IMG/VR virus record: IMGVR_UViG_3300010274_000014
Strand: one strand, 5' to 3'
Source: a virus
DNA length: 20,546 bases
The notes beneath the pieces were generated by a model. That model was not told where the DNA came from. It was given only the letters and a program-made list of their open reading frames with translations, and did not search any database. Numbering within the stretch: position 1 is the first letter of the stretch; each line of letters begins with the position of its first letter. The translations under genes were made by a program, and so were the position numbers. Positions 1-20,546 of the stretch are shown here, one piece after another.

Positions 1-2
1 AA

Positions 3-821
3 GAAGACTTTCATCCTCAGTCATTCACGTTTATTGCAGCCAAGCTGGACGACAATCCTGCACTCACAACAAAAGATCCTGGTTATAGGGGCAGGCTCAT
101 GGCTCTTCCTCTTGTAGAACGTGAAAGGCTCCTGGGAGGAAACTGGAAGATCAGACATACTGCAGGGACAATGTTCCGGATGGAGTGGTTCCATTTCATA
201 GACCGCTCAGAAGTCCCTTTCAGGTCTCTGAATGAGTCTGAGCCAGACATCTACGTCATCCCAGAAAATAGCCGGAAAATCCGTGGAAAAATGCGTCTGG
301 TTCGCTGGTGGGATACAGCGGCTACAGAGCCAAGTCCTGAGAACAAAGATCCTGACTGGACTGCAGGGGTCCTCATGGGAGAGCTGGAAGGGAAGTTCTA
401 CATCCTCGACCTGGTTCACGTCCAGAAATCTCCTGGTGATGTTGAGGACCTCATGGCAGCAACAGCAGAGCTTGACGGGAAAAGCGTCGAGATCGGTATG
501 GAGGTAGAGCCGGGGTCCGCGGGCAAGAGGGAAGCTGAAAGGTTCAGGAGAACAATCTTTTCAGGATACACTTTTCACGCAGAGCGCAGCTCAGGCGACA
601 AAGTCACCAGGGCAAAGCCTTTCAGTTCAGCTGTTCAGCATGGCCTTGTCTATGTTGTCCGGGCCCCTTGGAATAATGAGTATCTTAGCGACCTTGTAAA
701 CTTTCCTAACCCGAAATACCACGATGACTGCGTAGATGCATCCAGCGCATCAAATGATTACCTGACAAGAAAAGGACCGAATAAAACAAGAGGGATTTCT
801 GCTCTCGTCCGGACTCGATAA
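3..821 (+). CDS. terL: Terminase large subunit, C-terminal nuclease part (5'-truncated)
   Basis: The frame is open from base 3 (EDFHPQSFTFIAAKLDDNPAL..YRGRLMALP..RERLLGGNW). It carries RWWDTAAT, GDKVTRAKP and FPNPKYHDDCVDA motifs typical of the Terminase_6C RNase H-like domain. Confidence 0.93.
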   Translation, partial: EDFHPQSFTFIAAKLDDNPALTTKDPGYRGRLMALPLVERERLLGGNWKIRHTAGTMFRMEWFHFIDRSEVPFRSLNESEPDIYVIPENSRKIRGKMRLVRWWDTAATEPSPENKDPDWTAGVLMGELEGKFYILDLVHVQKSPGDVEDLMAATAELDGKSVEIGMEVEPGSAGKREAERFRRTIFSGYTFHAERSSGDKVTRAKPFSSAVQHGLVYVVRAPWNNEYLSDLVNFPNPKYHDDCVDASSASNDYLTRKGPNKTRGISALVRTR

Positions 822-842
822 AATATTCCTGAAATTCTACGA

Positions 843-870
843 CTTTTTCTGAGATATTTTTTGTTTTTTC
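843..870 (+). terminator. T-rich stretch after terL, possible archaeal oligo-U terminator
   Basis: ctttttctgagatattttttgttttttc lies just downstream of the terL stop. Confidence 0.4.
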
Positions 871-893
871 TAAAAAAGATAATATTTTTATTT

Positions 894-908
894 GTTAACA
901 GCGTTAAC
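894..908 (+). promoter_or_regulatory. 15-bp dyad GTTAACAGCGTTAAC, copy 1, upstream of the portal operon
   Basis: Exact match to copies at 9381-9395 (-) and 12698-12712 (+). It follows an AT-rich TATA-like 9-mer and ends 19 nt before the ATG at 928. Confidence 0.8.
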
Positions 909-927
909 TTTACAAAAAGGCGATTTT

Positions 928-1254
928 ATGGATCTCTCCGAACTCCAGGAACTCATCTATTTTATATCCGGTATTGCTGCAGCCCTGGCTACTGCATACG
1001 GCACGATGAAGGCTCAGGGCAAGATAGTCTATCCCGCAAAGAAGATAGATGCAGGCAGGGACAAAATCAAAGAACTCACCGAGTCAAACGCGCTCCTCGA
1101 AGGTGTAGCTGAACTTATCAGCGAAGTCTCAGCCGATGAAGTCTCTGCTATGATTGCGAAGAAGAAAGAGCTGGACGCTACTCCAGGGATTACAAAAGAG
1201 CAGAAGGCTCTGACTCTGGGTATGATGTTCATGAACGCTATGAAAAATCCGTGA
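928..1254 (+). CDS. Small protein with one N-terminal hydrophobic helix (holin-like candidate)
   Basis: ATG at 928 preferred over TTG at 892, which overlaps the promoter motif. Segment LIYFISGIAAALATAYGTM is followed by a charged helical region. Confidence 0.7.
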   Translation: MDLSELQELIYFISGIAAALATAYGTMKAQGKIVYPAKKIDAGRDKIKELTESNALLEGVAELISEVSADEVSAMIAKKKELDATPGITKEQKALTLGMMFMNAMKNP

Positions 1255-1260
1255 TGAGAA

Positions 1261-2502
1261 ATGTCTGAACTCAATGCAGCTGCCCCTACTCCTAAAAGGA
1301 AATTATCCTTAGCAGCAGCAGTCGAACCTCTTAACAGGTCGAACACTTCTTCAACATCCGGGCCCTATGTAAATTTTGACCAGAACAACAGATTTACTTT
1401 TTACCAGCAGCTATCCACCTGCAACCCCCACGTTTCTACCGGTCTAAACAAACTGGGGCTTTCCTTGGTCAAAGGCATGTCCTTCGATGGAAAAAAGCAG
1501 GCAGTGAAAGAGTTCAAAGAATATTCTAAAAAATCAAACTTCACAAACCAGATACAGACAATTTCCCGCGTCCTCTGCAGGGACGGGACTTATCTTGCAA
1601 AACCTGTGTACGGGGCAAACGGTGGTAGTTTCCGCCTTGTGCCTTTCCTGATGCCTTATACAACAATCCTGCCTGAGGGGTATGCACCAGGTTCACGACC
1701 CACAAAAATAATGCAGCCTGGAAAAGATCTGGAAAAAACCAGGTTCTATGTATACGAGAAACAGCAAGCTCAGGAAGTCCTCGAATTCAACAAGGTTGTA
1801 TATGGTAACTATAACGAATATGATTCAGTGCAGCTGGATGTCAAAAAGAGGAAAACATACGGGCTATACGGGTCGTCTCTTCTTGTTCCCTTGATTCCAA
1901 GCATTCAAAACCTCCTGGACATCGATCAGGGGTTCATTTCCTTTGTCAAAAAATATGGTAACGGGCGGTATATTTTCAATTTCAGGTTAGTCGAAGAGCT
2001 TGTGAAGCAGGATATAATCACTCCTGAGGAAGGACAGGAAATCATCAATGATTGGTGTGAGAAACACAAGGACCTGTCCGAAAATGAGGACATTGTAGGG
2101 GCAGGCATTGATGTCTACACACCCGATCCAAAAGGCTCTCTTGATATTACAAAATTCAAGGAGAGTCTTGAGACTGAAATTCAGATAGGACTCTTCCAAT
2201 CGCCTTTGAACATGGGTAAGGCTTCCGGCACGACTTATGCAAGTGCGTACATGGTCGAAGAAGACAGGATGTTAGTCCTCGAAGGGATTCAGGAAATTGT
2301 AAAAGGTCTTGCTCAGACAGCTGTAGATTTCAGGCAGGCTGCTGCAGGAAAACAGCCAGGTTCAGTGACAATTGAATTTGAGGAATTGTCGCTTGAAAAA
2401 TTAACAGTGACTGAGATGCAGGAAATGTACAACACAGGCGTAATTTCAAAAGAGATGTTTTTGAAACGTACAGGATTCCCGGAAGAGGAAATGCAGGAGT
2501 GA
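1261..2502 (+). CDS. Portal protein
   Basis: 413 aa, located between terL and MuF, with a helical/beta pattern compatible with a portal. Assigned mainly by size and position. Confidence 0.75.
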   Translation: MSELNAAAPTPKRKLSLAAAVEPLNRSNTSSTSGPYVNFDQNNRFTFYQQLSTCNPHVSTGLNKLGLSLVKGMSFDGKKQAVKEFKEYSKKSNFTNQIQTISRVLCRDGTYLAKPVYGANGGSFRLVPFLMPYTTILPEGYAPGSRPTKIMQPGKDLEKTRFYVYEKQQAQEVLEFNKVVYGNYNEYDSVQLDVKKRKTYGLYGSSLLVPLIPSIQNLLDIDQGFISFVKKYGNGRYIFNFRLVEELVKQDIITPEEGQEIINDWCEKHKDLSENEDIVGAGIDVYTPDPKGSLDITKFKESLETEIQIGLFQSPLNMGKASGTTYASAYMVEEDRMLVLEGIQEIVKGLAQTAVDFRQAAAGKQPGSVTIEFEELSLEKLTVTEMQEMYNTGVISKEMFLKRTGFPEEEMQE

Positions 2503-2552
2503 GTGCATGACACTGTAAAATGCAATACAATTCAAAAACGGAGATAAAAACG

Positions 2553-3524
2553 ATGTTAAAACAACTGTTTATGATATTATTTTTAGTTATGCTCTTAGCA
2601 ACACCGTCAGTCGCAAGTGAAAAAGGTGCTATAATCCAGATGACCACAACATTAGAAAACAGCGATACTCAGCTACATTTTAATTATGCTGAAAACCTGG
2701 GAGATGGGCGTGGTGTTACATTTGGGTGTATCGGGTTCTGCACTGGGACTTATGATGGGAACATCCTTGTCAAACATTATACTGAACTGAATCCAAATAA
2801 CAATCTTGCAAAGTATATCCCGGCTCTGAATAAGATTGATGCTGGTCCTCACAATGCAGCAGGTGGAGACGGAAATCCAAGCTTAGAGGGATTATCTGGA
2901 TTTATAAAAGACGTTCAGTCGTGCAATGACCCACTTTTCAAGACAGCTCAGATTGACAAACTGGATGAGCTCTACTATAATCCTGCAATGGAAATTGCAG
3001 ATTCTATAGGCGCAAAAAATGCACTTACTAAAGCTTTCATCTATGATATGTGCGTCAGGCATGGAGTTGACGGGGCAGAAAGCATCATCAGGAAGGCAGG
3101 TACTACTCCGAAGCAGGGAGCTGATGAGAACACATATCTCGGAAAGTTGATTTCACTCAGGGACGCAAAACTAAAGCAGGAAGGCCTGGGAGATGTAAAC
3201 AGAGATCAGGGATACAAAAACGTCCTCAACAGTGGAAATGTTAATCTTCAGACTCCCTTTACTTTCGTTGCTTATGGAGAATCTTTCACTATTGATGGCA
3301 ACTTAGATCTCGGAGAATACCAGGAAGAAATCCCAGTTGAAGAACCACCGGAAGTAATCGAACCGGAAGAACCTGAAGAACCTGAAATTACACCAGAGGA
3401 ACCTGTAATTACTCCAGAAGAGCCTGAAAACACGGAAGAAAAGGATAACAAATGGCATCATAAAAAATATCATAAACACGGCAGGCATCACAAAGAGTGT
3501 CACAGACACAGTAGAAGATGTTGA
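2553..3524 (+). CDS. Secreted GH46 chitosanase-like glycoside hydrolase with Glu/Pro linker and His/Lys-rich tail
   Basis: LENS..NYAENLGDGRGVTFGCIGFCTGT..HYTELNPNNNLAKYIPAL matches the GH46 signature, with the catalytic Glu in ENS and Asp in GDGRG. Signal peptide MLKQLFMILFLVMLLATPSVA. ATG at 2553 has GGAGA upstream; an alternative start is at 2520. Confidence 0.88.
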   Translation: MLKQLFMILFLVMLLATPSVASEKGAIIQMTTTLENSDTQLHFNYAENLGDGRGVTFGCIGFCTGTYDGNILVKHYTELNPNNNLAKYIPALNKIDAGPHNAAGGDGNPSLEGLSGFIKDVQSCNDPLFKTAQIDKLDELYYNPAMEIADSIGAKNALTKAFIYDMCVRHGVDGAESIIRKAGTTPKQGADENTYLGKLISLRDAKLKQEGLGDVNRDQGYKNVLNSGNVNLQTPFTFVAYGESFTIDGNLDLGEYQEEIPVEEPPEVIEPEEPEEPEITPEEPVITPEEPENTEEKDNKWHHKKYHKHGRHHKECHRHSRRC

Positions 3525-3564
3525 AACATAAGAATACCGGCTTCTGAAAAACAGATGTGAAAAA

Positions 3565-5199
3565 ATGCTTCTGAACACTCCTGAGATTCGTCGCATCGAA
3601 TCCAGGTTCCTTTCTCTTTTTGAAAGAACTTTCCTTAAAGGAATCAAGGGAAAGCCTGCACCCTCTTACCTGAAATCAGTCAAGACTCAGTTCAAGTCAA
3701 AGACCTTCCAGATCCAGGCGGACAAAATCATTGATGATATCTACCTGCAGTCAATCGAACATACAGACAAACAAACAAAAAAGGCGCAGGCAAGTGTACT
3801 AAAAAAAGGCAGTAGGCACTTATCAGCTGCTTCAAAACCTCTTCCGATTACCGAGGAAGCCGTCAGGCAGGCTGTAGGATTATCGAAGGAAGTAACCGAA
3901 TCAATCATCAAGTTCCTGAAGGATGATGGGATCTACCTTGAGCATCCAAACACGCTTGAGAAAAGAGTACGGGAACTATGGGGTGGACAGAAGTATAGAG
4001 CTGTAAGATTTGCCAGGACGTTCACAGCTGATGTGGCTACAAATACAGAGCTCTGGAGATATCAGGATGCAGGGATTGACGACCTGCAGTTCTATGCGAA
4101 GATAGATGACAAGACTTCTCCGCAGTGTCGCACTATGCATGGGACGGTTTTTAAGACTGATTCTCCTGAGGCTAGACGGTACCGTTGTCCTTTGCACCAA
4201 AATTGCCGCAGTAGCCTCCTTCCTGTGCCTATCACTCAGAAAGTAGATCCTAAGATGCGGTTCGAGAACAGGGACTTCACTAGGCAGATGGATCAAGAAT
4301 TCAATATCCTTGATGACCGAACAGACAAGGACCTCATCAAGAAAACCTTTTCCGATATCGATACCTTCAATGAGAAGTACAGGATTGATCAGTTCATTCT
4401 TGACGAGGATGTAGAAGCCAGGCTGCAGAAGTTGAACATCCAGATCCTGAGTGAGATCCCAAAGGAGAAAACTAACTTAAAATATACGCCAGTAAAGACA
4501 GTTAAAAAGGCTGAGGAGTGGCTATTGGAAAACACTTCAGTGAAGTATGCCGATTTCAAAGGAGTGCATATAGACATTGTTAATGAGATGATTGAAAGTT
4601 TCGTATACCATCTGAATCTAGAACCTAAACTTGCTAACAAAATGAAATTTTATGGAACAGGACAGGCACAATTCGAGCTGTGGTATCAGGATGAACTCAA
4701 GAAGGAAATCGAGTGGCTAAAAAAACTCCACCCAGAAGATGAAAAACTCATATTAGAAAGGGCAAAGAGGAGAATTAAAAAGCCAAAGATGGATGGCAAA
4801 ACATACGCTCATTCGTGGAATCATCCCAAGTTTGGAGGCATTGGAGTAAATAAAAAGTTCGGTAGCAACCCATTAACGTTTTCTGAATGTGCCGAAAAAG
4901 ATGAGAGTGTAGGATGGCATCCTACAGGCTGCAAAACTATTAAATCGATATTCGATCACGAGTTTGGCCATGAGTTAGATAACATTTATAACATATCCAA
5001 TTCAGATATAGTGTCAAATCTCTATACCAAAAAAAATATTGAAGAAATTCATAACAACCTTTCTAGGTATGCTCTGACTTCCAAACAAGAGCTTGTGGCA
5101 GAGGCATGGGCAGAATATCTAAATAATCCAAGTCCCAGAAATATTGCAAAGGAAGTTGGAGAGTTTATAACGTCAGAAGTCAACAAGGGTAAATCATGA
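3565..5199 (+). CDS. MuF (SPP1 gp7-like) minor head protein fused to a C-terminal zincin metalloprotease (putative polymorphic toxin)
   Basis: MuF motif FYAKIDDKTSPQCRTMHG..CPLHQNCRS. The C-terminus has HEFGH (4957-4971) and LSRYA..SKQELVAEAWAEY. Confidence 0.85.
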   Translation: MLLNTPEIRRIESRFLSLFERTFLKGIKGKPAPSYLKSVKTQFKSKTFQIQADKIIDDIYLQSIEHTDKQTKKAQASVLKKGSRHLSAASKPLPITEEAVRQAVGLSKEVTESIIKFLKDDGIYLEHPNTLEKRVRELWGGQKYRAVRFARTFTADVATNTELWRYQDAGIDDLQFYAKIDDKTSPQCRTMHGTVFKTDSPEARRYRCPLHQNCRSSLLPVPITQKVDPKMRFENRDFTRQMDQEFNILDDRTDKDLIKKTFSDIDTFNEKYRIDQFILDEDVEARLQKLNIQILSEIPKEKTNLKYTPVKTVKKAEEWLLENTSVKYADFKGVHIDIVNEMIESFVYHLNLEPKLANKMKFYGTGQAQFELWYQDELKKEIEWLKKLHPEDEKLILERAKRRIKKPKMDGKTYAHSWNHPKFGGIGVNKKFGSNPLTFSECAEKDESVGWHPTGCKTIKSIFDHEFGHELDNIYNISNSDIVSNLYTKKNIEEIHNNLSRYALTSKQELVAEAWAEYLNNPSPRNIAKEVGEFITSEVNKGKS

Positions 5200-5369
5200 C
5201 AATCGGAGCGGCACCAGTTTGTTTGGAATGTAAACATTTAATTGAAGATCTGGGTCCTATGCGATGCAAGGCATTTCCTGATGGCATTCCTGATGAGATC
5301 TGGAGAGGCAACAATGACCATAAGAAACCTTATCCTGGAGATCATGGGATACAGTTCGAACACGTATGA
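5196..5369 (+). CDS. Small Cys/His protein, copy 1 (57 aa; putative immunity protein; absent from the ORF track)
   Basis: Hand translation: [61 protein letters not shown] overlap with the MuF stop. Confidence 0.85.
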   Translation: MTIGAAPVCLECKHLIEDLGPMRCKAFPDGIPDEIWRGNNDHKKPYPGDHGIQFEHV

Positions 5370-5539
5370 CTATTGGACCCAGACCTGTATGTTTAGATTG
5401 CAAACATTTTATACACTAGAAGGGCTCGTTCAGGTGTGCCGCTTTCCCTGATGGTATCCCGGAAGAAATAGAGATGGGTGAGAACGACCACAAGAAGCCT
5501 TATCCTGGGGATCATGGAATTCAATTCGAGCACGTTTAA
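5366..5539 (+). CDS. Small Cys/His protein, copy 2 (57 codons, in-frame TAG at codon 18; pyrrolysine read-through or pseudogene)
   Basis: [56 protein letters not shown], with TAG at 5417-5419. ATGA overlap with copy 1. Confidence 0.75.
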
Positions 5540-5599
5540 AGGATGACTCAAGAAGCCATTAAGTCTTTAGCTTAGTGGCAGTTCGCCGAAGGAAGAAAC

Positions 5600-5812
5600 A
5601 TGACATGTATTGACGACCGGGAATTAGACAAAGTAACTTACAGTTCGATCTGTCTTCCGTGCAAACATTTTCAGAGAGAAGCTTATTCTGAAACCGGTAA
5701 AAAGACATGTGATGCTTTTCCTGATGGTATTCCTGATGAGATCTGGAGAGGCAACAATGACCATAAGAAACCGTACCCCGGAGATCATTGGATACAGTTC
5801 GAGCACTTATGA
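5600..5812 (+). CDS. Small Cys/His protein, copy 3 (70 aa)
   Basis: [40 protein letters not shown]. An in-frame ATG at 5543 is separated from it only by TAG 5573-5575. Confidence 0.85.
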   Translation: MTCIDDRELDKVTYSSICLPCKHFQREAYSETGKKTCDAFPDGIPDEIWRGNNDHKKPYPGDHWIQFEHL

Positions 5813-5982
5813 CTATTGGACCCAGACCTATCTGTTTTGAATGCAAACATTTTATAGATGAAGAGGGACCTATGAGATGTGAAGCCTTTCCGGATGGCAT
5901 CCCTGAAGATATCGTATTAGGAGATAACGATCATAAAAAGCCTTATCCTAGAGATAATGGAATCCAATTTGAGCATTTATGA
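5809..5982 (+). CDS. Small Cys/His protein, copy 4 (57 aa)
   Basis: [57 protein letters not shown]. The likely start is ATG 5809, an ATGA overlap with copy 3. Confidence 0.85.
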   Translation: MTIGPRPICFECKHFIDEEGPMRCEAFPDGIPEDIVLGDNDHKKPYPRDNGIQFEHL

Positions 5983-6085
5983 CTACTTTCCTCTTTTTAA
6001 TGAGGAGTATCTATTTTCGCATTTTATGAAACCTTATCTCAAAAGACCACGGTTTTAACTATATACAGATGGAGTAGTAAGCACG

Positions 6086-6298
6086 GTGGGAGAAAAATTC
6101 GTTTTGGATGACTCATCTGATGCAGAAATCATCTATAGCCCAATCTGCTCATATTGCAAACACTTCTATTGGAAAGGCAGAGGGATTCACGAATGTAATG
6201 CTTTTCCTGACGGCATCCCAGATGATATATGGAGAGGCGACAACGATCACAAGAAGCCTTACCCTGGAGATCACATGATTCAATTTGAACACGTTTAA
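6086..6298 (+). CDS. Small Cys/His protein, copy 5 (70 aa, GTG start)
   Basis: [40 protein letters not shown], with GGAG upstream. Confidence 0.85.
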   Translation: MGEKFVLDDSSDAEIIYSPICSYCKHFYWKGRGIHECNAFPDGIPDDIWRGDNDHKKPYPGDHMIQFEHV

Positions 6299-6427
6299 AA
6301 AAGCAAAATTTGTTTACTTACTTTCTTCTGCCATTCTGCTCTGTTTTATGTGGTGGACTTAGATATGAATTTCTAAGTTCTTCAGTGCAAATTTTTAAGG
6401 CTTTATCTATTTTTAAATCGGGAACTA

Positions 6428-6461
6428 TCGTATTTTCTCAACATATCTCGTATTTTCTCAA
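6428..6461 (+). repeat. 14-bp direct repeat TCGTATTTTCTCAA, two copies with a 20-bp period
   Basis: Copies at 6428-6441 and 6448-6461 in the convergent intergenic region. Confidence 0.6.
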
Positions 6462-6602
6462 TCCACTTTGGATAAAGAGCCATCTCTCGTTCACGTCTTT
6501 TACTTACCAAGAGCACCACGCATAGTATAATGACTTATCATCTTATAAAAAAACTTATTACTACAGGGCTACCTTTGGTGTAATTCTTCTGTTTTTGAGC
6601 TG

Positions 6603-6625
6603 AAAAAAGGAAAAAAGAGAAAAAA
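6603..6625 (-). terminator. Oligo-T terminator candidate for the minus-strand operon
   Basis: A-runs on + (aaaaaaggaaaaaagagaaaaaa) read as T-runs on -, about 20 nt after the stop at 6648. Confidence 0.55.
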
Positions 6626-6647
6626 GCTTTGCTGGGAATGCCTCTTT

Positions 6648-7490
6648 TTAATACGTTATCTTATTGTTTCTTGTTATAGCACTTGGTGCATCAATTCCCG
6701 GCTTCGCACATTTCTCAATTATGTTGTCCTCTATGATTACATTTGACATTTTTGCCTCTATTGCTCGAACTCCTGGATAAGGTAGGTCCTTGATAGAATT
6801 CCCATAAGCTCGGATATCCTTGAGTTCTCCCTGCAACTGCAGACCAGTATGGCCACCTCCGGAGGTGCTGCATTTGTTGTTAAGAAACTCCCCTTTTGTC
6901 ACGTTATAGAAGCGGCAGCTGGAATTTGTTCGGTTGATGAACGTGGAATTTCTAACAGAGATGCCGTCCACGTAATAAGCGTATATCCCATCATGCCCAC
7001 ATTTGTTGACAGTTATTCGGTCTATGTCAACACCATAACAGTTGTTAAGCAGGATGGCATCATTGCAACCGTTCTGGAAAACACAATCCTCGAGAGTCAA
7101 ACCGTTACAGCCTATCAGGGTTGCCATGTTATAAAGCGAAGTTCCGAGCCTGACGTCAGGATAATAATCACTCTGACTACCATCGACAGTGAAGTTCTTC
7201 AGGACCACATTGTTTGCGGAGTTTCCAGCGATCATCAGCATAGCCTTTTCTTCTTTGATAGGACATCCACGGTAACCCCAGGCAGGCAGCCCTTTTGCGA
7301 GCTTTATTGTTGCACCATTTCCATCGAAGATGGTATGGCTACGGAACAGGAGAGAATCTTCTATTGTGTAGATGACATCCGGATCCAGGATTATCGTCCC
7401 ACCATGAGCAAGAGCTTGATTGATTGCTTCTGACGTGGTCCCACGATATGTCCTGAGCTTTCCATCTGCGCCGATAGCTTCAATCGTGTT
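6648..7490 (-). CDS. Parallel beta-helix (pectate-lyase-like/disaggregatase-related) domain, in frame with 7491-8072 across one TAG
   Basis: Frame 7490 to 7242 is open (NTIEAIGADGK..SEAINQALAHGGTIILDPDVIYTIEDSLLFRSHTIFDGNGATIKL..) and runs into MLMIAGNS at 7241. It has PbH1-like repeats and GHDGIYA..RTNS..R motifs. Read-through would give 474 aa from 8072. Confidence 0.8.
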   Translation of the reverse strand, partial: NTIEAIGADGKLRTYRGTTSEAINQALAHGGTIILDPDVIYTIEDSLLFRSHTIFDGNGATIKLAKGLPAWGYRGCPIKEEKAMLMIAGNSANNVVLKNFTVDGSQSDYYPDVRLGTSLYNMATLIGCNGLTLEDCVFQNGCNDAILLNNCYGVDIDRITVNKCGHDGIYAYYVDGISVRNSTFINRTNSSCRFYNVTKGEFLNNKCSTSGGGHTGLQLQGELKDIRAYGNSIKDLPYPGVRAIEAKMSNVIIEDNIIEKCAKPGIDAPSAITRNNKITY

Positions 7491-8072
7491 CTATCGCTTC
7501 AGTTTGACGTATATTTCAATACCTTCTGCCCGCTCCTTGATCTTCTCGGATATCTCTTCGGCTTCTGACTCAGAGACACATGGAATTACCAGGTAGGCTG
7601 CATCGTCCGGCTGAGTAGGGATCTCGGGTGTTTCAGGCTCCGGTTCGGTTGGCTTTTCAGGCTCCACAGGCTGTTCTGGTTCAGGCTCAGGATCGACATA
7701 AGAATAAGTGTATGCCACGTTCATCATTCGGGATCTGGGTGTCCCAGAGGTTTTCAGATACCATCTGATGATAACAGGCTTTCCAACTCCGGCAACAAAA
7801 TCTACTGCCTTGAGCTGCTCTTCATATTTTGTATTCTTTGTTGTGAATGTTGCCAGTTGTTCCTGCTTCCCATCGACTTCTATAGTAACTATGCATGTGC
7901 CTTCAATGCCTGAAGCCGAAACCTGAAATAACATGGAAAGCTTTTCAATCTTGATCCTCTTACCTTCCTGTGCTGGAATCGTTTCTTTTTTCTGCATTTC
8001 CCTTTCTGTCGAAAAATCGATTTCGGTGTAGATGGTCGAATATACTTTTTTTGTATCCTCAATGGTAGGCAT
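7491..8072 (-). CDS. Beta-rich domain, Glu/Pro linker and short C-terminal module; ends in TAG (possible read-through)
   Basis: 193 aa, with AGGAG upstream of ATG 8072 and a PEPEQPVEPEKPTEPEPE linker. The stop at 7493-7491 is TAG. Confidence 0.8.
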   Translation of the reverse strand: MPTIEDTKKVYSTIYTEIDFSTEREMQKKETIPAQEGKRIKIEKLSMLFQVSASGIEGTCIVTIEVDGKQEQLATFTTKNTKYEEQLKAVDFVAGVGKPVIIRWYLKTSGTPRSRMMNVAYTYSYVDPEPEPEQPVEPEKPTEPEPETPEIPTQPDDAAYLVIPCVSESEAEEISEKIKERAEGIEIYVKLKR

Positions 8073-8074
8073 GG

Positions 8075-9355
8075 TTATTTTCTCCTAAAAATCTGTTTTT
8101 CTGGTAATGAATTTCGAATAGCAGTAACCTGTTCAGAACTACAAGAAATAAACAAGAAAGCTGGTCTTTCAGCTGGCTCTTCTTCTGGACCCTCAACTGT
8201 GCTGGATACATTTATTGCACCGTAGTAATCCCCAGATTCGTTATTCAGGAAAGTGTTCTCAGAAGCTTCAACGGTATAGTAATCCTTTCCAAGAACATTG
8301 GCAATTGCATATCCTGAAACTGCCCCTGGATAGAAGGCCTTCCTTGTATTGACAATTGAGTTCTTCCTGACTGTTGCTTTGCAGCCCTTCACCCCACCTT
8401 TCCCGATGTAGTTGTCAAAACTGACCGCATTTCCAGAGCACCCATCAAAAATATTGTTCTCGATCAGAACATCCGTGAAACCATCAAAAACCATCCCACC
8501 TACTCCAGGGATCGTGTTCGCTGCTGGCATCATACCGCAGTTTCTGAATGTATTGTGATGGATGTACACTCCAGCTGCACCGCCCAGAGGCACGCTTGCT
8601 ATACCCCAGACACCAGGTCCGTAAGTGTCCTGGACCAGGCAATTCTTCATCTCGATATGCATGCATTTTGTCCCGTCCAGGATATTCTCAAGCTGCACAG
8701 GCGGAGCCCAGGCATTGTTCGTGAAGTCGTGGAACTGGCAGCTGTCAATCAGGACATTAGAAGAGGACCTTACCCGGACAGCATTGTTAGCCCGGATTTC
8801 AAAAGAACAGTTTTCAATCGTGGCTCCAGAACATTTGAAAAGGTGAATGAAGTCATGTCCCCCTTCTGCACCGGAGCAGTGGTCAAAGACAAGGTTTGAA
8901 CCGCCGTTCAGCCTCCACCCATCCCCCTCATTCCGGTTCACTTCCACATTCCGGAATACTGAGTTTGTGATATTTGAAAAGCCGAACAGGTTTCCATACC
9001 CTACTCCATGATCGTTCTGAGTGTTTCCCTGGTTTGCATAGTTCCCATCATAGACAAGGCCGTCAACTTCCAGGCCTGTAATCGAAGAGCCTTTCTGTCC
9101 TATGATAGGGACCTGTGCTCCAAAGTTAGGAGCGTTGTCCATGAGCTTCCATGTCACTCCTTCCTCGAAAGTCATTTTTGTATTATCGTTCAAAAACAGC
9201 CGGGAGTTGAGGAGGTATTGTCCGGTATCGCCTTTCAAAAAATGAACATGTGAGTACTGTAGCAGATCGCCGTTCACCGTTCCCGTTTTGTCAAGTGCCT
9301 TCTGTATGCCAGGGGAACTTGTTCCCTTAACCGGGGTTAGTATGCAGGTTTCCAC
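8075..9355 (-). CDS. Right-handed parallel beta-helix polysaccharide depolymerase-like protein (disaggregatase-related)
   Basis: 426 aa with repeats such as ITNSVFRNVEVNRNEGDGWRL, GGHDFIHL, DTYGPGVW, VYIHHNTF and LIENNIFDG. GTG start, no signal peptide. Confidence 0.82.
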   Translation of the reverse strand: METCILTPVKGTSSPGIQKALDKTGTVNGDLLQYSHVHFLKGDTGQYLLNSRLFLNDNTKMTFEEGVTWKLMDNAPNFGAQVPIIGQKGSSITGLEVDGLVYDGNYANQGNTQNDHGVGYGNLFGFSNITNSVFRNVEVNRNEGDGWRLNGGSNLVFDHCSGAEGGHDFIHLFKCSGATIENCSFEIRANNAVRVRSSSNVLIDSCQFHDFTNNAWAPPVQLENILDGTKCMHIEMKNCLVQDTYGPGVWGIASVPLGGAAGVYIHHNTFRNCGMMPAANTIPGVGGMVFDGFTDVLIENNIFDGCSGNAVSFDNYIGKGGVKGCKATVRKNSIVNTRKAFYPGAVSGYAIANVLGKDYYTVEASENTFLNNESGDYYGAINVSSTVEGPEEEPAERPAFLFISCSSEQVTAIRNSLPEKQIFRRK

Positions 9356-9380
9356 AAAACCACCGTTATGTTTTTACATT

Positions 9381-9395
9381 GTTAACGCTGTTAAC
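9381..9395 (-). promoter_or_regulatory. 15-bp dyad GTTAACAGCGTTAAC, copy 2, upstream of the minus-strand operon
   Basis: The + strand reads GTTAACGCTGTTAAC. On - it is preceded by TTTATTAAA and ends 25 nt before GTG 9355. Confidence 0.8.
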
Positions 9396-9559
9396 TTTAA
9401 TAAATCATTTCTTCCTAAAGATCGCCACATTCACGAAAAAAGCCTGAACCTTCGGTGTTCGTCCTGAAGAATACAAAAACAGGTTGTGGGGATGATTCTC
9501 ACCTGCGTAAAGAAGAATCAAAGGCAATGAAGGCAAAAATCACTCTCTTTTTTACTTTC

Positions 9560-10020
9560 CTTTTTAGGAAAACAAATGTTCCGCGAACATCATATTAGTA
9601 ATATTTCTTCTGAAATTTCTTTTTATAATTTGGCAATAAAATATAACTGTGTGACACTTCTCTATGCTTTAGCAGTTTATCAGTGATCAAATACATCTTT
9701 TAATCATTAATTTTTGATAAAAATTGGCTAATTAAAATATATATAATTATATTAGATAATATATAGGTAAAAAAATCTATATTTAGTATTTATAACTTAA
9801 ATACATACTTAGACGAATTTAATTTTTATAAGATTATATTTTATATATATTTTTTGAATATGAGTCAAGGCATATGCTCATATATAAATTTTTTAGCCAA
9901 ATAATCGAAAGATAAAAAATTAAGAAATTTATTTCAATCAAAATAAATCTGAAAATTGTATTTTTTGACTATTTGGCCGAAAAACTTACAAAGGATGAGT
10001 AAATATGAATTTATGGAGTT
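9560..10020. other. Very AT-rich non-coding region, probably promoter-containing, before the accessory genes
   Basis: Long A/T runs, several TATA-like boxes, inverted repeat ATATGAG..CTCATAT (9858-9883) and no credible ORF. Confidence 0.55.
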
Positions 10021-10147
10021 CAAGAGTTTTCCAAGACCAACTTAACTCCATAAAATATGCCAAAGAGGCATGATTAAGTTAGCTTTGCATATATTAAAGC
10101 TTACCTGATTCTGCCTCCTGGGTAAAATGCACAGGAGTGAGTAAATA

Positions 10148-11308
10148 ATGAAAGAATTTAGAACCGGAATTTTGCTTGTGACAATACTTTTGGCGAGTTT
10201 TGTTCTTGTACCAGCTACGAGTGCGGCTGCCGAGGATGCAAGTGTAAACAATCTCTCTGATAGTGAGGTTGAAACTTACGGCATCGATGGGCTAACTCCT
10301 CAACAGGTTAAAGAAATAGAAGCTGAAATCAGCCGTATAAGGGACATGCCAGATATTGTCAATAACTGCCCTTATATGCCTCTGCTTGTGGCCACTGACG
10401 AGCAAAAAGAGATTTTCTTAGGGTATATAGACAATTTATCAGTCTCGGACTCTGAGAAAAAGGAAATGAAAAAAGAATTGAAAGATATTTGGAGTCGTGT
10501 TCCAGACAAAATCACGGAAAAAGATTATCCAGTGATGGAAAAAATCGGAAAGGCAATAACCACACATGTTGAAGAGACATATTGGGCAGAAGATCAAAGT
10601 GTTAGATGGATGTCATATGCACACCGTAACTTAATTTCTGCCGGTGTCAATTTGGTTTATGGAAATCCTACTTGGGCAGGCTGGGCTTATGATACTGCTA
10701 TGGATCCCGATACCTCCATTGATACAGGTTCAATCTATGTCCCTGTACCTACTCCGCTTGGTTTTGTGACGATTTCGCTTCCTAAAAAATGTTACTACCA
10801 TTATTATAACCCAGATCTCAGTTTCGGAGGAGCTCCAGGGAAATGTTCTTCCTACGCAGCACAAGCAAAAACCTATTATGGGAATCAGGAATACCAAAAT
10901 GCTTTTGAAACACTTGGAATAGCCAGCCACTACCTTTCAGATGTAGCGCAGCCAATGCACTCGGGTGGAGAACTTGGGTCACTTGTGGATTATTTGCTAA
11001 ATTGGGACGTTACTTACCATATCAGATACGAACAATATGTGAACAATAATTGGAACACTGGCCGTAATTTCGGTAGATGGGTTACTCGAAACACCAATGT
11101 AAATACTGTAACCGACCCCGCTGAAGCAGTAAGATCCATGGCAGCATATAGTAATCCTTACTCCTCTTTATTATGGGACGAAATTTATGCTCATCCAGAC
11201 TTTGATGTACCGGGTCAAGATACGACATATATACAATACGTAACGATAATTATGAATCAGGAGGCAGCAAAGTATAATGCAGGTCTAGCAGAGTATATAA
11301 GTAGTTAA
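10148..11308 (+). CDS. Secreted Zn-dependent phospholipase C / S1-P1 nuclease superfamily protein
   Basis: Signal peptide; WMSYAH, DPD, HYY, HYLSDVAQPMH and HIRYEQY reproduce the tri-zinc ligand pattern of this superfamily. Confidence 0.78.
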   Translation: MKEFRTGILLVTILLASFVLVPATSAAAEDASVNNLSDSEVETYGIDGLTPQQVKEIEAEISRIRDMPDIVNNCPYMPLLVATDEQKEIFLGYIDNLSVSDSEKKEMKKELKDIWSRVPDKITEKDYPVMEKIGKAITTHVEETYWAEDQSVRWMSYAHRNLISAGVNLVYGNPTWAGWAYDTAMDPDTSIDTGSIYVPVPTPLGFVTISLPKKCYYHYYNPDLSFGGAPGKCSSYAAQAKTYYGNQEYQNAFETLGIASHYLSDVAQPMHSGGELGSLVDYLLNWDVTYHIRYEQYVNNNWNTGRNFGRWVTRNTNVNTVTDPAEAVRSMAAYSNPYSSLLWDEIYAHPDFDVPGQDTTYIQYVTIIMNQEAAKYNAGLAEYISS

Positions 11309-11590
11309 TAAAGCAGATTATGGAAACTGAAAACAAAGATGTCATTCGACTTATGAGCTGAAAAATCAGACATCAATACGTAGATAGGCTGCTTAGCTAT
11401 AGGTTTAGCAACATCAGGCTCCTGCTCGACAAGAAGGAATGTTTTATTGTCCAGATATTTTTGGATCTGATTTTAATCTTATATTGATCACAATAGGCGC
11501 TCTATTGAAAAAAGTAAGCACAATACAGAACTCATAAAATATTAGTGAAATAATTATTATATTTTATAAAAAATATAAGGTTGGATAAGC

Positions 11591-12490
11591 GTGACAAGAA
11601 AAAATCTATTGCTCATTCCTATCTTTTTTACCCTTTTGGTTACAAGCGTACTATTTTTCTATGTTGTTTATGCCATAAACACGGGTACGTACCTTAACAG
11701 GGAGCCTGTTGAGAGATACTATTTTGAGTATGATATCAAAGTTACAGGACTTTCTGGAAAGGAAGTGAGTGGAACGACTGTGATAATGGTTCCTATCCCT
11801 GCATCTAAGGAAGGTAAATTTTTTACTCCCTTTACGCAGAAACCTGATTTTATCCAGAGGTTTCTACTTAAAATCATGCACAAACCTGAACAAGATCGTA
11901 TAGGTCCTTATTTTGAAAATATAAGTGAAACACTTGATAATAAAGAAATAATGGGGAACTGGGTAACTTTCATTGCAGAAACCGACAAAGGTCACATGCT
12001 TGGATTCAGAACCAACGAGACAAGGCTCGAGGATATCTCGTATGGTGGTTGTTTTGTTGCAGATTACTTTGATATTTTTGATCCTATAAACAATGGAAGT
12101 CCAATGTTGTTTCCTGTTGAAAATATGTCTGATGTTTATTCTACCCCTTATGGAGACTACACTAAGTATGCCTCAAATCCGAAATATAATACTTATATCT
12201 ACTTAAGCGATAATCTAAAAGGAGGAGAAAATGTGTCTTTCTTTGTCTATTTGACTGCAAATAATGATCCATATGAATGGCCTGAAAAATACAGAGGTAG
12301 GTATAATAATCTGCTATTGGCGAAGGTTAATGACACAGGCTATGTAAAAGTCAGGACTATTATGGGACAGGAAATACCATGGGGAAATGACAGTCTTGAA
12401 GTAATGAGTACTCAGTATTTTTCAGATTTTTATGCTGATGAAACATCTGACAATGTAAATGTAACTCCCAGCTACACAGTAGTTGCATGA
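11591..12490 (+). CDS. Membrane-anchored protein of unknown function
   Basis: 299 aa, GTG start, N-terminal TM segment LLLIPIFFTLLVTSVLFFYVVYAI, AT-rich codons. Confidence 0.72.
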   Translation: MTRKNLLLIPIFFTLLVTSVLFFYVVYAINTGTYLNREPVERYYFEYDIKVTGLSGKEVSGTTVIMVPIPASKEGKFFTPFTQKPDFIQRFLLKIMHKPEQDRIGPYFENISETLDNKEIMGNWVTFIAETDKGHMLGFRTNETRLEDISYGGCFVADYFDIFDPINNGSPMLFPVENMSDVYSTPYGDYTKYASNPKYNTYIYLSDNLKGGENVSFFVYLTANNDPYEWPEKYRGRYNNLLLAKVNDTGYVKVRTIMGQEIPWGNDSLEVMSTQYFSDFYADETSDNVNVTPSYTVVA

Positions 12491-12697
12491 AGTCCTTAAT
12501 TACGGGCATGTTTCTGTCATTCATTACAAACGGAAAAACGGCAGTGTTTGATTCCATAAAAAATTTATTGAAAAAAGAATAAATTAGCTGATAAATAGAA
12601 CGAACAGATTCAGCTTTTCCTTTGCTTCTTGTAATTCCTTTTTTCTTTTTAGATCTTCCTACAATTATACAGTTTAATAATAGATATATTTATAATT

Positions 12698-12712
12698 GTT
12701 AACAGCGTTAAC
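12698..12712 (+). promoter_or_regulatory. 15-bp dyad GTTAACAGCGTTAAC, copy 3, upstream of the capsid/tail operon
   Basis: Directly preceded by TTTATAATT and ends 8 nt before ATG 12721. Confidence 0.82.
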
Positions 12713-12720
12713 ATTGTAAA

Positions 12721-13722
12721 ATGTCACTTTTTATCGAGGGGACAGCGTTCCCCCTGGGCATATTAAACACGAATGGTTGGGGCGTACCGTTCGCTGAAGC
12801 AGATAACGCTATCAAAAGCCTCAAAACATCCGTTGTCCGGATCTGTTCTCGCGTCGATCCTCACGTTTGTGACATCATGGGCGACCCTAAATCCGAAATT
12901 GGTCACGCTGTCGATGCTGGTCGAGATGGTGACAACGTATCCTGCAAGGCTGAGATCACTGACTCGATAGCAGTTCAGAAAATCGAGGATGGAACCTGGA
13001 AACCTTTCTGGAGTATTTTTGCCGGCATACAGGAAATAGACTCCGGAGGGTGGGCACACGGTATAACCATCGAATCAATCACAATCGTAAATAATCCTGC
13101 CTGGGAAGGCGCAAAATGGAGTGTCGTTTCAGCGTCTGCTGACGGCAAAAAGAAAGTTCACATCACCTCTCCTTTCAAAATCGCAGCATCAGGAGATGAA
13201 ACCATACCAGACGAAACAATTGAGGATCTGAAAAAACAGATCGCGGAAAAAGACAAGCTCATTGAAGAGCTCAAGCCGAAGGCTGAGAGCGTTCCTGCGC
13301 TTGAAACACAGGTTGCGGAACTGACTGCAAGTAACCAAAAAATTACCAAAGAACTTGCAGACAAAACAAAGCTTGCAGCCTCACTTGAACTTGAGAAGGC
13401 GGAGTCCATACCCATGAAAGAACTGGATGAAAGAATTGCAGCTGCCATAGCGGACCACGACAAGGAAGTTGAAGCAAGGAATAATCTTGCTGCAGCTCGT
13501 GCCAGATTCGTAGCTGCCAGAAAAGCACATCTTGGAATTGATACGAAACCGGATGAATTCACAACCCTATCTGCAGCAGACTTTGAAAAGCTCGCTGCTG
13601 ATCATGAGAATAAAGTGAGCGCATCTGGGAGTGACCCAATCCAGTATAATGTGAGTGGGAGCGGTGGAAACAAGAGTCCAATCTTTGACCCGTTCTCAAA
13701 ATCGTTCTCACAGGGGGCCTGA
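12721..13722 (+). CDS. Prohead protease / scaffold fusion
   Basis: N-terminal protease-like domain (DPH.., WSIF, ITIVNNPAW) plus a C-terminal coiled coil, located just before the decoration and capsid genes. Confidence 0.72.
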   Translation: MSLFIEGTAFPLGILNTNGWGVPFAEADNAIKSLKTSVVRICSRVDPHVCDIMGDPKSEIGHAVDAGRDGDNVSCKAEITDSIAVQKIEDGTWKPFWSIFAGIQEIDSGGWAHGITIESITIVNNPAWEGAKWSVVSASADGKKKVHITSPFKIAASGDETIPDETIEDLKKQIAEKDKLIEELKPKAESVPALETQVAELTASNQKITKELADKTKLAASLELEKAESIPMKELDERIAAAIADHDKEVEARNNLAAARARFVAARKAHLGIDTKPDEFTTLSAADFEKLAADHENKVSASGSDPIQYNVSGSGGNKSPIFDPFSKSFSQGA

Positions 13723-13726
13723 GCAG

Positions 13727-14188
13727 ATGGCAGTACAACCAGGATTTAGGCCTGTAGACAACATGACCAGACAGGGTCCAGGCATTGATGTTGAATATTT
13801 CCAGATAGGGCCTAATGCAACAGCCTCTAAGTGTTTACCTGGTATCCGTGTAATGATAGATACGACTGACAACTATGTCAAAGAGTTCACAGGCACGGGA
13901 AACGCGATAGGATATCTATCGTATGAAGCTTCCCCTGACAAGCCAAAAACCATTGACACTGCTTTTGCGGTTGGCGACTGGGCAGCTGTTGAAATGGGTG
14001 CAGGTAAGAGAATAAGAGGCCGACTTGCATCAGGTCAAAATGTAACAAAAGGACAGCCTCTGAAGGAAGTTGCTGACGGCTTCTTGAGTGCTGGAACTCC
14101 TGGTACTGATGATATCGTAGCTGATGCGGATCAGTCAGTAGACGCTTCAAGCGCAGCAGCTGCAATCTGGGTACTTACGAGGAAGTGA
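13727..14188 (+). CDS. Head decoration (cement) protein
   Basis: 153 aa from ATG 13727, small and beta-rich, between the scaffold and capsid genes. Confidence 0.6.
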   Translation: MAVQPGFRPVDNMTRQGPGIDVEYFQIGPNATASKCLPGIRVMIDTTDNYVKEFTGTGNAIGYLSYEASPDKPKTIDTAFAVGDWAAVEMGAGKRIRGRLASGQNVTKGQPLKEVADGFLSAGTPGTDDIVADADQSVDASSAAAAIWVLTRK

Positions 14189-14192
14189 AATC

Positions 14193-15122
14193 ATGACAGG
14201 TGGAAACGCACTTCTCACACATCTCAAGGATCTGTTTGATCCGACTATTATTTCGGTACTGACTGCTCAGTCGGTCGGTAGACAGCTCATGCCAATCAAT
14301 CCAGAACTCTCAGGTCAGGGGCTCGGTGTCCTCACCGTCGAAACGCTGCGTTATGTAGCTCGTAGCGGCGCAATCACAAACTACGACATCCAGAAAGACA
14401 TCGAGGACACTATTGACATCGAGAGTCTTCAGGTTCGCGTCCCTGTCCAGCAAGACATGGTGCGTATCAAGTACCGTGATTGGCTGGCATATCAGAAGAA
14501 GAAAATCCCGATTGAGGCAGACATCAGTACCGATATGACTGCAAAAATCGCAAGGGAGCAGGACAAAATCATTGCTGATGGTTGGAAACCGCAGGGTACA
14601 AATTACCTAATCAAAGGGATGTACCAGGTGGCTGGAAACTCTGTTATCGGGGAAGATTCTGGAAGTTATGGAAACGTTAAATCTGCAGTCGTCGCTGCAA
14701 TTTCAAAACTCAAGCTGAGTGGCGTCTATTCCCGTGGATACAACCTTTCCCTTGCTCCTTTCAACTATGCTGAGCTCATGGACTCCGAGAATGACACAGG
14801 AAAAGAAGAAACCGCTGCAATCCTGAAAATCCTTAACGCCGCAGCACCAAACGGATCACAGCCAGGACAGATCTATGAAGTCCCTGATCTCGCAGCCGGA
14901 ACCGCAATGGTAAGCCCCATAGCTTCTCAGGAGAACCTCAGATTCTTCGACATCATTGAACTTCAGGTCCCGGAAAATGATCTCTGGTATGATGGCGGCA
15001 GACCGAAGGGCGACATCATGATGGAGCAGGTCGGTGCTCTGGTTCCACGGTTCAAACACCTTGATCCGGACACGTTGACCGACCCATGTGTCTGTAAGAT
15101 TACCAGCCTTGGAACAAGCTAA
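14193..15122 (+). CDS. Major capsid protein, HK97 fold, encapsulin (Linocin M18)-like
   Basis: 309 aa. VGRQLM, RIKYRDW, IAREQDKIIADG, AISKLKLSG..YNLSLAP..YAEL follow the family 1 encapsulin pattern, and the position is canonical. Confidence 0.82.
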   Translation: MTGGNALLTHLKDLFDPTIISVLTAQSVGRQLMPINPELSGQGLGVLTVETLRYVARSGAITNYDIQKDIEDTIDIESLQVRVPVQQDMVRIKYRDWLAYQKKKIPIEADISTDMTAKIAREQDKIIADGWKPQGTNYLIKGMYQVAGNSVIGEDSGSYGNVKSAVVAAISKLKLSGVYSRGYNLSLAPFNYAELMDSENDTGKEETAAILKILNAAAPNGSQPGQIYEVPDLAAGTAMVSPIASQENLRFFDIIELQVPENDLWYDGGRPKGDIMMEQVGALVPRFKHLDPDTLTDPCVCKITSLGTS

Positions 15123-15134
15123 ACGGTGAGCTGA

Positions 15135-15518
15135 ATGGTCCTGTGTTCCGTCTCTGAAGTTCGTGCTGAAGTCAATCCCAGGTCAGTTACAGACGAGGGT
15201 ATTGCTGAACTCATAATAAGGACCTCAAGAGCTGTAGCTACGCAGACTGGAGGAAATGTAGATGACAGCGACAACGATCTCCTTAATCTGGCCTGCATTC
15301 ATCTCTCAGCAGCTGCCGTCCTTCGTAAGATGAGGATTAACGGAGAACTTCCTGCCAGAGTCAAAATAGGAAATAGTGAGCAACAGAACACTATCGACCA
15401 GGACATCCAGGACCATGAAAATGAAGCCGCGAAGTACATGAAAAAGTACAGGTACGCAGGCAAACTCCGCATACCTTACGGACGAGTTGGGATCAGGACT
15501 GTGAACCACGAGGACTGA
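15135..15518 (+). CDS. Head-tail adaptor (SPP1 gp15/HK97 gp6-like)
   Basis: 127 aa, helical, CSVSEVRA N-terminus, immediately after the capsid gene. Confidence 0.65.
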   Translation: MVLCSVSEVRAEVNPRSVTDEGIAELIIRTSRAVATQTGGNVDDSDNDLLNLACIHLSAAAVLRKMRINGELPARVKIGNSEQQNTIDQDIQDHENEAAKYMKKYRYAGKLRIPYGRVGIRTVNHED

Positions 15519-15520
15519 AC

Positions 15521-16138
15521 ATGATCGGATCTCTAATGCTTGGAATGATTCACACCTGCAACATCCTGAGCAGTACCCAGGACCAGAAACTTTCCTTTGA
15601 GTCCGGATCCTCAGCTTTTCTGGAAGAAGATCTTCTGATAGGGGTAGCCTCTGGAGCAAAGGGGACCATCAAGGAAATAGTTCTTGAGTCAGGGTCCTGG
15701 ACCGCTGGAGATGCAGCTGGTTATCTGATCCTCTCGAATGTTTCCGGAACTTTCCAGGAAGGCGAAACAATTCATGATGAACACGAGGGGACCTCACTTG
15801 CCTCCGGACCGGCAGAACCTGTAACAAATGGAGTGGGGACTCCCCAACTCACTACAACCTCCAACCCTAGCTCATGCAGGTTCTCACAGGCTTCCAGGTC
15901 CGGAGGCATTCAGTCTCTTGAAAGTGGGGATTACATCGTTTCTGAGCCTCTTCTATTTCTCCCTCCTGAAACCGTGATCCAAGAAGGAGATATTGTCACA
16001 AGCAATGTCCATGGGTATGAAGGCCCTTACAAGGTACTGCATGTCGAAGTCCTGTACGAGCTTTTCATGAACGCAAGCGGCGAGTACGAGATAGATCATC
16101 TCGAGGTTGAACTGAAAGCTGTGAAAAAACGCGGCTGA
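15521..16138 (+). CDS. Head closure (SPP1 gp16-like) protein with an inserted domain
   Basis: HTCNI..CRF..LFLPPETVIQEGDIV..YKVLHV..DHLEVEL pattern, with about 80 extra residues in the N-terminal half. Confidence 0.6.
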   Translation: MIGSLMLGMIHTCNILSSTQDQKLSFESGSSAFLEEDLLIGVASGAKGTIKEIVLESGSWTAGDAAGYLILSNVSGTFQEGETIHDEHEGTSLASGPAEPVTNGVGTPQLTTTSNPSSCRFSQASRSGGIQSLESGDYIVSEPLLFLPPETVIQEGDIVTSNVHGYEGPYKVLHVEVLYELFMNASGEYEIDHLEVELKAVKKRG

Positions 16139-16152
16139 TCTTGGGGGCAAAA

Positions 16153-16401
16153 ATGGTAGAATGTGGTACAGTGACCCATGAGCAGTGTGAGAAGTACAGA
16201 GAAAAGCTTAGGGGCGAGGTACAAGGTTGCATATTTCAGGAAAGGGAAGACAGGAAAGAAGACCAGGATAGACTTGAAAAAGGAATGGAGAGGCTTGAGA
16301 ACAGAATGGAACGGATGAATTCAAAACTTTCAGCTGTTGTTCTCGAGCTTTTAGTAGGGCTGATTCTTGGAGTCATTGCTTTCCTTCTAGGGAGGACTTG
16401 A
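16153..16401 (+). CDS. Small coiled-coil protein with a C-terminal TM helix
   Basis: ATG 16153; heptads RLEKGMERLENRMERMNSKL followed by hydrophobic AVVLELLVGLILGVIAFLLG. Confidence 0.65.
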   Translation: MVECGTVTHEQCEKYREKLRGEVQGCIFQEREDRKEDQDRLEKGMERLENRMERMNSKLSAVVLELLVGLILGVIAFLLGRT

Positions 16402-16832
16402 TGGCTGAAATGTTCCGGGTCAAGGTAAAGGGCATCAAGGATTTACAAGCGAAGTTTCGGCAAATCGATGCAGAAATGCAGGCCGTACTCCCTCAGGCCA
16501 CCTCAGCTGGAGCAGCAGTCGTTGTCAGGGAAGCTAAGATCAATGTAGGCAAGGGTCACCCAGATTTTCCTGAAGTAATCACAGGTGCTACGAGGCGTAA
16601 CATCAGAGAAGTCAGAAAAGAAAACTCTCCTGACAGATGTGTTTCTCAGGTGGGTGGTACTCTGAGTCATATGATGAGGCTCGAAAAGGGTTTCATGGGT
16701 ACAGATAGACTTGGCCGTAGATTCCACCAGCAGCCAAGACCCTTCCTTAGACCTGCCCTTGACGAGAATGAAGAGGAGATCCAGAAAGCCTTCGAAGAGA
16801 GCATCAAGCGAGTCCTGAGGAAACGCAAATGA
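16401..16832 (+). CDS. HK97 gp10-like neck/tail-completion protein
   Basis: VKVKGIKDL.., LEKG.., QPRPFLRPALDEN motifs; GGAGG precedes ATG 16401. Confidence 0.82.
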   Translation: MAEMFRVKVKGIKDLQAKFRQIDAEMQAVLPQATSAGAAVVVREAKINVGKGHPDFPEVITGATRRNIREVRKENSPDRCVSQVGGTLSHMMRLEKGFMGTDRLGRRFHQQPRPFLRPALDENEEEIQKAFEESIKRVLRKRK

Positions 16833-17203
16833 CGATCATAGATGAAGCGATCCGGACCATTCTGACAAGCAATACAGCTGTCAAGAGTTTTGTAGGCACT
16901 CGGATCCACCCTTTCAAGCTCCCTCTTGGATGCACTCTTCCTGCCTTGTCAATTCACAAACCCTCGAATCCTTACCGCCAGATTTCAGGATCCCCAAGAT
17001 TTCAGATTTCCTGCTGGGCAGAAGATTACCTGCAGGTTCAGCAACTCTCTCAGGTCGTTGAGGCTGCCCTTGAAGGATTCTCCGGGATTGTTTCAGGCAT
17101 TGAAATTATCCGAATTATCCCTATCGAAGCTCCGGACCAGTATGAGGACCTGCCCGGAGTGTATCATATTCCGTATGATTTCAAAGTAATATTCAGGAAG
17201 TGA
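16829..17203 (+). CDS. Tail terminator (SPP1 gp17/DUF3168-like)
   Basis: VGTRIHP..LP..RFQISCWA..V..AL pattern and canonical position. Confidence 0.75.
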   Translation: MTIIDEAIRTILTSNTAVKSFVGTRIHPFKLPLGCTLPALSIHKPSNPYRQISGSPRFQISCWAEDYLQVQQLSQVVEAALEGFSGIVSGIEIIRIIPIEAPDQYEDLPGVYHIPYDFKVIFRK

Positions 17204-17210
17204 AAAACAA

Positions 17211-18011
17211 ATGGTCAACTACCAGACAACTGTTCAGAAGCCGAATACGATCCGTTTCGGGTCTGCAAAGATCGAGGTAGGTGAGGATGTAGACAACCTC
17301 ACAAACATCGGAGTTGCAACCGGCATAGAATTCACAGAAGAATTTGAGGCTGCAGTATTCAAGCCGAGTAACGCTCCAGAGATTCAGGGGCCTGTGATAA
17401 ACCACACCGCGACTGTGAAGGTTGAGATGTGGGAAGTGGATCTTGAGAACCTTGCCCTTATCAGAGGTGGAATGGATCTTGTAGATACTGTGGCTGGAGA
17501 TGCCGTCTCAGTTGAAAATGAAGCCCACACTCTAACAGGAACCGGACTTGTCAGGCTGAACCACAAAATGGGTGACGGCTCAGAAGTTGAGTCTATCGTT
17601 GTCACGGATGCTTCTGGGAATGCAGCTGTCCGGAATACAGATTACGTAGTCGCCGTGGATGCATCCGGGTTTACCTGTATCGGCAGGGTAGCAGCTTCTA
17701 CAGTGATTACATCCGGAGAAGGTATTCTCGTTGACTATTCTTACACACCAAATGCTTCAGTGAAACTCTCAAGCGGTGGTCTCAACACCATTAACCCGCG
17801 TGTGGTCCGGCTGACGAATACCAACGCAGCCGGGAAGGAGTTCAGGATCACTGTCTATGCAGCAAAGAACCAGGGAGGTCTGGAGCTATCTCTGCCTGAC
17901 GATGACGGAGACGAACCAATGAAACCGCCAATCGAACTCAGAGGTATTATCGATCCAACCAGGACTGCTGGCGATCAGTTGTTCGAGATCTACGATGAAC
18001 AGGGGGTCTAA
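17211..18011 (+). CDS. Major tail (tube) protein
   Basis: 266 aa, beta-rich, between the terminator and chaperone genes. Confidence 0.78.
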   Translation: MVNYQTTVQKPNTIRFGSAKIEVGEDVDNLTNIGVATGIEFTEEFEAAVFKPSNAPEIQGPVINHTATVKVEMWEVDLENLALIRGGMDLVDTVAGDAVSVENEAHTLTGTGLVRLNHKMGDGSEVESIVVTDASGNAAVRNTDYVVAVDASGFTCIGRVAASTVITSGEGILVDYSYTPNASVKLSSGGLNTINPRVVRLTNTNAAGKEFRITVYAAKNQGGLELSLPDDDGDEPMKPPIELRGIIDPTRTAGDQLFEIYDEQGV

Positions 18012-18013
18012 TC

Positions 18014-18397
18014 CTGACTGACCTCCTTGACCATTTTGAAATTCTCGAACCCCCGAAAAGGACAGCTGACCTGAGAGGTGAGCAGGTTGATCTTTCCTTT
18101 ATTCCGGCAAGGACAACCCTCAAATTCATTGATTTCTCGAAAAAATATGATGTGAAGAAGCTGGAGAACGTCACTGAGGAAAATCTTGACATGTCAGTCC
18201 TTGAGGACATGCTTGAAATCGTAGCTATGATTTGCCAACACTCAAATAAAAAAATCACAAAGGATTGGCTTCTTGACAATATCCCGGCTAACAAACTGTT
18301 AGGTTTTGTCAAGTTCGTTTTCTCCGGAATGACTCAGCTGAAAGATGAGGGAGAAGCTGGAGGCGAAGACGGAAAAAACTCACCATCTGGGACATAA
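18014..18397 (+). CDS. Tail assembly chaperone G (probable CTG start at 18014)
   Basis: The frame is open well upstream of the track's GTG 18152. CTG-TDLLDHFEILEPPKRTADLRGEQVDLSFIP lies a few bases after AGGGGGT and the tail tube stop. Confidence 0.7.
   Translation: MTDLLDHFEILEPPKRTADLRGEQVDLSFIPARTTLKFIDFSKKYDVKKLENVTEENLDMSVLEDMLEIVAMICQHSNKKITKDWLLDNIPANKLLGFVKFVFSGMTQLKDEGEAGGEDGKNSPSGT
18373..18379 (+). other. -1 ribosomal frameshift slippery heptamer A_AAA_AAC
   Basis: In-frame X_XXY_YYZ near the end of G. The -1 frame is open (KKLTIWDIISQLGEMYAW..) into ORF 18415-18666. Confidence 0.82.
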
Positions 18398-18666
18398 TCT
18401 CCCAACTCGGAGAGATGTATGCCTGGGCGACAAAGGACTACCTGCTTGATGAAATGACCCTTGACCAGATCATAATGTATTATCGGAAAGGATGGGAAGC
18501 TCGAAAGTTGTCAGCTCAGGTATTCTGGGGAGTCCTCGGAGAAATCATGCAGGGCAAAGATCCTGCTGAAGCCGTGAAATCCAGTGGTGTTTCAGGACTG
18601 GAGAAATTCAAAGAGGCACATCCAGAAGGCCAAAGCGAGAACGGAGCTTGGAAAGTTTCTAGGTAA
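18379..18666 (+). CDS. Tail assembly chaperone GT, C-terminal part (expressed by -1 frameshift)
   Basis: The -1 frame from 18379 is continuous with MYAWATKDYLLDEMTLDQIIMYY and lies directly before the tape measure gene. Confidence 0.75.
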   Translation, partial: LTIWDIISQLGEMYAWATKDYLLDEMTLDQIIMYYRKGWEARKLSAQVFWGVLGEIMQGKDPAEAVKSSGVSGLEKFKEAHPEGQSENGAWKVSR

Positions 18667-18731
18667 TCAAAAACTGTTCCGACTAAAACACGGTCAAAAA
18701 ACGAGTAACTTTATAATAAAACGGTGGAAAA

Positions 18732-20546
18732 ATGAGTGCTGGTGAACTGGTTGTTTCCATTATCGGAGATATGAAAGAACTGTCCCGTGTCTTCTCTCAA
18801 GTTCAGACTGAAGTTGGGAAAGTGGGAAAACAGTTCGAGACGATGGGGAAATCACTCAGTTCAGCCGGAACCAGTATGGCAGCCGGGATAACTGTTCCGA
18901 TCCTTGCTATTGCCGGTACTGGTGCTCTTCTGGTTAATTGGGCTAACGATGTTGGAAAATCTCAGGGACAGGTAAAGGCTTCCCTCGGCCTTACAGCAGA
19001 AGAAGCAAACAAGCTTACAGACGCAGCAATGAACGTCTGGAAAAACGGCTTCGGAGACTCAATAGACGCGGTTAATCAGGTTATTGTTTCAGTCCGGCAA
19101 AACATGGGTGACCTCGCCGGTCAAGAACTTGAATCAGTCGCTTCTGGAGCAATCACAATATCTGAACTTTTCGGGGATGATGTCAACGAAGTAACAGCAG
19201 CTGCAGGCGTCCTAATGCGGAACTTCGGGATAGATGGACAGCACGCCCTGGACATCATCACAACAGGCTATCAGCAAGGCGGGGATTTTTCAAAAGAACT
19301 CCTGGATACCCTCCGGGAATATGCTCCGCAGTTTCAGGCCATGGGTGTTTCTGCAGACGAGTTTCTAGCTATTCTGATTTCGGGTGCAGAGGCGGGAGCC
19401 TGGAACCTTGATAAAGTAGCTGACGCAGTCAAAGAGTTCAATATTCGTGCCCAGGACGGTTCAGATCTTACAATAAGCGGGTTCGCAGCTATCGGTTTAA
19501 GCGCGGACGAGATGTCCCAGAAAATAGCAGCCGGTGGGGACTCTGCAAAAGAGGCTTTTATTGCTACTGTTGCCGGACTTATGGCTATCGAGGACCCTGT
19601 AAAACGTAATATAGCCGGGGTTGCCCTGTTCGGAACTCAATGGGAGGACGTAAAAGCTCAGGTAATTGATGCCACAGCCTCCGGGATACAAAACGTCCAG
19701 GACGTTGCAGGCGCGACGGATAAGGCTGCTAAAGACGTTGCCGATTCGAATCCAATGCTCGCGCTTACGGAAGCCGCACGGGATCTTCAGGCCGACCTGC
19801 TTCCAATTATACAAGGGCAGATAATTCCACTTATCACCCAGGATCTGCTTCCGATCCTGACAGGAACACTGATTCCTTTCATCGAGAATGTCGCACTCCC
19901 GGCTATATCTGCATTTGTAGAAGGATTTGCAGCGCTGCCTGAACCAGTCCAATTGGGAGCAATTGCGTTTACAGCATTCATTACCGCACTCGGTCCGATC
20001 CTCATGCTTGTGGGCGCGGTAGTATCCTCAATCGGAACTCTCGCTACTGCCGTGGGAACTGGCGGAGTGCTGGCCACAGCTTTTGCCTCTGCCAAACTCG
20101 CTATTACTGGATTCCTGACAACTCTCTCAGGCTTGGCTCTCCCTATTGCAGCTATCATTGCTGTGGTTGCTGCTCTTGCGCTTGCCTGGAAAAACAATTG
20201 GGGAGATATTCAGGGCAAAGCAAAAGCTGTATGGGACTGGCTACAGTCCGAAATGAATAAGCTTGTAAACAGGCTTGAATACTATTATCACGCCCTTGTT
20301 ATGGCGATTAGTGCAGCCGACCTTGAGGATAAATGGGATCGCATTAAAAACCGGCTCGAATACTACTATCATGCTCTTGTGATGGGTGCGAGTGGTCTGT
20401 ACAACGACCTGAAAAAGTATTGGGATGAACTGTCTACCGCACTCGAACCCGCAAAGGAAAGTCTCAGTTCAGCATGGGACAGTATAAAAACGATCTGGGA
20501 AACGTTCAAAACCTCGTTCCTTGACAGCATGAGTACCCTGTATGAG
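18732..20546 (+). CDS. Tape measure protein (3'-truncated; absent from the ORF track)
   Basis: MSAGELVVSIIGD..; ELLDTLREYAPQF..GAWNLDKVADAVKEFNIRAQDGS (PhageMin_Tail-type motif); Ala/Gly-rich hydrophobic segments; continues to the window end. Confidence 0.92.
   Translation, partial: MSAGELVVSIIGDMKELSRVFSQVQTEVGKVGKQFETMGKSLSSAGTSMAAGITVPILAIAGTGALLVNWANDVGKSQGQVKASLGLTAEEANKLTDAAMNVWKNGFGDSIDAVNQVIVSVRQNMGDLAGQELESVASGAITISELFGDDVNEVTAAAGVLMRNFGIDGQHALDIITTGYQQGGDFSKELLDTLREYAPQFQAMGVSADEFLAILISGAEAGAWNLDKVADAVKEFNIRAQDGSDLTISGFAAIGLSADEMSQKIAAGGDSAKEAFIATVAGLMAIEDPVKRNIAGVALFGTQWEDVKAQVIDATASGIQNVQDVAGATDKAAKDVADSNPMLALTEAARDLQADLLPIIQGQIIPLITQDLLPILTGTLIPFIENVALPAISAFVEGFAALPEPVQLGAIAFTAFITALGPILMLVGAVVSSIGTLATAVGTGGVLATAFASAKLAITGFLTTLSGLALPIAAIIAVVAALALAWKNNWGDIQGKAKAVWDWLQSEMNKLVNRLEYYYHALVMAISAADLEDKWDRIKNRLEYYYHALVMGASGLYNDLKKYWDELSTALEPAKESLSSAWDSIKTIWETFKTSFLDSMSTLYE

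What the first reader, a model, noticed from the sequence alone, without database searches (positions are those of the whole stretch)
2553..3524. Sec-exported GH46 chitosanase-family enzyme in an archaeal virus head operon
Seen: the full GH46 N-terminal signature with both catalytic residues, plus a signal peptide. Established: GH46 is a lysozyme-superfamily fold acting on hexosamine polymers and is also encoded by chloroviruses. Methanosarcina has no murein or pseudomurein but can be encased in methanochondroitin (GalNAc/GlcA). Inference: this is a signal-peptide 'endolysin' for a non-murein archaeal matrix, unlike the pseudomurein endoisopeptidases (PeiP/PeiW) of Methanothermobacter viruses.
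Basis: partly seen in the sequence, partly recalled or inferred. Interest (0 to 1): 0.75.

Follow-up and report, generated by a model that had tools for sequence, protein, structure and literature searches.

The report
Secreted chitosanase-family enzyme in Methanosarcina virus
A tailed virus of the methane-producing archaeon Methanosarcina carries, among its head genes, an intact exported GH46 (chitosanase-type) sugar-cutting enzyme copied from its host lineage, which most likely loosens an amino-sugar slime layer around the cells so that virions can get out and spread.

Summary
Window 2553-3524 encodes a 323-aa protein with four parts: a Sec-type signal peptide, a complete GH46 domain, an acidic Pro/Glu linker and a His/Lys/Arg tail. 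The GH46 match is Pfam E 3.9e-46 and 1CHK E 1.3e-34, and the model fits solved chitosanases at TM 0.85. The acid, base and amine-binding residues are all present.

The gene lies between the portal and MuF genes of a siphovirus-like element. The nearest relative of that element is a provirus in a Methanosarcina MAG. That relative has other genes in this slot, so GH46 is swappable cargo.

Five further viral contigs carry GH46. The copy in a M. horonobensis provirus differs from this one with dN/dS 0.06.

"Endolysin" is the wrong word, and methanochondroitin is not clearly the substrate.

- GH46 occurs in 5 of 59 Methanosarcina species genomes.
- Some copies are fused to disaggregatase repeats (CBM96-like).
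- The cellular loci sit beside CE4 deacetylases and a CE4–GT2 (PgaC/NodC-like) synthase fusion.

This points to a partly de-N-acetylated hexosamine polymer of the matrix as the substrate. My best reading is a late, secreted matrix depolymerase for virus escape and spread. No biochemistry or expression data were obtainable. This scan holds no note of this gene on other DNA, and the paper library gave no prior report.

The parts
894..908 (+). 15-bp dyad GTTAACAGCGTTAAC at the head of the operon that contains the GH46 gene. Identical copies lie at 9381-9395 (-) and 12698-12712 (+). Presumed late-operon control site.
   Evidence: 3 exact copies against 0.03 expected by chance. No T-rich terminator or obvious TATA element lies in the 50-nt portal-GH46 gap or the 40-nt GH46-MuF gap (sequence).
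1261..2502 (+). Portal-like protein gene, immediately upstream of GH46.
   Evidence: atlas feature score 0.97 to Portal_Mu/Phage_portal clusters; 62% identical to the protein in the same position of the G002 Methanosarcina provirus. No Pfam or PDB sequence hit.
2541..2544 (+). GGAG ribosome-binding-like motif 9 nt upstream of ATG 2553.
   Evidence: the block is conserved with the L001 copy, while sequence further upstream diverges.
2553..2615 (+). Signal peptide, residues 1-21, with predicted cleavage after SVA.
   Evidence: homologues have ASA before SEKGA.
2616..3302 (+). GH46 catalytic domain, residues 22-250. Glu35 is codon 2655-2657 and Asp51 is codon 2703-2705.
   Evidence: dN/dS is 0.06 against the M. 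horonobensis provirus copy.
3303..3443 (+). Acidic Pro/Glu-rich linker, residues 251-297, net charge -19, with 19 Glu and 10 Pro.
   Evidence: Low-confidence, extended region in the model. Similar linkers occur in the neighbouring beta-helix proteins.
3444..3524 (+). Basic His/Lys/Arg-rich tail, residues 298-323 (8 His, net +7, 2 Cys, last residue Cys), plus the stop codon.
   Evidence: The same kind of tail is on the viral copies P0123/L001, P0021 and P0028, and on P0005, P0049 and P0071, whose contexts were not looked up.
3565..5199 (+). MuF-like minor head protein with a C-terminal extension, immediately downstream of GH46.
6648..9355 (-). Two signal-peptide-less right-handed beta-helix proteins. 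The one at 8075-9355 carries Disaggr_assoc and is tail-spike-like. They are probable matrix-degrading partners delivered by another route.
   Evidence: PF08480 E 4.3e-23, PF13229; phrog_2234 tail spike E 4.9e-12; shared C-terminal module.
10148..11308 (+). Second secreted hydrolase of the element: a zinc phospholipase C-like protein with a signal peptide. Possible membrane-acting exit factor.

Best explanation
The gene encodes an active, inverting GH46 endo-beta-1,4-hexosaminidase of the chitosanase type. It is transcribed with the late head genes and exported by the Sec pathway before or during virion assembly. Outside the cell it cuts a partly de-N-acetylated amino-sugar polymer in the extracellular matrix of Methanosarcina aggregates. 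This loosens the layer that traps virions and shields neighbouring cells, so the enzyme serves virus escape and cell-to-cell spread rather than lysis of the osmotic barrier.

The flexible acidic linker and the cationic His/Lys tail probably keep the enzyme on the polyanionic, uronate-rich matrix. They would stand in for the CBM96-like disaggregatase repeats fused to cellular paralogues. The beta-helix disaggregatase-like proteins of the same virus would attack the uronate-containing polymer, so the virus carries complementary matrix enzymes.

Shown: family membership, intact catalytic and amine-binding residues, fold, signal peptide, purifying selection, viral late-operon position, cargo status, and genomic linkage of the family to CE4, GT2 and disaggregatase domains.

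Inferred: the substrate, the timing, the role of the tail, and the benefit for egress.
For: Family, residues and fold. Signal peptide and start codon. Purifying selection between two viral copies: catalytic domain dN 0.058, dS 0.94, ratio 0.06.

Late-operon position, with no separate promoter or terminator seen and a shared 15-bp dyad.

Cargo status: the related provirus in G002 has a 557-aa and a 136-aa gene in the portal-MuF slot and no GH46 there. Window and L001 share GH46 at 78% identity but no detectable structural-gene similarity.

Recurrence in viruses:
- L001, a M. horonobensis provirus, where a 656-aa signal-peptide-less CE4-domain protein lies directly upstream
- L002, a GH46-Disaggr_repeat fusion
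- L031, with a Disaggr_assoc protein 1.5 kb away
- L027 and L028/L029, next to terminase genes

Cellular linkage:
- The M. horonobensis array of four GH46 genes includes a GH46 + Disaggr_repeat fusion.
- L005 has GH46, GH46-Disaggr_repeat and two giant multi-CE4 PKD proteins, one also with a PGF-CTERM match.
- G001 has two CE4-PKD-PGF-CTERM proteins, GH46 and a CE4-GT2 fusion in a row.
- The CE4-GT2 fusion best matches PgaC/IcaA (E 1.7e-42) and then NodC.
- The fusion is present in all 5 GH46-positive genomes against 18 of 59 overall. My own hypergeometric calculation gives p about 0.002, not corrected for phylogeny.
- The fusion lies within 3 kb of GH46 in 3 genomes and 7.4 kb away in a fourth.
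- The same chromosomal neighbourhood (MASE3 kinase, PRTase, DLH hydrolase) holds the synthase in G007 and the GH46 array in M. horonobensis.

Literature:
- The CBM96 founder binds a polyuronate and is about 30% identical to the disaggregatase DNRLRE repeat (PMC9971899).
- Methanochondroitin is negatively charged, and cells inside aggregates resist MetSV (PMC12369344; PMC13437554).

Viral precedent for GH46: BFVD hits include a Streptomyces phage and an uncultured Caudovirales GH46. Chlorovirus chitosanases are from my own knowledge.
Against: There is no biochemical datum. Every characterised GH46 I know of cleaves beta-1,4 GlcN polymers, and no glucosamine polymer has been described in Methanosarcina envelopes (own knowledge).

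The window itself has no CE4 gene, so any deacetylation would have to come from the host. The host of this particular virus is not in hand, so it is unknown whether it has the CE4-GT2 synthase or forms aggregates.

Only 5 of 59 Methanosarcina species genomes carry GH46, so the system is accessory. In M. horonobensis the GH46 array is 160 kb from the synthase.

Expression could not be checked. One viral copy (P0021) lacks a signal peptide, so export is not universal.
Confidence: 0.55

Rival explanations
1. The enzyme hydrolyses native methanochondroitin at the GalNAc-beta-1,4-GalNAc bond and acts as the virus's signal-peptide endolysin, so that wall digestion itself brings about lysis.
For: GH46 is fused to disaggregatase repeats (CBM96-like) in cellular and viral paralogues and sits next to Disaggr_assoc beta-helix genes. 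Methanochondroitin contains a beta-1,4 hexosamine-hexosamine bond (PMC12223506, and own knowledge). The enzyme is exported.
Against: Methanochondroitin lies outside the S-layer, and single cells live without it (PMC12369344), so removing it does not lyse cells. The residues that bind free amines (D68, the Glu197 equivalent) are invariant, and CE4 deacetylases are the recurrent neighbours. Both argue against a fully N-acetylated substrate. The galacto configuration at C4 differs from every known GH46 substrate (own knowledge). GH46 is absent from 54 of 59 Methanosarcina species genomes and from the M. acetivorans control.
Confidence: 0.15
2. Lysogenic-conversion cargo (a moron). The prophage expresses GH46 for the host's benefit, for example to remodel or disperse its own matrix or to control aggregate size, and it plays no direct part in the lytic cycle.
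For: The gene is swappable cargo in a variable slot. It is host-derived and nests among cellular paralogues. Cellular copies look like housekeeping partners of an exopolysaccharide synthase locus.
Against: It sits inside the late structural operon, 50 nt after the portal gene and 40 nt before MuF, with no promoter-like or terminator-like element of its own. At least four other viral contigs also place it in or beside the packaging and head genes. The viral copies looked up have their own format (a basic tail, with a cleavable signal peptide in three of the four) that differs from the membrane-anchored, glycosylated-stalk cellular forms.
Confidence: 0.15
3. Entry enzyme. The protein ends up on the virion or on vesicles and clears the matrix of the next host during adsorption.
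For: Signal-peptide-less GH46 variants exist that carry the same C-terminal module as the tail-spike-like beta-helix proteins. One chlorovirus chitosanase form is packaged in the virion (own knowledge).
Against: This copy has a cleavable Sec signal peptide and lacks that C-terminal module. Cytoplasmic head-tail assembly would not capture an exported protein.
Confidence: 0.05
4. An auxiliary or foreign-substrate enzyme that degrades chitosan from fungi or other organisms in the digester and is unrelated to the host envelope.
For: The active site is canonical and the protein is about 50% identical to clostridial chitosanase-family proteins.
Against: Methanosarcina does not grow on amino sugars (own knowledge). 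The repeated linkage to disaggregatase modules, surface-anchored CE4 proteins and a host GT2 synthase points to a self-made polymer.
Confidence: 0.05

Closest known systems
Bacterial GH46 chitosanases (Streptomyces sp. N174 CsnN174, PDB 1CHK; Bacillus subtilis CsnMY002, 7C6C/7C6D; Microbacterium OU01, 4OLT)
   Same: Same family and fold: 30-36% identity and TM 0.80-0.86. The same Glu/Asp pair, Arg/Thr helpers and acidic amine-binding residues. All are secreted enzymes.
   Different: This one is encoded by an archaeal virus. It has an added acidic Pro/Glu linker and a His/Lys tail. The presumed substrate is a host-made matrix polymer rather than environmental chitosan. Its activity is untested.
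Chlorovirus chitosanases (PBCV-1 A292L, CVK2 vChta-1) and GH46 proteins of actinophages
   Same: Virus-encoded GH46 enzymes, late genes thought to digest a glucosamine-rich host wall. The structural hits in the viral library are of this kind. The chlorovirus details are from my own knowledge.
   Different: Sequence identity is only 21-30%. The hosts are a eukaryotic alga or bacteria. Those enzymes have no Sec signal peptide plus cationic tail format. The viral copies here were acquired from the Methanosarcina lineage.
Methanosarcina mazei disaggregatase and disaggregatase-related proteins (Beta_helix + Disaggr_assoc + Disaggr_repeat)
   Same: Extracellular enzymes of the same genus that dissolve the aggregate matrix. 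The GH46 family is fused to, or lies next to, their repeat and associated domains (PMC12369344).
   Different: The catalytic fold is unrelated: a beta-helix against an alpha-helical lysozyme-like fold. The window's GH46 carries no disaggregatase domain.
Synthase-linked exopolysaccharide hydrolases and deacetylases (PgaB with PgaC, IcaB with IcaA, PelA, Aspergillus Agd3/Ega3/Sph3)
   Same: The logic is to make a HexNAc polymer with a GT2 enzyme, partly deacetylate it, and cut it with a hydrolase that needs the deacetylated sugar. Cellular GH46 loci show this gene set. The comparison systems are from my own knowledge.
   Different: The hydrolase family differs (GH46 rather than GH153, GH166, GH114 or GH135). 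Synthase and deacetylase are fused in one archaeal protein. Here the hydrolase has been captured by viruses.
Pseudomurein endoisopeptidases PeiP/PeiW of Methanothermobacter viruses
   Same: Wall-directed enzymes of methanogen viruses.
   Different: They are cysteine peptidases that cut pseudomurein cross-links and do lyse the cell. There is no sequence or mechanistic relation (own knowledge).

Membership tests
Glycoside hydrolase family 46 (CAZy GH46, Pfam PF01374) | Significant full-length match to the family profile | tested here: met
   157.8 bits against a cut-off of 27, profile positions 2-210 of 210. Eleven PDB chitosanase sequences matched in all, seven of them at E 1e-23 to 1e-34.
Glycoside hydrolase family 46 (CAZy GH46, Pfam PF01374) | General-acid Glu and general-base Asp (Glu22/Asp40 of CsnN174), with the Arg42/Thr45 helpers | tested here: met
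   E35, D51, R53 and T56 by alignment to 1CHK. All four are invariant in 52 homologues.
Glycoside hydrolase family 46 (CAZy GH46, Pfam PF01374) | Two-lobed alpha-helical lysozyme-superfamily fold with a substrate cleft | tested here: met
   AlphaFold2 model with pLDDT above 90 over residues 22-250. Foldseek TM 0.85 to 7C6D and 6LWU and 0.80 to 1CHK.
Glycoside hydrolase family 46 (CAZy GH46, Pfam PF01374) | Endo-hydrolysis of beta-1,4 linkages next to GlcN (EC 3.2.1.132) | not testable with these tools
   Needs an enzyme assay. The amine-binding Asp57 and Glu197 equivalents are conserved.
Phage or virus endolysin (lysis-cassette wall hydrolase) | Degrades the stress-bearing wall so that the cell bursts; usually paired with a holin or signal-arrest-release system | tested here: inconclusive
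   No holin family was detected next to the gene. The matrix targeted lies outside the S-layer and is dispensable (PMC12369344). Lysis itself was not testable.
Virion-associated polysaccharide depolymerase (tail spike or fibre enzyme) | No signal peptide, and a virion-attachment module | tested here: not met
   The protein has a cleavable signal peptide and lacks the C-terminal module shared by the beta-helix proteins.
Synthase-linked exopolysaccharide hydrolase (the glycosidase of a GT2 + CE4 polymer locus) | Gene neighbourhood with the polymer synthase and deacetylase | tested here: inconclusive
   Met for cellular paralogues: within 3 kb in G001, G002 and G018, and 7.4 kb in G009. Met in part for the L001 provirus, which has a CE4 protein upstream. 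Not met in the window, which has no CE4 or GT2 gene.

The most novel reading that the evidence does not exclude
A subset of Methanosarcina species builds a so far undescribed chitosan-like or deacetylated-PNAG-like exopolymer with a single CE4-GT2 fusion synthase plus surface-anchored CE4 deacetylases. GH46 enzymes are its dedicated hydrolases. Several unrelated tailed viruses of these archaea have captured the hydrolase and refitted it (Sec signal, acidic linker, cationic His/Lys tail, or alternatively a small C-terminal docking module) as a matrix-breaching weapon alongside disaggregatase-like beta-helix enzymes. If true, this would be the first glucosamine-type wall or matrix polymer in Archaea. 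It would also be the first glycosidase-based matrix depolymerase system described for archaeal viruses.
Probability: 0.3. Interest if true: 0.8.

Novelty: new variant of a known kind. Interest (0 to 1): 0.6.

Why it matters
How viruses of Methanosarcina get through or out of the polysaccharide matrix is unknown. That matrix protects aggregated cells, and aggregation is a documented response to virus attack (PMC13437554, PMC12369344). Methanosarcina is a key methane producer in digesters and soils.

This gene gives a concrete, easily expressed candidate enzyme. The comparative data also point to something beyond the virus. They tie GH46, CE4 deacetylases, a PgaC/NodC-like CE4-GT2 synthase and disaggregatase modules together in one gene set. 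That suggests an unrecognised amino-sugar polymer in the archaeal envelope.

Such enzymes could become tools to disperse Methanosarcina aggregates for genetics or for reactor control.

Tried and rejected
- No whole genome is held for the window, so host genes could not be read directly.
- Megablast of the whole window against GenBank phages found no match.
- The compendium paper on methanogen viruses and the paper identifying the disaggregatase gene are not in the held library.
- Literature searches gave no relevant prior report: chitosanase + Methanosarcina + virus, methanochondroitin + chitosanase, GH46 + archaeal viruses, methanochondroitin + deacetylase.
- NCBIfam has no model that hits the protein.
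- The portal-like protein has no Pfam or PDB sequence hit. It was assigned from language-model features and position only.
- I considered that the upstream ATG at 2520 is the true start. This is unlikely, because conservation with L001 begins only at the GGAG block.
- I considered that the viral copies form one virus-specific clade. Rejected: they are interspersed with cellular copies.
- I considered that the His/Lys tail marks viral copies only. Rejected: P0039 has a related tail in a cellular context.
- The GH46 hits in MAGs labelled Saccharibacteria and Paceibacterota (66-68% identity) were not resolved. They could be mis-binning or real transfer.
Full report
**What is there.** Window 2553-3524 is an ORF of 323 codons.

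- Pfam places residues 30-236 in Glyco_hydro_46 over the whole profile (E 3.9e-46).
- The best solved relatives are GH46 chitosanases: 1CHK at E 1.3e-34, and 4ILY, 7C6C, 6LWU and 4OLT.
- Counting along the 1CHK alignment gives Glu22 = E35, Asp40 = D51, Arg42 = R53 and Thr45 = T56.
- The acidic residues known to hold the substrate's free amino groups, Asp57 and Glu197, correspond to D68 and the Glu of LKQEGL. Their role is from my own knowledge of CsnN174 mutagenesis.
- E35, D51, R53, T56 and D68 are invariant in 52 homologues from both major clades.
- An AlphaFold2 model is confident over residues 22-250 and disordered from about residue 255 on.
- It superposes on chitosanase crystal structures at TM 0.80-0.86.

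Residues 1-21 form a typical Sec signal: one Lys, a 13-residue hydrophobic core and V-x-A before SEKGA. Homologues show ASA before SEKGA at the same point. The start at 2553 is backed by a GGAG block that is conserved with a second viral copy, while the sequence upstream diverges.

After the catalytic domain come a 47-residue Pro/Glu linker (net charge -19) and a 26-residue tail with 8 His, net charge +7, and a terminal Cys.

**Context.** The gene order upstream to downstream is:

- terminase large subunit C-terminal domain (3-821);
- a small membrane protein;
- a portal-like protein (1261-2502);
- GH46;
- a MuF-like head protein (3565-5199);
- five small paralogous genes;
- a 7.5-kb variable block;
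- scaffold, an HK97/linocin-type capsid protein, connector genes, tail tube and tape measure.

The variable block holds two minus-strand beta-helix proteins, one with Disaggr_assoc and tail-spike-like. It also holds a secreted zinc phospholipase C-like protein and a membrane protein.

The gaps on either side of GH46 are 50 and 40 nt, with no terminator-like T run. An exact 15-bp dyad heads this operon and two others. So the gene looks like part of the late message.

**Whose virus.** No genome is held for the window. An identical stretch occurs in a biogas-fermenter metagenome contig.

A provirus in a MAG that GTDB places in Methanosarcina (G002, contig 10) has capsid 69%, portal 62%, MuF 55% and terminase 53% identity, in the same order. 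The closest GH46 (78% overall; 88% over the columns kept for the tree) lies in a 34-kb provirus of M. horonobensis. I identify that provirus from the identical C-terminal tail of an NCBI M. horonobensis protein and from the match at 1.75 Mb of G010. Disaggregatase domains are a Methanosarcina hallmark: among 14 control genomes the repeat family rings only in M. acetivorans. I put a Methanosarcina host at about 0.85.

**The gene is cargo.** In the G002 provirus the portal-MuF slot holds a 557-aa and a 136-aa protein of no known family, and that element has no GH46. Conversely, the window and the M. horonobensis provirus share no detectable structural-gene similarity. They share only GH46, the small genes after MuF and, weakly, the beta-helix protein. 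The two GH46 copies differ with dS 0.94 but dN 0.058 in the catalytic domain, a ratio of 0.06. The enzyme is therefore under strong purifying selection in both viruses.

**Other viral copies.** Besides the window, five viral contigs carry this clade of GH46:

- L001, where GH46 follows directly after a 656-aa signal-peptide-less protein with a CE4 polysaccharide-deacetylase domain, and where Disaggr_assoc and Disaggr_repeat proteins lie nearby;
- L002, a GH46-Disaggr_repeat/CBM96 fusion in a virus whose capsid is related to the window's;
- L031, with a Disaggr_assoc beta-helix protein 1.5 kb upstream;
- L027, next to the large terminase;
- L028/L029, between a small-terminase-like gene and HNH/TerL.

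Three of these (L001, L027, L028/29) and the window share the basic His/Lys tail. The L028/29 copy has no room for a signal peptide. IMG/VR as a whole yielded only three contigs, so the trait is rare.

**Cellular relatives.** GH46 is found in 5 of 59 Methanosarcina species genomes. A quick maximum-likelihood tree of 116 homologues gives three results:

- A bacterial clade containing clostridial proteins splits from an archaeal clade with SH-aLRT 100.
- The window pairs with the M. horonobensis provirus copy (98).
- That pair sits inside a 25-member clade (99) holding cellular Methanosarcina copies and the other viral copies, which do not form one group.

The cellular forms looked at (P0004 to P0016) have an N-terminal membrane anchor and a stalk of N-glycosylation sequons. 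Other forms carry C-terminal PKD, FN3, beta-helix or Disaggr_repeat modules.

Fusions and neighbours tie the family to two things. The first is the disaggregatase system:

- GH46 + two or three Disaggr_repeats in M. horonobensis and G002;
- a Beta_helix/Disaggr_assoc gene directly upstream of a GH46-Disaggr_repeat gene in L008.

The repeat is CBM96-like. The founding CBM96 binds a polyuronate and is about 30% identical to the disaggregatase DNRLRE repeat (PMC9971899).

The second is deacetylation and synthesis of a HexNAc polymer:

- L005 has two giant multi-CE4 PKD proteins beside the GH46 genes, one also with a PGF-CTERM match.
- G001 has, in a row, two CE4-PKD-PGF-CTERM proteins, GH46 and a 701-aa protein.
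- That roughly 700-aa protein is a fusion of an N-terminal CE4/DUF2334 deacetylase with a C-terminal GT2 synthase.
- The synthase part is closest to PgaC/IcaA (E 1.7e-42) and then NodC.

The full-length fusion occurs in 18 of 59 genomes, including all five with GH46. My hypergeometric estimate is p about 0.002, uncorrected for phylogeny. It lies 2-3 kb from GH46 in G001, G002 and G018, 7.4 kb away in G009 and 160 kb away in G010.

In a GH46-less genome (G007) the fusion sits beside the same MASE3 kinase, PRTase and DLH genes that flank the GH46 array of M. horonobensis. That indicates one variable surface-polysaccharide island.

**Reading.** The chemistry of the active site argues that the substrate carries free amino groups. 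So does the company the family keeps: a GT2 HexNAc synthase fused to a deacetylase, plus surface CE4 enzymes. Two candidates remain.

1. A separate chitosan-like or deacetylated-PNAG-like exopolymer made by the CE4-GT2 enzyme.
2. The GalNAc-GalNAc bond of methanochondroitin after de-N-acetylation.

I favour the first, at roughly 0.35 against 0.2 of the total. A PgaC/NodC-type processive synthase usually makes a homopolymer. Methanochondroitin is thought to be assembled from nucleotide- and lipid-linked trisaccharides (own knowledge). Every known GH46 substrate has the gluco configuration. The disaggregatase-repeat fusions are compatible with both, because such a module could simply hold the enzyme in the uronate-rich matrix.

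For the virus, the Sec signal and the late-operon position suggest an enzyme sent outside the infected cell during assembly. The matrix shields cells from infection (PMC12369344; PMC13437554). A soluble matrix glycanase would therefore free progeny and expose neighbours.

'Endolysin' is not apt, because the matrix is not the osmotic barrier. The secreted phospholipase C-like protein at 10148-11308 is a better candidate for breaching the cell itself.

The cationic tail as a polyanion anchor is my inference. It rests on its charge, its recurrence in viral copies, and the absence of a CBM in those copies.

**Novelty.** GH46 membership is plain, and virus-encoded GH46 enzymes are known from chloroviruses and occur in actinophages (and own knowledge). 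NCBI already labels the cellular Methanosarcina proteins 'chitosanase'. The following appear to be new:

- the archaeal-virus setting;
- the secreted format with acidic linker and His/Lys tail;
- the exchange of the gene among unrelated Methanosarcina viruses;
- the gene-set link to CE4, CE4-GT2 and disaggregatase modules.

Searches of the held literature found no report of any of these. The main compendium on methanogen viruses could not be read.

**Limits.** No expression data and no biochemistry were available. The co-occurrence statistic ignores shared ancestry. Contexts were inspected for about a dozen of 166 homologues.

Noticed in passing
window 10148-11308 (+): A 386-aa protein with a Sec-type signal peptide resembles zinc-dependent phospholipase C (PDB 8cqm E 1.9e-6, B. 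cereus PLC E 1.6e-4, Pfam PF00882 weak; atlas cluster 'Phospholipase C', mostly archaeal). It is a second exported hydrolase of the virus and a candidate membrane-attacking exit factor.
   Followed up: partly
L026:4469-6550 (-) = G002:C36:19471-21549; also L033:11493-13598 and L032:9355-11490: A roughly 700-aa fusion of a CE4/DUF2334 polysaccharide deacetylase with a PgaC/IcaA/NodC-like GT2 synthase. The full-length form is in 18 of 59 Methanosarcina species genomes, including all five with GH46, and is usually within a few kb of GH46. It may make an undescribed deacetylated HexNAc polymer.
   Followed up: partly
window 7491-8072 (-) and 8075-9355 (-) C-termini; L001 2492-3178 (-) and 3180-4448 (-); L002 2-1171; proteins P0006, P0013, P0025: A shared C-terminal module of about 35 aa follows a Pro/Glu linker (pattern roughly h-x-h-I-x-C-x-S ... 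A ... I-x-h-x-x-K). It occurs on signal-peptide-less beta-helix, Disaggr_repeat and GH46 proteins. It may be a docking or targeting tag. The window's GH46 lacks it.
   Followed up: partly
window 5196-6525 (+): Five tandem small paralogous genes follow the MuF gene. Each matches the single small gene that follows MuF in L001 (58-84% aa) and in the G002 provirus (57-77%). So the MuF plus small-gene pairing is conserved across otherwise unrelated viruses.
   Followed up: partly
L024:17664-19791 (-) = G002:C10, between the portal and MuF genes: In the closest related provirus, the slot that holds GH46 in the window carries a 557-aa and a 136-aa protein with no Pfam family. The portal-MuF junction is therefore a cargo hot spot.
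   Followed up: partly
L001:7996-9966 (+): A 656-aa signal-peptide-less protein of the M. horonobensis provirus carries a central CE4 deacetylase domain (PF01522 E 8.9e-8; HfsH-like). It sits between the head-completion genes and GH46. It recalls the deacetylase-bearing head turrets reported for the haloarchaeal virus HFTV1 (PMC13437554).
   Followed up: no
L013 and L014 (MAG contigs labelled Saccharibacteria and Paceibacterota): These contigs carry GH46 genes 66-68% identical to the window's. One is the N-terminus of a 1199-aa protein with InlB B-repeats. GC content is 52% and 46%. Mis-binning or inter-domain transfer was not resolved.
   Followed up: no
L028:7170-8072 and L029 (protein P0021): This viral GH46 has the His/Lys tail but no signal peptide: a stop codon lies 8 codons upstream of the mature N-terminus. 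The same is seen in two independent contigs.
   Followed up: partly
window 894-908 (+), 9381-9395 (-), 12698-12712 (+): Three exact copies of the dyad GTTAACAGCGTTAAC, each just upstream of an operon start (0.03 expected by chance).
   Followed up: partly

Follow-up and report, generated by a model that had tools for sequence, protein, structure and literature searches.

Five tandem mini-genes behind a MuF-zincin gene, a candidate homogeneous polyimmunity locus in a Methanosarcina provirus

The window analyzed here is a stretch of viral DNA of 20,546 nucleotides (IMG/VR record IMGVR_UViG_3300010274_000014), and it carries, as a first-pass annotation of the same DNA had claimed, five tandem paralogous mini-genes of 57-70 amino acids at positions 5196-6298, behind a gene for a MuF head protein. 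The reading that we favor, and hold to be fairly likely, is that the mini-proteins are plugs of the effector enzymes encoded upstream of them and that the five-gene array is a homogeneous polyimmunity locus in a Methanosarcina provirus. A mini-protein of about 55 residues, probably stabilized by zinc through three invariant Cys plus His, would be a fitted plug for the enzymes which tailed viruses attach to their head proteins and deliver together with their DNA, and each member of the family would pair with the effector domain encoded just upstream. The conserved C-terminal half would form the scaffold, and the N-terminal tail and the loop after CxxCxH would be specific to the effector type and seated in the active-site cleft, so that the plugged enzyme would stay silent in the producing cell. 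Copy 1 would be the cognate inhibitor of the virus's own MuF-zincin effector, copies 2 and 4 further zincin-type variants, and copies 3 and 5 JAB-type variants that fit the MuF-JAB effectors carried by related Methanosarcina proviruses. Such an array is probably the product of repeated displacement of one effector cassette by the next, and it may have been retained because a lysogen making all five proteins would resist the effectors injected by competing viruses.

The five copies lie on the same strand within 1,103 nt, with spacers of -4, 60, -4 and 103 nt (Table 1). Thirty alignment columns are invariant in all of them, including C9, C12, K13, H14, C24, an AFPDGIP block, NDHKKPYP and IQFEH, and the stretch from CKH to the third Cys is variable (9-13 residues in the five copies). 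The ATGA overlaps described earlier between MuF and copy 1, copies 1 and 2, and copies 3 and 4 are legible directly in the sequence, and the two N-terminal types are real, namely a short MTIGxxPxC (copies 1, 2 and 4) and a long DD...YSxIC (copies 3 and 5). An ORF lister was said to have missed or mis-started copies 1, 2 and 4; it did split copy 2 and start copy 4 wrongly at a TTG, but copy 1 was correctly listed. In addition, copies 2 and 5 are uncalled where an identical copy of the locus has been publicly annotated, in a 192-kb contig of an isolate assembly, and short ATGACT stubs are found 3' of copies 2 and 4. Compared pairwise, the five copies are close to saturated at synonymous sites (pS 0.7-1.0; 0.38 for copies 1 and 3), with pN at 0.05-0.15. 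Judged by the sequence matches, the similarity among the five is not due to chance: copies 1, 3, 4 and 5 match PHROG 33375 (unknown function; E 2.2e-9 to 7.8e-8, profile positions 6-56 of 72), and a profile of the family has thousands of matching clusters, as given below.

Table 1. Coordinates of the features in the window
Feature	Positions	Strand	Remarks
MuF head protein, conserved N-terminal part	3565..4473	+	aa 1-303; Phage_Mu_F domain; PF04233 E 1.7e-9, TIGR01641 7.7e-33
MuF C-terminal putative effector domain, zincin-like metallopeptidase (class B)	4474..5199	+	HEFGH aa 465-469 (nt 4957-4971), Glu509
Copy 1 (c1)	5196..5369	+	57 aa; short-tail, zincin-type
Copy 2 (c2)	5366..5539	+	57 codons; short-tail; in-frame TAG at 5417-5419
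Copy 3 (c3)	5600..5812	+	70 aa; long-tail, JAB-type (from tail motif and orthology)
Copy 4 (c4)	5809..5982	+	57 aa; ATG at 5809; short-tail, zincin-type
Copy 5 (c5)	6086..6298	+	70 aa; GTG start; long-tail, JAB-type
Probable non-coding remnant of JAB-type MuF 3' end, about 48 nt	6037..6085	+	BLASTN vs L009, L012, L013
RNA-contig-covered stretch, possible separate array transcript	5030..6560	+	depth above flanking structural genes

The mini-proteins belong to a large family, since a search with the family profile gave 9,104 representative clusters (clustering at 50% identity; in the ESM Atlas about one in two is viral) at E <= 1e-3, spread over bacteria, archaea and their viruses. Pfam-A and NCBIfam, with Imm1-74, SUKH, SuFu and others included, gave no curated family at E <= 0.1 for four copies, precomputed Pfam gave none for any of 120 listed homologues, and DUF6472, the closest ESM Atlas cluster with a name, had a score no better than chance (0.77). 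The C-terminal half is about 55-70% identical across bacteria and archaea, from Methanosarcina viruses to Flavobacterium and Brevibacillus phages, and copy 5 is 88% identical to a Methanosarcina horonobensis protein. The gene is present in a single copy in 85 of 89 related loci, and five copies in one locus are therefore exceptional; among the relatives there are also proteins with 2-4 tandem domains of the family, and host chromosomes carry orphan members, of which one lies in a type I restriction/Mrr island of M. hadiensis. Two ORFs of 61 and 57 aa between the effector genes of locus L092 were considered and are not members.

The candidates for metal ligands in the family are the three invariant Cys and the nearly invariant H14 and H42. 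In a profile search of PDB sequences, the CxxCKH knuckle weakly resembled the zinc sites of ribosomal eL42 and L36, only at E 0.2-0.6. The model of the mini-protein (pLDDT 84) has almost no regular secondary structure, and in searches with it Foldseek reached no E better than about 5 in the PDB (HiPIP and benzylsuccinate synthase small subunits) and a wide VIA-align search gave nothing at Z >= 2. A HiPIP-like iron-sulfur protein was rejected on these results (Foldseek probability 0.04) and on there being only three conserved Cys, and a reading of DHxxP...G as half an HNH motif was rejected on the lack of a Pfam HNH match at E <= 0.1 and of a beta-beta-alpha element in the model.

The gene order upstream of the array is terminase, portal-like gene, GH46 and MuF, the last being two genes after the portal. 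The MuF protein has an extension of 314 residues after the MuF domain, and the effector domain in it matches PHROG 324 and 7153 and, weakly, Pfam ATLF (E 0.037). HExxH is common to 31 of 32 upstream ORFs that match this C-terminus, the zincin-domain BLAST cluster has 28 members, and Glu509 is nearly invariant. Residues 1-303 are 72% identical to the MuF protein of another provirus, L011, and the homology ends there; the mini-genes of the two are alike again only in their 3' halves. By its PF04233 match, its C-terminal extension and the portal nearby, the gene appears to belong to the MuF polymorphic toxins (PMC5576092), the toxicity of the zincin being putative, and MuF-borne enzymes may instead be take-over or processing enzymes (PMC5512222).

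That the family should be enriched behind effector-bearing MuF genes was a prediction of the first-pass annotation, and tabulation of the upstream genes agrees with it. About 70 of 88 related loci have a long ORF whose end is -3 to +90 nt from the start of the mini-gene; 40 of 79 upstream ORFs contain Phage_Mu_F by Pfam and 50 of 79 by an iterated profile, and 49 of these 50 have 187-562 residues after the MuF domain. The upstream ORF nearly always ends in one of three unrelated domains: a JAB/RadC-like domain with the motif E...HxH-x6-S-x2-D (class A, 32 loci), a HExxH zincin (class B, 28 + 3 loci) or an ADP-ribosyltransferase (class C, PF03496), the hhalign probability between the classes being below 1%. 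In class A, which has no Pfam match, E82, H121, H123, S130 and D133 are nearly invariant and the spacer is 6 residues long, in contrast to 7 in JAMM (E...HxH-x7-S-x2-D); all top fold matches of its model (pLDDT 86) are JAB/MPN proteins (RadC, AMSH, JAMM1 and Cap3), with probability 0.8-0.96 and weak E of about 0.02-0.2.

The tail of the mini-protein follows the class of the upstream domain. A tail of 14-28 residues, typically ..DD..EL..YSP.C, is carried by 27 of 29 class A partners, one of 13 residues or fewer, typically M.xGxxP.C, by 28 of 29 class B partners, and other long tails by all six class C partners. The class A exceptions are loci L019 and L060, with short tails; two further short-tail loci, L062 and L063, have no effector domain nearby. 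Out of sample, the upstream domain matched the tail in 8 of 8 further loci, regardless of the carrier protein, which included a 681-aa zincin protein of Actinomadura, stand-alone zincins, a portal-JAB fusion, a stand-alone ADP-ribosyltransferase, Flavobacterium phage lotta8-2 gp028 and Brevibacillus phage Jenst gp116; the actinobacterial locus is a non-viral pairing of mini-gene and effector. Independent contrasts on well-supported branches of the MuF-domain tree are only four, three or four of them going the same way and none the opposite way (p 0.125-0.25, underpowered). The proposed coupling to a MuF toxin is thus retained as far as the tie to effector-bearing MuF genes goes, but the partner is the effector domain and not MuF as such, because the same pairing occurs behind the portal-JAB fusion, stand-alone zincin and ADP-ribosyltransferase genes and the non-viral actinobacterial locus. 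Similarly, the loop had been proposed to set specificity; the variable part does co-vary with the effector, although class specificity lies mainly in the N-terminal tail and only secondarily in the loop. Such co-variation is expected of any physical partner, be it a chaperone, a substrate or a packaging adaptor, and alone does not show inhibition.

Proteins in which the family domain is fused to others bear on what kind of partner it is. The domain is N-terminal in most of them, often ahead of virion-delivered effectors or of MuF itself, and in P0180 and L074 it lies directly behind the MuF domain with no effector between; other fusions are to ArsR-type HTH, topoisomerase IB and SseB-like domains. 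Among the fusions checked, it was always the upstream gene that encoded the matching effector and never the fused downstream part, and the ArsR, topoisomerase and SseB fusions have a zincin gene immediately upstream and a zincin-type tail. A generic MuF partner or packaging adaptor was favored at first, on the three unrelated folds and the N-terminal position in fusions, and was dropped on the tail code and on these upstream-matching effectors. We also regard it as unlikely that the mini-protein works with the effector and does not inhibit it, be it as a chaperone in assembly or packaging, as a cofactor delivered with the enzyme or as a substrate whose tail the enzyme processes, the array supplying several such partners. 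The evidence from linkage and co-variation would apply to it equally, substrates also bind by a tail in a cleft, the fusions ahead of virion-delivered effectors and MuF are in its favor, and the conservation of the C-terminal half hints at a shared second contact; however, a single substrate or cofactor would have to serve enzymes of three different chemistries (two peptidase-like folds and an ADP-ribosyltransferase), chaperones for an effector type absent from this virus make little sense, and neither the effector-less orphans that host chromosomes carry, one of which sits in a defence island, nor the position of the matching effector in the fusions fits it. Less probable still is a function unrelated to effectors, as a metal-, redox- or nucleic-acid-binding regulator whose MuF neighborhood reflects operon history. 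The very strong C-terminal conservation between Methanosarcina viruses and Flavobacterium and Brevibacillus phages, the fusions to ArsR, topoisomerase and SseB-like domains, the chromosomal copies away from any virus and the eL42/L36-like knuckle would agree with such a regulator, but those same fusions keep the upstream zincin and the zincin-type tail, the tail/effector code would be left unexplained, and the predicted complex described below passes its controls.

One indication for the plug reading comes from complex prediction. Against 0.41 for the best control, the model of MuF with copy 1 has an ipSAE of 0.62 (0.60-0.66 in three runs); among solved complexes 58 of 80 came up to this mark, and among mismatched pairs 2 of 110 (a rough calibration, in which own alignments were used); the score is a model confidence, and it was one unrelated control partner that reached 0.41. 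The three runs have at least 98% of their contacts in common, and the pLDDT of the partner is at least 81. On the MuF side the modelled interface comprises residues 410-418, 442-452, 462, 465-466, 469 and 487-512, that is, HEFGH and E509 are included, and on the side of copy 1 residues 1-7, 10, 17-22, 33 and 37-39; the tail (1-7) and the variable loop (17-22) are predicted to cover the HExxH...E site. The conserved C-terminal half of copy 1 is barely used by the modelled interface. The earlier designation of copy 1 as the cognate partner is in line with this model, in which it is placed on the catalytic site of the zincin.

The claim that the other copies form a library against rival viruses finds its counterpart in orthology, as predicted, in that copies 3 and 5 are orthologous to partners of a JAB-like effector in related Methanosarcina proviruses. 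Copy 3 corresponds to the partners of JAB-type MuF in L003, L011, L016, L017 and L021 (77-81% nucleotide identity over 210-223 nt) and copy 5 to those in L009, L012 and L013 (82-86% over 237-268 nt), all of these carriers being other Methanosarcina proviruses. The dN/dS against the orthologues is 0.02-0.12 for the two copies together (0.06-0.10 for copy 3 and 0.02-0.11 for copy 5), and by this sequence measure purifying selection on both is strong. In BLASTN, the alignment with L009, L012 and L013 starts at window position 6037-6039, a point that in those proviruses falls inside the MuF gene and upstream of the mini-gene, and the remnant before copy 5 is probably the footprint of a displaced effector cassette. 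On the downstream side, the homology for recombination seems to be provided by the partner gene, within its conserved 3' half.

In CDI and Rhs genes, cassette replacement at the 3' end leaves older toxin/immunity modules downstream. The 48-nt JAB-type MuF remnant is like such orphan cassettes, and unlike them the array keeps only partner genes and almost no toxin fragments. The extra copies could thus be mere leftovers, old partners pushed downstream by cassette replacement with only copy 1 mattering now, which we think improbable. This remnant, the ATGACT stubs behind copies 2 and 4, the TAG of copy 2 where relatives have Glu, the GTG start of copy 5, which has no ATG, and the well-known orphan modules behind polymorphic toxin genes (PMC3482391) all speak for leftovers; the low dN/dS of copies 3 and 5, the invariant residues kept in all five copies despite near-saturated synonymous sites, the RNA-library contigs that span the whole array and the identity of the locus in seven other samples speak against them. 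An origin by displacement and a functional retention of the copies are compatible.

With regard to expression, 17 RNA-library runs contain roughly half of the words sampled from 3565-6400. RNA contigs from four studies cover about 5030-6560 at a depth of 4-105, against 1-7 on structural genes, where depth is one figure per assembled contig, the runs were those found with this stretch, and uncovered stretches are uninformative; there is thus a hint that the array has its own transcript. Copy 2 is a special case. Its TAG, which the first-pass annotation had overlooked, is codon 18, where the closest relatives have Glu, and every invariant residue downstream of it is intact; from its sequence, copy 2 would be intact as a gene only with readthrough of this codon, pyrrolysine being one possible reading. 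In 7 of 7 other samples carrying the locus the TAG is there too, and as these seven copies are identical in the compared region, save two single-base differences in one contig of about 2x coverage, variation between samples in that region is uninformative on it.

By its sequence identities, the C-terminal half of the mini-proteins is conserved far beyond what a mere scaffold requires, a point against the plug reading. A more far-reaching and rather doubtful possibility is that the family is a universal latch for virion-delivered enzymes, with the tail plugging and the C-terminal half switching, and that free latches are collected as a defence. The near-invariant C-terminal half (AFPDGIP...DH..PYPGD.GI.FE and the metal site) would then be a common switch or docking surface, inhibition would be coupled to head packaging, the enzyme would be freed on ejection, for example by metal loss or unfolding, and hosts and their resident proviruses would collect free latches against the effectors of incoming viruses. 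If true, this would be a new and widespread layer of virus-virus and virus-host conflict, extending to methanogens.

Returning to the plug reading, several known systems can be compared with it. In TIMPs and serralysin inhibitors, the first residues of a small protein lie in the active-site cleft over the catalytic zinc, and the predicted position of residues 1-7 of copy 1 would be like them in mechanism only, the proteins being unrelated in sequence and fold. The definition of polyimmunity loci and polyimmunity proteins goes back to Zhang et al. 2012 (PMC3482391), and the array resembles the loci of SUKH, Imm11 and Imm33 described there in being made of small, close, tandem paralogues on the same strand with no toxin gene between. 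The features used there to recognize such loci are also seen here, that is, a downstream position on the same strand (with ATGA), an exchangeable C-terminal domain upstream and at least four tandem paralogues, and, as in the immunity families of that study, one family faces several unrelated toxin folds and includes proteins of 2-4 domains and chromosomal orphans. Unlike them, the mini-proteins have no Pfam Imm, SUKH or SuFu match and are much smaller, of about 55 residues, and metal-knuckle-like, and the array is inside the head-gene module of a virus, in an archaeon, whereas the extended polyimmunity loci of at least four genes were found in only four bacterial phyla (PMC3482391).

Small ORFs behind MuF toxins have been proposed as immunity genes (PMC5576092, Jamet et al. 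2017), the active site of the prophage toxin Bxa is blocked by Bsi, a small non-enzymatic protein encoded by a neighboring gene (PMC11699363), and specific Apk2 immunity proteins also block the active site of their toxin (PMC12226406), an occlusion which is predicted here for copy 1. The window shares with these systems the MuF N-terminal part, the exchangeable C-terminal enzyme and the small coupled ORF. On the other hand, their immunity proteins are specific to a single toxin family, no family across toxin folds being described, and they are from bacterial prophages, while the putative effectors here are zincin and JAB-like and a GH46 gene separates the portal gene from MuF, unlike in the MuF systems of PMC5576092. 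The first-pass annotation had called the system undescribed; this looks right for the family, which is without a curated model, and for its setting in an archaeal virus, but tandem immunity arrays as a concept were already known (PMC3482391).

If confirmed, the plug reading would name and explain a very large orphan family of more than 9,000 clusters as general inhibitors, with the target coded in the tail, of the three enzyme types most often attached to the MuF and portal proteins of tailed viruses. The correspondence of tail type to effector type is a simple sequence rule that can be tested at the bench, and the mini-proteins would offer a small natural scaffold blocking zincin, JAB and ADP-ribosyltransferase sites. 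To our knowledge, no earlier extended polyimmunity array is known in an archaeal virus. The array would then be the first, and it would point to effector-based competition among Methanosarcina viruses in anaerobic digesters.

The window represents a head-and-tail gene module from a tailed provirus, and the five mini-genes are same-strand paralogues which lie directly 3' of its MuF gene. The first-pass annotation had announced a tandem array behind MuF, and it is present at 5196-6298, with copy 1 overlapping the MuF stop. Thirty columns are invariant in the alignment of the five copies, including three cysteines, [18 protein letters not shown] and IQFEH, and the variable parts are the N-terminal tail and a 9-13-residue loop after CKH. 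In the public annotation of the same locus (L097) only copies 1, 3 and 4 are called, a 46-aa minus-strand call takes the place of copy 2 and a 52-aa wrong-frame ORF that of copy 5.

Gene order in the window (nucleotide positions)
Feature	Position	Product	Remark
Terminase, C-terminal part	3-821		
Portal-like gene	1261-2502		
Secreted GH46 glycosidase (chitosanase family)	2520-3524		between the portal-like gene and MuF
MuF protein	3565-5199	544 aa	
Copy 1	5196-5369	57 aa	ATGA: start overlaps MuF stop
Copy 2	5366-5539	57 codons	start overlaps copy 1 stop; in-frame TAG
Copy 3	5600-5812	70 aa	
Copy 4	5809-5982	57 aa	start overlaps copy 3 stop
Copy 5	6086-6298	70 aa	GTG start
Scaffold-like, adaptor, major tail and tape-measure genes			further downstream of the array

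As to the neighboring genes, the GH46 protein has a Glu/Pro-rich linker and a His/Lys/Arg-rich tail, and may serve to depolymerize the cell envelope of Methanosarcina. The head module is broken by three minus-strand genes (6648-9355), two of which encode beta-helix proteins, candidate envelope-degrading enzymes; one of these matches a tail-spike PHROG and contains a disaggregatase-associated domain (PF08480).

The TAG in copy 2 (5417-5419) was overlooked in the first-pass annotation. The closest relatives have Glu at this position (IHEKGSF, as against IH-TAG-KGSF). One G-to-T substitution in a GAG codon is enough to explain the difference, and every invariant residue is kept in the remainder of copy 2 beyond the TAG codon. 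Methanosarcina, the likely host group, is able to decode TAG as pyrrolysine. Since the nearest homologues of the mini-proteins are those of Methanosarcina, Methanolobus and Methanocella, and TAG is the stop codon of only one of the 23 window genes, copy 2 may be read through in this way. Over the stretch compared, the locus is without differences in six other samples, one of them a 192-kb contig of an isolate assembly, and a low-coverage contig from a seventh sample has two single-base differences.

Pfam-A and NCBIfam contain no model for the mini-protein family; four copies match PHROG 33375, whose function is not known, at E about 1e-8 to 1e-9. The family comprises 2,566 proteins by a word-indexed search and 9,104 representative clusters at E <= 1e-3 by a full profile search, its ESM Atlas neighbors are unnamed clusters, and about half of the members of those clusters with a record are viral. 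Among 112 sequences C9, C12 and C24 are invariant and H14 and H42 nearly so. The AlphaFold model is confident (pLDDT 84) and shows hardly any regular secondary structure, which fits a mini-domain held together by metal, for which zinc would be a reasonable guess; structure searches with the model gave no significant neighbor. Compared with 89 related loci found by profile (80 viral contigs, 7/8 genome contigs and two phage records), five copies are peculiar to the window: one copy is present in 85 loci, two in three, and three dispersed copies in one. In many relatives one polypeptide contains two to four of the domains; for example, P0242, P0258 and P0271 (172-276 aa) are made of three or four tandem domain copies, those of P0242 being linked by short zincin-type linkers (TPxPKC).

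In about 70 of 88 loci the mini-gene starts only a few bases from the end of a long ORF. Phage_Mu_F was detected in 40 of 79 upstream ORFs by Pfam and in 50 by an iterated profile, and 187-562 residues follow the MuF domain in all but one of these 50, which supports the tie of the family to effector-bearing MuF genes. The last 230 residues of the upstream ORFs fall into three groups which are unrelated by hhalign (probability below 1%). Class A, to which all the close Methanosarcina proviruses belong, shows a JAMM-like pattern of nearly invariant residues (E, HxH, S and D) in which the spacer is 6 residues long, and the top structural matches of its model are all JAB/MPN proteins, with weak E-values. 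Class B is marked by HExxH, followed downstream by a Glu that is nearly invariant, and includes the window MuF (HEFGH at 465-469, E509), and class C is the ADP-ribosyltransferase (ART) PF03496.

The N-terminal tail of the mini-protein follows the class of the effector encoded before it. Partners of class A effectors have tails of 14-28 residues, typically ..DD.EL..YSP.C (27 of 29), those of class B zincins have tails of at most 13 residues, typically M.xGxxP.C (28 of 29), and those of class C have other long tails (6/6). The match was found in 8/8 loci checked later, outside which count stand two further loci with no effector domain found nearby and two class A exceptions with short tails. Every fusion checked has its matching effector in the adjacent upstream gene, irrespective of the carrier or of the part fused downstream: stand-alone zincins come before the short-tail domains joined to ArsR and to topoisomerase IB, a portal-JAB fusion before a ..D..YSPVC domain joined to ART and SAM lyase, and a stand-alone ART before a long-tail domain joined to MuF. 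In Actinomadura craniellae (L107) a short-tail domain joined to an SseB-like protein comes after a 681-aa protein whose C-terminal end is a class B zincin, and the rule holds too for Flavobacterium phage lotta8-2, Brevibacillus phage Jenst and locus L057. Across the MuF-domain tree there are 11 changes of effector class and 10 of tail type, with only four contrasts on supported branches, so that a formal test is underpowered. Immunity had at first seemed doubtful, since the effectors have three different folds and the domain is N-terminal in fused proteins; the match of tail to class and the upstream-effector result reversed this doubt.

Two of these loci have further features. The non-viral L107 locus (3331-10853) also has a DUF6507 gene and a second 300-aa gene further downstream, and looks like a secreted polymorphic toxin locus with the same zincin/mini-domain pair. 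In L091 (3452-8292) the portal is an 850-aa protein ending in a JAB-like domain, and behind it comes a 763-aa protein that joins mini-domain, ADP-ribosyltransferase, DUF3293 and SAM lyase. This second protein resembles a polyvalent injected protein with, at its front, the partner of the effector borne by the portal.

Complex prediction of full-length MuF with copy 1 gave an ipSAE of 0.62 (0.60-0.66 in three runs) versus 0.41 for the best control. Of 80 solved complexes 58 attained that mark, as did 2 of 110 mismatched pairs, counts which are rough since own alignments were used. The runs have at least 98% of contacts in common, and the partner pLDDT is at least 81. The interface consists of MuF residues 410-418, 442-452, 462, 465-466, 469 and 487-512 and mini-protein residues 1-7, 10, 17-22, 33 and 37-39, thus the tail and variable loop of copy 1 lie over the HExxH...E site in the model. 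This supports binding of copy 1 to the zincin domain, as supposed when it was called the cognate inhibitor; a substrate, however, would bind over the site in the same way. The C-terminal half of the mini-protein, conserved far beyond scaffold needs, is left largely free in the complex model, and some MuF proteins bear the mini-domain directly, without an effector in between.

The window MuF and that of provirus L011 are 72% identical over residues 1-303 and have no similarity beyond, and likeness resumes only in the 3' halves of the mini-genes (about 81% at the nucleotide level). The exchangeable unit is hence the effector domain together with the partner gene's 5' half, and on its two sides lie the MuF body and the conserved 3' half of that gene.

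RNA data give a weak hint that the array has a separate transcript, weak because they are assembled contigs rather than reads and the runs were selected using this very stretch. Of the sampled words of 3565-6400, seventeen anaerobic-digester RNA-library runs hold 0.34-0.56 and runs of unstated library type 0.49-0.98 (four at least 0.90). Contigs from four studies cover about 5030-6560 at a depth of 4-105, versus 1-7 over terminase, portal, GH46 and most of MuF, and start at 5029-5033 in three studies. RNA-library contigs from four studies also cover 10026-12000 (genes 10148-11308 and 11591-12490, no family match) at depths as high as the array's, possibly another region expressed in the lysogen.

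The copies other than copy 1 had been proposed as a library against the effectors of rival viruses. This agrees with copies 3 and 5, orthologues of the JAB-type partners of relatives. Copies 2 and 4, like copy 1, have the zincin-type tail. Copy 3 is 77-81% identical in nucleotides, over its whole length, to partners of JAB-type MuF genes in five loci (L003, L011, L016, L017 and L021), and copy 5 is 82-86% identical to those of L009, L012 and L013, in a match that includes 48 nt of a JAB-type MuF 3' end at 6037-6085. The dN/dS of copies 3 and 5 against their orthologues is 0.02-0.12, and among the five copies pS is 0.7-1.0, near saturation (0.38 for copies 1 and 3), with pN 0.05-0.15. These values argue that all five are old, distinct and constrained, copy 2 included up to its TAG. 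Methanosarcinales chromosomes also contain long-tail orphans, and no effector domain was found up to 6 kb away from them. Two follow an AMP-binding enzyme gene in tandem, two are close to the mtr operon, and one, in Methanosarcina hadiensis (L104, 8001-8216), lies between type I restriction R and S genes, beside an Mrr-like gene.

Polyimmunity loci, polyimmunity proteins and families neutralizing many toxin folds are defined by Zhang et al. (PMC3482391), at which time extended polyimmunity loci were known only from four bacterial phyla. Small ORFs behind MuF toxins are proposed as immunity genes by Jamet et al. (PMC5576092), MuF-fused zincin, ART and other domains are read as injected take-over effectors by Iyer et al. 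(PMC5512222), and active-site occlusion is shown by experiment for Bsi (PMC11699363) and specific Apk2 immunity proteins (PMC12226406); the passages of these five papers that were compared do not describe the mini-protein family. So the kind of system is already known, and the family itself, the tail code across three folds and the array in an archaeal virus are new. Judged from its genes, this virus appears to carry partners for an effector type which is absent from the window and is encoded by its relatives.

Follow-up and report, generated by a model that had tools for sequence, protein, structure and literature searches.

Genetic context of the cassette

The window, by which we mean the whole 20,546-nt stretch of viral DNA that was analyzed, encodes a terminase large-subunit C-domain, a Mu-F-like protein and an HK97-type capsid protein. 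It also encodes a tail-completion protein, an Ig-bearing major tail protein and a tape-measure protein. Because terminase, capsid and tail genes are present, we attribute the window to a head-tailed virus or provirus. A comparison with a phage collection returned no match at either the DNA or the protein level. The exact 193-aa protein described below is on record in 167 contigs, the largest of which is 3.19 Mb, and the stretch is present in an isolate assembly of ~5 Mb as well as in many digester and bioreactor metagenomes. This wide occurrence, including the 3.19-Mb contig, fits a provirus.

The minus strand carries a cassette of two genes. The first (8075..9355) encodes a right-handed beta-helix protein of 426 aa that includes a disaggregatase-associated domain, as assigned from Pfam (PF08480, E = 4e-23; PF13229, E = 2e-15) and PHROG (tail spike, phrog_2234). 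An exact match to a 15-bp dyad, GTTAACAGCGTTAAC, lies just 5' of this first gene of the putative operon (9381..9395, minus strand) and is a candidate promoter-proximal or operator motif. On the plus strand, the dyad is also present at 894 and 12698. The second gene begins with a jelly-roll domain. In every related locus examined, a gene for a 416-475-aa protein with Beta_helix and Disaggr_assoc domains is located directly 5' of the jelly-roll gene, and this shared gene order indicates that the two genes are a conserved module.

An amber codon divides the second cistron

The second cistron (8072-6648, minus strand) starts with ATG 8072-8070 and runs through 193 codons to TAG 7493-7491, then through a further 280 codons to TAA 6650-6648. 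If the TAG is counted as a residue, the frame of ATG 8072 encodes a product of 474 aa. A preliminary description of this DNA had reported two ORFs in one frame with a single TAG between them, and re-reading the sequence returned the same layout. The in-frame amber codon (7491..7493; UAG in the mRNA) is where termination and Pyl-tRNA(Pyl) are proposed to compete. It is followed by a start-less stretch (codons 195-277, 7242..7490) that encodes the N-cap and first coils of a beta-helix and is folded confidently in the structural model. The remaining beta-helix (codons 278-474, 6651..7241, PF13229) and the TAA stop of the long form (6648..6650) complete the cistron, with all of these features on the minus strand.

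The 83 codons that follow the TAG contain no ATG, GTG or TTG, as had been described, and the earliest canonical start is ATG 7241-7239 (codon +84). These three start codons make up 3.7% of the in-frame coding codons of the window, which gives a probability of 0.042 for a start-free run of 83 codons. The rough chance that two abutting ordinary genes would look like this is 1/3 (frame) x ~0.05 (TAG as the stop) x 0.042, or ~7e-4, and the arrangement is found again in a second lineage (see below).

Codons +2 and +3 past the TAG are ACG and ATT. The locus could be two ordinary genes, with the TAG as a plain stop, a beta-helix protein of ~278-279 aa that starts at the ATT or ACG, and no functional fusion; an ATT-started product is in fact annotated in one NCBI record. 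The ATG at 8072 is preceded by AGGAG nine bases 5'. A search for a Shine-Dalgarno (SD) sequence ahead of the ACG/ATT found a best match of 3 nt, which bears out the earlier statement that the start-less stretch has no SD-like sequence and counts against separate initiation. The missing SD is weakly informative, because in 7 of the 22 window genes that we accepted the match likewise does not exceed 3 nt, and a match of 4 nt is reached at 40% of random positions. We found no documentation of initiation at ACG or ATT in Methanosarcina. Moreover, a Pyl-decoding host would read an in-frame UAG through to some extent regardless (PMC12626013). With the orthologues described below also taken into account, we consider two separately initiated genes unlikely.

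The short form appears to be a complete protein

The 193-aa protein was modeled by AF2 with a pLDDT of 92. Its residues 1-126 (7695..8072, minus strand) form an eight-stranded jelly-roll that is CBM-like or TNF-like-lectin-like. VIA-align gave Z scores of ~10 to several unrelated families, namely CBM36, CBM6 and CBM22, the TNF-like lectins PLTL and Pgp3, and a cyanophage short-tail-fibre CBD, similarities that apply at the fold level only. The modeled fold suggests that the jelly-roll may bind glycans. Residues 127-158 (7599..7694, minus strand) are a Pro/Glu-rich linker that is predicted to be disordered, given its low pLDDT, and whose length varies across the family. Residues 159-193 (7494..7598, minus strand) form a small, conserved strand-helix-strand domain that is the C-terminus of the short form. 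The protein has no Pfam match and no PHROG family.

Dozens of relatives that stand alone, with lengths of 160-190 aa and matches to residues 1-191, were recovered in a full-library search. They have a common layout, in which a Pro/Glu linker connects a beta-rich domain to a small strand-helix-strand end, and this last domain is conserved as the C-terminal end of 34 family members. More distant stand-alone relatives (173-180 aa), read in DNA in eight related loci, have TAA or TGA at the homologous position and no in-frame continuation. Since TAA or TGA closes the stand-alone relatives at this very position, we take the short form to be a complete protein. As the extension-free relatives use TAA or TGA, TAG is seen only where an in-frame extension follows. 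No longer fused relatives of the 193-aa protein were found among the cluster representatives searched, which is weak evidence, and a broad alignment of the protein family gave no usable pattern.

The TAG coincides with the natural C-terminus of the upstream family, as two ordinary genes would have it. An ordinary stop at this position would look alike.

The extension is a predicted glycan-degrading beta-helix

The part of the cistron after the TAG encodes a right-handed beta-helix (PF13229, E = 2e-13, 50.7 bits vs. a cut-off of 25.9). In the full-length model, order begins at residue 196, two past the TAG, and residues 214-221 form the N-cap helix. The preliminary description had assigned the intervening codons to a beta-helix N-cap, and the model places it there. 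Foldseek matches of the extension include GH28, GH87, AlgE4, the RbmB lyase, and phage tailspikes and depolymerases. The fold and these matches indicate that the extension is likely a glycan-degrading enzyme domain. Glycan-degrading enzymes usually pair a binding jelly-roll with an enzyme domain.

The extension is also ~58% identical to secreted, signal-peptide-bearing beta-helix proteins of 295-298 aa from many named Methanosarcina species. Because of these cellular homologues and the Disaggr_assoc neighbor gene, we infer that the host lineage is Methanosarcina. The target of the enzyme is likely methanochondroitin or the surface glycan layer that shields Methanosarcina aggregates, as suggested by the Disaggr_assoc neighbor together with host biology (PMC12369344).

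Automated annotation truncates this domain. Pipelines that start at the first ATG call an ORF of 195-197 aa, which would lack the N-cap and first coils. Database calls for the enzyme are fragments of 159-197 aa, and one NCBI record holds a 278-aa product from the ATT. Because pipelines call such fragments or the ATT start, a clade of methanogen-virus depolymerases appears to be truncated in databases. The fact that pipelines return only truncated calls of 159-197 aa could also speak for a decaying remnant, in which the beta-helix lost its ATG to ACG, a change for which one transition suffices, and fell silent so that the 193-aa protein alone matters. The divergence data below bear on this possibility.

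A second lineage conserves the amber codon and the frame

Four further contigs, L001 and L002 from IMG/VR and L008 and L009 from JGI, represent one lineage with 66-67% protein identity to the window. The TAG at the junction was thereby read in DNA in two independent lineages, the window and these four contigs. The orthologue comparison proposed with the preliminary description shows that this lineage keeps TAG, rather than TAA or TGA, at the same junction, and its final stop is TGA. On the 3' side of the TAG, the orthologue has 31 extra Pro/Glu linker codons with the frame intact, and no canonical start occurs for 86 codons past the TAG. The frame is open beyond the TAG for 280 codons in the window and for 311 codons in the orthologue.

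The positions of the ACG/ATT of the window are TCA/ATC in the orthologue. The near-cognate start is therefore not conserved, in contrast to the amber codon and the frame. This disfavors initiation at the ACG or ATT, which had been offered as the alternative to read-through. Two ordinary genes are further disfavored by the 31 linker codons that lie in frame ahead of an N-cap that is still conserved. Re-initiation at a nearby AUG was considered as well and rejected, as the sole ATG close to the junction in L001 is in a different frame and reaches a stop.

Synonymous sites are saturated between the two lineages (pS 0.73-0.89). In comparison with L001, pN is 0.17 for the jelly-roll, 0.27 for the 83 start-less codons (pS 0.79) and 0.15 for the rest of the beta-helix, and pN/pS is ~0.2-0.35 over the extension. 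These substitution rates indicate that the start-less stretch is under purifying selection. Homology and purifying selection are found on both sides of the UAG in the two lineages. A silent, decaying beta-helix is difficult to reconcile with frames of 280 and 311 codons that have stayed open in the two lineages despite saturated synonymous divergence, with the pN/pS values, and with an exact sequence that is on record in 167 contigs. In addition, the start is missing throughout the clade defined below while the domains are intact. We regard such a remnant as very unlikely.

Architectures and phylogeny of the beta-helix homologues

Database homologues of the beta-helix were sorted into three types. 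Type A comprises proteins of 278-280 aa whose initial Met aligns with the ACG of the window (P0007, P0026, P0190, P0191, P0193-P0195). In the type A locus examined at the DNA level (L020), the gene begins at an ATG with a GGAG SD of its own and lies ~900 bases from a jelly-roll gene that ends in TAA. Because type A starts with Met at this position and L020 has its own SD, an ancestral independent beta-helix gene is certain. Type B comprises proteins of 317-327 aa in which the strand-helix-strand domain is continuous with the beta-helix and sense codons occupy the TAG position. The type B N-terminus aligns with the family profile (hhalign E = 6.6e-5). Type C consists of the window and L001.

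Maximum-likelihood analysis grouped type C with six other database lineages in a single clade (support 96/93). Type B is its sister clade (97/95), and type A and the cellular proteins fall outside. No gene call in the type C clade begins at the domain N-terminus. The six further lineages are represented by protein calls, and these begin at scattered internal Met or Leu residues (approximately residues 19, 23, 27, 47, 86 and 87). The possibility that orthologues have ATG at the ACG position, raised in the preliminary description, holds outside the clade only, in independent genes, and for no clade member. The Met in out-of-clade homologues, one of them with its own SD, would favor two ordinary genes at the window junction, but no member of the clade has a start at this site. 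The simplest history consistent with these architectures is that an independent gene was joined to the small domain and that an amber codon came to lie at the joint in one clade.

One protein from Logan in the same 90% cluster (P0174, 474 aa) has Gln at the TAG position. This Gln may reflect a natural CAG variant or, alternatively, a gene caller with a code table that reads TAG as Gln.

Stop codon usage, RNA signals and transcription

None of the 22 accepted window genes ends in TAG. The preliminary description, which counted 25 other genes, had stated that they end in TAA or TGA, and our own gene set agrees. Among ORFs of at least 150 aa in eight related loci, stops are TGA in 22 cases, TAA in 19 and TAG in two, and both TAG stops are this junction. 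TAG has a median share of 4.9% of stops in Pyl+ Methanosarcinaceae (PMC12626013). Across the 20.5 kb of the window, in-frame TAGs occur only at the junction and in a mini-gene. The latter TAG (5417-5419) is located within a conserved mini-gene paralogue of the same provirus.

No tRNA gene was found in the window, and the many in-frame TAGs, often with a suppressor tRNA, that mark a code-15-like genome are not seen in it. Window-wide TAG reassignment with a viral suppressor tRNA was rejected for the same reasons, the lack of a tRNA gene and the few in-frame TAGs. More broadly, the UAG could be decoded without pyrrolysine, by a viral suppressor tRNA, a code-15-like reassignment or near-cognate leaky termination. 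The Gln in P0174 is the observation that would suit such decoding. It is countered by the absence of a tRNA gene from the window, by the presence of one or two in-frame TAGs per 20.5 kb, by the dedicated UAG decoder of the host lineage and by RNA-library contigs in which the TAG has no variants. We consider decoding of these kinds highly improbable. Most Methanosarcina are Pyl+, and a few strains are Pyl-minus (PMC12626013).

The RNA-library contigs cross the TAG without a variant, an observation from contigs only, in which DNA carry-over is possible and which is silent on expression level, transcript ends and translation. A PYLIS-like stem-loop is known for mtmB. No stem-loop of this kind was found 3' of the TAG, with z-scores of -0.23 for the window and +1.9 for L001.

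Three T6 runs directly 3' of the TAA (6603..6625, minus strand) are likely an archaeal oligo-T operon terminator. No run of five or more T occurs on this strand from 8012 to 6625, so nothing terminator-like separates the TAG from the extension. The oligo-T pattern is consistent with one transcription unit across the TAG.

A model for two products from one cistron

We propose that this single viral cistron gives rise to a 193-aa form by termination and to a 474-aa form by read-through of the UAG, probably with pyrrolysine. Judging from sequence comparison, we put the probability of this reading at roughly two in three. The preliminary description had likewise suggested two isoforms that arise by read-through, and the comparative evidence supports this: the TAG, the frame and the lack of a start are conserved, and the sister clade is fused.

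In the proposed model, the cassette (9355-6648, minus strand) would act as a late operon in a head-tailed provirus of Methanosarcina, and ribosomes that reach the UAG (7493-7491) would either terminate or read through. Termination would release the complete 193-aa protein, with its lectin- or CBM-like jelly-roll, Pro/Glu linker and strand-helix-strand domain. Read-through by host Pyl-tRNA(Pyl) would add 280 more codons and yield the 474-aa protein, which would carry the beta-helix glycan-degrading domain in the same chain. Because the beta-helix lacks its own start codon, it would be expressed efficiently through read-through alone. How much of each form is made would be set by the release factor and charged tRNA(Pyl), and since the two compete, the ratio should track the methylamine-dependent supply of pyrrolysine in the host. 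We infer that the inserted residue is pyrrolysine, that both forms are used and that their ratio is physiologically tuned.

Charging of tRNA(Pyl) is ~70% on trimethylamine vs. ~7% on methanol (PMC13663744). By analogy with these charging data, output of the long form could be linked to the availability of pyrrolysine in the host. We tentatively speculate, while considering it doubtful, that the cistron acts as a pyrrolysine rheostat. The fraction of protein that bears the depolymerase would then rise on methylamines and fall otherwise, and the composition of the virion or of the lysis enzymes would be coupled to host metabolism. If so, the cistron would provide the first documented pyrrolysine protein of a virus and also the first case of programmed read-through in an archaeal virus.

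If read-through is confirmed, viruses of Pyl-decoding archaea use the ambiguous amber codon of their hosts to obtain two proteins per cistron. The cistron could also serve as a natural, non-essential UAG read-through reporter for Methanosarcina, with products of ~21 and ~52 kDa. Such a reporter could directly test how Methanosarcina cells balance stop against pyrrolysine.

Comparison with known systems

Read-through that encodes two proteins is known from RNA phages and retroviruses. We found no report of such a two-in-one arrangement that concerns an archaeal virus or involves the 22nd amino acid. Full-text searches on pyrrolysine in combination with archaeal viruses, Methanosarcina proviruses or tail fibres likewise turned up no viral gene described as dependent on read-through of a UAG.

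A close archaeal parallel is the sensor kinase RdmS of M. acetivorans, for which an in-frame UAG gives rise to a long and a short form, and the long form requires pylBCD (PMC12626013). No RNA motif after the UAG is essential for such decoding (PMC12626013). The window gene resembles RdmS in having one in-frame UAG, a proposed short and long product from one mRNA and no need for a dedicated RNA element. It differs in that it is viral and that its short product is complete and has stand-alone relatives. Furthermore, its extension is a whole enzyme domain without a start of its own, and this arrangement is conserved across a viral clade.

Genes of Pyl-decoding archaea with internal TAGs and homology on both sides are described together with the proposed Genetic Code 34, and Methanosarcina is one of the genera listed as rich in such genes (bioRxiv 10.1101/2024.09.30.615893). 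They are also found in mobile elements, including transposases and casposons, and viruses have 0 occurrences in that preprint (bioRxiv 10.1101/2024.09.30.615893). In the Code 34 scheme, an in-frame fusion of two recognizable proteins belongs to the ambiguous Category 3. The comparative data for the window favor the use of both readings.

The window gene also resembles A1 of the RNA phage Q-beta in the proposed use of a leaky stop with two functional forms and in an extension that probably has no independent initiation. A1 is a C-terminally extended minor virion protein that is produced in a bacterium by read-through of UGA with a normal tRNA. In Q-beta, both the abundant short form and its rare extended counterpart are functional, and the extension is not independently initiated. 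Unlike Q-beta, the window has a UAG, belongs to an archaeal dsDNA virus and would rely on a dedicated host tRNA for the 22nd amino acid. Because such a dedicated host tRNA carries this residue, the ratio of the two forms could follow host metabolism, in contrast to Q-beta.

TAG-recoded (code 15) gut phages such as crAss-like and Lak phages have many in-frame TAGs and often encode their own suppressor tRNA. As in these phages, full expression of the window gene would need amber suppression, whereas the window has few TAGs and no tRNA.

At the level of protein architecture, a beta-helix beside a binding module with a flexible linker is shared with phrog_2234, phi29 gp12, Klebsiella phage depolymerases and glycanases that combine a CBM with an enzyme domain. 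In contrast to tailspikes and modular glycanases, the window gene has a stop codon at the link between the binding module and the enzyme. Its activity is predicted from the fold, and its relatives in sequence are secreted Methanosarcina proteins.

Sequence context of the junction TAG

In two contigs of one orthologous lineage (L001 and L002) that carry the TAG at the same junction between the jelly-roll protein and the start-less beta-helix, the amber codon is followed by a Pro/Glu linker of 31 codons (L001 6574-6666, with its equivalent in L002). The motif EQPSVPAGPEPEQP, which precedes the small strand-helix-strand domain of the jelly-roll protein, recurs in this post-TAG linker of the same gene. 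The linker is an in-frame duplication, and the duplicated segment makes sense as a linker only if the TAG is read through. The base directly 3' of the UAG is A in both this lineage and that of the window (UAGA; window 7490-7488, L001 6574-6576).

The window carries five tandem paralogues of a Cys/His mini-gene. The second copy (5366-5539, plus strand, 57 codons) has an in-frame TAG at 5417-5419, in its variable loop, and all of the sequence 3' of the TAG is conserved with the remaining copies. This TAG is a candidate for a second read-through site in the same provirus.

Annotation in public databases

The amber-joined gene is annotated inconsistently in public databases. P0174 and P0171 are two database proteins that share a 90% cluster with the protein of the window. 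P0174 (Logan, 474 aa) corresponds to complete read-through, with Gln in place of the TAG. P0171 (NCBI, 278 aa) is annotated with its start at the ATT codon that closely follows the TAG.

Other elements of the provirus

Exact copies of a 15-bp dyad, GTTAACAGCGTTAAC, occur at 894-908 (plus), 9381-9395 (minus) and 12698-12712 (plus), upstream of three operons that include the one with the amber-joined gene. The dyad may act as an operator of late genes or as a promoter element for them. Located among the head genes is a GH46 (chitosanase-family) gene (2520-3524, plus strand; PF01374, E 4e-46), whose product is predicted to be a third glycan-active enzyme in the provirus.

Two-gene module and use of the jelly-roll domain

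Diverse methanogen-virus contigs share a conserved two-gene module in which a Beta_helix plus Disaggr_assoc (disaggregatase-associated domain) protein of 416-475 aa is followed, after 0-3 bases, by a jelly-roll protein of about 175 aa. It occupies 8075-9355 with 7494-8072 in the window, 4745-6570 in L001, and 2131-4031, 2251-4043 and 2070-4022 in the related loci L011, L014 and L017. Possible roles of the small jelly-roll protein are those of adaptor, binding subunit or assembly factor for the tailspike-like protein. In another related locus (L007 3001-4452), a 483-aa protein fuses two tandem jelly-roll domains to a further uncharacterised C-terminal region, which shows that the domain serves as a module within larger virion-type proteins.
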